This document shows, one piece after another, positions 1 to 64,000 of a stretch of DNA of 64,000 nucleotides (positions within the stretch are counted from its first letter, which is position 1; each line of letters begins with the position of its first letter). The stretch covers positions 96,001 to 160,000 of the IMG/VR virus record IMGVR_UViG_3300024324_000009; one strand, given 5' to 3'. A program made the position numbers and the translations under genes. Source of the DNA: a virus. The notes below the pieces were generated by a model. That model saw nothing but the letters and a program-made list of their open reading frames with translations, searched no databases and was not told where the DNA came from.

Positions 1-258
1 AAACTTATAGTGTTGTTCGCCATGAACCTCAATACACTTGCTATTAAGAGGTAGGAAAAAATCTAGATATACTCTCTGACCTTTCTTAATCGGTATTGTA
101 ATCTCTTCACATATTTGTAAAGTAGGAAAACATTCTTTAATTAAATCTCTCGCTGCTGTATGATATTTTGACTTACCTGCCCTAGTTGCTCTAGAAAGAC
201 CTTGTGCGATGTTCAATTTTATTTGGTTGCCATCTAGATCGTATACAGTTTTACTCAT
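1..258 (-). CDS. PD-(D/E)xK / DUF559-like endonuclease, runs off window start
   Basis: Not in ORF track. Hand translation MSKTVYDLDG...EEITIP...YLDFFLP...CIEVHGEQHYKF; D..E.HG.QH is Vsr/DUF559-like; ATG overlaps the end of recA. Confidence 0.7.
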   Translation of the reverse strand, partial: MSKTVYDLDGNQIKLNIAQGLSRATRAGKSKYHTAARDLIKECFPTLQICEEITIPIKKGQRVYLDFFLPLNSKCIEVHGEQHYKF

Positions 259-1270
259 CTACTTCCAATCCTAGCATTGCCTTTAATTCTTTGTCTAATT
301 GTTTGGCATGGTCAGGGTTTTCTAATAGATACAGCCGTACCTTCTCAGCACCTTGAAATTTAGGCTTGTCTTTAATAGACTCAAGCGTGTACCATGCACC
401 ACCTTTTTTAATAACACCCAAGTCGCTGCATAATTCGACCAACTCAGACATCTTATCAATTCCTTGTCCATATCTTATAAAACTGATACTCTTTACTCCC
501 GGTGGTCCAAGAGCAGAGGTGATCGTCTTCCAAGTGACTTTCTGGCCGACTTGTGGCCCTGTTGCAGGAATGTGCCATGCTTCTACTTTTTCAGCCCATA
601 GCTTCACATCTGTCTGATATGCTACAGCTTGTCCTGATTTTTCTTTGAACTCTTTTCCATAGCCGGTAGGATTACCCATAAGATGAGTAATACCAATAAC
701 AATATTCTTATTGACAGGAATAACATTGGCTACCTTTCTACAAAATTTAGCAAGCAATTTAGCACCGTCAGCCCTTTGCATTTTATTCATCTCAGAAGTT
801 ATCTCTGCTTCTGTACAAAGTGCTGAATAAGAATCAATAATTAAAATAGAACCGGGAATCTCATTGATGATACGTTCTGCAATAGCAAGATATTCTTCAC
901 CATGTAGAATCTTACCTTGTTGAGAGCCTACAATTTCAAACCTGTCTAAGTCTAGTCCTTCAATCCCTTTTAAATCCCGTTGCTTTAATCTACCTTCTAT
1001 GTTTAGGTAATACGCCTGTCTTGGTTTCTTTAGGTCTCCCTGATATTCTGGTCTGAGTGCTGTGGAGCAAAAGTCTAGAGACGATGTAGTCTTGCCGCAT
1101 TTAGGTTGTCCAGTGAAGATGATGAAACTACCTTCTGGTATTCCTCCTCCTAGACCCAAGTCTAAAGCTGGACTAACTGGTATAATAACTTGCTTTTGAT
1201 CGACGACAGCATTTGCTGACACTACAATTTCATCACCAAATTGTTTTTTAATATCTTCCTTTAATGCCAT
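251..1270 (-). CDS. recA: RecA/UvsX-family recombinase
   Basis: SPALDLGLGGGIPEG, Walker A GQPKCGKT, Walker B IIDS, C-terminal GAWY and KFQG. Confidence 0.93.
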   Translation of the reverse strand: MALKEDIKKQFGDEIVVSANAVVDQKQVIIPVSPALDLGLGGGIPEGSFIIFTGQPKCGKTTSSLDFCSTALRPEYQGDLKKPRQAYYLNIEGRLKQRDLKGIEGLDLDRFEIVGSQQGKILHGEEYLAIAERIINEIPGSILIIDSYSALCTEAEITSEMNKMQRADGAKLLAKFCRKVANVIPVNKNIVIGITHLMGNPTGYGKEFKEKSGQAVAYQTDVKLWAEKVEAWHIPATGPQVGQKVTWKTITSALGPPGVKSISFIRYGQGIDKMSELVELCSDLGVIKKGGAWYTLESIKDKPKFQGAEKVRLYLLENPDHAKQLDKELKAMLGLEVDE

Positions 1271-1678
1271 TTAATCTAACTCCCTAAGTTTACTGATAAT
1301 GTTGTCTTTAGTCTTATGTTTTGTATAAGTTGGTTTTTCTATTCTCTCTATGTCCTTACGCATCTGTGTGTTCTGTGCTGCAAGTTTAACTTCTTCCTCT
1401 TCTATTATAGCCTTGAGGTGTGGTGCTCGCAAGGAAAAAATTCTTAGACCGGCATTAGTATTTAACGCATTAATTATCGCCCTTGGAGAAAACTGCTTAC
1501 ATAACCTATTTGCAGTTGGTATCTGATTCCTGAAGTATTTATTCCACTTGTCACTGAGCCAGAAACGATGGTGTAAATCTTGCTTTTCTTTTTTGGCTTT
1601 GCGTTCGCATATCATCTCTGTGATAAACTGAGCCGGTGTTATCTCTTTATTTTGAAAATATTTAGATGGGTATTTCAT
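1271..1678 (-). CDS. hypothetical phage protein
   Basis: 135-aa ORF abutting both neighbours. Confidence 0.7.
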   Translation of the reverse strand: MKYPSKYFQNKEITPAQFITEMICERKAKKEKQDLHHRFWLSDKWNKYFRNQIPTANRLCKQFSPRAIINALNTNAGLRIFSLRAPHLKAIIEEEEVKLAAQNTQMRKDIERIEKPTYTKHKTKDNIISKLRELD

Positions 1679-2115
1679 TATGCTTCGTTCGATTTCTTTT
1701 TTTCCAATTCTTTTTCTATATTAACATACGAAGCATCAAGAGATTTGTCAAGTGTTTCTATGAAATCTTTTGACAGATTTACTGGGTCTATTCCGGGCTT
1801 GACTACTACATGATAATCTACACTATTAATTTGCTGTATATTTGTTAACTCTGTACACTCATCATTCATGTGGTGTAACTCTGACTTGACATTAATAAAA
1901 AGATGTGTAATGCCTTCAGTAACAAATTCAGGATGAGCATCCCCATAATAGTATCCTGCTTCATCTATAGGGTTCTCACTTTGGTTTGTTCGACCGCTTG
2001 CTGCCGCTTCCATTTTTTTCTTTAGCCTATGATACTCTTCAATTTCTTCTGGGCTAATAAGTTCTAAAAAACTCTTAACTTCTTCGTCTATCTTTATTTC
2101 TTCTTCGTTCTTCAT
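1678..2115 (-). CDS. hypothetical protein
   Basis: 145-aa ORF with GGAG RBS. Confidence 0.7.
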   Translation of the reverse strand: MKNEEEIKIDEEVKSFLELISPEEIEEYHRLKKKMEAAASGRTNQSENPIDEAGYYYGDAHPEFVTEGITHLFINVKSELHHMNDECTELTNIQQINSVDYHVVVKPGIDPVNLSKDFIETLDKSLDASYVNIEKELEKKKSNEA

Positions 2116-2218
2116 TTCTGTTCTCCAATACTGCTAATATAAATGCTAGAACAACTCCTGCTGTTGCTAGCCAGACAAAAAATCTAATTAAAAATTCTAT
2201 CGCCGGTACGCCACCCAT
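2075..2218 (-). CDS. small membrane protein (47 aa)
   Basis: MGGVPAIEFLIRFFVWLATAGVVLAFILAVLENRNEERRRNKDRRRS; TGATG coupling to the upstream gene. Confidence 0.55.
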   Translation of the reverse strand: MGGVPAIEFLIRFFVWLATAGVVLAFILAVLENRNEERRRNKDRRRS

Positions 2219-2562
2219 CATTCTGGCCTAAAAATAAAGCCGGAAGTATCTCTACTCTCTCCGGTTTCTTTAGCCTTTTTGACGGCTTCATCTGCCTGCA
2301 TAGACGCTGCTTCTGTCATTACAGAAACATTGCTCTTGCCACTTGCAGTATCATGACTCATCAAATCTCTAACACCTGTTACGGGAGCCTGCTTTGTTTT
2401 TACAGCAGATTCTTTTTGTGCTGGTTGAGGATGATGCTTTTTGACTACACCTCTAACTTGTGCAGGAGTAAGGCCTAGTTCTTCAGAAACCTGCGAAGTA
2501 GTTTTCCCTTCACTGATCAAGTGCAAAACAGCATACGTTTGTGTCTGTGTAATCTTTGCCAT
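2218..2562 (-). CDS. HTH-domain protein
   Basis: EGKTTSQVSEELGLTPAQVRGVV helix-turn-helix pattern. Confidence 0.6.
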   Translation of the reverse strand: MAKITQTQTYAVLHLISEGKTTSQVSEELGLTPAQVRGVVKKHHPQPAQKESAVKTKQAPVTGVRDLMSHDTASGKSNVSVMTEAASMQADEAVKKAKETGESRDTSGFIFRPE

Positions 2563-2963
2563 TATTCTATCTCTCTTTCTGCGTTAAGTAAAAATGCTTT
2601 GTTCCTAGTCTTTAAAAAATCAATATACATTGTGAAGGCTTTAAGATTTACTTCCCTGAATCTGTCATTAGAACGGCACACCCGATCCAAAAAGTCCTCG
2701 TCTTCTTTCATTCCATAGATACTTAGAGCATCAAATAGCTTTCCTGTCTGTGCAGTTTTAACCAAATATTTGTTGCTACCGTCTTTCCTGATCATTGTTT
2801 TAGCATACACCCTATTGTCGTCCGACTCTCTACGTGGATAGTCGTCCTGATCATTAAAGTCCTGATGACCTGCCATCGTATAAAAAGCCACACCCTTTTC
2901 AGTGTTTTCTTTTCTGATAGTTTTCTGTTCTTTGTATACGCTTTTTGGGTTAAATATTGACAT
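2562..2963 (-). CDS. hypothetical protein
   Basis: 133-aa ORF with AGGAG RBS. Confidence 0.7.
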   Translation of the reverse strand: MSIFNPKSVYKEQKTIRKENTEKGVAFYTMAGHQDFNDQDDYPRRESDDNRVYAKTMIRKDGSNKYLVKTAQTGKLFDALSIYGMKEDEDFLDRVCRSNDRFREVNLKAFTMYIDFLKTRNKAFLLNAEREIE

Positions 2964-2971
2964 ATGTTCTC

Positions 2972-3340
2972 CTAGTCTTTAGTCCATTTAGTTTTAGTTT
3001 TGGGTCTTTCTATCCTGCTCATGCCTGCTGGCAACTGTTCATCTAGTACTTTCCTAGCGTCTTCTTTTTGTTTCTGGTCATAATGCTTGGCTTCAATGGA
3101 TTGCTTTTTGTCTTCGCTAAACCTTCTGCCATTACGCTCTGCTAGATGACCTAATGTAATTTCACTGTCTCCCTTTATTACACTGACTAAAGGCAGATCG
3201 TCTTCATATGAACGACACACATGCTTTTTCTTTTTACATTTAGGACAATCTGGTTGACTATCATATTCTGAGATTGATACAGTCAACTCAAAGTAAATGT
3301 TGCAATTTTTGTCTTCGCAGCAATATGTATATGTTGGCAT
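2972..3340 (-). CDS. FmdB-family zinc-ribbon protein
   Basis: MPTYTYCC..C...FE and CPKC pattern. Confidence 0.8.
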   Translation of the reverse strand: MPTYTYCCEDKNCNIYFELTVSISEYDSQPDCPKCKKKKHVCRSYEDDLPLVSVIKGDSEITLGHLAERNGRRFSEDKKQSIEAKHYDQKQKEDARKVLDEQLPAGMSRIERPKTKTKWTKD

Positions 3341-3341
3341 C

Positions 3342-3923
3342 CTATAAGTAACCTTTGAGATAATTGTTCCATTGACTTGGTATCCTATCCTTTATTATAT
3401 GCAGTTCATGGGTGATTGGCAAGTACCTATTTGATTTTTTTGGACGAACTGGCTTTTTACGCAGTTTTAAGTCTGTTTGATTTAACATTTTATTAGATTT
3501 TCTGCGATTGCATTTTATGCAGCAGGTTACGATATTTTCCCAAACAGTAGGAGAACTTGATTCTTCCCATTTGGACTTAGGAATAACATGGTCGTAAGTT
3601 AATTGATTTACACTTGGTAAGGCCCCACAGTATTGACAGCTATAATCATCTCTAATAAATATATTTTTTCTAGAAAAAACAACATGGTGAGTATTATATA
3701 TATTAAAATACTTAGCTGTTTTAATAACAGAAGGGACTTGAACAGTGTTCTTGGTGCCTTGTATAAAATCATCAGTATAATATTCTATAATTTCAATAGA
3801 AGGCTTTTCATGCATAGAATACTGATATTCCCAAACGATGGCTTTTCTCCAACTGATAATGCCAATCGGAGAAAAGTCAGCATTTAATATTAAGCACTTT
3901 TTATGATCTTCTATTGTTTTCAT
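3342..3923 (-). CDS. HNH endonuclease (McrA-like)
   Basis: LILNAD, RDDYSCQYCG, TYDHVIP, WENIVTCCIKCNRRK. Confidence 0.9.
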   Translation of the reverse strand: MKTIEDHKKCLILNADFSPIGIISWRKAIVWEYQYSMHEKPSIEIIEYYTDDFIQGTKNTVQVPSVIKTAKYFNIYNTHHVVFSRKNIFIRDDYSCQYCGALPSVNQLTYDHVIPKSKWEESSSPTVWENIVTCCIKCNRRKSNKMLNQTDLKLRKKPVRPKKSNRYLPITHELHIIKDRIPSQWNNYLKGYL

Positions 3924-4617
3924 GATTAGATAGCCTATCTACAATATCAGCGATAATTGGATTTCTAACTATATCTATGTCTTCTAGTCTTTGACATCCT
4001 ACGCCATAAACATCTTCTAGTATATCAGACAGTGCATAAAAACCACCTTGTTGCTGCCTCATAAGATCAGACTGCTCTACGTCTCCCGTTAAGATCATTT
4101 TGCTATCCATGCCAATTCTAGTCAACAGCATTTTAAGTTGGTCGTAGGATGCATTCTGGCACTCGTCAGCTATGATAAAAGCATTGTGGAAGCTACGACC
4201 CCTCATTAAAGCTAGAGGTACAACTTCAAGTTTTTTCTTGGCTTTTAGCATACCTATATGAGTAGGCATTAAAAAGTGACTTAGTTCATCAAACAAGGGA
4301 AGTAGATAGGGGTGCAGCTTCTCTTCTGCTGTTCCCGGTAAGAAGCCTAGTTTTTCTCCAGCTTCTACTACTGGTCTAGTAATAACTATTCTTTCAACTT
4401 TCATATCTAATAGATATTCTAAGGCCATTCCTACTGCAATATGAGTCTTACCAGTACCTGCTGCACCTTGGCAAAAAGTAATAGTATTCTCAGCTACAGA
4501 ACGAATATAATCTTTCTGATTAATTGTTTTAGGTTTTAACCTGTTTTTAAATCCAACAATAATCTCTTCAGGCTTTTCAAGCCTGTTAGTACCAGTGTTC
4601 TTTTTTTTCTTTCGCAA
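3901..4617 (-). CDS. phoH: PhoH-family ATPase
   Basis: GAAGTGKT, TRPVVEAGEKLGFLPG, MRGRSF, DECQN, GDVEQSD; probable TTG start at 4617 after GAGAGG. Confidence 0.95.
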   Translation of the reverse strand: MRKKKKNTGTNRLEKPEEIIVGFKNRLKPKTINQKDYIRSVAENTITFCQGAAGTGKTHIAVGMALEYLLDMKVERIVITRPVVEAGEKLGFLPGTAEEKLHPYLLPLFDELSHFLMPTHIGMLKAKKKLEVVPLALMRGRSFHNAFIIADECQNASYDQLKMLLTRIGMDSKMILTGDVEQSDLMRQQQGGFYALSDILEDVYGVGCQRLEDIDIVRNPIIADIVDRLSNHENNRRS

Positions 4618-4646
4618 AATAATACCTCTCGGTAAAGGGTTAGAGT

Positions 4647-6848
4647 TTAAATTAGACAAGCACCTCCTGCACAACTAATTTCCTCTATTCCTGTCGTATT
4701 ATCCTCTGTTTCTAAGAGTTGTGTATAATCAACTTTAATAAAACTGTCGTAAAGGTCTTTATACCTTTTCCAGTTATATACGTCTTTCATACAGTATGTT
4801 AGACGTTTTTCATCGCCGTCAAAATAGCTGGCGGCAAATCTATGCATCTTTACAGCAAAAAGTTTTTTATCATCAGGGTCACTATCAGCTTCTTGCTTCA
4901 AAGTAATATAGTCACATGCGGCCCATAAATTTAAATCAAAAGCATTCAGGCCTAATTCGATTAAACCAGAACACCATAAGGCAGCATCGCCATATTCTTT
5001 CACAATCTCTCTAGGAGTATAGACTGTAGTAAATGGTGCTTGAGGATAATCCTTGTCACCACTCTGAGGAATCAAACTAATTCCAGCAAAGAACTTTCTA
5101 TTATTATATATATATTTAGTTACGGATTCCCATTCTTCGGGCTTTACAGTAACAGTGTTGCTGACGTTGTGACTAAGAAAGTCCTGTGTACATAACGATC
5201 TATTTTTACCAGATTGTACCCAGTTTCTTTGAGCGTCTTTTACAACACCCAGCATTTCTACAGCAGGTAACTGATTCTTTAGCTTAGAACCGTCAGGAAC
5301 TTCTATAGGGAATTTTACAACCTCATCTGTATCATTAGCAGACCAAGAAGATTTTTCGCAGGCCTGTGGGTTATAACTCTTAAAGTGTTGAAAAGGGGCT
5401 TCCAGAATATTCGCTTGTACATGTCTAATGTATCTCTTAGCATGGTGAGGATGAATACCGGAACTTGTACCAAGCATAGAACTTGAGGTTCCTTCTGGTT
5501 TCAAGCAAGTTACTCTAGCTGCCTGATTAATATTAATTATTTTAGCAATCTCTTTGTTTGTATCAACAGCAATCTTAGCACCTTTTTTGAGTACTTTCTC
5601 TGTCAATACTAAATCATGTTTTTCCATTATTCCTGTTAAAGAGACACCTAGCAATGCTTCTCTTTCAAAGATAGCATTGGTGACATCACCTAGATATTCT
5701 AGGTTTGTAAAGCCTGCTTGCAGAGTTCCAATAATAGCAGCAGCCCGACATCTTTCGTAAAAGTCTTCTTCGTCTACTACAGAAGAGCAATTAATCGTAG
5801 AAAGATTACAACCTTGCCAACCAGACTTACCTGTTTTCTCATCTACAGGCCACATGCCTACTTCTACGCATGGGTTAAATGTCATCTCTGTGGAGTCGCT
5901 CCAGATAAATCCGGGTTCACCGAACTCTTTGACTGAATCCATCAGATTCTTAAATTGTTCGTATGTAGTCTCGTCTTTCAGAAGTAGAGCGGAGTTGTTA
6001 CTTCTGGCTCGCTGTGGATTATCTATGTACCAGTTGCCCGTTTTGGCTTTAGCCATTTCTTCATCATCTGCACTAAATAGTGCTAAGGACGCACTTCTGC
6101 GAACACCACCAGATAGTACAGCATCGCTTGAGTGCATAATAATATCATAAGCATCAATCGGTCTGAGTTTTTTGGTCTTATTTTCAACGCATTTCTCCAA
6201 CAGCTCTCTAATTTTTTCTAAGCCATTTTGTAGAGGCTCGAAACCGGGAGCCTTACCTACGCCGGAAGAAAGCACAGCACCTTTCTCACGAATGTTACTG
6301 TAATCAAAGACAATGTACTGATCCTTATATTCTTTAAATTTTTCATCTGTAGGCTTAGTAAAGTACGAACTAAGCAACACGCCTAAAGCATCAGACCAGC
6401 CTTCGATACTATCTTCTATTTTATACTTTACACCTTTTCGCTTATCTTTTTTAGTTTGTATCAATGAAGGAAGTTTAGCTACGTGATGCTTTTGGACACT
6501 AAAGCCCGTTCCGCTACCGCATAATAACAGCCAGAAACATTCTTGAAAGAATCTTGGACGATCACAATAAGAACTGGTACAGTTATAGATTTTGGCATGT
6601 CGTTTTAATATAGGGTCTCCACCGAACTGCAATGCTCTTTGACTGCCTAGCACTTTCTTTTTATGCATCATACTATAAGCCCAGTTGATTTGATCTGCTA
6701 GGCTTTCTATGCTTCCATATTGAGTATGCATCATTCCTTGTACACGCTCTACTGCTTCTTTCCAAGTCTCTCTTCTGTTTTCTGATTCTACCCAACGTGC
6801 GTACTTGCTAACAAAAGTATAGTTCTGTAATTCATTTAACGCCGACAT
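4647..6848 (-). CDS. nrdJ: class II (adenosylcobalamin-dependent) ribonucleotide reductase, RTPR-type
   Basis: RRETW, YNC, GGVRRSA, GEPG, NPCVE, KPEGTSS, C-terminal CAGGAC. Confidence 0.92.
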   Translation of the reverse strand: MSALNELQNYTFVSKYARWVESENRRETWKEAVERVQGMMHTQYGSIESLADQINWAYSMMHKKKVLGSQRALQFGGDPILKRHAKIYNCTSSYCDRPRFFQECFWLLLCGSGTGFSVQKHHVAKLPSLIQTKKDKRKGVKYKIEDSIEGWSDALGVLLSSYFTKPTDEKFKEYKDQYIVFDYSNIREKGAVLSSGVGKAPGFEPLQNGLEKIRELLEKCVENKTKKLRPIDAYDIIMHSSDAVLSGGVRRSASLALFSADDEEMAKAKTGNWYIDNPQRARSNNSALLLKDETTYEQFKNLMDSVKEFGEPGFIWSDSTEMTFNPCVEVGMWPVDEKTGKSGWQGCNLSTINCSSVVDEEDFYERCRAAAIIGTLQAGFTNLEYLGDVTNAIFEREALLGVSLTGIMEKHDLVLTEKVLKKGAKIAVDTNKEIAKIININQAARVTCLKPEGTSSSMLGTSSGIHPHHAKRYIRHVQANILEAPFQHFKSYNPQACEKSSWSANDTDEVVKFPIEVPDGSKLKNQLPAVEMLGVVKDAQRNWVQSGKNRSLCTQDFLSHNVSNTVTVKPEEWESVTKYIYNNRKFFAGISLIPQSGDKDYPQAPFTTVYTPREIVKEYGDAALWCSGLIELGLNAFDLNLWAACDYITLKQEADSDPDDKKLFAVKMHRFAASYFDGDEKRLTYCMKDVYNWKRYKDLYDSFIKVDYTQLLETEDNTTGIEEISCAGGACLI

Positions 6849-6907
6849 TGCATCTCCTGATCAAAATGAAAGTATAATAAATTATTTGTTTGTCCTTGTG
6901 ATATCAC

Positions 6908-7366
6908 TTATATACACCGCTTTAACCAAGATATATCTGCTTCTTTATATAAAATTTTCATTCCAGAATTTTTTATAAAAAAATCAAAACGATTTTTGGC
7001 TTCTTCGTCAAATAAATGTGTACCATGATTTTTTGCCATAACTACGGTTTCTACGCCTTCTTGCCAAAGGGCCATAATACAGTCGTTACAACATTGTCCG
7101 GTCACATAAGCAATTCCTTTATCTGGTCTAATTACACAGTTTGAGAGTGCATTTCTTTCAGCATGAATCATCCACGGATACTTCTCAGGACGAGTAGTAG
7201 GCAGAGATGAGTCATCCATTCCTCTAGGGAATCCATTGTATCCTACTCCTATAATTCTATGATCAGCATCTGTAATGACACAACCGTGTTGAGTTTCAGT
7301 ATCGTGACTCCGTTGAGCCACAACCTGTGCTATTCCTAAAAAATAATCATCCCACTCTGGTCGCAT
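6908..7366 (-). CDS. dCMP deaminase
   Basis: WDDYF, GYNGFP, HAERNA, CCNDC zinc motif. Confidence 0.9.
   Translation of the reverse strand: MRPEWDDYFLGIAQVVAQRSHDTETQHGCVITDADHRIIGVGYNGFPRGMDDSSLPTTRPEKYPWMIHAERNALSNCVIRPDKGIAYVTGQCCNDCIMALWQEGVETVVMAKNHGTHLFDEEAKNRFDFFIKNSGMKILYKEADISWLKRCI
6913..6918 (-). promoter_or_regulatory. GGTGTA putative phage-sigma promoter element upstream of nrdJ
   Basis: GGTGTATATAA; motif recurs upstream of many genes. Confidence 0.5.
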
Positions 7367-7405
7367 CTTTATTTTACCTATTTTGAAAAGAGTTAGTACC
7401 TACCT

Positions 7406-7433
7406 ATTATAGTTAAAATCGTTATGAAGTCAA
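7406..7433 (-). promoter_or_regulatory. sigma70-type promoter TTGACT-N16-TATAAT
   Basis: read directly; upstream of dCMP deaminase. Confidence 0.7.
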
Positions 7434-8017
7434 GAAGGATTATAATTTTTTGAGTAGTCTCCAACAACAAAATCCATATAGTGATAGTAATATATAATGT
7501 CTTGCTGTCTCTGAGTTAACGCTATAGATTTTTTAATTAGGCTTTTATTAGTATGCGGAAAGTTGTTAAGTATATCAAACCTTTCTGGACCATCACCGTG
7601 ATATATGTCTTCATTGTTTAAAAATTCTTCAATGATATTTTCACATTTTATTAGATGTGTATATTGCGGATATACTATGCTGACAGGCATTTGTACTGCT
7701 TGCTTAGAGTGTAACATTAACCACTCATCAAATGATATGGCATCATTTTCCATTTGTATATGCCACTTCCATTGACTAATAACTCTATCATATGGGTTTC
7801 TAATCGGTAAATATCTTTTCCAGCCTTCTTGCATAACTAGTTCAGGAACCGTGGCTGAATGCGGATTTGTCCATAGTGTAGGCTCCCAGCTATAGTGTGG
7901 ATTGCTACCCAGAAACCTAGTATAGCAATTCCATTGATTAAAGAAGTCTATTATACTACTAGAATAATTTTTAAAAGGCGTATAAATACAAAATCTCTTC
8001 TTACGGTTTACTATCAT
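7430..8017 (-). CDS. sulfotransferase family 2-like protein
   Basis: IRNPYDRVISQW (3'-PB-like), PFKNYSSS (5'-PSB-like), PHTNKS. Confidence 0.65.
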   Translation of the reverse strand: MIVNRKKRFCIYTPFKNYSSSIIDFFNQWNCYTRFLGSNPHYSWEPTLWTNPHSATVPELVMQEGWKRYLPIRNPYDRVISQWKWHIQMENDAISFDEWLMLHSKQAVQMPVSIVYPQYTHLIKCENIIEEFLNNEDIYHGDGPERFDILNNFPHTNKSLIKKSIALTQRQQDIIYYYHYMDFVVGDYSKNYNPS

Positions 8018-9405
8018 AAATCACCTATCTGTGGTTCGCTGAAGTTACTTATTATATAGTTTTGATTCTTATTAGTTTTATTAAATTCATTATCCAGTTC
8101 TAGGCCAGTAAATTTCTGTACAATAGTTTTTTCATTAAGTTTATGGTCTTTAATTAAAATTACATTTTCTAGTTCTTCTATTGGATGTTCGTATCTAATA
8201 TTGCCTTCTAATAATATTATCTTGTGATTCATTAATAAAGATTCTAATACTACTACAGGACAAGGGTCACGGTTACTAGTTAACATAAAATAGTCTAATT
8301 TTTCTAGTTGTCTATACGGGTTTTCTGTTACAGGCAGGCAGGAAAGATTTGCTTCATTATGCGGAAATTCTCCTCCTATCCAAATGAAATCATATTCGGG
8401 ATTATTCTTTGCTAGTAAAGCAAATAATCTGGGATTTTTGCGACTACATACAGTACCGCACATTCCTATTTTAATACGTTTGTTTTTTCTTGTTCTTTTT
8501 TTAGTTTTTAAAATTTTAGCTTGACGAGTAGGATGTATAAATTCTGGAACCAGTTTACATTTTTCTTTAATCTCTGGTGGTAAATTAAAGTTTTGCATTA
8601 TTTTATCTGCTACAAAATACGTAGATTTAAACTGTGATATCAGTGTTATAATTTCTTTTCTGTTTGAGCCAAAACATCTGTATAGATCATTATAGGTCTC
8701 ATGGAGATGTAATATTGTACGACTTAGATATTTTTCAAAAACTTTATAGTCTTTAGTTATCCTAGTCATAGAGTTTGAGTAAATCAATCTGGGTTCATTA
8801 GCATCTAATATGTCTTTAAGTATATTGGTATTGCCAAAGTAGTATAGCTTTTGTATAGATTTGTGTAATTTGAAACAGTTTGAGGGGAAAATATCTAACC
8901 ATACAACTTTCTCTCCTTTATCAACAAGCCAATTAGCTAAATCTTGTAAGTAAAAAGGAGCACCTGTTCTGCTAGTATGGTGATTCACTAGAACAATAGC
9001 ATCATCGTCAAAAAATATTTCTTGCTCTATTAAAAACTTATTTAGTTCTTGATAAGACATGCCTATATCCCATAATCTACCTTCTCCATAACCATGCTGC
9101 ATGAAGTGGGAACTAGGACATTTTAGCCTCTTTATCTCCGGGTTAATAAATAAATATATATCAGAATCGAAACTACTAGGTAATTCAAGAAGTGTCTTGT
9201 GATACAGATTTTTAGTAGACCTGTTTTCTTTTTGTCCCGACATTAAATAGTGCAGATATAAATCAAATTTATTAAACAGTAGGTTCTCTTGCAGGTCTGG
9301 GTTTACGTCTAAATACTCTATATGATTAAAGTCCGGCTCCAGTGTCCTCACAGATTTATAGAGGATGGACTGCTCGTCGATACATTTTTTGAAATGTTTT
9401 CGCAT
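8014..9405 (-). CDS. GT4-like glycosyltransferase with N-terminal YL.xNP(D/E) repeats
   Basis: SRTGAP, RKNP, SNRDPCPVVVLES; two F....YL..NP....H....G..E.R repeats. Confidence 0.75.
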   Translation of the reverse strand: MRKHFKKCIDEQSILYKSVRTLEPDFNHIEYLDVNPDLQENLLFNKFDLYLHYLMSGQKENRSTKNLYHKTLLELPSSFDSDIYLFINPEIKRLKCPSSHFMQHGYGEGRLWDIGMSYQELNKFLIEQEIFFDDDAIVLVNHHTSRTGAPFYLQDLANWLVDKGEKVVWLDIFPSNCFKLHKSIQKLYYFGNTNILKDILDANEPRLIYSNSMTRITKDYKVFEKYLSRTILHLHETYNDLYRCFGSNRKEIITLISQFKSTYFVADKIMQNFNLPPEIKEKCKLVPEFIHPTRQAKILKTKKRTRKNKRIKIGMCGTVCSRKNPRLFALLAKNNPEYDFIWIGGEFPHNEANLSCLPVTENPYRQLEKLDYFMLTSNRDPCPVVVLESLLMNHKIILLEGNIRYEHPIEELENVILIKDHKLNEKTIVQKFTGLELDNEFNKTNKNQNYIISNFSEPQIGDL

Positions 9406-9893
9406 GATTTTTTATCTCTTTGTGATATAACGCTAGGCGTTGCCACAGGCCAAATAATATTAAATGCAGGGTCACACCAGCAATGCCCCATATCGTGCTT
9501 AGGTTCGTATACAGAATCTTGTTGATGGTAAAGTTTACAACTTTCCTGTACAAAAAACCCATGACCACAATTTGGAGGAATGTAAATACTGTTTAATTTT
9601 TCAGAATCAATAGTGGTTCCAAAATATTGATTGTATGTTTCACTCTCTGGTCTTAAGTCTACACATACAATATACACCTTACCGGCAAGACAACTAATTA
9701 ATTTTCCATAAGGAGTCTGGTGTATTCCAGAAATTGTACCGACTGTAGCTTCTTCATAATTTGTTTGAAATGCAACAAATTGAGGTAGAGCACAACGCTT
9801 GTACATTTCTGCAAACACTCCAAGGTGTCTCTGCTTTATCTCTGGATACATTACTACGCAGCCTAAAATAAAAGTGTCTCTAATCTCAATCAT
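9348..9893 (-). CDS. rmlC: dTDP-4-dehydrorhamnose 3,5-epimerase
   Basis: GIHQ..KL, VDLRPESETY, YIPPNCGHGF, DP.F.I.WP, S.RD. Confidence 0.85.
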   Translation of the reverse strand: MIEIRDTFILGCVVMYPEIKQRHLGVFAEMYKRCALPQFVAFQTNYEEATVGTISGIHQTPYGKLISCLAGKVYIVCVDLRPESETYNQYFGTTIDSEKLNSIYIPPNCGHGFFVQESCKLYHQQDSVYEPKHDMGHCWCDPAFNIIWPVATPSVISQRDKKSCENISKNVSTSSPSSINL

Positions 9894-9894
9894 T

Positions 9895-10884
9895 TTAATT
9901 TTTCCAGTAAGAATAAATATTTTTATCTATTTCATAAAAAGGCCAAATGAACCTTTCACGTTTAGGTTGCTTTTTAGCCCAATCCCACATATCAACTAGA
10001 CCTTCTTTTAGATCGGTCTTGTGTTCAAAATCTAATAAGTCTATAGATTTTTGGTAAGTAGCGAAAGCATGTTTTACTTCGTGTCTACTCTCTAAATGTT
10101 TTTTAGAACCATCTCCTATGATATTTAACAAAGTGTCACAGGCGAAATTTATAGAAAATTCTTTCATTCCTCCTAGATTAATAATTTGCTTAGATGCTCT
10201 GGAGTCAACCGCTGATTTAAATAGTGGTTCTACGCTGTCATTAATATGGCTGAATGCTCTTGTCTGATGACCATCTCCAAATATAGTCATAGGTTCATTG
10301 TTTAATGCCTGATACATCCATATTCCTAATACGTTTCTGTATTTATCCCAAATGTTCTGTTTGCGACCATAAACATTATGGGGTCTAATAACACACCAAT
10401 CTAAACCGTGTTGCTCTCCTGCTATGCGTATATCGCACTCAGCAGCATATTTAGCGACTCCATATGGATCAATAGGCATAGGCTGCATATCTTCATCGAA
10501 TGGTGCTTCTAAGTTACCATATGTAGCCATAGTAGAAGTAAATACAAGTCTCTCTACTCCATTCATGATACAGCAGTTGACCACATTTGCGGTTGCCTTG
10601 AGATTATTTTCATAATTAAAACATCTAATAAAAGGACTCAATCCTTCCGCTGCATAAGCGGCTAGATGAAATACATAATCCGGTTTAATTCTAGCAAAAT
10701 AGTTCTTAAAGTCAGAGTGGTTGCAACTAATTTTATTATGGTTTACGCGAGGGTCTATATTGTTTTCATATCCTCCACTCATATCATCAGCACCATAGAC
10801 TATCCAATCTGTACTATCTAATATATAGTCTGCTAAGTTAGAGCCTAGAAGTCCAGCATTACCAGTTATTAAGCATTTTGTCAT
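9895..10884 (-). CDS. NAD-dependent nucleotide-sugar epimerase/dehydratase
   Basis: ITGNAGLLG, HLAA, PYGVAK (YxxxK), NVYG, GDG.QTRAF. Confidence 0.92.
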   Translation of the reverse strand: MTKCLITGNAGLLGSNLADYILDSTDWIVYGADDMSGGYENNIDPRVNHNKISCNHSDFKNYFARIKPDYVFHLAAYAAEGLSPFIRCFNYENNLKATANVVNCCIMNGVERLVFTSTMATYGNLEAPFDEDMQPMPIDPYGVAKYAAECDIRIAGEQHGLDWCVIRPHNVYGRKQNIWDKYRNVLGIWMYQALNNEPMTIFGDGHQTRAFSHINDSVEPLFKSAVDSRASKQIINLGGMKEFSINFACDTLLNIIGDGSKKHLESRHEVKHAFATYQKSIDLLDFEHKTDLKEGLVDMWDWAKKQPKRERFIWPFYEIDKNIYSYWKN

Positions 10885-10892
10885 TGTTGCCT

Positions 10893-11663
10893 CTATATCA
10901 TTTTAGAATTATTTATTGGGTTGTGCTTCGGTTGATTTTGCCATTTAGTAGCAAAAAACTTTTTACATTCTGCCTCTATCGACTGCTCTTTAACTTTAGC
11001 TTCTGTACTCTTTCTGCTTACTGAAACGAAATGATAAAAGGCACATTCATAAGTTCTTAGCATTTTCCATCCGTTGAGTTCACACTTTAAGAAAAAATCC
11101 CAATCAGTGTATGAACCTGTTAAGGTAGGATATTCTATATCAAAACCTCCACAAGACATATAATTCAACCTACTCATATATATGGGATAGGTAGAGCCTG
11201 TGTCTTCAATCAGGTCTTTCCTTTGGGACTTTTCAAACTTCCAAAAACCTTCTAGGTCAAATTTTGCTGGGTCTTTACCACAGTCCTTAATAATAAACTG
11301 ACTAAACATACTGTTGTAAGGTTCAATCTGGTTAGGTGCTATGACTGAATTTGTGACATCTAGCTTTCCCAAAATAGTGTCCCATTCCTTGGGGAAAACA
11401 TTGTCATCATTTGTAATAAGCACACGCTTATTTTTAGCTAAAGACACTCCAAGGTTTTGTGCTCTGGTCATTCCAACATTGTTAGGTAGGACGACAGGGT
11501 GTATTTGGCTGTAGTATTTACTGAGAACATCTGTATTGACCTCAAGGGTTCCATCAACAACAACTAATATCTCGTTGAGTTTTTCCTGTCCTTCAATAAC
11601 AGACCGTAAACATAAGTCTAATGCTTGAGGAGTCTTAAATGTTGGTATAATTACACTAATCAT
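10893..11663 (-). CDS. GT2 glycosyltransferase
   Basis: ISVIIPT, VVVDG, N.G, NDD, GGFD; start refined to MISVIIP. Confidence 0.88.
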   Translation of the reverse strand: MISVIIPTFKTPQALDLCLRSVIEGQEKLNEILVVVDGTLEVNTDVLSKYYSQIHPVVLPNNVGMTRAQNLGVSLAKNKRVLITNDDNVFPKEWDTILGKLDVTNSVIAPNQIEPYNSMFSQFIIKDCGKDPAKFDLEGFWKFEKSQRKDLIEDTGSTYPIYMSRLNYMSCGGFDIEYPTLTGSYTDWDFFLKCELNGWKMLRTYECAFYHFVSVSRKSTEAKVKEQSIEAECKKFFATKWQNQPKHNPINNSKMI

Positions 11664-11994
11664 ATTGTCTGTAGTATTCTCCTGTGTCAATAGTTTTCTT
11701 AGAGACACTAAACTTCATTGACATACTGTCTGTGAAAGGTACGCAAAAAACAGATTCATTTTTAGTGTACCAGCCATATTCGCATTCTGTAGGCTCCCCT
11801 ATTATAAATACAGGCTTAGAGTCTACCACTATTGCACCCAGATATAAAGGCCTAACACAAACCTGTACAAAGTTGTCAAATAGTTCTATAAAATCTTCTG
11901 TGTCTGCCCAGTTGTTCAGAGATTCCTCCGACTTATATTCTGAGGATTCTTTACAAAAGGGGAACATATGTATTATGTAGCGTAACTTATCCAT
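11656..11994 (-). CDS. hypothetical protein
   Basis: 112-aa ORF coupled to neighbours. Confidence 0.55.
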   Translation of the reverse strand: MDKLRYIIHMFPFCKESSEYKSEESLNNWADTEDFIELFDNFVQVCVRPLYLGAIVVDSKPVFIIGEPTECEYGWYTKNESVFCVPFTDSMSMKFSVSKKTIDTGEYYRQYD

Positions 11995-12626
11995 TATCTT
12001 TTAATGCTTTCATATAATTCGTTTTGTTGGCGTTGCTTATTAATCTCTTTACTATGTATTAATGCACATTGTGGATTTTGCGGAAACCCTCCCATTTCTT
12101 TGTATCCTACAATTTGTTCGTGGACGTTACCTTCCCATCTAATGTTGCCGTTATTTTTAAATATTCTTGGCTGATAGTCAGGCCAGTTAATCCATCCGTT
12201 TTCATTGATGTTCCAGCTATATTTCTTAACGTCTTCTTCTGTGTGGCCTTCTACTGTATTGATACGAGGAACATATAACATGTCAACTTCTTCTGTTAGT
12301 TGACTTTTCCATATTTCGATTGTTTCCACAGAAGCGTATTCGTCTGCATCGAAATTTATAATCCAATCTTTATTAGCTAATCCATTGGTAAAATTTTTCA
12401 TTTCAGCAAACCTTTTATCAAAATGATACCTCATGTATGTATCTGCTACTTGCTGTGAGTATTGACGGATATCTACATCTAAGTTTGTCTGTTTTTCTTT
12501 TTCTTCTCTAAAAGTATGCACGATAATTATTTCATCATTATGTGACCTAACCTGTTTGAGAAGTGGAAGGAGAGTCTTTAGTTCTTTTAACTCGTTATAA
12601 ACTGTTACAGTGTACGATATGCTCAT
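11994..12626 (-). CDS. GT2 glycosyltransferase
   Basis: ISYTVTVYNE, FDADE, PDYQPRIF, WEGNVHE. Confidence 0.88.
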   Translation of the reverse strand: MSISYTVTVYNELKELKTLLPLLKQVRSHNDEIIIVHTFREEKEKQTNLDVDIRQYSQQVADTYMRYHFDKRFAEMKNFTNGLANKDWIINFDADEYASVETIEIWKSQLTEEVDMLYVPRINTVEGHTEEDVKKYSWNINENGWINWPDYQPRIFKNNGNIRWEGNVHEQIVGYKEMGGFPQNPQCALIHSKEINKQRQQNELYESIKR

Positions 12627-13225
12627 TGATTCCTCTTATGGTTTACGGTAGCTAATCTTGGGTCTGGCGTTAAAGCCCCTGACTTTTTAGCCCCTTTAAT
12701 TGAGATGCCACTTTCCTGCTGCTCCCAGATAAGACCAGAACTTTTTTTAATAATTCTAGGCTGATTATCAGGCCAGTTGATCCACCCCTTTTCATTAAGT
12801 CTTAATCCGTATCGTTCTTCTTTTTCTTTTTGACTAATTGTATCATCAATATTTACTCTGGGAGTCCAAAATATATCGTATTCGGGCTCATTCTTGATTA
12901 CATTGTTCCATAGGGCAAGTGTCTGTGCAGTTAAAAATTCATTGGCATCTAACAAGAAAACATAATCTTTAGTAGCTAAGTCACAAACATAGTTTTTTAA
13001 GTGAGTTATATCATTTTTATTTTTATAGTTACAATATGTGTCAAAATTATCCATCAGATATTCTTTGATCTCTACATGGACAGAATCATTCATTTCGTGG
13101 TCTTCACGGTAAAGATGCACAGCTATAGTCTCATCTTGAACCTTTTTGCAGACTTCTAAAGTATAGTGAAGTCTTTTGACATCATTCAACTCATCTTGTA
13201 CAACTACAGTATATGATATGGACAT
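12623..13225 (-). CDS. diverged GT2 paralog of 11994..12626
   Basis: MSISYTV, PRVN, GWINWPD.QPRI shared; DxD reads DAN; VHE motif lost. Confidence 0.75.
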   Translation of the reverse strand: MSISYTVVVQDELNDVKRLHYTLEVCKKVQDETIAVHLYREDHEMNDSVHVEIKEYLMDNFDTYCNYKNKNDITHLKNYVCDLATKDYVFLLDANEFLTAQTLALWNNVIKNEPEYDIFWTPRVNIDDTISQKEKEERYGLRLNEKGWINWPDNQPRIIKKSSGLIWEQQESGISIKGAKKSGALTPDPRLATVNHKRNQ

Positions 13226-13255
13226 TGGCTTATTTCCTTGATAGTAGATATACTT

Positions 13256-13283
13256 ATAATAGGCTTATTCTGCTGTTTGTCAA
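13256..13283 (-). promoter_or_regulatory. sigma70-type promoter TTGACA-N16-TATTAT heading the glycosylation operon
   Basis: read directly. Confidence 0.65.
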
Positions 13284-13288
13284 GTATT

Positions 13289-14950
13289 TTAAGGCTCAGG
13301 AAAAGGTGGTAAATCAGGGCTATAATAACCTGAAATTACAGACCCCGGGTTGCCTTCACCGGGAAGTTCACCGTACCATTCATCTACCTCTATAATACAG
13401 TCAGTGACAACGATAGTATCATAAGCATATACCTTGTTGATTTTACCGTTTGCTCTTAGAAATGTCCCATCAGCTTTTTCATACAGTGTTCCTATTCGGA
13501 AAGCATCCTGATCTCTGATATCACAGTTGCCGATAAAGGTGCCAAAATTTACCGTATTATTACTGAAAAGTTCACACTTACCACGAAAAGTTCCTATGTT
13601 AATACTGGAGAATATAGTATATAATGTGTTATCTAAATATAAATTTAAAGAATCAGCCTTAATATTGGAGTACCTAGCGGTAATAGTGCCTCCCACAATA
13701 AGATCATTATTAGCGTTTTCTACATTTAAAGTTGAGCTCACTAAGTTACATCCATTATAAATCAGGCCTCCTAGGCCTCCTACAGTAATTGTACTGTCGT
13801 GACATTCTATGTTTTGACAAACAAGTTCACCACAAGACAATGCTGATATTTCGTTCATAACGATGTCATCATCCACATAAATAGTTTGAGGTGCGGAGAC
13901 TTTGGTATCATACAATTCAAGACTTGGGAAAACTAGATATCCTGCACCTCCTGCTGGTAGATCATAAGCCTTTATGTTGCTGTGGCTATACACGCAGTTT
14001 GTACTCATGCTGTCGTAATCAAACACTGGCTCCTGTAGATCAGGCCTTTTTACGGGTGGTGCAGACAACTTGGGCCGGTCCTGAGTACCGACCTTGTCAT
14101 AGGAAACTAAATCCATTTTATAAACTTCAAGGTCTTGAAATGTAAGCCTGTACGCTAGCGGTTGTACAAAGTATGCGTGATACCATTGTTCTTCAGCAGT
14201 CAAGGTGTTATTAATAAATCTAATTTTTTGGTTCATTACTGTTTGCTCTACAGGAATACCATCTTCTCTATTTGGTATTTTACTTCTGTCTTGACCATCA
14301 ATTATTAAATAGCATCCATAGTTTCGTGATTCCATAGGGTTTTCAAAGCTAGCAAAAAAAGCGGCATCCTCTTCTTCTACTGGAGGTGGAGAATCCAAGT
14401 TGATTGCAAAAAAGTTCATATTATTACAAAGTATAGTCCCTCCATTCACCCAAGAACATATATATGCTTCTCCTTTAGGTAGACCATAAAAACTTATTTC
14501 GCATTCATCTAGGATGTTAGTGTAAGATATGTTGTTATTTATGGCGTTCACAGCGTCCCAATATTCATAAGACTTGCTGTCTTCATAGTCTGATGCAGGT
14601 TCCCACTCACTACTTGTCTGTACTTCTCCTAAAGTCTCTGGGTCTGAAATACCAAACAACGTACTTGCTTGTGCCTCTGTTCTTAATTCTTTAGGAGTGT
14701 CTGATTCTTCTCCGTTTTCATCTTCTTCATAAACACATGATGGTACTGGAAACAACTTTTCCATAAAAGTTACACATGCTTGACTATTAGAAAGCCTATA
14801 TTTGTCTGTAAACGTAACAGACCCTCCTTGTATAAAACACCTATTTAAGTCTACAAGATCAAACTCTGATTTTACAGGAAGTGAGAAAGTGCAGTCCTGA
14901 TCTACCAAGTCTGTAACTGTGGTAAAATTTTCTACTTCAAATCTATCCAT
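13289..14950 (-). CDS. acidic hypothetical protein with beta-helix-like C-terminus, possibly virion
   Basis: 553 aa; G/N/I-rich short-strand periodicity in the last third; TAATG coupling. Confidence 0.55.
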   Translation of the reverse strand: MDRFEVENFTTVTDLVDQDCTFSLPVKSEFDLVDLNRCFIQGGSVTFTDKYRLSNSQACVTFMEKLFPVPSCVYEEDENGEESDTPKELRTEAQASTLFGISDPETLGEVQTSSEWEPASDYEDSKSYEYWDAVNAINNNISYTNILDECEISFYGLPKGEAYICSWVNGGTILCNNMNFFAINLDSPPPVEEEDAAFFASFENPMESRNYGCYLIIDGQDRSKIPNREDGIPVEQTVMNQKIRFINNTLTAEEQWYHAYFVQPLAYRLTFQDLEVYKMDLVSYDKVGTQDRPKLSAPPVKRPDLQEPVFDYDSMSTNCVYSHSNIKAYDLPAGGAGYLVFPSLELYDTKVSAPQTIYVDDDIVMNEISALSCGELVCQNIECHDSTITVGGLGGLIYNGCNLVSSTLNVENANNDLIVGGTITARYSNIKADSLNLYLDNTLYTIFSSINIGTFRGKCELFSNNTVNFGTFIGNCDIRDQDAFRIGTLYEKADGTFLRANGKINKVYAYDTIVVTDCIIEVDEWYGELPGEGNPGSVISGYYSPDLPPFPEP

Positions 14951-17049
14951 TAAAAACACCCTTTTCCTTCTAAGTGAATTATGTGATATCCCGGTGGTTT
15001 TGCCACATTAACTTTAAGATAACCTAGATATGGTTCCCATTGTATATTTATGGTCGCGTTGTTCTCCGAGTCCAGACAGTTTATTGGTATGGCAGATGTC
15101 TCTATGTCTTGATGTGCCGTTGCATGTTTATGTGCTCTTTTCTTAAATGCTCTGTCCTTGTACATATTACCTTCAAGACGATCTAGTTCTCCTTCATTAT
15201 TAAAGGCTTTACCCCAACCCCATATAAATTCTAAATCTAAAGGTAGATAGCAGTCTCCTTCAAAGTCCTCGGCCTCACATTCATCGTCTCGTTCATGAGA
15301 AGGTATTTTGCAATAAGCCTTACTCTCTGAAAGCAAATCTGCTGTAACATGAGTAGGGATATTTTGAGAATAGTGCAACAAATCATCTCCCTTGTTACTT
15401 TGGGTGAAACGAGGATTAAGAGAGAGAGCAAATAACATACCGAAAGCACTTTGTCTTTCAGCACAAAAGTAAGGTAGACAGTTGGGATAAATAGGAACTC
15501 CTTGACATCCCTCATACTCTAGTATAACAAAAGGATCAGTACAGTCTATTCCTTCGTTGGCTGGGCAAACAGTTTGCCTACAGGCATAATAGTCGCTACC
15601 ATTCATGTATCTAATCATGTCTTTCAAAACGGTTTCGGTAACTAAAAACGAACCGTCTGGTAATGGCCCCCAGTTTGGTTCACCTCCAGTAATCCAATTT
15701 CCTAATGGACATTGTAGAACATACACACATTCGTCAAACTCTAGTCTTCTATCGTCATAGCCTATAATGCTATACATGGTATACCATATTCTATCTGGAT
15801 ATGCTAAACCTTGACTATCTCTTCTATTGGGAAAACCTACGTTAGTAAACAAAGCTACGCCTTCTCCGTTCCAGAGTAGTTGCTTTATTGTTCTAAGATA
15901 TGCTTCGTAGTCACTGGATGAACTTGGCATTCCTGCTTTGCCGTTTACGCTTACATCTAGCATAAGAGGTACTGTAGCCCTTATTCTTTCTATCTTTTCT
16001 TCTTGTTTTAAGTTGGGACTATCAGGATCAGTAGTCTTTGGCTTCATTGTTTGATAGTTCCAGCCGTTGCGTTCCTGTAGCCATTCAAAGAATAGGCCTT
16101 TATCAATAGTGTTTAATCTATCTGCTTGATTGTTTCTGAGGTTGCATATACCTGAATATTCTCTTCTTTCTAAAACTCCTATGTGATACATTTTTTCATC
16201 TTGTCTACCTGATAATAAGTCTCCTCTCTGCGAACCGTCTTGAGAAGGAACCCAGTATGCGAACTGTATATATCTACCCTCAAATGTAGCAGTTCTATCA
16301 AACCCACAACACTCACTATAGTATTCTGGAGTTCCGGGTTTACAGCAAGGGTCATTTTCAGGAGGTGGGTCTATTGGTGGGCAGCAGCCACACGATCTAC
16401 ACTTTGGCTGGTCTTCACCAGCACATGTTACGCATGAATGTGCGGCTCCCGGCACACCTTGGGCTCCGGGCCAACAACTCATTACTCCTACTGTAGGAGA
16501 CCTTACTTCAAGTACGTCTTGTGGTTCTAGAGTTTGTCCTACTTCTTCTGCTGATATTAAATCTGGCCCCATCATCAACATATTGTCTGGTATGCTGTTC
16601 CATCCCCAGTATGTCATGTATTCAGTAGCCATTCTGTGAAAACTTTTTGAGAAATTGTTATCTCCTACATAGTGACAAGCCCTCATAGTGTCCGCAGAGT
16701 TCCTGAAAGCATGTGCTACTGCGGCTTGTGGGATTGAGCAACATTCTTTATAAGCCCCGCCATCTAATTGTTCTAAAAATTTAAATGGCAATACTAATTG
16801 GTATTCATGGTCATTATTAGTTGCACTGTATAGTGTAGAATCTGCTGCGGCACTAAAGCAAGGATATTTTAAAATAGATACTGCATCAACAATTCTAGCT
16901 AGCCAGTAAGCAGCAGAAACTCCCTGTGGATAAGTACCGAATACTTCAGAGTTGCTGTTGTCTGCAAAGTAATCAATTTTTCTAGGCGATGTTGGGCTAG
17001 GATCACAAGGGTTTCTTGTAAGTGCCTCATATAGTTCATCTGGAGTCAT
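14950..17049 (-). CDS. Cys-rich inactive paralog of the papain-like peptidase at 19887..20813
   Basis: colinear motif matches, e.g. WGPLPDGSFLV vs WGPIPDGSFLI; catalytic residues replaced. Confidence 0.75.
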   Translation of the reverse strand: MTPDELYEALTRNPCDPSPTSPRKIDYFADNSNSEVFGTYPQGVSAAYWLARIVDAVSILKYPCFSAAADSTLYSATNNDHEYQLVLPFKFLEQLDGGAYKECCSIPQAAVAHAFRNSADTMRACHYVGDNNFSKSFHRMATEYMTYWGWNSIPDNMLMMGPDLISAEEVGQTLEPQDVLEVRSPTVGVMSCWPGAQGVPGAAHSCVTCAGEDQPKCRSCGCCPPIDPPPENDPCCKPGTPEYYSECCGFDRTATFEGRYIQFAYWVPSQDGSQRGDLLSGRQDEKMYHIGVLERREYSGICNLRNNQADRLNTIDKGLFFEWLQERNGWNYQTMKPKTTDPDSPNLKQEEKIERIRATVPLMLDVSVNGKAGMPSSSSDYEAYLRTIKQLLWNGEGVALFTNVGFPNRRDSQGLAYPDRIWYTMYSIIGYDDRRLEFDECVYVLQCPLGNWITGGEPNWGPLPDGSFLVTETVLKDMIRYMNGSDYYACRQTVCPANEGIDCTDPFVILEYEGCQGVPIYPNCLPYFCAERQSAFGMLFALSLNPRFTQSNKGDDLLHYSQNIPTHVTADLLSESKAYCKIPSHERDDECEAEDFEGDCYLPLDLEFIWGWGKAFNNEGELDRLEGNMYKDRAFKKRAHKHATAHQDIETSAIPINCLDSENNATINIQWEPYLGYLKVNVAKPPGYHIIHLEGKGCF

Positions 17050-17962
17050 TCGTAACCTTTGTTATTGTGTTCTCAGAAGTCTTTTTGTATATCTCTTTTT
17101 TTCTAGGTCTTTTATGTTTCCATATGATAGCCAACTGATCCAAATTTTCTTCTACTATATTGCCACAGATTGAACTGTCGCTATGACAATAAACTTCATT
17201 ATTTTTAGTAACCACTATTTGTTTAGGAGAATTAATTCCGTTCACGGTAATAGTAGACATAGTTATAGGATATAGGTTTCCTAAATAGCCAAAAATTCTT
17301 TCTAAAGCATGAATATAAGTTGCTACACAAAGACCATGAACATCCTGATCTTTGACTGTTCGACCAAGCTCTTTATTATCTATCATAAGCCCTTCTATAT
17401 AATCTACAACCTCTTTATTAAAATATTTTAAATATGTTTCAGAACAGCCTGCAAACATAGTGCCTCCAACAAAATGACTATAATTATCGAAAGGTATGCC
17501 TAGTTCATCCATGAGGAAGTGTATATAGGGTTTGTGGCATCTATCGTGGTTCATCAGCATGGAAAGAGGGCCTATACTATCTATAAAAGGATTATCCAAC
17601 AATAGACAGTTTTGTCTTAGTATTTTTGGACTACCTAATAGTTCATATACTAATATTTCTTTCCAGTGGCAGAATCTATGGAGTAGGCTTTTTTTACTAT
17701 GTATTTTAAAGAAATACTTATAATGCGATGCATATTTTACTAGACTTCTTAGAAAGGGCAATATGTCTCCACCGACATTATCTACGTAATCAATCTGAGG
17801 ATTCAAGTCACTTAACATGGTTACTGTAACATCACAGTCTACTGAATCAGGCAGTGTGATATATATATCTACCATGTCTTTAATAGGGAAGAGGTAGTCG
17901 TAAAAATATTTTGCTTGATCTTGATGATACAGATGTAAAAATACTGCTGTTTTATTTCTCAT
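17036..17962 (-). CDS. rhamnan synthesis protein F (RgpF)-family protein
   Basis: HLYH.D, N.G.DILPFL, KIHSKKS, F.GGTMF, HALERIFG. Confidence 0.85.
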   Translation of the reverse strand: MRNKTAVFLHLYHQDQAKYFYDYLFPIKDMVDIYITLPDSVDCDVTVTMLSDLNPQIDYVDNVGGDILPFLRSLVKYASHYKYFFKIHSKKSLLHRFCHWKEILVYELLGSPKILRQNCLLLDNPFIDSIGPLSMLMNHDRCHKPYIHFLMDELGIPFDNYSHFVGGTMFAGCSETYLKYFNKEVVDYIEGLMIDNKELGRTVKDQDVHGLCVATYIHALERIFGYLGNLYPITMSTITVNGINSPKQIVVTKNNEVYCHSDSSICGNIVEENLDQLAIIWKHKRPRKKEIYKKTSENTITKVTNDSR

Positions 17963-18200
17963 TTAATTTATTATACAGTACTAACGCTAGTACACTACCT
18001 GCTACACCAGCAAAAATACCTGCTGGTTCTATGACAGAATATGATCCTAGCATATATAATCCTGCTCCTCCCATATATGATCCTATGACTCCTAAAGCTA
18101 CAGTTTTAATAAATCCAAAGTTTTCTTCGCCGGGAACTATAGTTTTAGCTATTGATCCTACAAAAATACCGTATACCGCCCATATAAATAAACTAAACAT
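17952..18200 (-). CDS. GlsB/YeaQ/YmgE (transglycosylase-associated) membrane protein
   Basis: W...G...G.IAK.I.PG, T.ALG..GS..GG; three hydrophobic segments. Confidence 0.85.
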   Translation of the reverse strand: MFSLFIWAVYGIFVGSIAKTIVPGEENFGFIKTVALGVIGSYMGGAGLYMLGSYSVIEPAGIFAGVAGSVLALVLYNKLNEK

Positions 18201-18576
18201 TTGAGGCCTCCAGTAAAGCAATAAGGTCTTCCTCTTTCATAGTTGCTGCTTCATCCAATATAGCATTAACTAGAGAAGCTGAATTTTTTTTATAATCTTC
18301 AGGCTTGAGTTCTCTCCTTAGTACTCGTTTAATTTTCATCTTTGTAAACCAGCCTCGTCTCACACTAAAGTTTCTGACACGATTGGCATAAAACATTTTA
18401 TCTTTATCTTTATTGCACTCTTGTATAATTCTAATAAGAGTAAGCATCACGCTAATAACCATGATTACAGCTATTACGCTACCATGTTCATCAGACTCTA
18501 CATTATCATCGGATTGATAGTTCGCCTTTTCTAAAACACGGGCAGCGATTTCTTTAAGTTTTTCTTGATTTTCCAT
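18193..18576 (-). CDS. membrane protein, hypothetical
   Basis: hydrophobic segment SVIAVIMVISVMLTLIRIIQEC; start refined to MENQEK. Confidence 0.65.
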   Translation of the reverse strand: MENQEKLKEIAARVLEKANYQSDDNVESDEHGSVIAVIMVISVMLTLIRIIQECNKDKDKMFYANRVRNFSVRRGWFTKMKIKRVLRRELKPEDYKKNSASLVNAILDEAATMKEEDLIALLEASNV

Positions 18577-18595
18577 TATGTTCTCTATACTGGGT

Positions 18596-18829
18596 TTAAG
18601 GTTCACAATACTGACAGTTAATTTTTGCAATTCCATCACCGCTCCAGTACCAGCCTTTGCCCTCACAAACGGGACAATCTTTTCTTTTGTATTTTTCAGC
18701 TATCTCTATTGATTGAGAAGCCTTTATAACGGCACCTACTAATGTAGTAACCGCAGTTGTGCTGTATTTGGGTAGTGTAGATACTGCAACCATAGAAGCA
18801 AGTACACCGCATAAAATAACTCTACTCAT
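18596..18829 (-). CDS. small membrane/exported protein with DnaJ-like zinc finger
   Basis: hydrophobic N-terminus; CPVCEGKG...CQYC. Confidence 0.65.
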   Translation of the reverse strand: MSRVILCGVLASMVAVSTLPKYSTTAVTTLVGAVIKASQSIEIAEKYKRKDCPVCEGKGWYWSGDGIAKINCQYCEP

Positions 18830-18858
18830 TTGTTCATCCTATCTTTCTTGTTAAATAA

Positions 18859-18969
18859 AATAACGCCACTCCCTGAACTTTGTATCAGTTTTGATAATGT
18901 CGGGAGGTATGATCCACCTTAATATAAGGACAAAATTATTTGTGAACCAGACTGTTTAGTGACGTTATT
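18859..18969 (-). ncRNA. candidate structured RNA (multi-stem junction)
   Basis: closing stem AATAACGTCACT/AGTGGCGTTATT; inner stems TGGTTCAC/GTGGATCA, CCTTA/TAAGG, TCCC/GGGA, TATCA/TGATA. Confidence 0.45.
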
Positions 18970-19126
18970 CTTTCTTAAAAATATTTTTTAGTTTGTCTAT
19001 AATTGGTCTTTTTTTCTCAGGTTTTGTTATGTCGTCATTAGGCTGAAACATTTTTAGCAAAGCCAATATAAAGTCGCCAATAATTTTAATTAATCTATTC
19101 ATAGCAATTTTATCTATGATACTCAT
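18965..19126 (-). CDS. small hypothetical protein (53 aa)
   Basis: MSIIDKIAMNRLIKIIGDFILALLKMF...KKE; TAATG coupling. Confidence 0.6.
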   Translation of the reverse strand: MSIIDKIAMNRLIKIIGDFILALLKMFQPNDDITKPEKKRPIIDKLKNIFKKE

Positions 19127-19875
19127 TAGGTCACCTTTGTATAAGTTACGGAACTTCCTGTTAAAAGAGCAATGCTGTCATTTCCAACAAAATTATGATT
19201 TGTAACTATCTCTAGTTGTAGAGTTAAGTCTCCACCAGAATCATTCTTTACATAGAACTGTTGTTGTGAAGTGACTGTGCATGGTACATTAAATATAGAA
19301 GACGGATTATTTCCAAAACTAACCCAAGTACCAGTATTTGCAATTTGCTGAGTAGCGTCCTGATGGAGTTCTAGGTGCTCTTTTGATATTGCTTCATAAT
19401 GCACCCAGTTTCCTCTTGTAATAAATTGGTCACTATCAAGTCCTCCACTTATAGCAGATTGTTGAGTACTAGTCAAACCGTTTCCTATATTAAAAACAAA
19501 ATGAGTGCTTACCATATACTGAGTACCATCAGCAATGGTTTGTGCTAATTCTAGTGGCGTAATAATGGTATTCTGTGCAAGAGAGTAGTTTTGTGTGGCT
19601 ACCTTGATAGGAAATATGTCTTGACCAATGGTGTCCGTAGCAGCAGATATAGTTACTGTCTCAGGACTGTCTGCATCTGGTGCAGCATTTGTTGTCAAAG
19701 TTACACCGTCTCCTTGTACCAGTAAGTCACTTGGTTTGACTGACTGTGCAACAAAACGATTGACATCAACCTTCATAGTTTCTGGTACATCACTAACTCC
19801 TGTTACTACACAGAGCAAGTCATCTGTAGCTATAGTAGGTGCTTCAGGCAATTCTGTAATCTTAGCGTCTGCCAT
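19126..19875 (-). CDS. putative virion fibre/appendage protein
   Basis: N-terminal MAD.KITELP motif common in phage structural proteins; T/S/G-rich. Confidence 0.6.
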   Translation of the reverse strand: MADAKITELPEAPTIATDDLLCVVTGVSDVPETMKVDVNRFVAQSVKPSDLLVQGDGVTLTTNAAPDADSPETVTISAATDTIGQDIFPIKVATQNYSLAQNTIITPLELAQTIADGTQYMVSTHFVFNIGNGLTSTQQSAISGGLDSDQFITRGNWVHYEAISKEHLELHQDATQQIANTGTWVSFGNNPSSIFNVPCTVTSQQQFYVKNDSGGDLTLQLEIVTNHNFVGNDSIALLTGSSVTYTKVT

Positions 19876-19886
19876 AATTTATCCCT

Positions 19887-20813
19887 TTATAGATATGTGT
19901 CAAAACCGTAATCTGGTAATTCTTGTGGTGGAAAGCCGTTAAAGGAACTGAAAGCATAAGCACCATTACCTCTAAGCATTCCTGCTGCAATGTCAGCATG
20001 TATCAGGAATGAACCGTCTGGTATCGGACCCCATTCAGGATGACCTCCGCTGTTAAATTTCCCCCAACTATTTTGTACAAGAAATGCTGGCTCGTTACCT
20101 GTGTCGTCACAAGCCGTCCATGCCATTGCGTGATTCCAGCCTCCACTTTTTCGGGCGAACCCCTTGCTATCTCTTTTGTTAGAAAATCCATAGCCACTAC
20201 ACACACTTAAACCATACCCATTGGCTAGTGCATCTCTTGCCTCTTCTACAGTTTTAACAAGTGAGACTGTTTTAATTTTGTGTTTTTCTGCTTCGTCAAT
20301 TACTTTATCTGGAAGGCCTCTGCTTCCCCATCTTGCTCCCATGCTTCCATTGTATTTACTAAAGTCAGCAACACCGGGATAGTTTTTACGAACAAGAACA
20401 CCACCGCTTTGACTGACAAATGTTGCAGCACGACTACAACTCATACCTTGTCCACCATGACCTCTGCATCCATATATTGCTTCCGTCGCTCCTCTAGCAA
20501 CCCAGCTTTCGGGTTCTCCTTCTACATGCATTTCAACTGCTCTGGTTACATCAACAGCATTCCTAGTAGAATGTGAGACACAATCTCCAGTGGTTTGCCT
20601 TTCGATATAGCAGTTCTTATCAAAACTTAGAGCAGAACGAAACGGAGTAGATAACTTCCCTTTCCCACTATTCTTAATTTTTTTTGCACCATCTTTAAAA
20701 TATGCATACTTAGAACTTTCTATGAGTTCTTCAAACACATGATTCTCCCAAAGTGTTCCGGGCATACCTTCACGATACAATCTATAAAGATCATCAGGGG
20801 TTAACCTTGGCAT
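19887..20813 (-). CDS. papain-like (C1-related) cysteine peptidase
   Basis: Q.TGDCVSH (Cys), WNHAM (His), VQNSWG (Asn). Confidence 0.85.
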   Translation of the reverse strand: MPRLTPDDLYRLYREGMPGTLWENHVFEELIESSKYAYFKDGAKKIKNSGKGKLSTPFRSALSFDKNCYIERQTTGDCVSHSTRNAVDVTRAVEMHVEGEPESWVARGATEAIYGCRGHGGQGMSCSRAATFVSQSGGVLVRKNYPGVADFSKYNGSMGARWGSRGLPDKVIDEAEKHKIKTVSLVKTVEEARDALANGYGLSVCSGYGFSNKRDSKGFARKSGGWNHAMAWTACDDTGNEPAFLVQNSWGKFNSGGHPEWGPIPDGSFLIHADIAAGMLRGNGAYAFSSFNGFPPQELPDYGFDTYL

Positions 20814-21316
20814 TACTTGCTCCCTTCATAAAAAGCCCATGACAATGCATTAAAGGCTTCGACACTTTTGGCTCTGAGGTCATCATCCAGTACTACTTCA
20901 TCTTTGCCTATGCTTGACGCAACAAGATCACCGGCAGCTTCTGCAAGACCATCGTACTTGCCTTCAATATCAAGTTTAAGCATTTTGCCTGCAAGGACAT
21001 TAGCCTCTCTGATACTAGCAGTATCTTTAATGACTCCTTCTTTACCGTCTAAGCTAATAAGAACTCCCATGTCTTTGTATAAAGAAGAAAGTTTGAGACA
21101 GTCTTCTCTTTTACCAGAAGCATTTGACTCACGCAACAAATCTACAATAACAGTACCTTTTTCAAGAAGCACTTCATCTTCTGGTGCGTCAACTGTTGGT
21201 ACAGTAACTACTATATCCGGTCTTCCTATGCTAGGAATTAGACTACCAAGATCAGGCTGAAAGAGTCCGAACAAAATTAATATGGCTCCTATTGCTAGTG
21301 CAACTTTTTCTTTCAT
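20813..21316 (-). CDS. membrane-anchored/exported hypothetical protein
   Basis: N-terminal hydrophobic helix ALAIGAILILFGLF. Confidence 0.7.
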   Translation of the reverse strand: MKEKVALAIGAILILFGLFQPDLGSLIPSIGRPDIVVTVPTVDAPEDEVLLEKGTVIVDLLRESNASGKREDCLKLSSLYKDMGVLISLDGKEGVIKDTASIREANVLAGKMLKLDIEGKYDGLAEAAGDLVASSIGKDEVVLDDDLRAKSVEAFNALSWAFYEGSK

Positions 21317-21325
21317 TGTATTCTC

Positions 21326-21739
21326 CTAGTGTAATGTACTGACTGAGGCTGTTGTTACTGGCGAAGGGGTTTCTTCGTCACATACTGTTGGGCTTAGGTA
21401 AGGAAACATTTGATCTGCAACCTCTACGGCTTTATCGCAACCGCTTTGAACTGCAAGGTCTCTTGTTTGTTTCCAAGACACAACTAGATCAAAGAAAATA
21501 TCTTCGTCATTTCCTGATACTTCTTTGCGACTAGGAACGGGTCTGACTACTACAGTCTTGTCCCCTACTTTGCCAAGTAGCTGTTTAACCTGATCTACAA
21601 ATTGTAAAACAAGTTTTTGTACTGGACTAAGTTTGTCTTTAAATAAAACCCAAAGGACAATACCTATTCCTGCGTATAAAGCCAAGTCTGTTGGCCCTAC
21701 GCTACTGCTAAACTCATTGAATGTCTGAGTGTAATCCAT
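21326..21739 (-). CDS. membrane protein, hypothetical
   Basis: TM segment LALYAGIGIVLWVLF. Confidence 0.7.
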   Translation of the reverse strand: MDYTQTFNEFSSSVGPTDLALYAGIGIVLWVLFKDKLSPVQKLVLQFVDQVKQLLGKVGDKTVVVRPVPSRKEVSGNDEDIFFDLVVSWKQTRDLAVQSGCDKAVEVADQMFPYLSPTVCDEETPSPVTTASVSTLH

Positions 21740-21754
21740 TTTTGACCGCCTCTC

Positions 21755-22189
21755 TTATTTAACGTATGATACTTCTAGTGTTTCGGGACTGTATGGGTTT
21801 GAGTCTACTTTATTTTTTAGGAAGACTCCGATTTCTCTGAATGTAGTTACAATGGCATCAATGCCAGCACTGGCAAGACCCATTACAAACTTTTTGACGT
21901 AAGAATGAAATAATGGTTCAAACACGTTAGGAATAAAAGGCAGATCGACAGCCTTGAAAACACTATCATAAAATCCTGATAGTAGATTCATAGCCAGTTC
22001 TTTCTTTTCTGTACTAGACAAGTCTGTTCCTATTTTTTCGATTAACATTACTAACTCACCGATAACAACCTGCATGACTTTCCATGCTTCTTTAATTGCT
22101 AATCTTTTTACTTCTCCGAGGCTTGCGAGTACGTCCTCTTTTACCTTGTCGAACTCTACGCCTATCTGATCTTTCGTTGCTTCGCTCAT
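21755..22189 (-). CDS. hypothetical helical protein
   Basis: 144-aa ORF; EKK..A....FYD....VDLP.IP motif. Confidence 0.7.
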   Translation of the reverse strand: MSEATKDQIGVEFDKVKEDVLASLGEVKRLAIKEAWKVMQVVIGELVMLIEKIGTDLSSTEKKELAMNLLSGFYDSVFKAVDLPFIPNVFEPLFHSYVKKFVMGLASAGIDAIVTTFREIGVFLKNKVDSNPYSPETLEVSYVK

Positions 22190-22478
22190 TGGTATCTTCC
22201 TTTATGGGTTGTTGTTCAGGTTCTGGTTCTGGTTCATTCAATGGTTCTGGAGGTGTAGGCTCCGCTACAGGCTCAGGTTTTCTAGTCTTTAAATATCTTG
22301 ATAAAATTCCAAATTGTCCGGCTATAAGTATAATAGATTCAACTGCGTGGGTGACAACACTGGTTAGTTCGTCTTTCTGATCAATGTCTCCTATAATCCC
22401 TGCTAGGAAAAGTCCGCTAAAAATGAAACTGACTAATGTGAACCAAAATTCACTTGTTTTATATCCGGGTTTTTGCAT
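22092..22478 (-). CDS. putative holin-like membrane protein
   Basis: KPGYKTSEFW start, two hydrophobic segments, Pro/Glu linker, very basic tail. Confidence 0.55.
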   Translation of the reverse strand: MQKPGYKTSEFWFTLVSFIFSGLFLAGIIGDIDQKDELTSVVTHAVESIILIAGQFGILSRYLKTRKPEPVAEPTPPEPLNEPEPEPEQQPIKEDTNERSNERSDRRRVRQGKRGRTRKPRRSKKISN

Positions 22479-22497
22479 AATGTCACCTACTTATATT

Positions 22498-22503
22498 TAC
22501 ACC
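22498..22503 (-). promoter_or_regulatory. GGTGTA promoter element
   Basis: TTTTAGGTGTAAATATAA in the intergenic gap. Confidence 0.55.
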
Positions 22504-22546
22504 TAAAAGTCAGAAGAAAATCTAAAATCTTGATAAAATGGCTATT

Positions 22547-23362
22547 TTAGTATGTTTCTAGCCTTTTGTGGTTTGTGGGGCTGGCTACTTGATACAAAGT
22601 GCTGTTTTTATTGTACATTACCTGTCTAGCAACACTACTGTTCCAACTGGTACTGATATCCCAGTTTGTGTCTTTATAAAGTGTTGGTCTCACATTCCAT
22701 ATATATGAAGTCAAAGTTTGAGAACCTGATCCATGATTAGCATACATTTGAAAAGCAAATCCTCCCCAGTATAAATCATTGTTTTTTACATAATTAGCGT
22801 CTGATGCTTTTATCTGATAGCATGTCCAGTAGTTTGTGCTTTGACTGCTTCCAGCGGTTCCTATAGTAAGACCAAAAACCTTTTGATTGGCTTCTATCCT
22901 GTAAGTTCTTCCACTAGCATTTGCATAAAGCAAAATACACCTCTGAGGATAAGATGATTTGCTTGCACTGTGAGCACCACTAGAAGAATAATTCCAGCAT
23001 AAACCATTAACATTAGAAGGCCAACAACCGTCAGACGATGTACCAGTACTTGTACTACTTAGCATATTAAAACTATATGTGCAAGCAACAATGTATGTAC
23101 TGCTATATTTTCCTGACCTGCCAGAATACAGCCCATTGCCTCTGCTGTTGGCGTAAGGATTTCCACTGAAGCCGATATCATCACCTGCTCTACCATCAGT
23201 AGTAATGTTATTGCCATTTCTTATGCTGTAACTGGCGTTTTTAGGAGCACTATGAAGTGTAGTGTCACTGTATGCGATATTATCATGACCTAAGTTAGCC
23301 AAATCAGTTGTTTGTGAACTGCCAGCATAGTTAGGTGGGATAGTTATTAATTTCTTTGCCAT
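22547..23362 (-). CDS. putative virion/receptor-binding protein
   Basis: S/G/N/Y-rich; coupled to the tail fibre gene. Confidence 0.55.
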   Translation of the reverse strand: MAKKLITIPPNYAGSSQTTDLANLGHDNIAYSDTTLHSAPKNASYSIRNGNNITTDGRAGDDIGFSGNPYANSRGNGLYSGRSGKYSSTYIVACTYSFNMLSSTSTGTSSDGCWPSNVNGLCWNYSSSGAHSASKSSYPQRCILLYANASGRTYRIEANQKVFGLTIGTAGSSQSTNYWTCYQIKASDANYVKNNDLYWGGFAFQMYANHGSGSQTLTSYIWNVRPTLYKDTNWDISTSWNSSVARQVMYNKNSTLYQVASPTNHKRLETY

Positions 23363-25014
23363 TATGGAACCCAGTATAAGGTGCTGCCACTTTTGTAAAA
23401 ACTGCCAGAAGTACTACTTGTACTACTTTTAACTACTTGATCACCCGGACTGAAACTTGAACCAGCCGATGGAGTTTTCCATGCAGGTGCTCCCGTTGTT
23501 CCATTGCTTGTTAAAACTTGTCCAGAGGAGCCGCTCGATCCACTAATTTGAAGGCGACCCGTCATATTCATTGATACGCTATTCGTAAATTTTGTTGTAC
23601 TACTAAATGTCTTTTCGCCAGCAACAGTCTCGTCCCCGGTAAGGCCAACGTAATTAGTTGAGGCATTTGCATTTATAAGAGATATCACAGAAACTTTGGT
23701 TTGTATAGATGAACTATCGTCTGTTCTACCTAAGTATTGGATAAAACTATTATTGTTTGAACCACCGTTGTAATGATAGTCTTTAAAAATAATCTGATTT
23801 TCACCATCCGCAGTCTTACCCCTAAGTATAAATGAGTTAAAGTTGTTTGAACGCTGGGTACGGTCCACTGTAGTATTAAAATAACCTGCGTCTTTAATAT
23901 TATATCCACGACAATCTATCTCAGGAATTACATCAACACCATTATAATCTGTACCTTGATACAGTTTAAACTGAGAGTTCATCTGAACAACGGTATTACC
24001 CCATTTCATCCTAACGCCATTGGAGGTATCATTTGTGCCGTATGCTAGTGTTCCATTTGCACCGAACTCAGCAGTAATTCTACGATCACCGTTTATAATA
24101 ATATGATCTTGAAATGTATTCTTTGCAGTAAATGTATTAGCACTACCCCTTAAAGCACAGAGATCAAACAGTTGATCTACATACGCTATATCTGCTTTAT
24201 CACTAACGTCTACATCAGGAAAAACAAGACAGTCATATACGTCTCCGTCGTCTACTGTACCATTGCTTATAGCACTTTGCATAGTTACATCTAACTTCAC
24301 CCCACTGGCTAATTGATTGACTGTTTCTATCTGAAATCTGACAGAAACATCCTCATCGTTTTCTTCTCTAAAATTAAATGTGTCACCAGAGGCAAGAGAA
24401 ACAAAGTTGTGTAATAGTCCGTTTTTATCTACAAAACTAAGAAAGATTTCGTTGATTGTTACAGGGTTGTTTGTAACAGTACCATTAAAACCTACATAAC
24501 ATGCAGAAGGTGCAGGTGCATCACCATATACTTCACTGCCTTGAGGCGATCTAATAATATATTCAATATCAAAAGTTGATCTAGCCTCTAAGCCTGATAC
24601 TTTAATATCTAGTATCTCAATGTCTTCTTCAACCTCATCCATTCTGTCGTCTAGGTCGGCAATACCTGTCGCATTAGCATCTACACGACCATCTAGAGTA
24701 GTAAGGTCTGACTGTAGTGCAAGTCCTGTGGCAGATATTTCATAGACTCTTTCGCCAGAGAAATAAGTCATCTCTATACCAAAGCCCGGATCGAGAAACT
24801 CATCAAGTTTAGCAATTAAAGAATCGTCTGGATAAATAGCATTTGCATAGGGTAGTGCGTCCCAAACTAAAGCACCATCGCCTATTTTAAAAGTGTTATA
24901 AGTAGTATCTAAACCGAGTTCACCGGAATACAAAACGGGATTCTCTAAAGACCAGTTGGCTTCTGTGTCTCTACGTAGTTGCATTTTATAATATTTTGTT
25001 GAGTCGAGGCCCAT
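23362..25014 (-). CDS. tail fibre protein with Mtd/hyaluronidase-type N-terminal domain
   Basis: QLRRDT.ANW..NPVL..GE.G.DT....FKIGDG..W..LPY; coiled coil; GDETVAGEKTF and GQVLTSNG fibre motifs. Confidence 0.85.
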   Translation of the reverse strand: MGLDSTKYYKMQLRRDTEANWSLENPVLYSGELGLDTTYNTFKIGDGALVWDALPYANAIYPDDSLIAKLDEFLDPGFGIEMTYFSGERVYEISATGLALQSDLTTLDGRVDANATGIADLDDRMDEVEEDIEILDIKVSGLEARSTFDIEYIIRSPQGSEVYGDAPAPSACYVGFNGTVTNNPVTINEIFLSFVDKNGLLHNFVSLASGDTFNFREENDEDVSVRFQIETVNQLASGVKLDVTMQSAISNGTVDDGDVYDCLVFPDVDVSDKADIAYVDQLFDLCALRGSANTFTAKNTFQDHIIINGDRRITAEFGANGTLAYGTNDTSNGVRMKWGNTVVQMNSQFKLYQGTDYNGVDVIPEIDCRGYNIKDAGYFNTTVDRTQRSNNFNSFILRGKTADGENQIIFKDYHYNGGSNNNSFIQYLGRTDDSSSIQTKVSVISLINANASTNYVGLTGDETVAGEKTFSSTTKFTNSVSMNMTGRLQISGSSGSSGQVLTSNGTTGAPAWKTPSAGSSFSPGDQVVKSSTSSTSGSFYKSGSTLYWVP

Positions 25015-25037
25015 TGTTATTCTCCAAGAAGTTTAGA

Positions 25038-25382
25038 TTAAGGAATTGGTGTGCCGGGAATAGTGTCCGAAAACCCTCCATCAACTAAGTAACCTTCTGA
25101 AGAACCACCACCGCCACCACCATTACATGGTTCGCAGTTGTCAAAACGATTGCCTAATGTTTCATCAAATACTCCGCTGCCACCAGTAGGTGAAATAACT
25201 TCTGCATTAGGATTGTCTAAAGTGCTACCATAAGGATTACAGCAACAGTCGGCTAAATCTAATTCAGGATGGTAGTTACAACCTCCACAATAATAACTTG
25301 TATAGCCTGTAACTTTTGTACTCATGGCTCCACAACCATTGAGTACTGGATTCCCTGATATTGCTGGGTGGATGACTGCCAT
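25038..25382 (-). CDS. small Cys/Gly-rich protein, probably structural
   Basis: 8 Cys including CCC; poly-Gly; GAGG RBS. Confidence 0.6.
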   Translation of the reverse strand: MAVIHPAISGNPVLNGCGAMSTKVTGYTSYYCGGCNYHPELDLADCCCNPYGSTLDNPNAEVISPTGGSGVFDETLGNRFDNCEPCNGGGGGGSSEGYLVDGGFSDTIPGTPIP

Positions 25383-25395
25383 TTTAAAACCTCAT

Positions 25396-25719
25396 TTATT
25401 GTTTGGGTAAGTGATCGATTCTCTCTTCTAGATTAGTTAAAGTATTGCCAAGAGTTGCAATTTGAATTTTTAATTCGTTCATTACTTCTGCATTTCTCCA
25501 AAGTGCTTTAGAGAACTGCTCTTGCATATCTTTATTCTCTTCTAGTCTTTGCATTATTAATGATCTATCTCTAGTATACTGACTTTGATTTTCTATAATA
25601 TTAGCTACTTCTTGTTTAGTAACCATATGACGAATGAAAGTTGCCCAGAAACCAAGAAGAGTGATAATTATGCCCACTGAAGTTGATGCTACATGAGCCC
25701 AAAAATTTGTCGCTTCCAT
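25396..25719 (-). CDS. membrane protein with coiled coil
   Basis: TM VGIIITLLGFWATFI then heptad pattern; GAGG RBS before MEATNF. Confidence 0.65.
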   Translation of the reverse strand: MEATNFWAHVASTSVGIIITLLGFWATFIRHMVTKQEVANIIENQSQYTRDRSLIMQRLEENKDMQEQFSKALWRNAEVMNELKIQIATLGNTLTNLEERIDHLPKQ

Positions 25720-25756
25720 ATTGTTTACCTCGTTTGCAAAAAAAAGAAAACTAGTC

Positions 25757-25789
25757 AAAAAAAAGCCAGTGAAGCGAACTTCACCGGCT
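25757..25789 (-). terminator. intrinsic terminator
   Basis: AGCCGGTGAAG-TTCG-CTTCACTGGCT followed by a T run. Confidence 0.9.
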
Positions 25790-25827
25790 CCTATATTAAA
25801 TACACAATTTAGAATGAAAAGTGCAGA

Positions 25828-26430
25828 TTACCATACGGTTTTTGCATCATAGCATTCTGAAACTGGTAGTTTACCACCGGGGCCAAGATAGACCAACTTA
25901 CCGGGACAGGCCTGCGTAGGCTGGGCTGCAACGTCCGTTGAAGTGGCACTAGAGCCATCAACTGGCGACCAGAATGGATCGTCAGAGACAGTGACCGCTG
26001 GATCAAACTCGCCTAGATAGGCATTCCACTGACCAGCACGAATTGCTGTTGCAATTTGATAAGTGTAAGTTTTCTCACGCTTTGCTGGGTTACGAATCCA
26101 TGATGGATCGTCATTGATGTGTGTCAAGAAATCATTGGCTACACCACCGATTGTGTCACTGACGCGAGCAGCAACCATCTTGTAGACACGACCTTCTGAT
26201 TTGCCTTGACCCATATTGTAAGCAAATTCACCTGCTGAAACTGCCTTATCAGCATTCTCACCTTCTACAACAGTCGAAGCAAAAACTCCGTTTTGTAGAG
26301 GACGCAAAGCTGAATTGACATTATCCAGAAGATAAACTTTTTCATTCAAAGGATTACCAAGATCAACAGCAGAACCGTGATTGTTCTGTACTGCTTCGCT
26401 TGATACTGCCTTTTCTGTAGTAACTATCAT
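25828..26430 (-). CDS. hypothetical, probably abundant virion protein
   Basis: bounded by its own GGTGTA element and a strong terminator; GGAG RBS. Confidence 0.6.
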   Translation of the reverse strand: MIVTTEKAVSSEAVQNNHGSAVDLGNPLNEKVYLLDNVNSALRPLQNGVFASTVVEGENADKAVSAGEFAYNMGQGKSEGRVYKMVAARVSDTIGGVANDFLTHINDDPSWIRNPAKREKTYTYQIATAIRAGQWNAYLGEFDPAVTVSDDPFWSPVDGSSATSTDVAAQPTQACPGKLVYLGPGGKLPVSECYDAKTVW

Positions 26431-26474
26431 AATTTTCTCCATGAAGTTAGGGAACTGTATATACAATCATTGTA

Positions 26475-26480
26475 TACACC
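26475..26480 (-). promoter_or_regulatory. GGTGTA promoter element
   Basis: AGGTGTATACAAT in the intergenic gap. Confidence 0.55.
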
Positions 26481-26513
26481 TACAAAGGAGAAAATAAGCA
26501 AATTAAAATACGG

Positions 26514-27188
26514 CTATTTTGAGGATGAGGTGGATAGAAAATTAACTATTTTTTCAAGAGAGTGCGGATTTGTACACTTATAACCTTTAATCTTATCTTT
26601 ATTATTGAAAAGTATCTCTAGCTGCCTGTCTGTCCATGCTGGGCCACCAGCCATAATATCAATATTAGCCACTTTTTGATTGGTCAATATACAAGCAAGC
26701 ATGTGATCTGCTATACAGTCTAGAAGATGGGACGTTGACACATAAATAGTTTCTATATTAAATCCAGCTAGTATTTGAGCACACTTGTACATAAGTTCTG
26801 CACTCATAATTCTGTACTCTAATATATAGCGACACTCTACCGCATTTTGATTACATATATTTCTACAGGCGTTTATATCCTGTCTAAACTTATCGTATTT
26901 CCTGTTGCCACACATAGTTAAAGGTGCTACAACTTCTATGATATCGCAACCGTTATTAATACATGTTTCTACTTCGTTGACACGAGAATCAGTGCTAGAC
27001 AAACCGAAAGGATAATCTATTACTGTACTAAGTTTAGTACTATCAGGTATTAGATTTTTTACTCCCTTGATGTAATAAGGAAGCACTGATATTACATCTG
27101 GCTTTAAATGTTTTATATTTGCTATGTCTGCTTTAATTTCAGAGTCATTAGACCCTAAATCATAATTAGCGTATTCTATTTCACACAT
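26514..27188 (-). CDS. DeoC (deoxyribose-phosphate aldolase)-like protein, catalytic lysines absent
   Basis: STVIDYPFG, GCDIIEVV, RYILE, IYVSTS, IMAGG align to DeoC motifs. Confidence 0.75.
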   Translation of the reverse strand: MCEIEYANYDLGSNDSEIKADIANIKHLKPDVISVLPYYIKGVKNLIPDSTKLSTVIDYPFGLSSTDSRVNEVETCINNGCDIIEVVAPLTMCGNRKYDKFRQDINACRNICNQNAVECRYILEYRIMSAELMYKCAQILAGFNIETIYVSTSHLLDCIADHMLACILTNQKVANIDIMAGGPAWTDRQLEILFNNKDKIKGYKCTNPHSLEKIVNFLSTSSSK

Positions 27189-27192
27189 TTTA

Positions 27193-27876
27193 TTATCTCT
27201 TTTTTTTAGATTTACTAAGAGCAGATTTTATTGTGTCTATGTTAGGAAACTGTCTACTACCAAGTACACCATCTGCGAATCCATAGTCAACACTTTCTTC
27301 TGGGTCTAAAATCCAATCGCTCTTGCTATCTAATTGAGAAACAATGTGCCTTTTGACCATCATTTTTTTCCATTTTTTTGATTCTGCTAAAGGACTTCCC
27401 ATACATTTGTCCGTAAATATATTTATCATTTTTTGTGATTCTCTTTGCGACCAAGCAAATGTAGCTATTGCCGCTTTATGTTCTGCTTCCAAAGCCAAAG
27501 AGCCGTAATGTATTAGCATGTTAGCATTAGGCATCATAACTCTAAGAGGTGCAGATTGAAATAGTATTCCGCTAGCAGATTCCACTTTAGCATAGGCGAG
27601 AATAGCTATTGGTGCTTTACTGTATGTTACTGTATCATATATAGCCATACAGTCTTGCCAATCGCCGCCGGGAATATGCATATGCACTAAAATAGGTTCT
27701 AGAGACAAGTGATTAAGATGACGGACATTTTTTTCAAATGCTATAGCAGACCTGTACTCCACGCCACTTTCTTCATCGTAGTCTGTTGGTGAATGCAAAA
27801 ATATTTCTCTGTTCTTTATGTCTATACCGTGGTTGTGTAAAGTGCTTACATCATGGTCGCTATTATTTCCCACCAT
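27193..27876 (-). CDS. clpP: ClpP-like serine protease
   Basis: PGGD, IYD, ESASG (Ser), MLIH (His), SDWIL..EE..YGFAD (Asp). Confidence 0.85.
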   Translation of the reverse strand: MVGNNSDHDVSTLHNHGIDIKNREIFLHSPTDYDEESGVEYRSAIAFEKNVRHLNHLSLEPILVHMHIPGGDWQDCMAIYDTVTYSKAPIAILAYAKVESASGILFQSAPLRVMMPNANMLIHYGSLALEAEHKAAIATFAWSQRESQKMINIFTDKCMGSPLAESKKWKKMMVKRHIVSQLDSKSDWILDPEESVDYGFADGVLGSRQFPNIDTIKSALSKSKKKR

Positions 27877-28387
27877 TATTAGAGTCTACCTCTTTGCTTT
27901 CTAAGTATGCTAAAATTCTATTGTTAATATCTGCCATGACATCTCGTTCTGTAAACAACTTACCTATCCCTACCCTGAAACGATAGCGTGTAAACACATC
28001 CAAGCATTCTGTGCCAGCACAATATTCTATTATGCTTGCTATTGGTTCAGTAATGTTGAAGTTTGTATGACCTATCCAGAAATTAAAAATTTTACCTGAA
28101 GCAGTTTGTTCTGCATAGGGGATAATTCCCATAGGAGTGTTAATTGCTTTTATTGGAGCAGGAGAGAAAGTATCTTTAGGCATGTCTGGTTCTTCAACTT
28201 CTTCTTCATCGTCATCATTTTCAGCGGCCTCTTCTAAATGCTTACGAAAATGTTCAAAAGACTCAATTCCCATTTCTTCTAAAAATTGTTCTTCAGCATA
28301 CTGTTGATTGTCCATGATCTCTTCTTTAAGATCGTCATCTCCAAAAGGATCACGCCACTTCTCCCATACTAGTTTGTGTTTATTCAT
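27863..28387 (-). CDS. hypothetical acidic protein
   Basis: WEKW.DP, FW.GHTNF.IT, G.E.L..FTRYRFR.G.GK. Confidence 0.7.
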   Translation of the reverse strand: MNKHKLVWEKWRDPFGDDDLKEEIMDNQQYAEEQFLEEMGIESFEHFRKHLEEAAENDDDEEEVEEPDMPKDTFSPAPIKAINTPMGIIPYAEQTASGKIFNFWIGHTNFNITEPIASIIEYCAGTECLDVFTRYRFRVGIGKLFTERDVMADINNRILAYLESKEVDSNNGGK

Positions 28388-28420
28388 AAGGGGTCTCTGG
28401 GTTATGTATGTGTACCTATT

Positions 28421-28448
28421 ATTATAGACGCAAGGTTCGTGAGGTCAA
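28421..28448 (-). promoter_or_regulatory. sigma70-type promoter TTGACC-N16-TATAAT
   Basis: read directly. Confidence 0.7.
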
Positions 28449-28450
28449 CC

Positions 28451-28843
28451 CTATTTGAAGGCTTCTCTGGGTTTTATAATAGGGGTATTTTGGCCTTTTA
28501 ATTGATCTTGCATCATATTGTCCATATTTGCCCAAGCTCCTACAGTAGTATCCACAAACACCTTATCTGTAGTATTAAAACATTCATAGCTAATTAACGT
28601 ATCTACCATATCTTTACTTAAAGCCCCGTTCGTTAATGTAAATAAAGCCTGAGCCAAACTAGTAGCAATTAATTTGGCTGACGCTTGATTATCCGGGGTC
28701 CAATCAGGCCAATCATATATTAGGTCTGTGGTATTGTCTACGTTTACATTAATTGTAAAACTAGCCATTTTTTTGGCAGACATAAGATCATCTTCACTCA
28801 GAACTTTTTTCCTACTAAATAAAGACTTCAACTTTTCTAACAT
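28451..28843 (-). CDS. hypothetical protein
   Basis: 130-aa ORF with GGGAG RBS. Confidence 0.65.
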   Translation of the reverse strand: MLEKLKSLFSRKKVLSEDDLMSAKKMASFTINVNVDNTTDLIYDWPDWTPDNQASAKLIATSLAQALFTLTNGALSKDMVDTLISYECFNTTDKVFVDTTVGAWANMDNMMQDQLKGQNTPIIKPREAFK

Positions 28844-29168
28844 ATTCTGACTCCCTTGCTATTGACTTTGGTATTAAGTAATATTTTTCTGGTGGATTAA
28901 AATCAGGAGATAATTTAATATAGAATATTATTTCTATACAGACTCCTGTTTTATTTAACCCACAGAACGATGAATGAAGTTGATTGGAATCCATATCCAA
29001 CTTGCCCGATACGTACTGAGCCAGAGCAAATTTTAAGTTTACGTCTGACTCTTGTAGCGTATAAGTAATAGGAGAAAGGAAGTTAGAAGTACCATCTGAC
29101 AGAAAGTATTGTTGTACTTCATCAGTATTTAAAGTACTTATAACTGCTTTTAGTTCAACCTTAAACAT
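28815..29168 (-). CDS. hypothetical protein
   Basis: 117-aa ORF coupled to the sigma gene. Confidence 0.6.
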   Translation of the reverse strand: MFKVELKAVISTLNTDEVQQYFLSDGTSNFLSPITYTLQESDVNLKFALAQYVSGKLDMDSNQLHSSFCGLNKTGVCIEIIFYIKLSPDFNPPEKYYLIPKSIARESEYVRKVEVFI

Positions 29169-29751
29169 AAGCCCTGATCCTCTTTAGTCCTTTCTGAATA
29201 TTCTGACGAATAGCTTCTCTAGTAACGCCAAATATATTACCTATTTCTAATAAAGTTTTATCTTCAAAGTAATACATCTTAATTTGCTGACGCTGCTTAT
29301 CTGTCAACAGATCAGAAGAAATCAGACGGTTCATAATTGACTTCAAATTATCTGACTGTTCTTTTTCTGATACCAATACATAAGGATCATTAGAACTATT
29401 ATCATGTAGAGACTGTGCAAATGTACTGCCTTCGTCATCTGTAATGACACTATCTAAAGACAGGTTACAATTCTTCTTCTTATACTTTTGACTAATATAA
29501 GTCTTTATAGCCCAGATAGCACACTGGTTTCTGTATGAGTATTTACTCTTACTTCTACCTTCATGGCCTTTACGGTTAGCGTCCCATTTCCAATCCGCTT
29601 GCATGATAGCATGAGCAACGTCCGATACTGCATCGTCATTGTTCAGCAGTTCCATTCGTAAGCCTGAATAAAACTGCGGAGCAAATTTAGAAATAGTCTT
29701 TTTAGCAAGACCTAAGTACACACTGAGATTCTCGTATTTTTCCATAATCAT
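29161..29751 (-). CDS. phage sigma-70-family RNA polymerase sigma factor
   Basis: region-2-like (A.WKWD...SY...WAI), LSLD, region 4 TLLEIGNIFGVTREAIRQ. Confidence 0.88.
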   Translation of the reverse strand: MIMEKYENLSVYLGLAKKTISKFAPQFYSGLRMELLNNDDAVSDVAHAIMQADWKWDANRKGHEGRSKSKYSYRNQCAIWAIKTYISQKYKKKNCNLSLDSVITDDEGSTFAQSLHDNSSNDPYVLVSEKEQSDNLKSIMNRLISSDLLTDKQRQQIKMYYFEDKTLLEIGNIFGVTREAIRQNIQKGLKRIRAYV

Positions 29752-29794
29752 CCTCTTTCCTAAAAGTTAGTCGTCCAAAATCTAAAACTGTTAT

Positions 29795-30454
29795 TTACTT
29801 CTTTTTCTTCTTCTTATCTTCCGAAGGAGTCTGCGACTTCTTCAGAGCATCTTTAGTTGGCCTATCTGGGTCTCCCGGTTTGGCAGGTCGATAGTTTTTG
29901 CCTTCTCTTTCTTTCTTACGTCGAATGTTTTCCCACAAACCGGGACGGTCTGCCCCTTCTGTAGTATCGTCATCTGACGGATTGTACATTACAAAATCAT
30001 GAATGGTTTTCATGTAGTCTTCCGTTATAGCTATTTTACCCTGTAACCATGCTTCTGTCAAGTTCTCTTTTACATTTTTTTGACCTAAAGCATTAATTAT
30101 TTCTTGAGATTTAGATGCAATAGCATTTAATGAACCGATATTCATCTGAATAAAATCTTCTTTATATTCATTTTCGCTGGCTAAATTGGGGTTGTCATGT
30201 TCAAGTTGTACTTCTGTTTTTGTTATGGGTTGTCCGATAGTCCAATTATCTCCCGTGTTGCTTGCTTCGTATGTGACGACTTTGCCCATTTCATTAGGGA
30301 GGTATGAAACCCCTGTTACTGTGCCACGACTACCATAGTGTATACATTCAGGGTTTATATTCTTTACTCTGTCTCCTACGACAAAGGCTACTGTCTCTTC
30401 TTTCGTGCCTTGAATAGAGTCTTGCATACATGCGAACATCTTCTTATAATTCAT
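29795..30454 (-). CDS. multidomain hypothetical phage protein
   Basis: KOW/SH3-like N-part (VGDRVK), EAWLQGKI..EDY segment, basic PGLWENIRRK tail. Confidence 0.65.
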   Translation of the reverse strand: MNYKKMFACMQDSIQGTKEETVAFVVGDRVKNINPECIHYGSRGTVTGVSYLPNEMGKVVTYEASNTGDNWTIGQPITKTEVQLEHDNPNLASENEYKEDFIQMNIGSLNAIASKSQEIINALGQKNVKENLTEAWLQGKIAITEDYMKTIHDFVMYNPSDDDTTEGADRPGLWENIRRKKEREGKNYRPAKPGDPDRPTKDALKKSQTPSEDKKKKKK

Positions 30455-31145
30455 TAGTTTGCTCCTTGTAATATTCTTTTAATTTAGGATAAATAGATTT
30501 GATCAATTTCATAGAAGCAGAACTGTCCGAAGGATAGTGTACTCCTTGATATTGTCTAGCCATTCCGACCTGATCTGCAAGGTCATTAAATATTTTAGTA
30601 TGTTCTGGATACCTATCAGATAAAACAGCACTAGCCAGAGCAGCATAGCCGGTGTGTCCGCTAGGATATGCTGGGGTCTGATGTGTGCTAGTTACCATCA
30701 CAGGAATCTCTAGATCATAATATTTCATTAACTGTGTAGGTCTAGGTCTGTTATAGTAATGTTTTAAGTGGTCGATAATGTCGTATACTGAATTATAATA
30801 CAGCGACAAAAATTTACCTTCTGGAAACCTGATGCCTAGTCTGTCTAAAACTGGCTGATAAATAAACAATGGTTCTTTGTCAACTTTTTTAGTAAATTCT
30901 TTAAGTTTATCAGACTTGGACAATGCTGTTGTGTTAGAAACTACCTCTCTCAACTCGGCTTCAGTTTCTTTGCTAGAGTTTTTGTATGGTTCAGGAATAA
31001 TGGAAAATAAATCCAAGCCTTTTAATTCTGGGAAAGTTACATGACGATGTACAGACTGATTATAATCATAACCAGAAATGTAGCGAACATCATCAATGTT
31101 TTTCGCCTCGTTTAAATTTTTTCTAACAGCATTTATTAAATCCAT
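30444..31145 (-). CDS. PAP2-family phosphatase
   Basis: K..YNRPRP, PAYPSGH, R..QGVHYPSD. Confidence 0.9.
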   Translation of the reverse strand: MDLINAVRKNLNEAKNIDDVRYISGYDYNQSVHRHVTFPELKGLDLFSIIPEPYKNSSKETEAELREVVSNTTALSKSDKLKEFTKKVDKEPLFIYQPVLDRLGIRFPEGKFLSLYYNSVYDIIDHLKHYYNRPRPTQLMKYYDLEIPVMVTSTHQTPAYPSGHTGYAALASAVLSDRYPEHTKIFNDLADQVGMARQYQGVHYPSDSSASMKLIKSIYPKLKEYYKEQTNEL

Positions 31146-31171
31146 AGTTTACCAAACGGGTTTGAGGAAAA

Positions 31172-31666
31172 TCACCATGCTCTACAACTCCAGTATCGTG
31201 CTTTCCAGCGTGGGCCGGGACTGCTACAATTATGTCTTGCTCTGAACGATTTGCGTCTTGCAGGATCGCTTTTTTTGATCTTCATATTGGGGTCTCCGAA
31301 ATTGACCTTGACGACATTACCTTTGTCGTTTTTTACGTATACACTACGCTTCTTAGGCCCATCAGGAGTTAAGAAAGGTTTACCTAGCTGCACTTTTCTG
31401 CCTTGATATTCAGCAGCGTCAGTAAAATCATTTTCCTCCTCGTCCCAGTTTAAATTTTCTGGATCAAAAAAATCTTCAAAACAATCTGGCTTTATTAGGT
31501 TGTTGGTCACTCTCTCCAATAGAGAAAGACTATCTTCCCATGCTGCTAGACATACAGGAAGACGCTTATTTGGTTCTGGATTTTCTTTTTTCAATGTAGG
31601 GTCAGCCATGCATCTTTTGACAAATGCTTGTTTACTTTCTCCGGGTTTTATTTTTGGTGAAGGCAT
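31172..31666 (-). CDS. DUF6321-like phage protein
   Basis: VKVNFGDPNM...RRKSFRARHNC...ARYWSC..W. Confidence 0.75.
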   Translation of the reverse strand: MPSPKIKPGESKQAFVKRCMADPTLKKENPEPNKRLPVCLAAWEDSLSLLERVTNNLIKPDCFEDFFDPENLNWDEEENDFTDAAEYQGRKVQLGKPFLTPDGPKKRSVYVKNDKGNVVKVNFGDPNMKIKKSDPARRKSFRARHNCSSPGPRWKARYWSCRAW

Positions 31667-31700
31667 GGTTATTCCCTATTGTTTTATATTTTGGTCTTAT

Positions 31701-32762
31701 TTACGACATACACCTTAAAAGATTTTCAGCGGTATTTTTCCATGAAAACTTCTTGGCTGTCTCAACGCCTGCTGGGTTGGTTTTTATGCCTGTATTATAA
31801 ACCTCTTGCATATGGCTAATGAATTGGTCTTTTTGATTTTGACCGATTTTTCCCCAATTACTCTTACCAAAAAACCATTTTCCATCATATGCTGATTCTT
31901 TTTCAGTAACATCTATGAGTCTTGAATTTTTCTTAGTACAAAACTCTTCGTGTGCTGACCAATTAGTTGCTATCACTGGCTTGTCCATAGCCATATGTTC
32001 CAGCAATTCTAAATTCCATCCTTCTCCTCTAGATGGATACAGTCCACAGTCAGAATACGACATCAGTTCTGCTATCTTTTCATGTGTTGGAAATCTTGGG
32101 AATAGCCTAATTTTATTCTTGAGAGGCGATGACTCTACTAGATTAGTCCACTTGCTGACTTCCTCTTGATTCAGGAACGGGTTGGATGTTGCCATCCATA
32201 ATTCTACGTTGTCAGTTTCCTTAAATGCCTTACTAAAGCATTCCAGTATTACGTCATGTCCTTTTCTTACTTCCCATTTTCCTACTGTTAAAAATATATA
32301 GTTAGGCTTATCTATAGTTACTTCTTGAGGACTAAACACCATACTGTCTACTCCCATTGGTACGACAGTGGCACGTTTCTTAATGCCGTTTTCTTTTAGC
32401 ACTCCTTTGGCCCACTTAGAGGGAACGATAAGATGGTCAGGAAAACCAAGGTGATGCTTTTCTCTCTCGTCTAAGGTATCAACTTCGTAAAATGGCAATG
32501 CAAAATACTTACCTTTTCCCGGTCTATTAAGCAAATCAAATTGATGCCATATCTTTAATGTAGCTGCTTTATAGTCTACAGACACAGAATTATTAAGTGC
32601 TTCTTGCACATATTCAATATCTTTTGTGTTATCTAAATGAGGATTTCCTATCACAGATAGTGCAACATGTGTTTCTGGTAGCTGAGACAGACCTTTCAAA
32701 ATATTAAGACTAGCAACGCCGTATCCAGTACCACCTATGGGTGAATTTATATGTATGTTCAT
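31701..32762 (-). CDS. GT4 glycosyltransferase
   Basis: TGYG, GKWE.RKGHD, PSRGEGWNLELLE (EX7E). Confidence 0.9.
   Translation of the reverse strand: MNIHINSPIGGTGYGVASLNILKGLSQLPETHVALSVIGNPHLDNTKDIEYVQEALNNSVSVDYKAATLKIWHQFDLLNRPGKGKYFALPFYEVDTLDEREKHHLGFPDHLIVPSKWAKGVLKENGIKKRATVVPMGVDSMVFSPQEVTIDKPNYIFLTVGKWEVRKGHDVILECFSKAFKETDNVELWMATSNPFLNQEEVSKWTNLVESSPLKNKIRLFPRFPTHEKIAELMSYSDCGLYPSRGEGWNLELLEHMAMDKPVIATNWSAHEEFCTKKNSRLIDVTEKESAYDGKWFFGKSNWGKIGQNQKDQFISHMQEVYNTGIKTNPAGVETAKKFSWKNTAENLLRCMS
31709..31714 (-). promoter_or_regulatory. GGTGTA promoter element
   Basis: TTTTAAGGTGTATG about 43 nt upstream of the start at 31666; lies within the end of the GT4 gene. Confidence 0.45.
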
Positions 32763-33898
32763 TCGTATATCCTGTTATGAGTATTTTTAACCTTAATAAA
32801 AACTGTCTTCTTTCCAAAATCTTTAATGCAGTCAGCACCTATGTAAGTTCCGCAACTTCTAATACCTCCACAAATATCTTGCATTATTTCTTCAGTTGTT
32901 CCTTTGTAGGATATCTCTACAGTTTTACCTTCACTGGTTCTATAATCTGAAATACCTCCGTTGTGTTTGTCTTGAGCAGACTTGCTACTCATTCCATAGA
33001 AGATTAATGTCTTTTTTCTTGTCTCGGTTTCATATCCGGGGTCTTCAGAAACCCATTCTTCTTTTACGGTGCCTTCTTTGATTGTTTTCTGATAGTATTC
33101 TTCTTTCCATTTGCCTTCACAACAGTCTGTTCCTGCTAGCATACTGCCTAGCATAACAAAATCACTATTGCCTCCAAAGGCTTTGCATACATCAGCAGGG
33201 GTTTTGCAACCTCCGTCACTACATACGTGACCGCCTAGGCCATGTGCTGCATCTGCACACTCCATAACTGCTGATAGCTGTGGATAGCCAATACCTGTTT
33301 TTAATCTGGTTGTACAGACACTGCCTGAGCCTATGCCTATCTTTACTATATCAACTTTGCCGTGTAGTATTAATTCTTCTGTCATCTCTGGCGATACTAC
33401 ATTGCCAGCCATAAGGACTGATTTTGGATATAATTCTCTAATCTTTGCTAGATGCTCTACGAATCCTTCGCTGTATCCGTTGGCTACGTCTACACAAATA
33501 TTAGGATACTTATCTAACCCAATAGTATCTTTTATCGCATCGAATACATAGTTAAGTTTATCAAGGTCTTTATTTCCTGTTCCAAGAGAATAGAATACCA
33601 ACTCTGATGGAACGCTCATGCTTTCAGCCTTGAGATAAAAGTTGACATACTCTTCTTTATTGTAATGCTTATGTAGTGCGGTCATTGCACCATTTCTACT
33701 AAGGGTTCGTGCCATCTCCATTGAGCCTGTAGTATCCATGTTTGCTGCAATTAAAGGTATGCAGTTGATTTTTCTTTGAGAATGTCTAAACACAAAGCAT
33801 CTTTTCACATGGACGCTAGACCTACTAGTGAGACGAGACCTCTTAGGTTTAATTAGTACATCGTCAAAGTCTAATTTTAGTTCATTAATAATCTTCAT
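32759..33898 (-). CDS. guaC: GMP reductase
   Basis: KLDFDDVLIKPKRS, ANMD, DVANGY, GIGSGSVCTTR, FYGMSS, SEGK. Confidence 0.93.
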   Translation of the reverse strand: MKIINELKLDFDDVLIKPKRSRLTSRSSVHVKRCFVFRHSQRKINCIPLIAANMDTTGSMEMARTLSRNGAMTALHKHYNKEEYVNFYLKAESMSVPSELVFYSLGTGNKDLDKLNYVFDAIKDTIGLDKYPNICVDVANGYSEGFVEHLAKIRELYPKSVLMAGNVVSPEMTEELILHGKVDIVKIGIGSGSVCTTRLKTGIGYPQLSAVMECADAAHGLGGHVCSDGGCKTPADVCKAFGGNSDFVMLGSMLAGTDCCEGKWKEEYYQKTIKEGTVKEEWVSEDPGYETETRKKTLIFYGMSSKSAQDKHNGGISDYRTSEGKTVEISYKGTTEEIMQDICGGIRSCGTYIGADCIKDFGKKTVFIKVKNTHNRIYE

Positions 33899-34374
33899 TT
33901 CTGACTACTTTCTATAGTCACCTTTTCAATTCCTGCCATTTCCCAAGGATAGTTATTACCATAGTGTACATAGACTTCTGTACCTTCTGGGATTGCATTA
34001 ATTGCTTTTATTTCTGCATATAGCATATCCCAATGGACTCTGACAATAGCATTGTTAGTGTCTTGGTGGTTGTAAAACATTCCGTATCCTCCCTGCATAT
34101 ACATTTTCCATCCATGCTGCTTACACTCTTCGCAGGGACAAGTAGTATGTATCAGAGTAGAACTCAACAGCATAGGGTCTCCATGATACCTGACACGAAA
34201 TGCCATAGGGACAATAGGGAACCTTTCTATTAATTCGTTCGCTAGGATAGTTTCTTTAGCAAAAACTCCACGACCGTGTACTCTAGACCTTTTGACTTTT
34301 ACTCTTGAACCTTCATATTCAATGTCATCAAAAGACTTAAATTCACTATCTGTTAATGTTATAAGACTATCCAT
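33895..34374 (-). CDS. SET-domain protein (putative lysine methyltransferase)
   Basis: S.VHGRGVFA, YNH, E.YVHYG..Y. Confidence 0.85.
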   Translation of the reverse strand: MDSLITLTDSEFKSFDDIEYEGSRVKVKRSRVHGRGVFAKETILANELIERFPIVPMAFRVRYHGDPMLLSSTLIHTTCPCEECKQHGWKMYMQGGYGMFYNHQDTNNAIVRVHWDMLYAEIKAINAIPEGTEVYVHYGNNYPWEMAGIEKVTIESSQK

Positions 34375-34387
34375 AATTTATTCATTC

Positions 34388-34918
34388 CTATATTGTAAAA
34401 AAGTACCATCTATTATAACTGTTGACATTCTCTGCTAGATTCACATGTTCCAGATATCCATAAACATCATTCCAATCTGAGAAAATATGCTGGTGGGGTA
34501 TCGTTCCGAACAGCCAATCAGGTGCATGTTCCTTGCCTTGTACCATGTGTATGATAATAGGCTTCTTCTGTCTGTTGGCCCAGAAAATTTCTTCATACGT
34601 ACCACAAGGATGACCATTCAAATCCAAGTTGACAACCAAGAAATCACTTATATCAACCAATCTTAAATCCACTGATCTTATCGTTTTCATAAGATGAGCC
34701 ATCTCGTCATATCTTTTAGATTGTTTTAGCTTGGTTTTATGAGCATGTGTTTCTACGTCTTCCATTCCTACTTCTGTTGGTTTAGTCAACGGATTAAACA
34801 CTGTGACCTCAAGGTTTTGTAGAAACGGAGTTATTTCATTTCTCCATCCTATACCTCTGTCCAATACTCTGTCCATAGCACCAGCTAAATATACTCTTTG
34901 TCCTTTAAGTCTAGACAT
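34388..34918 (-). CDS. nucleoside 2-deoxyribosyltransferase-like protein
   Basis: VYLAGAM, WR, FNP, DL..V..SD, GTYEEI. Confidence 0.8.
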   Translation of the reverse strand: MSRLKGQRVYLAGAMDRVLDRGIGWRNEITPFLQNLEVTVFNPLTKPTEVGMEDVETHAHKTKLKQSKRYDEMAHLMKTIRSVDLRLVDISDFLVVNLDLNGHPCGTYEEIFWANRQKKPIIIHMVQGKEHAPDWLFGTIPHQHIFSDWNDVYGYLEHVNLAENVNSYNRWYFFTI

Positions 34919-34928
34919 TTTATTCCTT

Positions 34929-35093
34929 TCAATCTTCGTGCATTGCAAAGTACATATACATAGACTCGTTTTGCTTATCGTAGTCTTTTACCTCTAGATT
35001 TCTACATGCACCAAGTTCTCTTGCTGTCTCAATCGATAGGCTTATAAAATAAACAATCATTAAAAAACAAACAATTCCCATTGAAATAGTCAT
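34929..35093 (-). CDS. small membrane protein (54 aa)
   Basis: MTISMGIVCFLMIVYFISLSIE...; fills the gap after the macro gene. Confidence 0.5.
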   Translation of the reverse strand: MTISMGIVCFLMIVYFISLSIETARELGACRNLEVKDYDKQNESMYMYFAMHED

Positions 35094-35095
35094 AA

Positions 35096-35674
35096 TCAAT
35101 CCTTTCCAAGAAATACACTAACGCTAAATTCTGACCAACAATCATCAATCAAGTCCGCAATGAAATCCCAGTTGCCTCCTGCAAGACCGCTGCCAAACTT
35201 TGGAGCAAAAATCTTGAACTTGGTTTGGTCTTCATTGTACATCATCTTCTTAATCATCATTTTAACATCCATCATACAATATGTCAAGGCTCCATAATTA
35301 AGAGGACGCGAATTTGTTTCTGGGTGGTATATTCTATTTTGTGCTATCATATTAGCAAAGATTATTTTGTATTGATATTTTGGCTCAGTATAAACTGTGA
35401 CGTATTGTACTTGTCCCATCTTGGCAGAACGTCCAAGTAAATGAAAATTAGCTTTTACTTCGTAGTGTCTTTTAGCTACAGCACTAGCAAACCCTGCCCC
35501 GAACGCATTCACGTTGTTGCAGACATGCGGAATCATAATACTTGTACCATGCTCTTTACCTGCAACTGCATTTTGAGCAGCGTCAAATATATCAGCAGAC
35601 TTCTCCACAACAAACGAGTGTTGAGGAGTGTTTCTTCTGGTTGTTCGCTTTGTTATTTTGTTATTTTGTACCAT
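35096..35674 (-). CDS. macro-domain protein (TARG1/Poa1p-like)
   Basis: DIF, HVCN...FGAGFA, NMIAQ, PKFGSGLAGGNW. Confidence 0.85.
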   Translation of the reverse strand: MVQNNKITKRTTRRNTPQHSFVVEKSADIFDAAQNAVAGKEHGTSIMIPHVCNNVNAFGAGFASAVAKRHYEVKANFHLLGRSAKMGQVQYVTVYTEPKYQYKIIFANMIAQNRIYHPETNSRPLNYGALTYCMMDVKMMIKKMMYNEDQTKFKIFAPKFGSGLAGGNWDFIADLIDDCWSEFSVSVFLGKD

Positions 35675-35916
35675 TTGTCTACAGGACATTGTTGATCTGC
35701 CCATGCCAGTTTGTTCATAAAAATTTTCTTCTCACTCACATTGCATCCACACTGGAGGCAACTGCTGTCTTCCTTATTATACCACTCACATTCATTTTTG
35801 CAAATGGAAAATCTGTAATTTATTTGCTCCTGTGTACACTTAGGTAATCCTGCCCCTATGTGAAACCATAGAGACTTAAAAAAGTTCTTTAATTTAATAT
35901 GAAATGGTACGCTCAT
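35653..35916 (-). CDS. small Cys-rich protein (DUF6171-like)
   Basis: R..IC...C....C..CGC...K.....CP..KW. Confidence 0.7.
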   Translation of the reverse strand: MSVPFHIKLKNFFKSLWFHIGAGLPKCTQEQINYRFSICKNECEWYNKEDSSCLQCGCNVSEKKIFMNKLAWADQQCPVDKWYKITK

Positions 35917-36185
35917 TATGGAAACCTCTGTGGATTTACTTTTCTAATTGCTGCTTCTACTGAAAGTGGTGGTTCTTCCTTAACTAAAAGTATATTATTT
36001 TCTTCATCTCTATAATACAGGTCTTGAATCTGGCAGACAGAATCAGGCTTAAACCATTGTACCTGTCCAGTATTCAGAGAGACTGCCATCCTGCTACCGC
36101 TAGATTTAAAGTCTGCACTTATAATATATTTCTTCTTATCTATAACAAATAGTTCTCCAGCCTCTAGCTCTTCGATGTATTTCAT
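35916..36185 (-). CDS. hypothetical protein
   Basis: ATGA coupling, GGGAG RBS. Confidence 0.65.
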   Translation of the reverse strand: MKYIEELEAGELFVIDKKKYIISADFKSSGSRMAVSLNTGQVQWFKPDSVCQIQDLYYRDEENNILLVKEEPPLSVEAAIRKVNPQRFP

Positions 36186-36796
36186 TTGAAAAATGCTCCC
36201 GATACACTTGCGTAACGTATCCAATCATCATCTTGAATAACAACACCTTGTTTATTACCCATATATTTAATTGGACGATAATCAGTAAACTCATCCATCA
36301 TGCAGGCAAAGTTGTTCGCCAGCATAAGACTCCATACAATCTTACCATCGGCACAAGCCTTGTCAAGTCTTGAGAGATGTGTTTCAATATTATGATTTCC
36401 TTTAGGCTTTCTTAAATCTATACTACGATCAATGTTTTGAATGATATACAGCCCTGAGCCTTCTTTGAGATAGCAGTCAACGTCTGCTTTTTTAAGAGTG
36501 ATTCTGCCGGGAGATGAAACCCACTTTACTTCTATGCCGTGAGCGAATGACTGATCAAATACCCAGCCACTAGCGTAGTAGTCAGCACCGCCCGTGTTAG
36601 TCCCGGTTTTTAGATAGCGACCATCATTAGCACAACCGTTGCTAAAATGATGACTGAAGCCAAAGCCATTACAACGCTCTGCTTCCACCAGCAATTTGTC
36701 CCACCAATACGATTCAACTGCTGTCCCAAAGTATATATCCTTCTTGAAGGCATCCTTACTTCGGTTGTCAAATCTTTTATCTTTTTTGGTTTCCAT
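36182..36796 (-). CDS. hypothetical protein, possible PD-(D/E)xK nuclease fold
   Basis: G...E, GADY, IEVKW. Confidence 0.5.
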   Translation of the reverse strand: METKKDKRFDNRSKDAFKKDIYFGTAVESYWWDKLLVEAERCNGFGFSHHFSNGCANDGRYLKTGTNTGGADYYASGWVFDQSFAHGIEVKWVSSPGRITLKKADVDCYLKEGSGLYIIQNIDRSIDLRKPKGNHNIETHLSRLDKACADGKIVWSLMLANNFACMMDEFTDYRPIKYMGNKQGVVIQDDDWIRYASVSGAFFK

Positions 36797-36797
36797 T

Positions 36798-37001
36798 TTA
36801 ATTATATTCTTGTTTCCAATTTTCCCATTGCTCTTCTTGTTCTAAATCCACTTTACTTTGCTTAAATTGTCGCTGAAGTTTTTTTTGTGTCTTCTTAACA
36901 TCGTTGCCGCGAACTTCTGGTTTTACATGAGTCTTCTTGCTATTAATGTGCTCACGCCTAATATCCTTACGGTCCTCTAAATCTTCATTAAACATCTTCA
37001 C
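36798..37001 (-). CDS. small charged hypothetical protein
   Basis: directly downstream of a consensus promoter. Confidence 0.6.
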   Translation of the reverse strand: MKMFNEDLEDRKDIRREHINSKKTHVKPEVRGNDVKKTQKKLQRQFKQSKVDLEQEEQWENWKQEYN

Positions 37002-37027
37002 CCTTTCTTTATTAGTGAATACATACT

Positions 37028-37055
37028 ATTATATACGCCTCTTGCTTGTTGTCAA
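37028..37055 (-). promoter_or_regulatory. sigma70-type promoter TTGACA-N16-TATAAT
   Basis: perfect consensus hexamers. Confidence 0.85.
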
Positions 37056-37108
37056 GTCTTTTTTTTATAAGTAGTTTTTTTAAGTAGGTAAAATAAGAAT
37101 TTGAAAAC

Positions 37109-37152
37109 TTGACAAGTAGGCCTAAAAAGTTTATGATGTTACATCGGGTGTA
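37109..37152 (+). promoter_or_regulatory. plus-strand promoter TTGACA-N17-TATGAT plus GGTGTA element, antisense to the S8 peptidase
   Basis: read directly. Confidence 0.55.
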
Positions 37153-37178
37153 AATAATTGCTTACTGATCTCTAAGAG

Positions 37179-38096
37179 TTATTCAAAGACAGGTGAAGGA
37201 ATACCATTTCCTTGGTAATTAGGACTACGGTGTTTTATGTTAGGTAAGTCTTGGCAGTTTTTGCTAAGAAGTACTACCCAATCGTCAGAAGTTTTAGGCA
37301 AAGGTTTACTCATGCCCTTGAGATATGACAAAGTTAAAGCAGCAATACCAACTACATAAGGAGTAGCCATTGAAGTACCACTTAATCTAGCATAACCTTC
37401 GGGGACGCAAGAGATTATGTCTTCGCCCGGAGCAACAAAATCTAAAGTTTCTCCTGTGCAACTAAAATTAGAGACATTCAATTTTCTACCTACTGAACCA
37501 ACAGCCACCGTATACCTAGAACTAGCAGGATAATTAACTTTATTGTGATTACCACTATTACCAGCAGCACAGAATATTCCTATTCCATGATCATGAGCAT
37601 ATTTTAATGCTGATTCTAATCTAGGAGAATGATGAGGAGAACCTAATGACATAGTAATTAAATCTGCATCTAATTGTACTGCTGTTCTAACTCCATCAGC
37701 AACATGATTATTATTACCCATACCATTATCACCTAATACTTTTATTGGTATAATTTTAACTTTAGGTGCAACTCCTACTACTCCGTATTTATTGGCAACA
37801 GCACCAATAGTGCCTGCAACATGACTTCCGTGACCATTATGGTCAGACGGATACGTTCCGGGTTCTATGGCACAATATCCGGGTAAAGCTAGATTCTCAT
37901 GCAGATCGGGGTGTTCAAGATCACATCCAGTGTCTATAACTGCGACTCGTACACCACCTCCTTCAGTCACATTCCAACAAGATGGTATATCAAATTCATT
38001 TAATGCCCACGGAATCAACTGTGCAGAACCTAAATTAAGACCATAGATATCTTCTCTAATATATGGTAATAGACCACAATCATTTCTTCTTCTCAC
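37179..38096 (-). CDS. subtilisin-like (S8) serine peptidase
   Basis: VAVIDTG, HGSHVAG, AAGN, SGTSMATP. Confidence 0.95.
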   Translation of the reverse strand: MRRRNDCGLLPYIREDIYGLNLGSAQLIPWALNEFDIPSCWNVTEGGGVRVAVIDTGCDLEHPDLHENLALPGYCAIEPGTYPSDHNGHGSHVAGTIGAVANKYGVVGVAPKVKIIPIKVLGDNGMGNNNHVADGVRTAVQLDADLITMSLGSPHHSPRLESALKYAHDHGIGIFCAAGNSGNHNKVNYPASSRYTVAVGSVGRKLNVSNFSCTGETLDFVAPGEDIISCVPEGYARLSGTSMATPYVVGIAALTLSYLKGMSKPLPKTSDDWVVLLSKNCQDLPNIKHRSPNYQGNGIPSPVFE

Positions 38097-38922
38097 TTTT
38101 CACTCTCTCTTTCTGTATTTTTTGTATTGTTGCAATTTGTTCAGGTGTTAATTTATCTATAATCTCTATTTGTTCTTTTACTGCTTTGATCCAAGGAATA
38201 AATTTACTAATTCTAGTAAAGCAAGCATCGTCACCATAGTCTGAATCTCCCTTGCCATCTGTAGCCATTATAAAAGAATTTATACCAGCCAGCTTTTGGT
38301 CTATAAACATCCCACCACCACTGTCTCCGGGTGCTATTAAAAATTCTAGGCTAGTATGTGCATCATCTGATTTAACAAGCAGACAGTCTTTATACATTTC
38401 AGCAACAAGGTTAGAACCTGCTCTCCTCTTGTTGTCAAATGGTTTCCAGCCGGTTTTAAATGTACCGTGATGTCCATACCCTGCCATGCTGCAAACTTTA
38501 CTCATCTCATCTGATTCAGTATATAGTTCGGGATAAAAATCTAAGTTTATTGGCTTGCTTAATTTACCAACTGCTATATCAGCTATTCCTGTCTTATCGT
38601 ATTTCCAATCTGAATGTATAGCAATTATGCTGACGGGGACTACTTTATTATTGAAGATCACATTCTGTGACAAACTTCCTGCCACTACGTGGGCAGCGGT
38701 TATTATATATTTAGGAGAGATTAAAATACAAGAACCTCTAAAGGTACTATTAAGATCATTAGACATTATACCTTGAATAGGTAAAACACACTGGTGTTTC
38801 TTTCCATATTCTAAATATTTTGAATCAGGAACACTAGGGAGTCTTGTTCCTGCGATACTGTCAGTCGGGGTCGTTATCTGAACTGTTATAAACAGCAGCA
38901 GAATACCAATCAAAAGTCTCAT
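38080..38922 (-). CDS. trypsin-like (S1) serine peptidase with signal peptide
   Basis: TAAH, DIA, GDSGG; hydrophobic N-terminus. Confidence 0.92.
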   Translation of the reverse strand: MRLLIGILLLFITVQITTPTDSIAGTRLPSVPDSKYLEYGKKHQCVLPIQGIMSNDLNSTFRGSCILISPKYIITAAHVVAGSLSQNVIFNNKVVPVSIIAIHSDWKYDKTGIADIAVGKLSKPINLDFYPELYTESDEMSKVCSMAGYGHHGTFKTGWKPFDNKRRAGSNLVAEMYKDCLLVKSDDAHTSLEFLIAPGDSGGGMFIDQKLAGINSFIMATDGKGDSDYGDDACFTRISKFIPWIKAVKEQIEIIDKLTPEQIATIQKIQKERVKSEKKK

Positions 38923-39247
38923 AGTTGTTACCCTCCTTTGTTTTATATGGACGAGTAGTTATCTTATTAAGATACATACGAGCATCCCTTACTACGTCTT
39001 TATTCCAACTTCGATAGTTTAGTAAATGTCCAAAAACAAAGTGACACCACTTATCACAAAGAGTAATTAGGTTAGAAGGGTCTAGTTCACGAGATGGATC
39101 GAGATGGACGGGAACGATATGGTGGACTTCTGGTTTCCTATCTGAACCACAAGCCTGACATACTGGCTGTTCTTTTAAATGTTCTTTACGTAACGCAGGC
39201 CATTTTGAAGAACGTGCTGCGTATCTCAATTCTCGCTTAAATAGCAT
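38861..39247 (-). CDS. HNH endonuclease
   Basis: CQACG, EVHHIVP, NLITLC..CH. Confidence 0.88.
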   Translation of the reverse strand: MLFKRELRYAARSSKWPALRKEHLKEQPVCQACGSDRKPEVHHIVPVHLDPSRELDPSNLITLCDKWCHFVFGHLLNYRSWNKDVVRDARMYLNKITTRPYKTKEGNNYETFDWYSAAVYNSSDNDPD

Positions 39248-39284
39248 AGTATTAAACCCAAAAGTAAATTAATCTAACTAGAGA

Positions 39285-39290
39285 TACACC
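39285..39290 (-). promoter_or_regulatory. GGTGTA promoter element
   Basis: TTTTTGGTGTAT upstream of the HNH gene. Confidence 0.5.
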
Positions 39291-39396
39291 AAAAACGGCA
39301 GACCCGTTATAAAATCTCACTCACAACAACAGGGTTTATTAAACCCAACCAACTGGGAAATAATGAGTCTGATATAACAACAGGGGTCTACCGTCA
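39291..39396 (-). ncRNA. candidate small RNA (long bulged hairpin ending in a U run)
   Basis: GACGGTAGACCC/GGGTCTGCCGTT, GTTATA/TATAAC, ACTCA/TGAGT, GGGTTT/AAACCC; own GGTGTA element at 39420. Confidence 0.6.
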
Positions 39397-39419
39397 TAGA
39401 TGTTTGTTATATTATTATA

Positions 39420-39478
39420 TACACCTTGATTGCCGGAACTATAGTAGCTGTGGATAAAGAAATAATTTTGCCGGTGTA
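39420..39478. promoter_or_regulatory. divergent pair of GGTGTA elements
   Basis: minus GGTGTATATAAT at 39420-39425; plus GGTGTAAATAAT at 39473-39478. Confidence 0.6.
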
Positions 39479-39529
39479 AATAATGATAGCGTTTATTTTT
39501 TTTTGGAAAATTTTTGAGAGGTTATTTAT

Positions 39530-40111
39530 ATGTCTAAGCCTAATAAGATACTTATTACTGGAACAGGCCGTTGCGGTACTACTTTTCTCATGAGACTGTT
39601 TGCTCATTTGGAAATGCCTAACGGAGTTAATGCTGACTCTAGTGAAAGAGGTGTTTTTGGTAACTGTAATTCAGGACTAGAGTTAGATGTGCATCTTACT
39701 AATGTAGCAAGAAGCCCATACATACTCAAGTGTCCTAGCTACATTGATAAACTACATGAAGCTGTCCAGAAGGTAGAAATTGATTGGTTGATCTTGCCAA
39801 TTCGTGAATACCAAGAAGCAGCACAAAGTAGAGCAGATCATGGCAGAGCCGCTGGAGGTTATCTAAGAGGTTCTAACATGCAAAGTGAATTGTCTGGTGC
39901 GTACAAAGCCATAGCACATGGCATTAGAGTAATGACGCAGTATGATATCCCTTTTATTCTTTTAGATTTTGGTCGTATGGTTAGCGATCATAGATATCTT
40001 TATAATAAACTAGAGCCTATTATGAAGAAATATGCTATAGACGGTAAAACCTTTGAGACTGCTTGGATTGCAGCATCAGCCAAAAGTAAAAAGAATACTA
40101 GGAGTAAATAA
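39530..40111 (+). CDS. sulfotransferase-like P-loop protein
   Basis: ILITGTGRCGTTFL, ILKCP, PIR...A..S; GAGG RBS; only credible plus-strand gene. Confidence 0.7.
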   Translation: MSKPNKILITGTGRCGTTFLMRLFAHLEMPNGVNADSSERGVFGNCNSGLELDVHLTNVARSPYILKCPSYIDKLHEAVQKVEIDWLILPIREYQEAAQSRADHGRAAGGYLRGSNMQSELSGAYKAIAHGIRVMTQYDIPFILLDFGRMVSDHRYLYNKLEPIMKKYAIDGKTFETAWIAASAKSKKNTRSK

Positions 40112-40115
40112 TTTT

Positions 40116-40139
40116 TAGGGGGTGCGAGAGCATCCCCTA
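40116..40139. terminator. hairpin between convergent genes (putative terminator)
   Basis: TAGGGGGTGC-GAGA-GCATCCCCTA. Confidence 0.7.
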
Positions 40140-40703
40140 TATTCTTCTCCTGTCTATGACAACACAAAAATCATCATAGCGTTTCTTTGCATCCCATCCG
40201 TCCCACACATAGGCTAATCCTTGAAGTGCATCAGGAACACACTTGATTATTTCCTTAGCATTATCATAACCATGAATATCTTCTGTGATCCAGACACCTT
40301 TATCTGACAACAGCGTTTGAGACAGACTAATTAAATACTTCTGTTGTTCTAACTTATGGGAACAGTCTTCTATAATAAGATCAAAGTCATTCCTAAAATT
40401 AGACTCAGCCCATTCTTTAAACTCTGGCTTTGAAACATCACCGACATAGAACTCATCGAATAGTTCACACCAAGTTTTATTGGAAGGTACATGACCAGAC
40501 ACAATATCTTTCCTGAGATCAGCACCTACTAAAAACTCTCCTATATTATTATCTTTAAGAAATTTAGCAAACCCACAGGAAGATGTTCCTATCTCTAGGA
40601 TTTTCCTGTGGGGTGTAAGGAAAAAGTTCTGATATAACAATCTATAGTTATGATAAGAGCAAAACTTATCAGTTTCATCTCTACTGCTTTCATAGTCCAG
40701 CAT
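40137..40703 (-). CDS. class I SAM-dependent methyltransferase
   Basis: TDK...H.Y...Y, ILEIG, FDLIIEDCSH, ITEDI. Confidence 0.8.
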   Translation of the reverse strand: MLDYESSRDETDKFCSYHNYRLLYQNFFLTPHRKILEIGTSSCGFAKFLKDNNIGEFLVGADLRKDIVSGHVPSNKTWCELFDEFYVGDVSKPEFKEWAESNFRNDFDLIIEDCSHKLEQQKYLISLSQTLLSDKGVWITEDIHGYDNAKEIIKCVPDALQGLAYVWDGWDAKKRYDDFCVVIDRRRI

Positions 40704-40723
40704 AATGTCCTCTTCTTTCTATT

Positions 40724-41728
40724 TTAATCCAGTAAACTCGCTGCAATTAAGCATCCTTTAGAAACAGAATGTAATGGGTCGTCTGCATGTTTTACAACCT
40801 CAATACCAAGAGGAAACCCTGACTCTTTCAATTTTTCCTCTAGTTTTTCTACATAACCTTCAGCCCTTGATGTGCCACCAGCAACAACAATCTTGATGTC
40901 ATCTTTAAACTTAGGTAAAGATTTGTGACCATCTAACGCTGCGGATAATTGTTTAGCAGTATAATCAATAAGTCTTTCATAGTAAGAAGCAACAGCACTT
41001 AAAACCGGATTGTCATTAGCTTCACCGACTTTAAAACCACCGCTTTCTTTTTCTACCTGTACAACACTATCAGCTTCACCTGTGGCAACTGCACTCATGC
41101 GGTCAACCCAATCACCTGACTTTGTGGTACTGAAGACTACTGTTGGTTCGCCGTTGAGCATAACACAAACATTGGTCATACCTGCACCACAACTAATGCC
41201 AATGCCAGTATAGTCTGTGTCTTCTAACTCAGCGTAACACAACGCTTCTGCTTCGTTCACTGACCTTGCATCATATCCTACTTCTGCAAGGATAGCTTGT
41301 ACTGTATCTTCGTGGAAGCCTACGTCAAAGTCTTCATCTTCTTGATCCACTGGTTGTGCAGGAACACAGTATACCAGTTTCTCACCTTCAGTTTCAGCCT
41401 GACCGACCACCTCTTTTAAAATGTAAGCCAATACACGTTTAGCTTCTTTTTCTTTTACGGAGATTACACCTCTGTGCATAGGACGACGAGCAGTTTCATT
41501 TCTTTCGACTGCCTTCTCAATAGCATCAGAACCGAGAAGAATAAAAGAGCCATCTTCATCTTTGACAAACACTTTTCCTGCCAAACCTTTTTCAATCATT
41601 TTATTCGCTATAGGGGTGGATGGTTTAATAATATAAAACGCATCTCTAAAATCTTTGAATTTAATATTGTCGCCCTCATACTGTGACATTACAATAAAAC
41701 TCGTGCCTACGTCAAGTCCGATTCCCAT
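40724..41728 (-). CDS. actin-family ATPase, volactin-like
   Basis: phosphate-1 GLDVGT, connect-1 NEAEA, phosphate-2 SCGAGMTN, adenosine VAGGTS, connect-2 PL.SV.KG. Confidence 0.85.
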   Translation of the reverse strand: MGIGLDVGTSFIVMSQYEGDNIKFKDFRDAFYIIKPSTPIANKMIEKGLAGKVFVKDEDGSFILLGSDAIEKAVERNETARRPMHRGVISVKEKEAKRVLAYILKEVVGQAETEGEKLVYCVPAQPVDQEDEDFDVGFHEDTVQAILAEVGYDARSVNEAEALCYAELEDTDYTGIGISCGAGMTNVCVMLNGEPTVVFSTTKSGDWVDRMSAVATGEADSVVQVEKESGGFKVGEANDNPVLSAVASYYERLIDYTAKQLSAALDGHKSLPKFKDDIKIVVAGGTSRAEGYVEKLEEKLKESGFPLGIEVVKHADDPLHSVSKGCLIAASLLD

Positions 41729-41730
41729 AA

Positions 41731-42036
41731 TTATTTACCTTTCATATTTTTTAGTTTACTAATTGCTGACTGCGTGTTGTCTTTTGATGTCTTGGTTTTA
41801 CCAAGAGAATCAAATTTCTTTTCTAAACTATCTGTAGCTATATGCTTATCTAATACAACTTTAGTATCGTCGATATTAATTGCATTATGCTTTCTTTCTT
41901 GCTCAATTTCTTTTTGTTTGTCGAAAAAACTTCTGGGCTTATCCGATGAGGCATTTGTTTTAGTGACATAAACGCCCCCAACAAAACCCATAGTAAACAC
42001 AAACAAATAAGATATAACATATATTGGTACTTCCAT
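41731..42036 (-). CDS. single-pass membrane protein
   Basis: N-terminal TM; charged tail ending SAISKLKNMKGK. Confidence 0.75.
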   Translation of the reverse strand: MEVPIYVISYLFVFTMGFVGGVYVTKTNASSDKPRSFFDKQKEIEQERKHNAINIDDTKVVLDKHIATDSLEKKFDSLGKTKTSKDNTQSAISKLKNMKGK

Positions 42037-42037
42037 A

Positions 42038-42424
42038 TCACCTATTAGATTTAAGCCACTTTAAATAGTTGCTTAGATCGTTATACCCCTTTCGTCGAGA
42101 TTTAATTTTGTTTTTCGATAAGTATACTGAATCAGGAATTGAGGATACACTGTATTCTTTTTTTATTTTAGTATTCTCGTCTACGTTTATTGTACAGATT
42201 ATAAGGTCTTTGAGTTCGTCTTTACTGACACTGGCAGACAAATCTTTTTTAAGCATCTTACAATATTTGCACCAATCTGCTGAGAAGACTAACAGTATAT
42301 CTATACCTAGATCGTTGCTAACTTTTACAGCACTCTCATAATTATTCATAAACACTGGCGGTCTAGCATATGCTGTGCCACCAATCAAACAAGCCAGTAC
42401 AAAGGCTATAGTTTTCTTTATCAT
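42038..42424 (-). CDS. exported thioredoxin-fold protein
   Basis: signal peptide ending AYA; FSADWCKYC; SIP cis-Pro loop. Confidence 0.88.
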   Translation of the reverse strand: MIKKTIAFVLACLIGGTAYARPPVFMNNYESAVKVSNDLGIDILLVFSADWCKYCKMLKKDLSASVSKDELKDLIICTINVDENTKIKKEYSVSSIPDSVYLSKNKIKSRRKGYNDLSNYLKWLKSNR

Positions 42425-42451
42425 ACATCACCTCCTGTTCGTATGACTATA

Positions 42452-42457
42452 TACACC
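42452..42457 (-). promoter_or_regulatory. GGTGTA promoter element heading the thioredoxin-membrane protein-actin unit
   Basis: intergenic, 28 nt from the ATG. Confidence 0.55.
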
Positions 42458-42469
42458 CTGACAAGGTTT

Positions 42470-43360
42470 TTACCTGATTTTGCCTAACACCCGTCCTTTA
42501 GGCGTTCTAACAACAAAACCCATTCTAATCATATACGGTTCAATGCTATTTGATATAGTATCCTCAGAGATGCCGCACATCGTAGCAATACTTTTGATAC
42601 CCATAGGTTGACCTATCTTCTTCTGTAACACATCAATGTACTTACGATCATTAACATCAAACCCATTCTTATCAATACCTTGCTTATTGAATATTGCCTC
42701 AACATCGTCTTTACGCTGATGGAACTGCACGTAACTCTTATACCATTGAAGTCTAGCATTTAGAACTCTAGGAGTACCCTTGCTACGTTTAGCAATATCC
42801 AGCAACTCATCATCAGTTAGTTCGTCAAGTCCCATCTTCTTTACATTCAACCTAGCTAGATTAGCTAACTCACTAGGCGTATAGAACTGTAGATGTTCTT
42901 TGATTACAAATCTGTCATAAAATGGTTGGGTTAGACTGCCACCATTAGTTGTTGCACCGATCATGCAAAACGGAGGGATGTCAATGCCTTCGTCTTCATT
43001 CTCCTGCATGAGATCAAGCCTGAAGTCTTCCATCACTGGATACAGGAACTCTTCTACAAGAGTAGGCAGACGATGAATCTCATCAATGAATACGATACTA
43101 CCACGCTCTACGCTCATGAGGTAAGGTATGATACTCTTAATATTTCTAATCGTAGCAGCATTTAGAGTATGGATTTTTACACCTAACTCATTAGCGATAG
43201 CATTAGACATAGTAGTCTTGCCTAAGCCCGGTGGGCCATCAAGTAATGTATGAGGCATAACGTCTCCGTCCTTGCATCCTGCAATCATAATACTCAGACG
43301 TTCTTTAACATCTGTTTGTCCAATTACATCTTCAAAAGTTGTTGGTCGTAGATTATTCAT
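42470..43360 (-). CDS. ruvB: Holliday junction branch migration ATPase RuvB
   Basis: LRP, GPPGLGKTT, FIDEIHRL, GATT, GTPR, EPY, RTPKGR. Confidence 0.95.
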   Translation of the reverse strand: MNNLRPTTFEDVIGQTDVKERLSIMIAGCKDGDVMPHTLLDGPPGLGKTTMSNAIANELGVKIHTLNAATIRNIKSIIPYLMSVERGSIVFIDEIHRLPTLVEEFLYPVMEDFRLDLMQENEDEGIDIPPFCMIGATTNGGSLTQPFYDRFVIKEHLQFYTPSELANLARLNVKKMGLDELTDDELLDIAKRSKGTPRVLNARLQWYKSYVQFHQRKDDVEAIFNKQGIDKNGFDVNDRKYIDVLQKKIGQPMGIKSIATMCGISEDTISNSIEPYMIRMGFVVRTPKGRVLGKIR

Positions 43361-43955
43361 TTAGTTTTGCTCCTTCTTTTCTGAGAACCAGTTCAATCAG
43401 TTTCTTCCTGTCAATCGTTAGGTCAGCACAGTTCTCTCTCATACAATCAGAAGCTAGCTTGCTCGCTGTTCCTGCATTGTAACCGTACTTCTTTAAAACC
43501 TTCACTGCCTCAGTTATAGCATACATCTGCTCATCTGTCAAGACATTAATTGCAAAAGTGTTTTCTACTGGAGCAAACTTAGATTCTTGCATATATCCAT
43601 GATCAGGGATTATCTTATTGTTATCAAAATTAAAATCTTTTAATACAGGATCATTGGACTCAGGGTCAGGAGTAGGAGTAGGAGTAGACTCAGGAGTAGA
43701 CTCAGGAGTATTAAATACTGGTTGAGTTTGTTTTGGTACAGGAGGAACCTTCTTATCATCATAGTAGACTTTCATTTTAGTAACGAACTGAGGTCGCAAT
43801 ATAGAGTTGCAATCAGGACAAACAATCATAAAGCCTTCTGTCATGGCTTCTGACAAGGTTATATAATTATCACACTCACATTCAGGACATTCGTATACTA
43901 AGTGTCCTTCAAACTTTTTAGGTTTCTGTTCGTTAAATGTTTTCCTGTTCTTCAT
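43353..43955 (-). CDS. zinc-ribbon protein with RuvA C-terminal (domain III)-like helix bundle
   Basis: CPEC...CPDC; Pro/Thr linker; EAVKVLKKYGY...A...LIELVLR. Confidence 0.65.
   Translation of the reverse strand: MKNRKTFNEQKPKKFEGHLVYECPECECDNYITLSEAMTEGFMIVCPDCNSILRPQFVTKMKVYYDDKKVPPVPKQTQPVFNTPESTPESTPTPTPDPESNDPVLKDFNFDNNKIIPDHGYMQESKFAPVENTFAINVLTDEQMYAITEAVKVLKKYGYNAGTASKLASDCMRENCADLTIDRKKLIELVLRKEGAKLNE
43657..43710. repeat. short in-frame tandem repeats encoding TPESTPESTPTPTPDPES
   Basis: gactcaggagta twice and ggagta units. Confidence 0.8.
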
Positions 43956-44361
43956 CTTGTCCATCCTTTTCTGGTTTCCAAAAAATAAAGTCTTGCTTTT
44001 CATCGTCGAAAGCACACTCAAGCTGTCCCTTGGCGACTAGGCCATTCATCAAATTACTGACTAACCTGCCAGTGATATCTTGTACCAACTTTTCGTATTC
44101 ATGTACTCCAATTATAAACCGTTTATCCTTTTTGTCAAATCGAATGTAGTCTTTTGATATAGTAGTTACTTCTTTTAAAGTTAGGTATTCATTTATTTCT
44201 TGTTTTTCCTCTTCGTCAAGATCATCATACTTATATTTAAGTAGTTCACTAGAGTCTTTATCGTGCATGGCACCAAATATTCCATATACCCAAACTCTAG
44301 TTGCTTGTAAAAAGTCTCCAAGTTTATCAATAACAAATTGTTCTTCATGATCATCCGACAT
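43933..44361 (-). CDS. hypothetical protein
   Basis: GAGG RBS; C-terminal L...G.LEC.FD....F resembles the C-terminus of 63342..63803. Confidence 0.7.
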   Translation of the reverse strand: MSDDHEEQFVIDKLGDFLQATRVWVYGIFGAMHDKDSSELLKYKYDDLDEEEKQEINEYLTLKEVTTISKDYIRFDKKDKRFIIGVHEYEKLVQDITGRLVSNLMNGLVAKGQLECAFDDEKQDFIFWKPEKDGQDEEQENI

Positions 44362-44368
44362 AATTACC

Positions 44369-44767
44369 TCAATTCATAATCTCGTAAAGATTTCTATAGT
44401 ACTCAGGTTCTTTTAAAATATATTTAGCGTGTTCTATCATATGTCTCTGCCATTCACTGTAGAGTCCCCAATCTTTAAACCAAAAGTTCTTCCATAATGG
44501 TTCTCCGTTATGACCCACTCCAAGGTACAGAGGAGGTTGATCCTCTGCACCATTGGGTGAATCACTCACAGGAAACTTCGGATTGAATGTGATGGCCTCG
44601 CCATCCACAAGTAGTTCATCTAATACGTTTTCTATCCAATCATTCCACTTCTGGTTCATTTCTTCAGGAGTCATTTTGCCAAACTCTTTAAAGAAATCAT
44701 CATAGCCTTCATGTGGATAGTAGTTGTATTCATCGTCATCAAACTCATTATGTTCTGGGTCTTTCAT
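44369..44767 (-). CDS. acidic hypothetical protein
   Basis: start refined to MKDPEH. Confidence 0.65.
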   Translation of the reverse strand: MKDPEHNEFDDDEYNYYPHEGYDDFFKEFGKMTPEEMNQKWNDWIENVLDELLVDGEAITFNPKFPVSDSPNGAEDQPPLYLGVGHNGEPLWKNFWFKDWGLYSEWQRHMIEHAKYILKEPEYYRNLYEIMN

Positions 44768-44786
44768 AATAATTCTACCTTTCTTA

Positions 44787-44835
44787 AAAGTACAGGTGGG
44801 AATCGAACCCACCCTGCTTCACCAGAATGTACATT
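44787..44835 (-). ncRNA. tRNA-like mini-element lacking an anticodon arm
   Basis: GTACA/TGTAC stem; CTG-GTGAAG-CAG D-like loop; T-arm GGTGGG-TTCGATT-CCCACC. Confidence 0.55.
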
Positions 44836-44841
44836 GCTTCT

Positions 44842-45720
44842 TTAGAAGCAGTCGTCATCATCATAATCTTCGTCGTCTTCGTCGTCTTCGTCGTACTCAT
44901 CAAACGAATCCCAGTAAGCAGGAGAGTACCATCTTGGATCGCCATTTGCGTTAATATCCTCTTCATCATGGTATTCGTCCTCCTCAAATTCAGCCTTATA
45001 CAAAGGTTTCGGCAGTTCGCCTTGGTATTCACCAACAACCTCGTATTTGCAGGTTCTTAGTTTCTCGCAGTTGCAATCACTAGGAACACTTACAACGTCT
45101 GCTGGGTTTATCTTAACGATAACGATTCGATCATTGTTATCTACGCTGCCATAGTTTGCAACATAGTTCAATGCTCCAGCGTGTAGTCCTTGCGAACAGC
45201 CGACACTTCTATTGTCGTCTACTTTTGCTCTCGGCATCTCACAAACACTACCTACTTGATTATCAAAGACTCCACGCCATTTATCTTTGAAGTCTTTGTT
45301 TACTGCCTTGTATGCCAGAAAACAACCGTCTTCTGTAATTGGCAGATTCTCATGCTCCAAGAAATCGTAGAGTTCTCTTTGACTCTGCATACTTGGATTT
45401 TCCATTGCATTATTTAAAAAGTTTACAAGAGGCTCAAACGGCAGACCTTTACTCATAAACTCTAGGATTCGCTTGGATACACTTCCATGCACTTCTTCAC
45501 CTGCATGTAGCACTCTGCCATCCTTAATTACTACCTGACCAGAAGAGTAGGCTTCAACCGATGCTTCTAGATCAACCAGTATCACCAACTCATCTTCCGT
45601 TGCAGTTGGCAGAACTTCTAAAATGTTCTCATAGTTAACGTGATCTGGAAGAACCTGATAGGCTTTGCCCTTCAGCATTACTGTCAAATTTCCATCAACA
45701 AACATAAAAGGTACACTCAT
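44842..45720 (-). CDS. rIIB: rIIB-like protein
   Basis: L..FL......NPS, ELY.FL, PIT.DG.F.AYK, CS.GLH.G...Y, VKINP.DVVSVP.D, R.C.YEV. Confidence 0.9.
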   Translation of the reverse strand: MSVPFMFVDGNLTVMLKGKAYQVLPDHVNYENILEVLPTATEDELVILVDLEASVEAYSSGQVVIKDGRVLHAGEEVHGSVSKRILEFMSKGLPFEPLVNFLNNAMENPSMQSQRELYDFLEHENLPITEDGCFLAYKAVNKDFKDKWRGVFDNQVGSVCEMPRAKVDDNRSVGCSQGLHAGALNYVANYGSVDNNDRIVIVKINPADVVSVPSDCNCEKLRTCKYEVVGEYQGELPKPLYKAEFEEDEYHDEEDINANGDPRWYSPAYWDSFDEYDEDDEDDEDYDDDDCF

Positions 45721-45740
45721 AATCATTTACTCCTGTGAAA

Positions 45741-48383
45741 TTAAAGTCCAAAACTATTCTTAATATCGTCCCGATCAACATTCTTAACACTTGAGAGCAT
45801 TGAACCATATCGGTTGTCATCAGCCATTCGCATGATTGTGCCGTCTGGTTGTGCATCTTTCATCTCCAAATCTTGATCTCCTATACCCATAGTATACTTG
45901 AGCATTGGTGATCTGTCAAGCCCCTGTTTGAATTTCTTACGAATATCATGGATACTCGGCAAGGCCTTCAAAATTGACTCACAATCGACTTGTTTTAAAA
46001 GATCGTCCATTGACACTATATCTCCAATACCAGCCCTTGTCAGTTCATTTCCGGCTTCTATAGCCTTGTTTAACCTAGACTTGATAGACGACAAACGCGA
46101 TGGGTCAACTGGTGGCAGTCCACATTCGACCAGTTTATTCTCAATAATATCCAATACTTCTTGGTTAGTAAAAGGTTTAGCCAATGTAGACTGATTAAAA
46201 TTGGATATAGCATATAGAGTGATATATGATTCTAGTGCTTCTACCAAGTCTTTATCATTAATTTCTTTAGCAAAATCCTTACCATAGATGTTTAACAGAT
46301 GGGCAGACATTAGTTGTTCTGTCTTGTTGCATTTGCGGTATCCATTGGTTCTGCTACCGTCCTCCATAGCTAGTTCAAGTATCGCAGCCTCCCTTATTTT
46401 ACACCATACCGCAATATCTTTGATTTGCTTGGCATACACTTTAGTTGCTTTGCCCTTGAACCACTCACTGAACTTGACCAGTTTGTAACCATCTTTTTGC
46501 AGCTTTTTAACAGCATTTGTCTTGATAGCAAAGACTGTATTTTTAGACAGTAGTTCCTTACCGAACTTCACATCCTCGTTGCCTGCTAGTCTACAGATAC
46601 GATAGATACTAATCTGATCCATACTTTGGTATCGACTAATTGGCACGTAAATAATCTTGCCATCATAAGTGCTAAGTTTATCTATCATGTCTTGGCTGAG
46701 TTCACGCAGGTAGCCTGACTCGTTCATGTCTTTCTTGCCAGTAAGTCCCTCAAGCCCTTCGTGACCACCAGTTTTAGCAACCACAAACATTTCGTTAACA
46801 GAAATGCTACCTTTAGCACCACCACTGCTGCTGCCGTTGCGGATCAAGTCTGCATAGTCACTGACTTTTAGTACTTCGCCACCAAACCATTTAATCAGTT
46901 CATCGAAACCGTTTAATGACATTTCATGAGGTCTGACTGTATTAATCATGAGGTATGCCTGAGCATTATGAATCTCACAATATTCTAGTGCAATCTTCTT
47001 AGCACGTTCTACAGACTTAACATCACAGACGAATAGTTTAAGACTATTACGCTTGGTTTTGTCGTAGTACGAATCTGCCTTGCCTTCAAGTGTCTCACCA
47101 TGCAGAGTGTCTGTCTGATAAACTTTTCTCTTGGAACGATATGTAGTCGTTTTCCAATTAAAAACATATAGCTGACTCTGTTTGTTCATCTCAACCTTCA
47201 GGTTTTTACCAGATGAGAGTTCGTGAGTTATGCCATCTGCATCTGTCCACGCTGCACCAGCAGTGTATCCACCTGCAATATCATTCAGGTTATAGTAAGT
47301 TCTGTATGCTTCTACCAGACAGTTGGCTTCCTCCACCTTCTTAGAAACATTTTCTTTGAGTTGCATGTAGATAGCCTGAGTTTTCTCACGCAGTTTCATG
47401 ACTGTAGCCTTGGTATACTGCAAACCTTCACGGCTAACGTCCATCTCAAGATCGCCAATGTTAAATTCAATCTCAAGATACAAACCTTGATTAAGAATGT
47501 CTGACACTAGGTTCTTCCAGTTAGCCAAGTCTACCTTGCCGAACACTTTGTTCCATGCTCGAATAGCATCACTTTCTTGGTCTTTTTCTTTACCGATAAC
47601 TTGCTCTGCAACTACTGGGTATGCAATATTTCCCATGATAGCTATGATACCAGCACCGCAGTTGTTATACTGAGAGGGAAAGGTATCGTTTCGATGGTCA
47701 AGTCTTCCAACCTTCCAGCCTTCACCTGAGATAACTGTCTCATTGTTTCTGTATGTGCCGTCATTCAGGTTTTCAGAGACACCACCAACAATCGTAGGCT
47801 GATTCTTGAAATAATGAAAGACTCTCTTAGCCTTATCTGAAAACTCTTCAAAGTCTGACTGACTCACAGCAAAACTAATTTCAATACCATTAGGCTCATT
47901 CGTATCCGTAACACCGAACAGGCTCAAGCTAGGTACACCTGTTTCATCCATAGCAGCGATGTAGGTATAGCACTTACCATTAAAGAAAGAGGCAGTGGTA
48001 AAACTCTTGGTATAAGCAAATGGACTCTTAGAACCCAGACCAAGACAACCAGTAAAATCATTACTATCATTCTTGTTGCTAGCACCATACGTTGTGTATA
48101 GTTCTTCCATGTCCTTCTGACTTAGACCTGTACCATAATCTCTGATAGTAAAGTTAGGATCGCCAGCATTAGGCAAAGTCACCTTAAATGGTCGCTGGTT
48201 TTTTGCTGAGACATGTGCATCGTTTGCATTCGTAGATAGTTCTCGAATGATTGCCATAATCTTATCAGAGTACAAAGAGTCTGACAAAATCTTGAACATC
48301 TTGCTCGTCTGAGCGATAGTGAATCCGTTAGTGCCTTGTACTCCTGCACTGTGGTTCTCAACTGTTACATCTGCTAATTTCAT
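45741..48383 (-). CDS. rIIA: rIIA-like protein (GHKL ATPase N-domain)
   Basis: F.ILS..LYSDK..A.IREL.TNA.DAH, RDYGTGLS, G.LGLGSKSPFAY; adjacent to rIIB. Confidence 0.92.
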   Translation of the reverse strand: MKLADVTVENHSAGVQGTNGFTIAQTSKMFKILSDSLYSDKIMAIIRELSTNANDAHVSAKNQRPFKVTLPNAGDPNFTIRDYGTGLSQKDMEELYTTYGASNKNDSNDFTGCLGLGSKSPFAYTKSFTTASFFNGKCYTYIAAMDETGVPSLSLFGVTDTNEPNGIEISFAVSQSDFEEFSDKAKRVFHYFKNQPTIVGGVSENLNDGTYRNNETVISGEGWKVGRLDHRNDTFPSQYNNCGAGIIAIMGNIAYPVVAEQVIGKEKDQESDAIRAWNKVFGKVDLANWKNLVSDILNQGLYLEIEFNIGDLEMDVSREGLQYTKATVMKLREKTQAIYMQLKENVSKKVEEANCLVEAYRTYYNLNDIAGGYTAGAAWTDADGITHELSSGKNLKVEMNKQSQLYVFNWKTTTYRSKRKVYQTDTLHGETLEGKADSYYDKTKRNSLKLFVCDVKSVERAKKIALEYCEIHNAQAYLMINTVRPHEMSLNGFDELIKWFGGEVLKVSDYADLIRNGSSSGGAKGSISVNEMFVVAKTGGHEGLEGLTGKKDMNESGYLRELSQDMIDKLSTYDGKIIYVPISRYQSMDQISIYRICRLAGNEDVKFGKELLSKNTVFAIKTNAVKKLQKDGYKLVKFSEWFKGKATKVYAKQIKDIAVWCKIREAAILELAMEDGSRTNGYRKCNKTEQLMSAHLLNIYGKDFAKEINDKDLVEALESYITLYAISNFNQSTLAKPFTNQEVLDIIENKLVECGLPPVDPSRLSSIKSRLNKAIEAGNELTRAGIGDIVSMDDLLKQVDCESILKALPSIHDIRKKFKQGLDRSPMLKYTMGIGDQDLEMKDAQPDGTIMRMADDNRYGSMLSSVKNVDRDDIKNSFGL

Positions 48384-48426
48384 AATCGTCCTCCAAAGTT
48401 TGTGAAATCTGTCCTGTGATGCTCTG

Positions 48427-48454
48427 ATTATACATCGTCATTTTGAGATGTCAA
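48427..48454 (-). promoter_or_regulatory. sigma70-type promoter TTGACA-N16-TATAAT
   Basis: perfect hexamers upstream of rIIA. Confidence 0.9.
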
Positions 48455-48462
48455 GCATTAAT

Positions 48463-48549
48463 TTATTCAGGCCATATAGAATCGCAGCATGGCAGAAAAG
48501 GATATTCTAATTCTTCGTCAGGTAAGTCAAACCAGTCTTCATCATCCAT
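48463..48549 (-). CDS. tiny acidic peptide (28 aa)
   Basis: MDDEDWFDLPDEELEYPFLPCCDSIWPE; AGGA upstream; starts 2 nt after the previous stop. Confidence 0.45.
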   Translation of the reverse strand: MDDEDWFDLPDEELEYPFLPCCDSIWPE

Positions 48550-48551
48550 AG

Positions 48552-48806
48552 TTATATCCTGTAGATGTTATCTCTCATGTTTCTTACACAGTCTTCCTCA
48601 TCGTCATTTTCTAAACGATCCATTATAGTCTCTGATTGGGCGTTAGTTATCTCTCGACCATCTGTAATTACTTCAGTAAGATAGCGTGTAGATATTTCAT
48701 CTACATTGCCTGCTCTCAAGATATCGTAAGCATCGTTTAATTGTTTTGATTCTATCATATATTTGTGACGGTATGTAGAAACTGTGTTGATTTCATAAAG
48801 TGGCAT
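48552..48806 (-). CDS. hypothetical protein
   Basis: GGAGG RBS, TAATG coupling. Confidence 0.7.
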   Translation of the reverse strand: MPLYEINTVSTYRHKYMIESKQLNDAYDILRAGNVDEISTRYLTEVITDGREITNAQSETIMDRLENDDEEDCVRNMRDNIYRI

Positions 48807-49048
48807 TAGTATACACCTCCATCTTCATCTTCGTCGTCTTCTAAACTTGTTTCCCAAGAGTTACTTCCCCAAATATCATTATCTTCTTCTTTTGCCCTAT
48901 TGTCCTGCAATGATTCTTCGATCATATCAGCGGCATCTAGAACAACTTCAAATTCACTAATTTTATCAATTAGTATATTTAATTTTTCATGAACATCTTT
49001 TAGTTCTTGTTTGATATGTTTAATATCTTCATGTAATTCTTGGCTCAT
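48806..49048 (-). CDS. acidic coiled-coil protein
   Basis: GAGG RBS; GGTGTA element at 49084-49089. Confidence 0.65.
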   Translation of the reverse strand: MSQELHEDIKHIKQELKDVHEKLNILIDKISEFEVVLDAADMIEESLQDNRAKEEDNDIWGSNSWETSLEDDEDEDGGVY

Positions 49049-49099
49049 ACACTACCTCTTAGAAAAATATAATATAAATCTAGTACACCTTAAATTAGC

Positions 49100-49393
49100 C
49101 TAATAACCTTTTATATCACCGTTTTCTATAATCTTCTCATCTTCGTATGGTACTGCAATTCTGCGGTAATACTCTTGTTTAATGTTCTCTAATACTCCGG
49201 TTATAACTGCAATCTTTTTATAAGATACTGTACCCATACAACCTGCAATAATCCTGCTAAAAGAGTAATTAATCTCCCCTGCGATCTGTAGCAACTCTTC
49301 AGGTGATAGTTCATTACCATGGGTAAGTTCCTCTATAAGTGCATCTACAGGCTTGTCCAGCATTCCTCTGGCGTTTTCATTTATATACGGCAT
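49100..49393 (-). CDS. DUF6899-like phage protein
   Basis: MPYI, G.INY, GVLE..K.EYYRR...PYED.KI.ENGD. Confidence 0.8.
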   Translation of the reverse strand: MPYINENARGMLDKPVDALIEELTHGNELSPEELLQIAGEINYSFSRIIAGCMGTVSYKKIAVITGVLENIKQEYYRRIAVPYEDEKIIENGDIKGY

Positions 49394-49880
49394 GATATAC
49401 CTCCCAATCTCGATAAAAACTTTCGTTACCAGTGTCGATACAACAAAGCATCGCTACTTCATTCTCCAACACTCCTCTATAAATATAACCGATATTTTGA
49501 AAATGGCAATCCCAAAAATCCAAATCTGTGTGATATTTTATTTTATGACACAGTTTCTCAATCCAGACGTTATCAATATCTTCGGTTAATAGTTCTGCTT
49601 TTTCTGTGAGATAGCCTAATTCAGTTGTTGTTACTTTAGGATCATAATACCTAAGTAATTCTGGCTCATAAAAATAAGGTATTTTGCACAGCCCTCCGTA
49701 AACTCTTGGGGCTAGATTGTGTTTAGATAATTCAACCTGATTGTTATATGCTTCCTTGGCTTTTAACTCATGGTTAAAACTCTTAAACAATAAAGAAGGA
49801 TGATCCTTCACAGGCAAAACATCACAGTTCGCCCCTGAAAAACCATCCTCTAATTCAATTAAATAATCGTTATTAATCAA
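49377..49880 (-). CDS. minimal protein-kinase-like protein
   Basis: G....V, LLFK, LAP.VYG, catalytic DCH..N, CID.G. Confidence 0.7.
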   Translation of the reverse strand: MINNDYLIELEDGFSGANCDVLPVKDHPSLLFKSFNHELKAKEAYNNQVELSKHNLAPRVYGGLCKIPYFYEPELLRYYDPKVTTTELGYLTEKAELLTEDIDNVWIEKLCHKIKYHTDLDFWDCHFQNIGYIYRGVLENEVAMLCCIDTGNESFYRDWEVYHAVYK

Positions 49881-50859
49881 TACTTCCTACTTCCCCACCT
49901 GCTCTAGTAATTACGCCAGCAAAAACTCTCAGGTCTACGTTGTTATTAATAGTCCTAGTTGATCCATCAGCATAACATGCGTTCATAACTCCGGGGTGCA
50001 TACTGAATGCCTCACCATCGTTAATTACGTTAAATGGTACGTTGCCGGGACAGTTTTTACACTTGTCACCATTAGCATCAACTCCATGTAGTTTAAAAGG
50101 CCCAAGGCTGTCAGCCCAACCAAGACACTGGTTTGTGTCACCTGTTGGAGTGCCACCTCTGTTTACACTAGCCTTATAAACATCAGGCCTACTTGAGCAT
50201 TCAGCAATCATAAGAGTATTAGAAAAACCATCTCTAATTTGCTGCTCTTTAGTTACCTGATCTTTTACCAAGCACCCTTCTGTAATCGGGCCTTTTGCTG
50301 CATAAGGATCGCTACCAGCAGGAAAGATTTTATCCTTAACACCAGTAAACGTCTCATAATCTGTATGACCAAGACTGCTTGGACTTAGACTTGGTGCAGC
50401 ACTATCTTCATCTCTGGTTGGCCCATCAATATCTGCATACCCATCACCAGCAGGCAAAGCAGATGGACACAGAAATGTATTTACAGTTGTATTTACAGCC
50501 TGTGTATTCTCCCACCAATTTTTATTAAAATCATAAAGGTCTGCAACATTGCGTTGCTCTAAATTAGCAAGAGCAAATGCTCTCCAACTATGTTCTGTTC
50601 GTGATGGATTGCCAAGTGCAGATGGAGTCTCACTTAAATCTTTCGCCTCGATAGTCCATGCAGCAGCAGGAAAATACCTTCTTTGATCCATAGTTGTGTG
50701 CATAGCCAAACCTTGTTGTTTTAAATTGTTAGTGCAAGAAACTCGTCTTGCTGCTTCTCTAGCCTGTTGTACAGCGGGAAGCAAAAGCCCCACTAATACT
50801 CCAATAATTGCGATTACCACTAATAATTCGATGAGTGTAAAGCCTTTACGTTGGTGCAT
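49873..50859 (-). CDS. DUF1559 prepilin-type N-terminal cleavage/methylation protein
   Basis: GFTLIELLVVIAIIGVL..LLLPAVQQAREAARR..C.NNLKQ; DG.SNT; H-X9-DG (HPGVMNACYADGS). Confidence 0.95.
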   Translation of the reverse strand: MHQRKGFTLIELLVVIAIIGVLVGLLLPAVQQAREAARRVSCTNNLKQQGLAMHTTMDQRRYFPAAAWTIEAKDLSETPSALGNPSRTEHSWRAFALANLEQRNVADLYDFNKNWWENTQAVNTTVNTFLCPSALPAGDGYADIDGPTRDEDSAAPSLSPSSLGHTDYETFTGVKDKIFPAGSDPYAAKGPITEGCLVKDQVTKEQQIRDGFSNTLMIAECSSRPDVYKASVNRGGTPTGDTNQCLGWADSLGPFKLHGVDANGDKCKNCPGNVPFNVINDGEAFSMHPGVMNACYADGSTRTINNNVDLRVFAGVITRAGGEVGSID

Positions 50860-50980
50860 ATTTCTTCCTTTATATTGAAGTAAAATTAGGTTAGATAGGA
50901 CGAAGAGTTCGTCCTTAAAACCTTATAATACCCATTCGGCAAAAAATAACAACCATATAAGGTGTTAGGATTGTGTTAAT

Positions 50981-51301
50981 TTATCTGGAATAAATATCTA
51001 TACTAGAACCCGTTAATTCACGCAGAAATTGACATGCGTCATTAACATTATAAAAGTCTGCTATTACTCTATGTCCCTGAGTGTGACCTCCTCCATATAT
51101 TGCAAAGACCCTATAAAACGGATCATCTAAAGCCTCATAAAGCAGATCAATATATTCGTCGCCATCTTCTACTGGCTCGATAAATGTGCCACCATCTGGA
51201 TCGGCTAACTCCAAACAAGTTTGCAACCTGAAGCCTGCGTAAGCAGACTTCGGATTAGTATTGACAACATAGCAGTTACACAATGGATTCGATGATGTCA
51301 T
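50981..51301 (-). CDS. hypothetical protein
   Basis: 106-aa ORF. Confidence 0.6.
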   Translation of the reverse strand: MTSSNPLCNCYVVNTNPKSAYAGFRLQTCLELADPDGGTFIEPVEDGDEYIDLLYEALDDPFYRVFAIYGGGHTQGHRVIADFYNVNDACQFLRELTGSSIDIYSR

Positions 51302-51464
51302 CTTGTCCTTCCTTTTCTAGTTCTTCCTTATACTTCCTTATTGCTCTTGCCCTACTTTCTTGCAAGAATTTATGATAACCAAGAAAAACTTGTGAAGTAA
51401 TTATCCCAAATCCTGCAATCAAAGACACAACAAGACCGCATACGAATAACGCAAGCTGATCCAT
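51276..51464 (-). CDS. small membrane protein
   Basis: TM LALFVCGLVVSLIAGFGII; GAGG RBS. Confidence 0.7.
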   Translation of the reverse strand: MDQLALFVCGLVVSLIAGFGIITSQVFLGYHKFLQESRARAIRKYKEELEKEGQDDIIESIV

Positions 51465-51478
51465 AATCTGACCTCTTT

Positions 51479-51643
51479 TCACTTACTGCTAAAGTAGTGT
51501 CCTAGTGAAAGAATGCTTGGAACCCAAAGCCCTACAAAGATACCCTGTTGTTGGGCCACACTTTGATCGCCAAGGAACCAAATAGATACACTCAAAACAA
51601 AACTCGCAAACGCTGCTGCTAGAAAATAAACACTGTTCTTCAT
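51479..51643 (-). CDS. small two-TM membrane protein (54 aa)
   Basis: MKNSVYFLAAAFASFVLSVYLWF...GIFVGLWVPSILSLG; GAGGA RBS; absent from ORF track. Confidence 0.7.
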   Translation of the reverse strand: MKNSVYFLAAAFASFVLSVSIWFLGDQSVAQQQGIFVGLWVPSILSLGHYFSSK

Positions 51644-51674
51644 ATCATCAATCCTCTTTTCTTAAAGTTAAAAA

Positions 51675-51926
51675 CTATTTACCGTACTGTAACTTTAGTT
51701 GAGTTACCATCTTCACTAGATTGTCGGTATTGTCCTCTTCAGATTTCTGCTTACGCTGCATAACGGGTAGTGAAACATTTTTTAGCTTTAGTGTCTTGTT
51801 AATCCTTAAGTATCTTGCAGCAGAGGTTTCTTCCGTTTGTCCTGTTTTTTCTGCAATCTCAGCATAGGTCGTGCTGGTAAACACGGCTTTTAAAAATGCT
51901 TCGTCGCTACAATGCTTACGCTTCAT
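51675..51926 (-). CDS. HTH-like hypothetical protein
   Basis: TYAEIAEKTG; GGAG RBS. Confidence 0.65.
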   Translation of the reverse strand: MKRKHCSDEAFLKAVFTSTTYAEIAEKTGQTEETSAARYLRINKTLKLKNVSLPVMQRKQKSEEDNTDNLVKMVTQLKLQYGK

Positions 51927-51960
51927 AATTAGTCCTCCAAAAAATAAATCCAACTACTTA

Positions 51961-51988
51961 ATTATAACACAGGGTTTTTGTTTGTCAA
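51961..51988 (-). promoter_or_regulatory. sigma70-type promoter TTGACA-N16-TATAAT
   Basis: perfect hexamers. Confidence 0.88.
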
Positions 51989-51991
51989 GTG

Positions 51992-52183
51992 CTATTCTGG
52001 TTTAACCGGCAAAAATATAGCTAGGGCTAAATAAATCCAGAAAGTAATACTTAAACTAAAAAAGAAACCTGCAACCATTCCTATTCTAAGGATTGAAGTA
52101 TCTATGCCTGTAAAGTCTGAAAGACCAGAACATACTCCAAATATCATTCCTTCTTTTTTATTCTTGAATAATTGTTGTGCCAT
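51992..52183 (-). CDS. pspC: PspC-domain protein
   Basis: L.K....MIFGVCSGL.D..GID..ILR......IYL.LAI.LP. Confidence 0.88.
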   Translation of the reverse strand: MAQQLFKNKKEGMIFGVCSGLSDFTGIDTSILRIGMVAGFFFSLSITFWIYLALAIFLPVKPE

Positions 52184-52273
52184 TATAAATCTCCGGTATT
52201 GTATTAGGATTATAACCAGCAATTAACATGGTCATATAAACTCCATACACCGGGAAAAGTTCGTCTAACATAT

Positions 52274-52378
52274 TTACTCCTTTGTTTTATTTACTCTCCA
52301 CACGATCAACGCTCCTACTGACAATTCTACGGTCATTGCCATGCTCCAGCCTATTAAAACTACATATAACTCTTGCAT
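52274..52378 (-). CDS. tiny membrane peptide (34 aa)
   Basis: MQELYVVLIGWSMAMTVELSVGALIVWRVNKTKE; AGAGG RBS; GGTGTA element at 52430. Confidence 0.45.
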   Translation of the reverse strand: MQELYVVLIGWSMAMTVELSVGALIVWRVNKTKE

Positions 52379-52444
52379 GTTGCCCTCTTTGTGTAATAAA
52401 AGTAATCCATACCATCATTATACTTAAGATACACCTTCTGTCAA

Positions 52445-53218
52445 CTACAATGGCTCAAGATTTTCTCCATCTCTGTAGCTATCTCTTTCGATACGGTCAT
52501 TATAAGGATTGTCTATAAATTTTGTTAGCGTAGGTTGATGCACACTATAAAAATGTTGCTTTCTCATAAACTTAAAATAATCTAGTTCTCCCATATGTGA
52601 GTTTCCTTTTGCATAAAGATCAGAAAGAAGCCACATTTCTACTGTATCATCTATTGCTTCGTTTGGTTTATGTAGCATCTTAATATACTTACTATTAGCC
52701 CACCATACATTGCCACAATAATGTAATGGATGTCCACCAGTATGTTTAATAAAACAAGATGCAGTATGATGAGTATTTAAAGCATCTACACAGTCTTTCC
52801 ATCTATACATTGTCCAGTATTCTAGGTACTCATTCCATAGGTCTACTTTGTCACACATTTCTGGTGGAGATATTGTTTTTCTCATAACTCCTTTACTATG
52901 ATCATAAAATATTTGATGGTTATCTTCCAGACCATTGCAAAAATCCCACAACCATGTAGCTGTTTCAGTTTCCTGTCTAGCGTATTCCTTGCTGTATCTT
53001 ATTTCTATCTTAGGATCATTCTCATATTCTGGAATTTCAACTGTCATAAACTCTCTATCACAGTTTATTAAAAGATGTATCTTTTCTAGTTCATCATATA
53101 ATCCAGATTTTTTGCATCTGCCAAATGACTCGTTTAATCTTTCTTTCCATAAAGGAGTTGATCCTTTTTTTGGATTGCGATTATATACAGTGCAGTGATA
53201 AAACATAAATTTACTCAT
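52445..53218 (-). CDS. putative glycan-synthesis protein
   Basis: E..T...L, Y.HSKG, HYCGN.WWA.S.YI, E.W pattern typical of phage glycosylation clusters. Confidence 0.6.
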   Translation of the reverse strand: MSKFMFYHCTVYNRNPKKGSTPLWKERLNESFGRCKKSGLYDELEKIHLLINCDREFMTVEIPEYENDPKIEIRYSKEYARQETETATWLWDFCNGLEDNHQIFYDHSKGVMRKTISPPEMCDKVDLWNEYLEYWTMYRWKDCVDALNTHHTASCFIKHTGGHPLHYCGNVWWANSKYIKMLHKPNEAIDDTVEMWLLSDLYAKGNSHMGELDYFKFMRKQHFYSVHQPTLTKFIDNPYNDRIERDSYRDGENLEPL

Positions 53219-53783
53219 CTTTCCATACCTCCGCATCTCTTCTATCGTGTTTGTGTCTGTATCCTAATTTCCCCATTTTTCTATAATACTCATTAATATT
53301 CATTTTTGTGTGTGCAGTTTCAAATCGTATCCATCTTATGTCATACTTTTCATAGTCTATGCTTTCTAGTATATGCAAATCATAGCCTTCAGTATCTACA
53401 TATAATCTATCAATAGTTTTGAATCCTGTCATTCCAAATAATTGATTTGCTGTACACGCAGGATGTTCTTTAGGATATATATTAAAATCTTCCCAACCCA
53501 TCTTTTTTAAATGCTCTTTATTAAAACTTGTATGTTGCCCATTTTTTTCTACGTCAGAATAATAAAGTTTTACTGTTTTTTGATGTGGGTCTGTGGTAAT
53601 TGCTCTAGCCAGTATCTTTACTTCAACATCAAAGTGTTCATAGACTTTTAAACAGTTGCTAAGTTTATCTATGTTTGGGTCTACACAAGTTAATCTATTA
53701 ATTTTATTATGATTAGCTTTTACAAATTTAAAACAATCGTCACAGGTAAAGCAATCGTTGCTACCTATCTGTACTATATTCAT
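53211..53783 (-). CDS. FkbM-family methyltransferase
   Basis: IVQIGSND, VDP, ID.L.VDTEGYD..IL. Confidence 0.82.
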   Translation of the reverse strand: MNIVQIGSNDCFTCDDCFKFVKANHNKINRLTCVDPNIDKLSNCLKVYEHFDVEVKILARAITTDPHQKTVKLYYSDVEKNGQHTSFNKEHLKKMGWEDFNIYPKEHPACTANQLFGMTGFKTIDRLYVDTEGYDLHILESIDYEKYDIRWIRFETAHTKMNINEYYRKMGKLGYRHKHDRRDAEVWKDE

Positions 53784-54160
53784 TTCTTCTTACCTTTCAA
53801 GTCCGCTATGTTCTGTGCTATATCTACTAGCCTATCCCAATTTTCATCTATGTATTTTTCTGGCCCACCCATATCAGCCTGTGCTTGTGCTATTTCTTCA
53901 GTGGGAACCATTTCAATAGCATCCCAAGGACAAACCTTAACATCATATAACTTTCCTTTATTACCCGGAACATGGATACATTGTTCGCAACCTATACAAG
54001 TAGATAGATCAATCTCACACCATTGAGTTACTCCCTGTTTTATCTGGAATATACAATCAACAGGACACACTTCTAAACAAGCCTCGCAGCCCGTACAGTT
54101 GTCTGCCTGAATGATTGCTAATTCTTTGGGTATCTTTTTTCTTACTTTTTTATCTGCCAT
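53780..54160 (-). CDS. 2[4Fe-4S] dicluster ferredoxin
   Basis: CTGCEACLEVCP and CIGCEQC...CP. Confidence 0.92.
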   Translation of the reverse strand: MADKKVRKKIPKELAIIQADNCTGCEACLEVCPVDCIFQIKQGVTQWCEIDLSTCIGCEQCIHVPGNKGKLYDVKVCPWDAIEMVPTEEIAQAQADMGGPEKYIDENWDRLVDIAQNIADLKGKKK

Positions 54161-55461
54161 TAAGCTATAATATCGTGTTGGATATTTCCGAATACGTCTG
54201 TTAGTCTAAAGTCTCTACCACTATACCTATAAGTAAGTTTAGTATGATCTATTCCCATCAGATATAATATAGTAGCATGTAAATCATGTATGTCAAGCCC
54301 GTCTACTGCTTTGTGTCCAAAATCATCAGTAGTGCCGTATCTCATGCCACCCTTTACGCCACCGCCTGCCATCCAGACAGTGAACCCACCATTATTATGG
54401 TCTCTTCCTGTAGCACCAGCCTTGATGCCCGGAGTACGACCAAACTCACTACCGAATAAAACTATAGTGTCCTCAAACATGCCAGAATCTTTTAAATCTT
54501 GTAGCAACGCACCAATAGGCTGATCAATAGCAGTTCCCTTACGCTGAATGTTGCCAGCGATGTCTTGGTGATTGTCCCAACCACCGAATCCGATCTCGAC
54601 AAATCTCACGCCTGCTTCACTAAATTTCTTCGCTAACAAACACTGCTTGCCAAACTTTTCTGTTGTCTTATTATTTATACCATATCTTTCTAGAGTTTCT
54701 TGTGACTCTTTTGATATGTCAATAGTTTGTGGAACACTTGTCTGCATTTTATAAGCCAGTTCATAACTTTCGATCAGGCCTTCCAATCTGCTATTCTCGC
54801 CTTTTAATTGCAGATGGTTTAGATCGCTAAGAAAATCTAAGTTCTCTCTTTGTTCAGCCATTCCTATTGGACTTTTTAAATTAGGTATTGCGTTTGCCAT
54901 ATTACCTGCATTAACTGCTGTGCCTTGATATATTGCAGGAAGAAATGCACTTCCGTAATTCTCTGGCCCAATACCAGCATCAATCGTTAGAAAACCGGGA
55001 AGTTCTTTGTTCTCAGTTCCTAAACCATACAGTAGCCAACTACCCATACTGGGACGAGTAAACTGGAAATTGCCTGTGTGTAATAATTGTTTTGCTTGAT
55101 TATGATTACCAGACTTTGATTTCATTCCATTAATTAAACATAGGTCATCGGCATGTTTTCTCAAGTGAGGAAAATTTTCACTAATTTCAATACCACTTTC
55201 TCCTGCCGGTGTGAGTGGAACAGCAGGCTTGACAATCTTTCTGCCTTTGCTTACTGGATCGTCGATACCATCTTTCTCAACCATCAAAGGCTTGTAGTCA
55301 AAAGTATCGGTGTGACTCATCCCTCCACCCATATAGCAAAATATAATCTTCTTTTTAATTGCTGTAGTTTCTTCTGCAAGTAGGCCTTTCAATGCCAACA
55401 TGCCAAACCCAGCACTTGCTGTTTGTAATAAGTTTCGTCGATTAAAATAGTTATTGTACAT
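54160..55461 (-). CDS. DUF1501 protein with Tat signal
   Basis: NRRNLL, M.GG.SH.DTFDYKP, RPSMGSW, GWDNH, EFGRTP, GRDH, DLHAT. Confidence 0.93.
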   Translation of the reverse strand: MYNNYFNRRNLLQTASAGFGMLALKGLLAEETTAIKKKIIFCYMGGGMSHTDTFDYKPLMVEKDGIDDPVSKGRKIVKPAVPLTPAGESGIEISENFPHLRKHADDLCLINGMKSKSGNHNQAKQLLHTGNFQFTRPSMGSWLLYGLGTENKELPGFLTIDAGIGPENYGSAFLPAIYQGTAVNAGNMANAIPNLKSPIGMAEQRENLDFLSDLNHLQLKGENSRLEGLIESYELAYKMQTSVPQTIDISKESQETLERYGINNKTTEKFGKQCLLAKKFSEAGVRFVEIGFGGWDNHQDIAGNIQRKGTAIDQPIGALLQDLKDSGMFEDTIVLFGSEFGRTPGIKAGATGRDHNNGGFTVWMAGGGVKGGMRYGTTDDFGHKAVDGLDIHDLHATILYLMGIDHTKLTYRYSGRDFRLTDVFGNIQHDIIA

Positions 55462-57928
55462 TTCTAAATTCTCCTGTGCATATTAATATTTGGATTAGGT
55501 TTGCAAGATTCTTTTCCATAATCTCATTCTTTTTCTTGATGTCTACTTTGCTTGTGTAGTCAACAAACTCTTCACCTTCTGGGGTCTTACCAACTCCTAA
55601 ACCAATCTGTTCTGCTTGCTCTGTATCTTTTAGATAAAAATCCATCGCTGCTTCAAATTCAACTTTAGATGGTGGCCTTCCAAGAATCTTTTGCCATATA
55701 CTATGAAGATTATTATGGTGCAATAGCCTTGGCATGGTTCTACCCATCCTCATATTATTTTGCCATATCTCTTTTGCCATTTCTTTACACATGGCGATGA
55801 TCTTTGGATTGTTCATTAAGAATAATGCTTGAGTACTAACTGTTGTTACATTTCTTTCTGCTGCCAGCAGGCTATTGTCTGGACGATCAAACATATCAAG
55901 TATCTCAATCTTATTATCCCTTAACGATGGAATATAAATTGATCTAGCTTTAGTTTCCCCAATATATTTTCTTAATTCTTTTCCCGGTGCTTTAATTCCT
56001 GTTTGTATCTCACTTATGTTCTTATGCGACCCCTCTAGTTTGCCTGAGACAAATAACAGAGTGTCCCTAATTTGTTCAGCCTCTAATCTTTTCTCATTCA
56101 TTCTCCAAACGTAAACATTGTCTGGGTCAATCTCAAAATTATCTTTATTGAAGTTACTACTGCGTTTATATGCGTCACTCATAACGATAGTTTTAATTAG
56201 TCGCTTGTTTGACAATTTACCAGTAACAAACTTACTTGAAAGATAGTTCATTAGTTTAAGATTGCTTGGCTCACCACCAAGTATACCAAAATTATCAAAG
56301 CTGTCAAGTATACCTTTTCCAAAAAGATGTCGCCATACCCTGTTCACATGAACTCTGTAAGTCAGAGGATTAGTTTTATGTGCTATCCATTCTGCCAGTT
56401 CATAACGTCCACTGGTATTATCAAAGTTGAGAAATGGTCTGTCACTAAATATTTCAGGCAATCTTCTTGGCACTTCATCACCAAGATTATTAACTTCTCC
56501 CCTGATTGCAATTTTAATCTCAGTCATTTTAGTCTTGTCTTTTACAGACATTATAGGCTCAAGAAATTCTAGATAAGCTAAATCTTTTTCATTAAGTTTA
56601 GTCTTGGCCTCATCTAATCTCTTTTGTCTTTTATCTGTCTCTCTTTTAAGTTGTTCTGGAGTAACTCTTTTGCTCCAAGTTTTAATAGATTCTAATTGTG
56701 CTTCTAAGTTCTTGGTCTCACATAAAGCTAACCATCTCTCAATCTGTCTTTGCTTGTACAGGCTTTCAGTTTCTTTTGTGACTAAAAAATCGTAATCACC
56801 AAGATAGCCTGTATTATTATTACCTCTATATAATCCATCAAGGTTTTGTGTGTTACTAAATAAACCAGCAACACCATAGTAGTCTTCTTGGCTAAATGGA
56901 TCAAACTTGTGATCATGGCATCTTGCACAACTCAGAGTCATGCCAAGAAAACCTCTTGTAACTGCGTCTATTTGGTCGTCGTTGCGGTCTGCTTCAAACT
57001 GTCTAGTCTGTGCCTGTATATTTTTTGTACCTATTGTTAAAAAGCCTGTGGCAATTCTATTAATATTATATTCTTCATAGCTTTTATGTGGTAATAGATC
57101 GCCTGCAATTTGCTCTTTTATAAAATCATCGAATGGTTTGTCATTGTTAAAACTATCAATAACATAATCTCGATACCTCCAAGCATACGGACTAACCAAA
57201 TTTCTGTCTGAACCAGATGATTCTCCATATCTGGCTACATCTAACCAGTGTCTTCCCCATTTTTCTCCAAAGCCTTCGTCATCAAGTAAAGTATCGACTA
57301 AATTTTCATAACGATCTTCACTCTTATTCTGCATAAACTGCCTCATCTGTATTTCACTTGGGGGCAAACCAATAAGATCAAAATATAGTCTACGCATTAT
57401 AGTATAGTCTTCTGCTAATTCACTAGGCTTTAAACCATGCTTATCTAAATCTAATTGCAGTATTGCATCTATCTCTGTACCATCGTCATACTTTGCTACA
57501 GGAGGACGCTGAACTTTTTTGAATGACCAGAACTGTCTAGCCTGCCTAAGTTCTATTGCTCTATTCTCATGCTTGTATCGTGGGTCAGGCATTCCCATTT
57601 TAATCCATTGTCGGAATAATTCAACAGTCTTTTCATCTAGTGGTTGATCAGGAGGCATGTCACCAGACTCTACATAGTCAAAAAGAGAACTCTCTTCTGG
57701 CTTACCCGGAACCACACTTGGCCCAGAATCACCACCGTTTAATATACCTTGCCTAGTATCTATGGCAAATCCACCTTTAGTTTTTTCTGAGGCAGATGAA
57801 TGACATGAATAACATTGGGTTTGTAACACTGGTAAGATATTATCATTAAAAAATTTGACACCACTTTTATCTTGACTATAAGCTATACTAGCAGATAGTG
57901 CAACAACAATAGCGATAACATATTTCAT
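55451..57928 (-). CDS. planctomycete cytochrome c protein with DUF1549 and DUF1553 domains
   Basis: signal peptide; CYSCH..MPP; RRLYFDLIGLPP; RHWLDVARY; CARCHDHKFDP; VNRVW..LFG.G; QALFLMN. Confidence 0.93.
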   Translation of the reverse strand: MKYVIAIVVALSASIAYSQDKSGVKFFNDNILPVLQTQCYSCHSSASEKTKGGFAIDTRQGILNGGDSGPSVVPGKPEESSLFDYVESGDMPPDQPLDEKTVELFRQWIKMGMPDPRYKHENRAIELRQARQFWSFKKVQRPPVAKYDDGTEIDAILQLDLDKHGLKPSELAEDYTIMRRLYFDLIGLPPSEIQMRQFMQNKSEDRYENLVDTLLDDEGFGEKWGRHWLDVARYGESSGSDRNLVSPYAWRYRDYVIDSFNNDKPFDDFIKEQIAGDLLPHKSYEEYNINRIATGFLTIGTKNIQAQTRQFEADRNDDQIDAVTRGFLGMTLSCARCHDHKFDPFSQEDYYGVAGLFSNTQNLDGLYRGNNNTGYLGDYDFLVTKETESLYKQRQIERWLALCETKNLEAQLESIKTWSKRVTPEQLKRETDKRQKRLDEAKTKLNEKDLAYLEFLEPIMSVKDKTKMTEIKIAIRGEVNNLGDEVPRRLPEIFSDRPFLNFDNTSGRYELAEWIAHKTNPLTYRVHVNRVWRHLFGKGILDSFDNFGILGGEPSNLKLMNYLSSKFVTGKLSNKRLIKTIVMSDAYKRSSNFNKDNFEIDPDNVYVWRMNEKRLEAEQIRDTLLFVSGKLEGSHKNISEIQTGIKAPGKELRKYIGETKARSIYIPSLRDNKIEILDMFDRPDNSLLAAERNVTTVSTQALFLMNNPKIIAMCKEMAKEIWQNNMRMGRTMPRLLHHNNLHSIWQKILGRPPSKVEFEAAMDFYLKDTEQAEQIGLGVGKTPEGEEFVDYTSKVDIKKKNEIMEKNLANLIQILICTGEFRNVQ

Positions 57929-57929
57929 A

Positions 57930-59252
57930 TTAAACCTCTCTTGCTTTGCCATGTAGATGTTTGAAGGTTGGAAATCTTAGGCTTATCCCACCTTCCTGAT
58001 TTGTAGTCTCCTCAAAATATTGTACCAAAATAACCATGCCCTTAATTAGGTCAGGATTATTGTAAAACTCCTGTCTTTGATCAATAGTGAATCCACTTCC
58101 AACTCGTACATGATGTCCTCTATGGGTAATATACACACAACTGAGCATTTCTTCCTCACATTCTGCACCATCCTTGACATATCGAAATGGCCCCATTTCT
58201 ACGTCATCTACGGTATATTCAGCATCCTGAAAGGTTTTAACTTTTAACAGGTCTTTTGACCTTTTACCTTTATATGTCGTGTTCTTACGAAGCATTACGC
58301 CTTCCCAGCCGTATTTGTCAGCCTGTTTAGACCAGAACTGTAAACCTTCATCATCTTTGACAATACTCATTCTTAGGACACTGAGACAAGGACATTCGTT
58401 CTTCTCCATAGCCAAGGCTAATTCAGTCATTCTCATTTCCAGATTACTCTTGCTTGAGCCTTTTTGGAAGTCATTAAAGTCAATCATGTCAAAGATTTTA
58501 AATGACGGGTTTTTAATTGTATGGTCTTTCTTGCGAATCTGTTTCATTACACCTTGAAAATCCTCATTTCCATCATCATCAATCAGACACAACTCACCGT
58601 CTAAAACTTTGTTAGTAAGTTGTAGACCCTTAATGCCATCATAAACAACACCAAGAGTAGTGATTTCTTTTCCTGTACGGGTATAGAAGTTAATGTCACC
58701 AAAAGCGTCAATAATAGCAACACATCTAACACCATCCAATTTACGAGAAACATACCAACCCTCTCCCCATTCGTGTTTGTCAGGATTAAACTTATCCGCT
58801 AAAGCAACATTAAATTGTCTGATAAGACCGGGAACAGCCTTGTTGATGAGTTTAGCACCTGTCCTAGTTTTTAAATCTTTATCAAGAATTAGATACACCA
58901 GTTCCTCATCATGTGGAAACTTTTTGATATATGTATTGATAATTCTAACAGCGTCATGTCCAGTATATCTACCAGTGCGTAAATCACTAAACAGTGATGC
59001 TAAACCATATCCGGGTTCACAATCACCAAAGGAGAGGTCAGGACGTTTCTTCACCTGCTTACTGGTAATATTGTACATACTGTACGGACAGTATGCCATG
59101 CTGAGTACGGTCTTTGCAAAGAGTTGATTGCCGTTCTGTTCCTCAACGCCGCCTGTGTATTCCAGCAAGATGTCCAATTTGTCATTGGTACTGCTGTTGT
59201 GTCGTAGTTCCTCGATCATGTCCATAACGTGTAGTGTAGCTTGTTTAGTCAT
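57930..59252 (-). CDS. ATP-dependent DNA ligase
   Basis: KLDGVR, LDGE, FD, EGVMLR, LLKVK, VGSG, SLRFP. Confidence 0.95.
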   Translation of the reverse strand: MTKQATLHVMDMIEELRHNSSTNDKLDILLEYTGGVEEQNGNQLFAKTVLSMAYCPYSMYNITSKQVKKRPDLSFGDCEPGYGLASLFSDLRTGRYTGHDAVRIINTYIKKFPHDEELVYLILDKDLKTRTGAKLINKAVPGLIRQFNVALADKFNPDKHEWGEGWYVSRKLDGVRCVAIIDAFGDINFYTRTGKEITTLGVVYDGIKGLQLTNKVLDGELCLIDDDGNEDFQGVMKQIRKKDHTIKNPSFKIFDMIDFNDFQKGSSKSNLEMRMTELALAMEKNECPCLSVLRMSIVKDDEGLQFWSKQADKYGWEGVMLRKNTTYKGKRSKDLLKVKTFQDAEYTVDDVEMGPFRYVKDGAECEEEMLSCVYITHRGHHVRVGSGFTIDQRQEFYNNPDLIKGMVILVQYFEETTNQEGGISLRFPTFKHLHGKAREV

Positions 59253-59294
59253 AATCCATCCTCCAAAATCCTGTGAAATAAGTCGTATGCTACA

Positions 59295-59322
59295 AGTATA
59301 ACATTAGTTATCGGTTTGTCAA
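59295..59322 (-). promoter_or_regulatory. sigma70-type promoter TTGACA-N16-TATACT
   Basis: read directly upstream of the ligase. Confidence 0.8.
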
Positions 59323-59332
59323 GCAGAAAACT

Positions 59333-59554
59333 TTATTCTTTTATTGCTTCTATCTGAGAACACAGAATTTGTTTTTCTATTTCAGCGGTATGTAGATCAG
59401 TTTTAAGATCATCTATATCCTGTTGGGCTATAGTGTTTTTAACTATATTATTAGCGTTTTCATACTTAGTAATTTTTTGTTCTAAGTTTTTAGATATTAT
59501 TTTTTGTTGTTGGTATTTTAATTCTAGTATTTTTAATGTAGTTGATTCATCCAT
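59333..59554 (-). CDS. coiled-coil hypothetical protein
   Basis: 73-aa ORF coupled to the upstream gene. Confidence 0.55.
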   Translation of the reverse strand: MDESTTLKILELKYQQQKIISKNLEQKITKYENANNIVKNTIAQQDIDDLKTDLHTAEIEKQILCSQIEAIKE

Positions 59555-59759
59555 TGTCAGTAAAGTCTTTCTTTAACTTAGTTAACAAATTAGCACCTGC
59601 TGTTGGAAAGAAACAGGGAAATATAGAATGTGTTATTAATTTAAATGCAGTGACAAGTACAGACACAGCATGTCCACCAGCAAATATAAAATGCTGAGAC
59701 CAATTCATTTTATTATCATCCAAATGAGTATTCCACTCAGTAACCAAATAGTGTAGCAT
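59547..59759 (-). CDS. DUF6356-like protein
   Basis: HL....M...QH..FA.......H.IFP.FF; GGAGG RBS; GGTGTA at 59783. Confidence 0.7.
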   Translation of the reverse strand: MLHYLVTEWNTHLDDNKMNWSQHFIFAGGHAVSVLVTAFKLITHSIFPCFFPTAGANLLTKLKKDFTDNG

Positions 59760-59792
59760 AGTAATACCTCCATGCTACTTATTACACCAAAT

Positions 59793-60092
59793 TTAGTCAA
59801 CTTTTTTATAAAGATGTGCGTTATGATGCTTTCTGTGACAGTTGCTACACAATACGACACACTTATCTATCTCTTCAATTATTCTTTCAAATTTTGTACC
59901 ATTCTTTGTTGCCGTATTCATACTAAAAGACTTGGCACTTTCATCTACATGATGGAAGTCTAAAACTGCCGGATGATCTTCACCACATATAGCACATGGT
60001 ATTTTATAGGAAGTTATTAAATCCTGAACTTTAGCCTTACGTTCATTTGCTCTAGCATGAATTTTCTTCCATTCAAACTGTTGCTCCGACAT
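59793..60092 (-). CDS. small HNH endonuclease (99 aa)
   Basis: CAICG.DHPA.LDFHH, EI.KC.VLCSNCHR..H; start placed at MSEQQF behind AGGAG. Confidence 0.85.
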   Translation of the reverse strand: MSEQQFEWKKIHARANERKAKVQDLITSYKIPCAICGEDHPAVLDFHHVDESAKSFSMNTATKNGTKFERIIEEIDKCVVLCSNCHRKHHNAHLYKKVD

Positions 60093-60113
60093 GCCGTCTC
60101 CTAGTTGTATTAA

Positions 60114-60274
60114 TGGGTGGGGAGGATTTTCGGTATCACCTCCAACTTTCAGGGCAAGATACGTCAGTATTTCCCTAGTCGCACCACCTTCCAAACATTC
60201 AGACATTTGCCCATCATGTAAGGTCAGTGTACCTTGTGGTCTCTTGCTTGCTCCCACATTTCAGTCACCACCCA
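60114..60274 (-). ncRNA. structured ncRNA resembling manA/skipping-rope-type motifs
   Basis: closing stem TGGGTGG/CCACCCA; GTGACTGAA; AAGGT/ACCTT; GGGCAA/TTGCCC; GGTGGTGC; GAAAGTT then GGAGG/CCTCC hairpin. Confidence 0.65.
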
Positions 60275-60299
60275 GTAGCACAGGAGCGACCCGCACTAC

Positions 60300-60584
60300 T
60301 TATATTGTTTCTAATTCTCTAGTTTCCTTTAAATCTAACCATTGTAAGTCGTATACCCCACAGCAAAAGAACATCCAAATATTTAAATGTTGTTTACTCA
60401 TGTGGTTTTCATCGACAAACTTAAATTCCTTTTCTATATTAATATGTATCATACTCTCATCATAATGAAAGTAACTAATTTTGTTTTTCCTGCCATCACA
60501 AACCCATTTGGTAATTGGATGGTAAATTATTTGTGCCGCTAAGTATGCTATACCTAAAACGGCACAAACTATAAATCTTTTCAT
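60300..60584 (-). CDS. membrane-anchored hypothetical protein
   Basis: hydrophobic N-terminus; ATGA coupling. Confidence 0.55.
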   Translation of the reverse strand: MKRFIVCAVLGIAYLAAQIIYHPITKWVCDGRKNKISYFHYDESMIHINIEKEFKFVDENHMSKQHLNIWMFFCCGVYDLQWLDLKETRELETI

Positions 60585-60910
60585 TCTTCTTCTGCTGGGT
60601 CTGGTGCAGGCAAATCAGTTGGTACAGGTGTGATGCTTATGAGACTGCTCAGGTCACAGTTAGCACTTTCTTCCCTGTTAGGAACTGCCTTAGTCGCCAG
60701 TATCTCACCAGTAGCCTTGTCAGTTATTGTGCAAAGGTGAACACATTGTGTGTATCCATCGTTGCCTACGTTTGCTTCTACTAATTGGTAAGTTATTGAT
60801 ACGTTTGCGTCTCTGTTCTGCATCATTGTCTCCTGTTTGTTAGTTGTTATATCTATTATACCGGCATCTTCTAAGTTGTCAAGTACACCATTCTTAATTT
60901 TTGTTTTCAA
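60581..60910 (-). CDS. hypothetical protein
   Basis: 109-aa ORF; start uncertain. Confidence 0.55.
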   Translation of the reverse strand: MKTKIKNGVLDNLEDAGIIDITTNKQETMMQNRDANVSITYQLVEANVGNDGYTQCVHLCTITDKATGEILATKAVPNREESANCDLSSLISITPVPTDLPAPDPAEEE

Positions 60911-61376
60911 GTAAATTATACAGGATATTGGTCTGAACCCCTACATCAATAAAATCTGTGTCATTATAGACAAACCCTGCATCATTGACTACTTCTGTAA
61001 TTAAATAAAATGATTCAGGAGTAAAGTAAGGGAGATTTGCCGGATCGTTTACTTCGTTACGAGCCTTAACAATCTCAAGCCTATTATACCCAGTATTATC
61101 ATCCATGCCGGTGAGCCAATCTCTGGCATCATCTAAATCAAATGTACCGTCTTGAACATAAGAAGCAAATACCTCATCGTAAATATCTTGACCTGCTAAT
61201 CCTGCTCTATTTATTTTAATGTTAGTCGGTGCTACTTCTGGCAATGACTCAGGTAGTTCGGGTAAGACTTGTCCCGGTCTTAGCAAAAGGATTGGTTCAG
61301 GATAAACGTGTCCTTCTGGGATAGGAGGCCCGTAAACATCTGCTGCCAATAGTCTTTTGTTTTCTAATTTTTCCAT
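60894..61376 (-). CDS. protein with planctomycete LExRxLL(A) extracellular motif
   Basis: N-terminus MEKLENKRLLAAD. Confidence 0.7.
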   Translation of the reverse strand: MEKLENKRLLAADVYGPPIPEGHVYPEPILLLRPGQVLPELPESLPEVAPTNIKINRAGLAGQDIYDEVFASYVQDGTFDLDDARDWLTGMDDNTGYNRLEIVKARNEVNDPANLPYFTPESFYLITEVVNDAGFVYNDTDFIDVGVQTNILYNLLENKN

Positions 61377-61452
61377 AATTTGTTTCCAATTTTTATTATA
61401 GCTTTAGCTAATAATACGCCACATGCTATTTCTAATATTCTTATTAAGTCTA

Positions 61453-62349
61453 TCACTTGTCGCTCATCCCACGACCTGCACTTGGCCCAGCAGATGGATC
61501 AAATGTCTTTTCATAATCTTCTGTAACTGCTCGACCTATCTGTGATTCCCAATCTCTGTTGAGTCTCACTTCGTCGTTCTTCTTTATTGTACCATCTAAA
61601 ACTGGCGTGTCAACTCCTAATTCATTTGCTACATACTTTAGTGCCGCAATATCTTTAGGAAAGCAATGACCACCATAACCGAAATCACCGTCAGGGCCGG
61701 GAACAGTCCAGTGGGAGTTACCCAGACGTTTATCATATTTTGCATATTCAACCACCTTATCATAGTCAATATCTAATTGTTTGCATATTTGATTTAGTTC
61801 ATTAGCAAAAGATACCTTGGTTGCTAAAAAACAATTAGTAGCATACTTAACCATCTCTGCTACTCTTGCCCTAGTTTTAATTACAGTGGCTTCAGGGAAT
61901 GCTTTATTAAATACAGTAATTACTGCACTAACATCTTTATCATTTACTCCTAATACAACTCTTGTTTGATTCTTATAATCTGCTACAGCATTAGCCTCAG
62001 TTAAAAACTCAGGATTAAATATAATGTTTAGGTTGGTAAACTTAGCAGCAAATCTATCTGTGGTTCCCGGTGGAATAGTAGACTTAATTAATACTGGTAT
62101 TGGTTTATCGTAAGCATTAATTAGTTCTAATGTATTTTCTAAGTTTGTTGTGTCACATTCGCCTGATGTTTTCATGGGCGTAGGCAGACATACAAAAAGC
62201 ATATCCGAATGATGAACAAGATTAGGCATACTAAGTGTACACTTACTAGCCACTAAATCAAATGTGTGTACTTTATAATAATCTTTAAAACCTTCCTTGA
62301 CGCTGTTGCCGACAAAACCTTGTCCTATTATACCTATTGTTTCAATCAT
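61453..62349 (-). CDS. UDP-glucose/GDP-mannose dehydrogenase family protein
   Basis: GQGFVG, CLPTP, KSTIPPGT, NPEFL.E, AEMVKY..N, GYGGHCFPKD. Confidence 0.92.
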   Translation of the reverse strand: MIETIGIIGQGFVGNSVKEGFKDYYKVHTFDLVASKCTLSMPNLVHHSDMLFVCLPTPMKTSGECDTTNLENTLELINAYDKPIPVLIKSTIPPGTTDRFAAKFTNLNIIFNPEFLTEANAVADYKNQTRVVLGVNDKDVSAVITVFNKAFPEATVIKTRARVAEMVKYATNCFLATKVSFANELNQICKQLDIDYDKVVEYAKYDKRLGNSHWTVPGPDGDFGYGGHCFPKDIAALKYVANELGVDTPVLDGTIKKNDEVRLNRDWESQIGRAVTEDYEKTFDPSAGPSAGRGMSDK

Positions 62350-62525
62350 ATTACTCTCTCGTCTGGTGCTTGGTCGAAAAATTCTATGTTTTGTCTGATT
62401 ATTACTGGTGCTATCTCTTTCTCTAATTGTAGAATGTGTCTCTGTTGCACAAAGTTCATGACAATAGAGAGTATAAGTAGCATATATATAATATAAGTTG
62501 TTGGATGTATTTCGTAATATTTCAT
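62346..62525 (-). CDS. small hypothetical protein (59 aa)
   Basis: MKYYEIHPTTYYIYATYTLSIVMNF...; ATGA coupling. Confidence 0.45.
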   Translation of the reverse strand: MKYYEIHPTTYIIYMLLILSIVMNFVQQRHILQLEKEIAPVIIRQNIEFFDQAPDERVI

Positions 62526-62534
62526 AATAGTATT

Positions 62535-62575
62535 AAAAAACCACCAGCAGGAAAGGAGGTTATCCTGCTGATGGT
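62535..62575 (-). terminator. intrinsic terminator with anti-Shine-Dalgarno loop
   Basis: ACCATCAGCAGGA-TAACCTCCTT-TCCTGCTGGTGGT followed by a T run. Confidence 0.85.
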
Positions 62576-62584
62576 GCTGCTTGA

Positions 62585-62803
62585 CTAGCGACGACTACGC
62601 TTGCCAGTACTTTCTAAACCATAACGAGTTTCACCTTTGCGACCCTTGACACGAGTCACAGAATATCCCTGCTTTCGCACCATTGGCTTGATGTCGCTGA
62701 TGGTTGCCCTAAGATTGCCAACCTCAAACATTGAGTAGGCACTGTCCTGAGACAAGGTTTTCCCTCTTGTCAAATAATTAATTACACGATCCTGCTTAGT
62801 CAT
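62585..62803 (-). CDS. small basic winged-HTH DNA-binding protein
   Basis: KQDRVINYL..G..L....A...F.V.NL.A.ISD....GY...YGL; own promoter and terminator. Confidence 0.75.
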   Translation of the reverse strand: MTKQDRVINYLTRGKTLSQDSAYSMFEVGNLRATISDIKPMVRKQGYSVTRVKGRKGETRYGLESTGKRSRR

Positions 62804-62842
62804 AAATCAACTCCTCTGTTAAAAATTAAACTTCCTATAGCT

Positions 62843-62870
62843 ATTATACCATATAATAGTGTTTTGTCAA
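62843..62870 (-). promoter_or_regulatory. sigma70-type promoter TTGACA-N16-TATAAT
   Basis: perfect hexamers. Confidence 0.88.
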
Positions 62871-63349
62871 GTCGGCAAATGCAATTTATTGATCGGCATA
62901 TTATAACAATCTGCTTTAACCCTAAAACCATTATCTCCGTCAATCTGTCCCTTTTGTAAAAACTTAGCATCTTTAAAGTATTGTTCTTTATCGTACTCTC
63001 CCAGAATCCATGCTTTACTATACTCATTGTTAGTATACAAAACCCTGACGAATATGTATTTATGACATTTCTGTCTTGTATTAAATGCCGCTACACTACA
63101 TTCATAATAGTCTCTGGGTCTACTCGTACATCTCTTTGTCTTTACATCATATAAAACATTATCTTTTACAACATCATAATCATAAGTATTATTTATATTG
63201 CCTCCTATATAATCTTTAACTATGTCTTCTCCTATAATGCCTGCCAGATTTCCCTGACCAGATGTTATAGAGTTATTTAAGTGACCGATGTCATTAGCCC
63301 TATCAAGAGCATTCTCTACCATGTCGTTTGTAATATCTATTTCAATCAT
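62867..63349 (-). CDS. PD-(D/E)xK nuclease-like protein
   Basis: G.IGE, YDYD, YDVKTK. Confidence 0.7.
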   Translation of the reverse strand: MIEIDITNDMVENALDRANDIGHLNNSITSGQGNLAGIIGEDIVKDYIGGNINNTYDYDVVKDNVLYDVKTKRCTSRPRDYYECSVAAFNTRQKCHKYIFVRVLYTNNEYSKAWILGEYDKEQYFKDAKFLQKGQIDGDNGFRVKADCYNMPINKLHLPT

Positions 63350-63803
63350 CACTTTCCTCCTCCTCATCCTCATCGTCAAAACAATAATCTGCTAGACCTA
63401 ATCCTAGTTCTTCACCAAGATGTCTGACATTTTTGTCATCGACCTTTTTCTTATACAGATGAAAGGATTCTGTCTGACTACTCCAGCATACTTCTATCAT
63501 ATCAGATGCCGCCATTTTAGATAACATAGACTGATAAATGTCGTCAGCTAAAATCCCAATAATCTCGTCTACAGCTGGATCAGCTATTCTAGCGTGACGT
63601 TTCTTTCCGGTCTTTTTATTTAACTTTGGCTTTTCATAATAGTACAATACTAATTCATGAACTGCACTCAGTGTTACATATTCGTCTAACTCTTTTTCAG
63701 GCAGGTCGCAACCAAGTAGTTCGCATACAAGTGCGTTTGACATATTTCTTATACCTTTACAGAAGTCTTTCATTCTATTTATTGTATAGTATTTAGCTTT
63801 CAT
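63342..63803 (-). CDS. hypothetical protein
   Basis: start refined to MKAKYY; acidic tail. Confidence 0.65.
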   Translation of the reverse strand: MKAKYYTINRMKDFCKGIRNMSNALVCELLGCDLPEKELDEYVTLSAVHELVLYYYEKPKLNKKTGKKRHARIADPAVDEIIGILADDIYQSMLSKMAASDMIEVCWSSQTESFHLYKKKVDDKNVRHLGEELGLGLADYCFDDEDEEEESDD

Positions 63804-63804
63804 A

Positions 63805-64000
63805 TCACTTGCCTTCCTTTGCCTTGAGTTTATGAACTCTATGTTTGGTTTTAACGTATCGACTGCCGTTGTCGGAATAGTCTTTACCCATATATATGTG
63901 ACAGAAGCCGTTGCCAGACTTTCCAATTCCCCAAGCTAGGATACCCTTATTGTCGATACCTATAACTTGATGCTTACCTCTGCAACCCATAGAAAGTGTA
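63805..64000 (-). CDS. hypothetical protein, 5'-partial
   Basis: frame open to the window edge. Confidence 0.55.
   Translation of the reverse strand, partial: TLSMGCRGKHQVIGIDNKGILAWGIGKSGNGFCHIYMGKDYSDNGSRYVKTKHRVHKLKAKEGK

Follow-up and report, generated by a model that had tools for sequence, protein, structure and literature searches.

Does a large marine phage build an actin cytoskeleton of its own and anchor it in the membrane of its host? The question is raised by three minus-strand open reading frames in a 171,040-bp IMG/VR record rated complete by CheckV, which encode a putatively exported thioredoxin, a membrane protein of 101 aa, and a protein of 334 aa with an actin fold. All three lie within the window, i.e., the whole 64,000-nucleotide stretch analysed here (bases 96001-160000 of the record). 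The features of this locus, in window positions, are as follows.

40116-40139, plus strand: terminator-like hairpin, candidate end of the unit (10-bp stem with 6 GC pairs; consensus match only)
40137-40703, minus strand: methyltransferase-like gene
40724-41728, minus strand: volactin-family actin, 334 aa (PF25216, AlphaFold2 model, fold matches, motifs)
41731-42036, minus strand: predicted single-pass membrane adaptor, 101 aa, with an anchor at its N-terminus, about 78 aa in the cytoplasm and a tail ending in AISKLKNMKGK
42038-42424, minus strand: thioredoxin-like protein, 128 aa, WCKYC, putatively exported (PF00085); accessory, in a variable slot
42452-42457, minus strand: GGTGTA motif in the spacer between ruvB and the thioredoxin gene, read from the sequence, with AGGAGG and then ATG downstream
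42470-43360, minus strand: RuvB (RuvB_N 154 bits, RuvB_C 67 bits), a conserved upstream neighbour, context only
43353-44021, minus strand: mini-RuvA
44111-44138, minus strand: candidate promoter for the run from mini-ruvA to the actin gene (TTGACA-16-TATAAT; 12/12 match to the sigma-70 consensus only)
44842-45726, minus strand: rIIB
45741-48383, minus strand: rIIA

A preliminary description of this DNA had proposed a GGTGTA-headed run of thioredoxin, membrane protein, and 334-aa protein genes with gaps of 1-2 nt, and this layout was borne out together with its coordinates. The thioredoxin stop codon is separated from the adaptor ATG by 1 nt and the adaptor stop codon from the actin ATG by 2 nt, while GGTGTA lies 27 nt 5' of the thioredoxin ATG, inside the 45-nt spacer after ruvB, and is followed by an AGGAGG ribosome-binding site. 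The motif is modestly enriched across the window, with 38 occurrences against 24.5 +/- 4.3 expected. The module is surrounded by DNA-metabolism genes, including rIIA/rIIB, mini-RuvA/RuvB, and a ligase. Two small minus-strand genes are also found between rIIB and mini-RuvA, and the hairpin is located between the methyltransferase-like gene and a convergent plus-strand gene.

The 334-aa protein is a full-length member of the Volactin family. Its match to Pfam PF25216 (228.9 bits, E 1.4e-67, cut-off 35; 228.5 bits in the genome search) aligns protein residues 1-330 with positions 1-321 of the 321-position profile, whereas MreB_Mbl (PF06723) reached 24.9 bits, below its cut-off of 27, and this over residues 58-206 only, which upholds the earlier impression of a protein closer to volactin than to MreB. 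In the NCBIfam scan, the BeeR, MamK, salactin, and MreB models gave 17-37 bits overall against cut-offs of 293-530: MreB (TIGR00904) scored 19.1 bits against 365.75, BeeR (NF053558) 36.6 against 530, salactin (NF053533) 31.6 against 400, and MamK (NF040964), despite being the closest structure (see below), 36 against 400. The Pfam salactin family (PF25229) was without match at E <= 0.01, and a ParM/StbA family was absent from both the Pfam and NCBIfam scans, placing the protein outside the ParM/AlpC group as well. PHROGs holds no family for this actin, a BLASTP comparison with planctomycete MreB yielded no significant alignment, and a sequence search of the PDB returned nothing significant (8r2n, a BeeR structure, at E 0.36).

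The nucleotide-binding motifs of the phage actin are intact, including a phosphate 2 motif of the family's own type. When aligned to planctomycete MreB, phosphate 1 (GLDVGT), connect 1 (NEAEA), phosphate 2 (SCGAGMTN), GDWVD, adenosine (AGGTS), and connect 2 (DPLHSVSKGC) all fall in register, and every motif string quoted in the preliminary description was found in the protein. In phosphate 2, S replaces the usual D of actins, a substitution seen family-wide (S-x-G-A-G-M-x-N). Across 50 diverse homologues, residues D6, G8, T9, E159, G181, G183, G284, and G285 are invariant. Inteins usually sit in important phage genes, and some homologues carry them at the phosphate-2 region.

Structure prediction points in the direction of a filament-forming protein. 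The AlphaFold2 model, computed from an alignment of the 50 diverse homologues, reached a pLDDT of 96.9 and a pTM of 0.93, and among solved structures it came closest to the MamK filament (Z 28.3; 292 residues superposed at an rmsd of 2.8 A), followed by the BeeR filament (Z 27.8), MreB (Z about 26.9), and then F-actin and Arps. The 50 best rows by Z were actin-superfamily chains without exception, with EutJ and FtsA further down. As modelled, the fold is therefore closest to filament-forming actins and not to kinases or Hsp70; the grouping with non-polymerising ASKHA kinases or Hsp70-like proteins that had been named beforehand as speaking against a cytoskeletal protein did not occur.

We then asked which of the three genes remain together in related phages. 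A metagenome protein search (E <= 1e-5) recovered 1779 homologue clusters, the 120 best of which are 77-97% identical to the phage actin and include several from Tara and other marine sets. IMG/VR held 289 matching stretches, and across the best 80 loci, whose contigs reach 230 kb, actin identity was 75-97%. The adaptor gene lies directly upstream of the actin gene in 80/80 of these loci and RuvB is found upstream in 73/80, whereas a thioredoxin gene is present in only 25/80, in every case within the interval from ruvB to the adaptor gene. Among related loci this interval can be as short as about 50 nt or as long as about 5 kb and is therefore a variable insertion slot, and because 55 of the 80 loci keep adaptor and actin without thioredoxin, the latter is an accessory gene and not part of the module. 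The conserved unit thus comprises two genes, adaptor and actin, not three: in the three-gene unit suggested by the preliminary description the adaptor-actin pair stood and the thioredoxin did not, and for this pair the loss of gene linkage that would have counted against the proposal was not encountered in these phages. With the nearest relative excepted, RuvB is about 57-65% and the adaptor 29-55% identical, making actin the most conserved gene of the neighbourhood. The thioredoxin itself matches PF00085 at 46.6 bits and contains WCKYC, and its N-terminus, read by eye, resembles a Sec signal peptide (KK, then hydrophobic residues and AYA|RP).

The partner of the actin is predicted to be a small membrane protein of uniform design. 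All 57 distinct adaptor sequences collected from related phage loci have one N-terminal hydrophobic helix (hydropathy of the transmembrane window at least 1.77), followed by a predicted cytoplasmic part of near-constant length (71-84 aa in 57/57). Sequence rules predict an N-out/C-in topology because positive charge is almost absent before the transmembrane segment and clear after it (K+R 0.16 vs. 1.53 across the 57 adaptors). Each of the 57 also ends in a tail fitting the pattern [KR]L[KR]x[LMI][KR], with the consensus S-I-N-K-L-K-N-M-K. The adaptor had no Pfam or NCBIfam match, and no DNA-binding domain was found.

Similar tails recur beside volactin genes beyond this phage clade. They were seen on the gene preceding volactin in two phages whose actins are 51% and 41% identical, upstream of volactin in one huge GenBank phage, and, ending in ...N-L-A-K-L-K-N-L..., upstream of volactin in many Planctomycetota genomes. 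On three haloarchaeal megaplasmids, volactin follows a four-transmembrane DUF7139 protein carrying the motif A-V-x-G-L-[RK]-x-L, an order that agrees with the published adjacency of HVO_2016 and volA (PMC12126565). These haloarchaeal partners match DUF7139 (CdpA-like) at 124-163 bits, whereas this domain was not detected in the phage adaptor; the short tail motif is all that the two have in common, which would fit analogy or extreme divergence.

The recurrence of the tail was evaluated with a nine-column profile trained solely on tails of the window clade and applied to the nearest upstream ORF of other volactin loci. This profile exceeded the 99th percentile of the background at 12/32 non-clade loci (binomial p about 2e-16) and at 6/51 loci on independent viral contigs (p about 1e-5), while the majority of non-clade partners scored within the background; two loci inspected after the motif had been defined both contained it (2/2). 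Two weaker tests were negative. An HMM built from 22 residues of the clade tails had no significant hit beyond the clade (best E 1.2). A regular expression of fixed form, which had recovered 15/29 partners against a 3% background in the first set (post hoc), failed with 1/51 on the independent set. On these results together, we consider the tail motif to be real, but short and variable. Huge phages have a different small partner with the tail W-x-IPDF...K-x-FGK, present in 24/51 partners and 7/1762 background ORFs (a pattern set after seeing the data).

Volactin is not specific to archaea, and is common in Planctomycetota. An acidic MAG-encoded homologue served as the starting point for a search of 151 genomes of this phylum, which identified volactin above the Pfam cut-off in 65 (up to 312 bits), and a conserved-peptide scan revealed 326 volactin loci, of which almost all among the 80 listed are labelled Planctomycetota or Planctomycetia. 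The assignment of the volactin-bearing genomes to this phylum is based on locus annotations, absence of FtsZ, DUF1501 expansion, and 16S rRNA genes that match planctomycete probes. Specifically, FtsZ was absent from five volactin-bearing genomes, a normal MreB was present in five, and two such genomes contain 73 and 92 DUF1501 genes; a DUF1559 expansion, sought as a phylum marker in five volactin-bearing genomes, was not seen. The phage itself carries DUF1501 and PSCyt1/PSCyt2/PSD1 genes, which are typical of planctomycetes, and its host is for this reason probably a planctomycete, consistent with the FtsZ-lacking planctomycete host evoked in the preliminary description.

Quick maximum-likelihood trees rooted on MreB (one mis-picked "MreB" ORF, L128, was left out of the second tree) placed the window clade inside a group of 24 sequences, all of them viral (SH-aLRT 99), that holds every phage with a KLK-type adaptor; 12 sequences, those of the phages whose adaptor is membrane-anchored, make up a subclade (SH-aLRT 99). 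These trees, the backbone of which is poorly resolved, keep Planctomycetota, haloarchaea, and the huge-phage group apart. At about 35-36% identity to its nearest cellular homologues, the phage actin gene represents an old viral lineage. A recent capture from the host was considered and rejected, given this low identity (about 36%) and the virus-only clade.

Taken together, we favor a phage-built two-gene system of membrane-tethered actin filaments and their adaptor, with a probability of about 0.6. Under this model, the 334-aa ATP-binding actin would assemble in the cytoplasm of the host into dynamic filaments, as might be expected from its relative, the Haloferax volactin, which forms such filaments. 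The adaptor, translationally close-coupled, would sit in the cytoplasmic membrane with its N-terminus out and about 78 aa in the cytoplasm, where its tail (S-x-I-N-K-L-K-x-M-K-G-K) would dock onto actin, a binding suggested by the position of the gene and the recurrence of the motif, and docking would nucleate or tether filaments at the membrane. Since the module adjoins DNA-metabolism genes, it probably acts during replication, expressed with replication and recombination genes, while the thioredoxin would be a periplasmic accessory inserted beside it. Polymerisation, tail-actin binding, timing, and role of the phage module are thus all inferred.

The most serious rival to this scheme, because host and phage adaptors have the tail motif in common, is a takeover of the host cytoskeleton, in which host volactin is brought to the membrane by the phage adaptor, or in which the phage actin acts on host filaments and adaptors by capping, co-polymerisation, or competition, so that the cell is remodelled with no separate viral cytoskeleton. 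Such a takeover would suit a phage with planctomycete-type DUF1501 and PSCyt/PSD genes, given that 65/151 genomes searched in its likely host phylum contain volactin, that the 326 loci are mostly from Planctomycetota, and that the planctomycete partners end in tails near that of the phage. We nevertheless consider it doubtful: an identity of about 36% to planctomycete volactins and a virus-only clade make co-polymerisation less likely, both genes are always found in the phage, as would befit a self-sufficient pair, and the DUF1501-rich genomes have only a divergent volactin relative that is 20% identical to the phage protein.

Other explanations depart further from a tethered phage filament. 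A ParM/AlpC-like segregation system, whose filament would push or position phage genomes via a DNA-binding adaptor, has the precedent of small adaptor genes placed before an actin gene, with the adaptor C-terminus binding the filament, e.g., AlpC/AlpA in prophage CGP3 (PMC4446434, PMC5539076), and would be in keeping with the surrounding replication and recombination genes. This role is however unlikely, because the adaptor is a membrane protein in which the Pfam and NCBIfam scans found no DNA-binding domain, and the actin likewise matched no ParM/StbA family in these scans. Alternatively, the protein could be an ASKHA ATPase of the chaperone, kinase, or EutJ kind that does not polymerise and has only its fold in common with actin, since a fold by itself is no proof of polymerisation, EutJ and FtsA do occur lower in the fold list, and the phosphate 2 motif deviates from the norm, with S in the place of D. 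This too seems quite improbable with MamK, BeeR, and MreB leading a top 50 made up entirely of the actin superfamily, with a conservation so high as to be typical of polymer-forming proteins, and with a member of the same Pfam family making filaments in vivo (PMC10869688). Finally, the 1-2 nt gaps, the single upstream GGTGTA motif in this genome, and the location of thioredoxin just upstream of the adaptor gene in all 25 loci that have it could be read as one three-gene unit coupling periplasmic redox chemistry to membrane-anchored actin. We regard this as very improbable, as it is contradicted by synteny, i.e., by the 55/80 loci that retain the pair without thioredoxin and by the variable length of the ruvB-adaptor interval.

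More broadly, and only tentatively, these observations may mean that a big, globally abundant phage group, phages of FtsZ-lacking planctomycetes among them, builds its own actin cytoskeleton, anchored to the host membrane by a minimal adaptor with a tail motif also used by the cellular planctomycete and haloarchaeal volactin systems. In that case, volactin and its tail-motif adaptor would constitute an ancient, portable filament-and-anchor module exchanged among viruses, bacteria, and archaea, and phages would organise infection with volactin as nucleus-forming phages do with PhuZ. Hitherto studied in a single haloarchaeon, the family here supplies a large environmental phage group with a core gene under strong constraint, invariably accompanied by a predicted membrane anchor, and if filaments do form, this would be a second major kind of phage-built cytoskeleton. 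The likely hosts, which lack FtsZ and have complex membranes, have a poorly understood cell biology, and the common adaptor tail offers a testable handle on the attachment of volactin filaments in cells too. In our literature searches, in which subscription journals were thinly covered, work on volactin concerned haloarchaea or consisted of passing citations, with none among the papers listed dealing with phages or Planctomycetota; further searches, directed at actins of phages, at huge phages, and at phages of planctomycetes, brought up no account of an adaptor-volactin module, and no paper was found on Planctomycetota volactin homologues with coiled-coil partners. The analysis adds the accessory nature of the thioredoxin, the wide occurrence of volactin in Planctomycetota with soluble, like-tailed adaptors, and a tail motif that survives train/test evaluation.

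How does this module compare with known systems? The phage cytoskeletons known so far comprise the PhuZ tubulin spindle, together with a small number of DNA-moving actins of the ParM/AlpC type. The PhuZ spindle of nucleus-forming jumbo phages is also a phage-encoded cytoskeletal polymer made in infection, but has a tubulin fold where phage volactin has an actin fold, and it is not known to have a membrane adaptor. AlpC/AlpA of the Corynebacterium prophage CGP3 and ParM/ParR likewise place a mobile-element actin beside a small adaptor gene, and in ParMRC it is the C-terminus of the adaptor that binds the filament; these are however other actin families with DNA-binding adaptors, whereas the phage adaptor is predicted to be membrane-anchored. 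The closest solved structures, MamK/MamJ, BeeR, and MreB/RodZ, are bacterial filaments that work at membranes via partners, but the phage actin falls far below the family cut-offs of MamK, BeeR, and MreB, and the partners are unrelated. Planctomycetota volactins share the family, an upstream partner with a like tail, and the likely host phylum, although their partners are soluble proteins of 270-420 aa, partly coiled coil and without membrane anchor, and their actins are only about 36% identical.

The nearest studied counterpart is VolA (HVO_2015) of Haloferax volcanii, the one family member known to form dynamic filaments in vivo with tips bound to the membrane (PMC10869688) and whose gene adjoins that of a CdpA-like four-transmembrane protein, HVO_2016 (PMC12126565). 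What VolA does in the change from rod to disk shape cannot be transferred to the phage actin. Yet the two proteins match PF25216 at full length and have the same atypical phosphate 2, the haloarchaeal megaplasmid volactins are about 35% identical to the phage actin, and the haloarchaeal genes also lie adjacent to one for a membrane protein whose cytoplasmic part contains a comparable L-[KR]-x-L motif. Compared with this system, the phage version is viral, belongs to a virus-only clade, and pairs its actin with a 101-aa, single-pass partner that dispenses with DUF7139.

Planctomycetota commonly encode volactin-family actins, which were found in 65 of the 151 genomes searched, and of 326 volactin loci the 80 listed are almost all from this phylum (Planctomycetota loci L092-L120 and L132-L211). 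A normal MreB often co-occurs with the volactin-family actin in these genomes. Upstream of each Planctomycetota volactin lies a 270-420-aa coiled-coil partner whose C-terminus reads ...N-L-A-K-L-K-N-L..., an arrangement for which no description was found in the literature searched. A second adaptor class lies directly 5′ of the volactin gene on huge-phage contigs of up to 527 kb (L083, L215-L288). These adaptors are 72-105 aa long and end in W-x-IPDF...K-x-FGK, a pattern defined after the data were seen and present in 24/51 partners vs. 7/1762 background ORFs.

Volactin homologues also include composite forms, recovered among P0193, P0126, and the locus L084:4217-5770: a 1160-aa fusion with a Wzz/GNVR/ParA-like tyrosine-kinase module, a 729-aa tandem double volactin, and, in one MAG, a volactin extended at its N-terminus by a zinc ribbon and encoded next to a paralogue. 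Separately, a LAGLIDADG homing-endonuclease intein splits several ~700-aa homologues (P0122, P0129) near residues 181-204, i.e., in the phosphate-2 region; one of this group is 53% identical to the 334-aa phage actin.

On the phage sequence, the following features were identified (window coordinates):

37179-38922 (-): exported trypsin-like peptidase and S8 subtilase, downstream of the actin
39530-40111 (+): 193-aa protein with a P-loop-like N-terminus (KILITGTGRCGTTF), the sole plus-strand gene near the actin
44111-44138 (-): perfect match to the sigma-70 consensus, TTGACA-16-TATAAT
53780-57952 (-): DUF1501 protein (430 bits), PSCyt1/PSCyt2/PSD1 protein, and 2[4Fe-4S] ferredoxin

The peptidase genes follow the actin in 55 of the best 80 of 289 related phage loci, and a trypsin-like gene comes directly after it in the distant phage L088 (see also L086); this proximity may reflect either plain collinearity or a functional link. 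At another volactin locus, a sulfotransferase-like gene (L100:4036-4806) follows the actin. The 193-aa protein had no family match. The consensus match, a candidate promoter, sits within a 142-aa ORF shortly 5′ of the mini-ruvA start.

Some planctomycete genomes show a massive expansion of the DUF1501, PSCyt1/PSCyt2/PSD1, and ferredoxin families, with 73-92 DUF1501 copies. DUF1501-rich genomes (L101-L104, L109, L110) encode a divergent volactin subfamily, scoring 98-132 bits against our own volactin family profile, whose 476-495-aa upstream partner abuts or overlaps the actin start and carries a C-terminal G-x-L-[ED]-R-[AV]-L... motif. The one member compared with the phage actin, from L102, is 20% identical to it.

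Follow-up and report, generated by a model that had tools for sequence, protein, structure and literature searches.

The window analysed here is a stretch of 64,000 nt of viral DNA (IMG/VR record IMGVR_UViG_3300024324_000009, positions 96,001 to 160,000). The locus under study lies on its minus strand, to which all coordinates below refer. It begins with a gene of 94 aa with a hydrophobic N-terminus (60300..60584), which was found in this phage clade only and always directly 5′ of the next element. That element is a non-coding folded RNA of ~190 nt (60300-60105), as judged from the indels and stop codons of relatives and from sequence conservation. The stop codon of the 94-aa gene is located at 60300, immediately upstream of the RNA, and the first RNA hairpin, P0, begins on the last base of that stop. 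The RNA is followed by an HNH endonuclease gene of 99 aa (59793..60092), which starts at ATG 60092 behind the RBS AGGAG (60102-60098). A hairpin GUAGCAU/AUGCUAC (59753..59778) comes after the HNH stop codon; its loop contains a GGAGG RBS, and its 3′ arm includes the AUG of the DUF6356 gene. A perfect sigma-70-type consensus (TTGACA, a 16-nt spacer and TATAAT) is present at 60855..60882 and, on this consensus match, is a candidate promoter of a transcript with the 94-aa gene, the RNA and the HNH gene. No promoter or terminator of the RNA's own was found. A T4 late promoter over the upstream stop codon was rejected, as it was not conserved among relatives. The genome holds a single copy of the RNA, in which RNA position n corresponds to window position 60301-n.

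An earlier sequence-only reading had taken the called HNH ORF to be non-coding over its first 55 codons, and the relatives bear this out. In them, the reading frame upstream of the HNH ATG ends after 14, 25 or 44 codons, and 1-2-nt indels and in-frame stops fall inside the equivalent of window 60300-60105. Where the frame is closed, gene callers predict HNH proteins of 99 or 100 aa. The AGGAG pointed out ahead of ATG 60092 is present as described, and nuclease homologs start at approximately residue 2-10 of the 99-aa form. The comparison of sequences supports the view that the HNH ORF is over-called and that its upstream stretch is a conserved structured non-coding element.

Among the relatives, the identity of the RNA core was 88-97.5%, against 52-93% for the flanking genes (upstream gene 75-93%, HNH gene 64-84%, ligase gene 86%). 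The core appeared as a sharp-edged identity peak in every pairwise plot. The stretch is also a G+C island (0.51 vs. ~0.35), and its transcript strand is G-rich. Folding compared with shuffled sequences gave a z of -1.83 for the minus strand, with 7 of 200 shuffles as good, and -0.25 for the plus strand; the z of the whole-RNA fold is modest, at -1.6 to -1.8.

P0 is an 11-bp hairpin at RNA positions 1-27 (60274..60300) and is the counterpart of the first hairpin in the model of the phage RNA manA, to whose positions 1-16 it was aligned. In 11 homologs, pairs 8-20, 10-18 and 11-17 changed on both sides, while pairs 6-22, 7-21 and 9-19 changed via G-U. The covariation score of P0 was 0.301, compared with 0.180 after shuffling, and 0 of 500 shuffles reached 0.301. 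This hairpin had been predicted from the letters of the window and is confirmed by covariation. The idea that it varies like a guide was not borne out, as paired compensatory changes preserve the stem. The G-U intermediates of the changing pairs are possible on the minus strand only. Together with the core identity peak and the fold signal found on the minus strand only, they point to selection acting on the minus-strand RNA, and the sequences suggest that strong selection on the RNA itself keeps 60300-60105.

The RNA core comprises 160 nt (positions 28-187, 60114..60273), as delimited by identity, pair counts and manA alignments. It is closed by P1, a 6-bp helix GGGUGG/CCACCC (60273-60268 with 60120-60115), which is invariant and compatible with the fold. 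Within the core are the P2 hairpin (60258-60254 with 60239-60235), P4 (60219-60216 with 60198-60195) and, abutting P1, the P6 hairpin (60143-60139 with 60125-60121). The core also carries a GUGACUGAA junction, a AGGUGGUGC block, and UACUG and UUGCCC blocks. P4 (positions 82-85 with 103-106) was absent from the stems listed earlier, and it covaries (UA, CG, UG). Among the listed stems, the closing stem GGGTGG/CCACCC, TGTGG/CCACA and GGAGG/CCTCC are all present, invariant and compatible with the fold. The pairing GGGCAA/TTGCCC is likewise invariant and competes with alternative pairings, and the proposed AAGGT/ACCTT stem is broken in two relatives (G68A, C78A). The search for covariation was positive for P0 and P4; the other core stems, being invariant, could give no signal. 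Most core helices never vary, and the core fold beyond P4 is a predicted one. The 3′ tail (60105..60113) consists of a variable triplet (AUU or GCG) and an invariant AAUACAA, after which the sequence is no longer conserved.

Several other RNA features were considered. A box C/D or k-turn motif (GAUG..CUGA in P4) was rejected, since G86 is A in five relatives. A UACC/GGUA kissing interaction or pseudoknot is contradicted by L094, a divergent member of the clade, in which UACC changes to UAAA and GGUA is unchanged. Two further kissing or pseudoknot candidates, GGGCAA/UUGCCC and GCAAG/CUUGC, are both invariant. A genome-wide AGTAG..CTAC hairpin family was not found. A tRNA, tmRNA or tRNA-like origin was rejected, as ARAGORN was negative on the element even with relaxed settings and no Rfam tRNA match was obtained. 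ARAGORN annotated no tRNA gene in the window or the whole genome.

The 99-aa protein has an intact HNH motif with zinc-binding cysteines (CxxC pairs C33/C36 and C82/C85, HH at residues 47-48, NCHRKHH). It matched PHROG 2255 and 3106, 'HNH endonuclease', at E 7e-25 (about 1e-24), and its Pfam HNH score of 19.1 is just below the cut-off of 21.4. The HNH gene adjoins the RNA in all clade members found, and no member with an empty HNH site was found. HNH alleles at 58% aa identity adjoin RNAs that are 95-97.5% identical, with breakpoints near 60104 and 59790, and the swapped alleles sit in otherwise 90-100% identical flanks. The homology between alleles stops at the 3′ tail of the RNA, where identity falls from 90-98% to 30% at ~60104. 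The RBS is exchanged along with the allele (CUAGGAG vs. AAAGGAAUG). The downstream edge of the swapped cassette is the hairpin at 59753..59778.

Homologs of this HNH protein were located inside tRNA arrays at 10 of the 12 sampled loci. Those of cultured phages (e.g. wV8 gp051, KIL4 gp166 and Jada gp120) are 41-53% identical over the nuclease domain; each has the orientation of the RNA genes and its start lies 15-100 nt past one of them, as is the case here. They differ in having 132-142 aa, with ~45 extra N-terminal residues, and in lying among tRNAs, whereas the protein here has 99 aa and lies in a tRNA-free genome. The locus also resembles that of SegB in T4, where a small selfish nuclease gene lies between conserved RNA-coding sequences in a T4-type phage and the locus is mosaic (PMC2330249). 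SegB is a GIY-YIG rather than an HNH nuclease, and experiments have shown that it cleaves in a tRNA gene and that it homes (PMC2330249); here the neighbour is not a tRNA and the reading is made from sequence. The suggestion that the HNH protein is a homing nuclease at the RNA locus fits both the allele swapping and the habit of its homologs. Because these homologs lie inside tRNA arrays, the 99-aa HNH looks like a SegB-style free-standing homing nuclease, and an independent selfish gene. A group I intron was rejected, as the flanking ORFs are separate and complete (DUF6356 matches profile positions 6-62 of 64).

The manA RNA is known from T4-like marine phages (Weinberg et al. 2010, PMC2864571) and has been an orphan RNA since 2010. 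A resemblance of the element to manA and skipping-rope RNAs had been noted from the sequence. No match to skipping-rope was obtained. The manA likeness is real but distant: L094 matches RF01745 over its full length, from P0 to the closing helix (27.7 bits, E 2.1e-5), and the window copy reaches 10.9 bits (E = 1). The latter match was seen only when the bare 195 nt were scanned; longer pieces of the window (801 and 251 nt) gave no manA match in Rfam searches, whether at the gathering level or at E <= 10. The Rfam check thus yielded nothing significant for the window copy itself and a manA match for its relative. The RF01745 gathering score of 55.2 bits is reached by no clade member, L094 being the best, while canonical cyanophage manA copies score 146-184 bits. 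A model built from 8 cyanophage manA RNAs matched full-length and exactly on the RNA at 9/9 clade loci, which are not mutually independent, with weak E-values of 0.02-0.5. In the opposite direction, the clade model, whose E-values are also weak, recovered 5/8 canonical manA RNAs with E <= 1 and in agreement with the Rfam coordinates; four were the best hit of their locus. From these comparisons, the RNA appears to be a divergent, sub-threshold variant of the manA class, and the Rfam threshold would miss this branch.

The two RNAs are alike in several respects. In both, a 5′ hairpin is directly followed by a closing helix (GGGAG/CUCCC in manA; GGGUGG/CCACCC here, with strands 150 nt apart), and P0 and P1 align to the first hairpin and the outer helix of the manA model, respectively. 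The GUGACUGAA junction, an AC..GU-closed hairpin with AAGGU, and the AGGUGGUGC, UACUG and UGCC blocks are kept in order. A 5-bp 3′ hairpin with an 11-13-nt loop abuts the closing helix. The manA junction GUGACUGAAUAAACUU reads GUGACUGAAAU here, and manA has ~5 nt more in J1/2. The hairpin 44-47 with 62-65, A36 C37 opposite G69 U70, and CAAGGU correspond to the AC..GU/UAAGGU feature of manA. Of the manA 3′ domain (a CUGUAG-type loop hairpin, AAUGCCC and UUGGU..CCAA), the last hairpin is kept as GGAGG, a 13-nt loop and CCUCC, and UACUG and UUGCCC can both be seen; there is no enclosing 7-bp stem, and L094 has lost the small P5 hairpin. The two differ in the centre, where the 6-bp helix and three hairpins of manA (GUGGUG, GAAA and ACCA loops) are replaced by one irregular hairpin of ~45 nt. 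The manA central helix and hairpins are deleted in the L094 alignment. Of this domain only the AGGUGGUGC block is retained; in manA it lies in a hairpin loop, and here it is found on the 3′ side of the irregular hairpin. A naturally reduced variant of this kind, with the outer shell kept and the central domain swapped, would show which parts of manA are indispensable.

The genomic setting is also shared. Both RNAs are intergenic, on the coding strand and placed right after one gene, in T4-like marine phages, and in both cases gene callers over-call ORFs across the RNA. Canonical manA lies 16-63 nt before the next start codon; the next gene here differs in being an HNH gene. The arrangement of genes is like that at manA in P-SSM2, P-SSM7 and P-HM2. 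The genome encodes rIIA and ribonucleotide reductase, and its relatives were sampled from the sea (TARA and other ocean metagenomes). A non-cyanobacterial host is probable. Searches of cultured phages with blastn and tblastn found no relative of the phage itself.

We consider it fairly probable that 60300-60105 is a compact, autonomously folding manA-related RNA and that the adjacent HNH gene is unrelated to it and lodged at its 3′ edge. In the ~190-nt RNA, the covarying 5′ hairpin would precede a multi-helix core of 160 nt with a 6-bp closing helix. The outer shell of manA would be kept, with one irregular hairpin standing in for the central three-hairpin domain, and the RNA would be co-transcribed with its neighbours. 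By analogy with manA, it may act as a folded particle, possibly a homo-oligomer held by loop-loop contacts, rather than sensing on behalf of one particular downstream gene. The HNH gene, of the tRNA-array subfamily, would have lodged at the invariant 3′ edge of the RNA, and its alleles may have replaced each other by recombination through homology arms provided by the RNA and the downstream hairpin. The situation would resemble that of SegB in the tRNA region of T4.

The analogy draws on a recent report that manA self-assembles in vitro into RNA-only cages (2026 preprint 10.64898/2026.07.01.735769). Cryo-EM resolved a 60-mer, a decamer and an octamer, in which the core fold is conserved and the peripheral helices differ (preprint 10.64898/2026.07.01.735769). 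This oligomerisation is known in vitro and for canonical manA only, and there it uses loops L3-L9 (preprint 10.64898/2026.07.01.735769). We speculate, tentatively and with less than even confidence, that the manA-class RNAs, including the 160-nt variant, are not riboswitches but autonomous stable RNA genes, kept and processed by large phages like tRNA genes, and that the variant, its peripheral domain having been replaced, forms an RNA-only oligomer or cage of its own inside infected cells. If true, this would explain why an HNH of the tRNA-array type homes beside the RNA in a tRNA-less phage. That the HNH belongs to a tRNA-array subfamily may in turn be independent genomic evidence that, to phages, the RNA counts as a stable RNA gene rather than the leader of one particular gene. 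The variant provides a construct of 160-190 nt for structural and assembly tests. Small stable RNAs in a homing-endonuclease region of a T4-type phage have a parallel in RNAC and RNAD of T4 (PMC3014915, PMC9697503); no relation in sequence or structure is claimed.

The original proposal for manA was a cis-acting leader or riboswitch, and manA was rated cis-regulatory and a probable switch (Weinberg 2010, PMC2864571). Applied to this locus, the folded core would sense a ligand or condition and gate the translation of the next ORF, with the pyrimidine strand CCUCCCCACCC pairing either within the fold (P6, P1) or with the downstream Shine-Dalgarno sequence. The placement agrees with this: from the 3′ end of the RNA it is 12 nt to AGGAG and 22 nt to the ATG, all on the same strand and uninterrupted by a terminator, much as canonical manA RNAs end ahead of the next start codon. 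The closing helix, the conserved junction strands and the anti-SD-like sequence are riboswitch-like features. However, the target of such control would be a selfish HNH gene that changes its alleles and RBS next to a constant RNA. The sequence past AAUACAA is unconserved, which leaves no conserved expression platform. The genes downstream of canonical manA are unrelated ones (purL, a carbamoyltransferase, gp32 and tiny ORFs), and no ligand report was found in the literature. We regard a leader or riboswitch as rather unlikely, with some real chance of being correct.

It is improbable that the manA likeness is due to chance or convergence and that the RNA is an unrelated new class restricted to this clade. 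Such a reading would agree with the lack of a significant Rfam match for the window copy, with the different central domain and with the pattern scans of IMG/VR, GTDB genomes and JGI metagenomes, which revealed no intermediates. Exact and gapped DNA patterns gave 0 true hits in IMG/VR, the 68 and 6 matches being coincidences in coding sequence, and two patterns gave 0 hits and 21 chance hits in GTDB genomes. A 19-mer search of JGI metagenomes returned 2 true loci and 9 chance matches, and ligase-based searches for further loci gave nothing. Chance would, however, have to account for the full-length colinear match of L094 (E 2e-5), for reciprocal models that match at exactly the right coordinates and for several blocks common to both RNAs in the same order, including the 9-mer AGGUGGUGC. 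The virus type and habitat are also the same as those of manA.

A DNA-level element is very unlikely. The 160 bp would then be a recognition or co-conversion tract of the HNH, a recombination hot spot or a replication-origin-like site, homogenised by repeated homing. The mosaic locus with breakpoints at the edge of the element and the G-rich transcript strand are compatible with this, and homing co-converts flanking DNA (PMC2330249). Against it, conservation is much lower in the HNH gene than in the element, and no homogenisation is seen in the downstream flank. The adjoining P0 varies freely, with its pairing preserved via G-U steps possible in RNA only, and the element is related to an RNA family. 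Homing sites are tens of bp, a size that 160 bp exceeds.

The sequence-only reading had also suggested that the RNA and the HNH protein form an RNP or one mobile unit, loosely like HEARO/OMEGA. The locus resembles HEARO/OMEGA in having a structured RNA directly upstream of an HNH-domain gene, and the strict RNA-HNH adjacency in all clade members found is in line with a joint unit. IscB is a large RuvC and HNH protein that binds its omega RNA as a guide; the protein here is a minimal HNH of 99 aa with no RuvC or RNA-binding domain. No Rfam HEARO match was obtained on the window. The linkage of RNA and gene is confined to one clade: canonical manA loci had no HNH gene within the fetched loci (8/8), and distant HNH homologs had no such RNA. 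Since the alleles swap beside an unchanged RNA and canonical manA occurs with no HNH gene, the HNH is judged not to be a partner of the RNA, and the variable hairpin of the RNA changes by compensating pairs, unlike a free guide. The suggestion fails the linkage test that the sequence-only reading had set for it, and we consider it extremely improbable.

A real 154-aa ORF, with the stretch as an N-terminal extension of the nuclease, is refuted by the relatives and has next to no chance of being right: the frame is open in the window and the L007 group, and cultured-phage homologs have 132-142 aa, but it closes after 14-44 codons in six other lineages, with frameshifting indels in addition, no homolog aligns to the extension (homolog alignments span residues 2-98 of the 99-aa form only), and a strong RBS precedes ATG 60092. 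The locus is another instance of gene callers burying a structured RNA in an over-long ORF.

All features of the locus lie on the minus strand. The RNA occupies window 60300-60105, and RNA position n corresponds to window position 60301-n. The 94-aa gene upstream of the RNA ends with TAA at 60302-60300. The HNH gene starts at ATG 60092, preceded by AGGAG at 60102-60098, and the gap between the 94-aa gene stop and this ATG is 208 nt. The 154-aa ORF in the ORF list is the downstream frame extended to GTG at 60257. A protein-collection search with this ORF, followed by fetching of the contigs, yielded 11 distinct versions of the locus. The gene order was constant in all of them: 94/96-aa gene, gap, 99/100-aa HNH, DUF6356, 73-aa gene, and ATP-dependent DNA ligase, with the 73-aa gene missing only in the L007-type contigs.

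The sequence-only reading took the first 55 codons of the called ORF to be non-coding, and the relatives bear this out. In other lineages, the frame that precedes the HNH ATG is closed after 14, 25, or 44 codons, and the gap alignment contains +1, -1, and -2 nt indels. Gap-derived peptides were confined to proteins with over 80% identity in the gap region, and no homolog in cultured phages aligned beyond residues 2-98 of the 99-aa HNH form. The closed frames, the indels, and the homologs covering only the 99-aa form indicate that the 55 codons are an artefact of a frame open by accident. The same over-calling was seen in P-HM2 and P-SSM4, where deposited small "hypothetical protein" ORFs span canonical manA (L150:758-932 and L152:741-914).

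The RNA stretch is under selection as an RNA of the minus strand. Its 160-nt core (positions 28-187) was 88-97.5% identical to the window in relatives, and the neighbours were 75-93% (upstream gene), 64-84% (HNH gene), and 86% (ligase gene) identical. In 40-nt sliding comparisons, the core formed a sharp-edged identity peak, with 52-78% identity in the final third of the upstream gene and 30% in the DNA just past position 196. G+C content is 0.51 in the stretch vs. approximately 0.35, which makes it a G+C island. The minus strand folded better than shuffled sequence (z = -1.83; 7/200 shuffles equally good), and the plus strand did not (z = -0.25).

The 11-bp hairpin proposed at the 5′-end, P0 (positions 1-27), proved to be real: its sequence varies freely and its pairing is kept. 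Pairs 8-20, 10-18, and 11-17 changed on both sides, and pairs 6-22, 7-21, and 9-19 changed via G-U. In helix P4 (82-85 with 103-106), pair 85-103 is UA, CG, or UG across relatives. P0 and P4 gave a covariation score of 0.301 vs. 0.180 for shuffled alignments, and none of 500 shuffles reached 0.301. The G-U intermediates of the varying pairs are possible on the transcribed strand only. Nearly all predicted pairs of the remaining core were invariant, so the predicted helices P1, P2, and P6 and the proposed GGGCAA/UUGCCC arm are compatible with the data and draw no support from covariation. The homologs compared all belong to a single tight clade, with ligases of 88% aa identity. The AAGGT/ACCTT arm, also proposed, was broken in two relatives.

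Rfam gave no match on the window at gathering level, nor at E ≤ 10 with 801 or 251 nt, and the whole-genome search gave none. The proposed likeness to manA (RF01745) holds best in L094, the most divergent member of the clade (core 88% identical), which matched model positions 1-192, from P0 to the closing helix, at 27.7 bits (E 2.1e-5). It is faint in the window copy, which as bare 195 nt aligned over the full length at only 10.9 bits (E = 1). The eight canonical cyanophage manA RNAs fetched scored 146-184 bits. A model built from these eight and searched with filters off matched the RNA at its exact position and over the full length in 9/9 clade loci (6-10 bits, E 0.02-0.5). Conversely, the clade's own model recovered five of the eight canonical RNAs at E ≤ 1 and at Rfam coordinates (E 0.017-0.68), four of them as the top match of their locus.

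The clade and manA share, in the same order, the 5′ hairpin, the closing helix, GUGACUGAA, an AC..GU-enclosed hairpin by AAGGU, AGGUGGUGC, UACUG, UGCC, and a 5-bp hairpin with an 11-13-nt loop adjoining the closing helix. The centre differs: in the alignment, the manA helix of 6 bp and its three hairpins are deleted, and one irregular hairpin takes their place in the clade. The parent record is a complete 171-kb IMG/VR virus carrying rIIA and ribonucleotide reductase, and the phage is therefore T4-like. manA is almost confined to marine DNA and T4-like cyanophages (PMC2864571), a setting that matches that of the clade. We consider it quite probable that the RNA forms a divergent branch within the manA class, one that lies outside manA by Rfam's own criterion. 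The pattern scans for relatives demand exact words, and distant relatives would escape them. A chance pattern match led to an IMG/VR contig (L157) with a PhotoRC-II RNA (13516-13617, 58.5 bits), which marks the contig as cyanophage.

manA was graded a probable riboswitch upstream of varied genes (Weinberg et al., PMC2864571), and a 2023 phage paper still called its role unverified. In the eight fetched loci, the genes 3′ of manA were purL, a carbamoyltransferase gene, gp32, or tiny ORFs, and those 5′ were regA, pstS, or gp23. Such a spread of neighbours is broad for a metabolite sensor. A 2026 cryo-EM preprint (10.64898/2026.07.01.735769) describes protein-free manA assemblies, namely a 60-subunit icosahedral cage, decamers, or an octamer, held by loop-loop contacts; among the variants the core fold is conserved and the peripheral helices differ. 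The conserved shell and replaced periphery of the clade fit this variant pattern. A T-run lies within a few nt 3′ of most canonical cyanophage manA RNAs (L147, L149, L150, L153, and L155), a possible sign of termination or of a defined 3′-end; in its place the clade has AUUAAUACAA.

The HNH protein, which carries two CxxC pairs, an HH pair, and NCHRKHH, matched PHROG HNH families at approximately 1e-24, with a Pfam score slightly below the cut-off. Of 12 loci sampled for its homologs (40-53% identity), 10 have the gene within a tRNA array, oriented like the tRNAs; it usually begins 15-100 nt past a tRNA and runs up to the following one. These loci include Flaumdravirus, Felixounavirus, Gilsonvirus, and Certrevirus phages, a Klebsiella vequintavirus, an Enterobacter phage, and three uncultured contigs. 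T4 SegB cleaves a tRNA gene in a related phage and promotes inheritance of its own region (PMC2330249). The simplest reading is that HNH is a homing-type nuclease, for which the invariant RNA-coding DNA would serve as landing site and homology arm. No tRNA gene was found in the whole 171-kb genome; this tRNA-less T4-like phage nevertheless has an HNH of a subfamily otherwise living in tRNA arrays.

In the L016-type contigs (L016-L023, L103, and L113), the HNH allele has 58% aa identity and another RBS, and the RNA is 95-97.5% identical. Allele homology stops right after AAUACAA (~60104) and restarts at the hairpin past the HNH stop codon (~59790). No HNH homolog or tRNA gene was present within the fetched canonical manA loci, and no such RNA was found at the distant HNH loci. 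The allele swap beside a constant RNA, together with each partner occurring without the other, argues that HNH is independent of the RNA. The RNP or guide idea fails the linkage test proposed with it, as canonical manA and the distant HNH homologs were not linked in the loci fetched.

L007:3496-3830 was 0-28% identical to window 59333-59759, and the L007-type DUF6356 protein has 92 aa, without the 73-aa gene. This divergence shows that the mosaic reaches beyond the HNH cassette. Inside the HNH gene, a block of about 40-50 nt (window 59945-59998, minus strand; CGEDHPAVLDFHHVD) had 92-100% DNA identity between alleles otherwise 48-70% identical, and 86% over 50 nt to Pseudomonas phage PHB09. Gene conversion could account for this patch, as could unusual constraint on the motif. 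Directly past the HNH stop, the hairpin GUAGCAU/AUGCUAC (window 59753-59778, minus strand) has the GGAGG RBS in the loop and the DUF6356 AUG in the stem. It is likely a translational brake, like the hairpins described for T4 e, soc, 49, and I-TevI (PMC3014915). This hairpin and P0 have AUAAGUAG...GCUAC in common, which could be a trace of an insertion that brought the RNA and HNH as a unit. A perfect 12/12 sigma-70 consensus match (TTGACA, 16-nt spacer, TATAAT) lies at window 60855-60882 (minus strand), within the 109-aa gene and approximately 580 nt upstream of the RNA, as a consensus match only.
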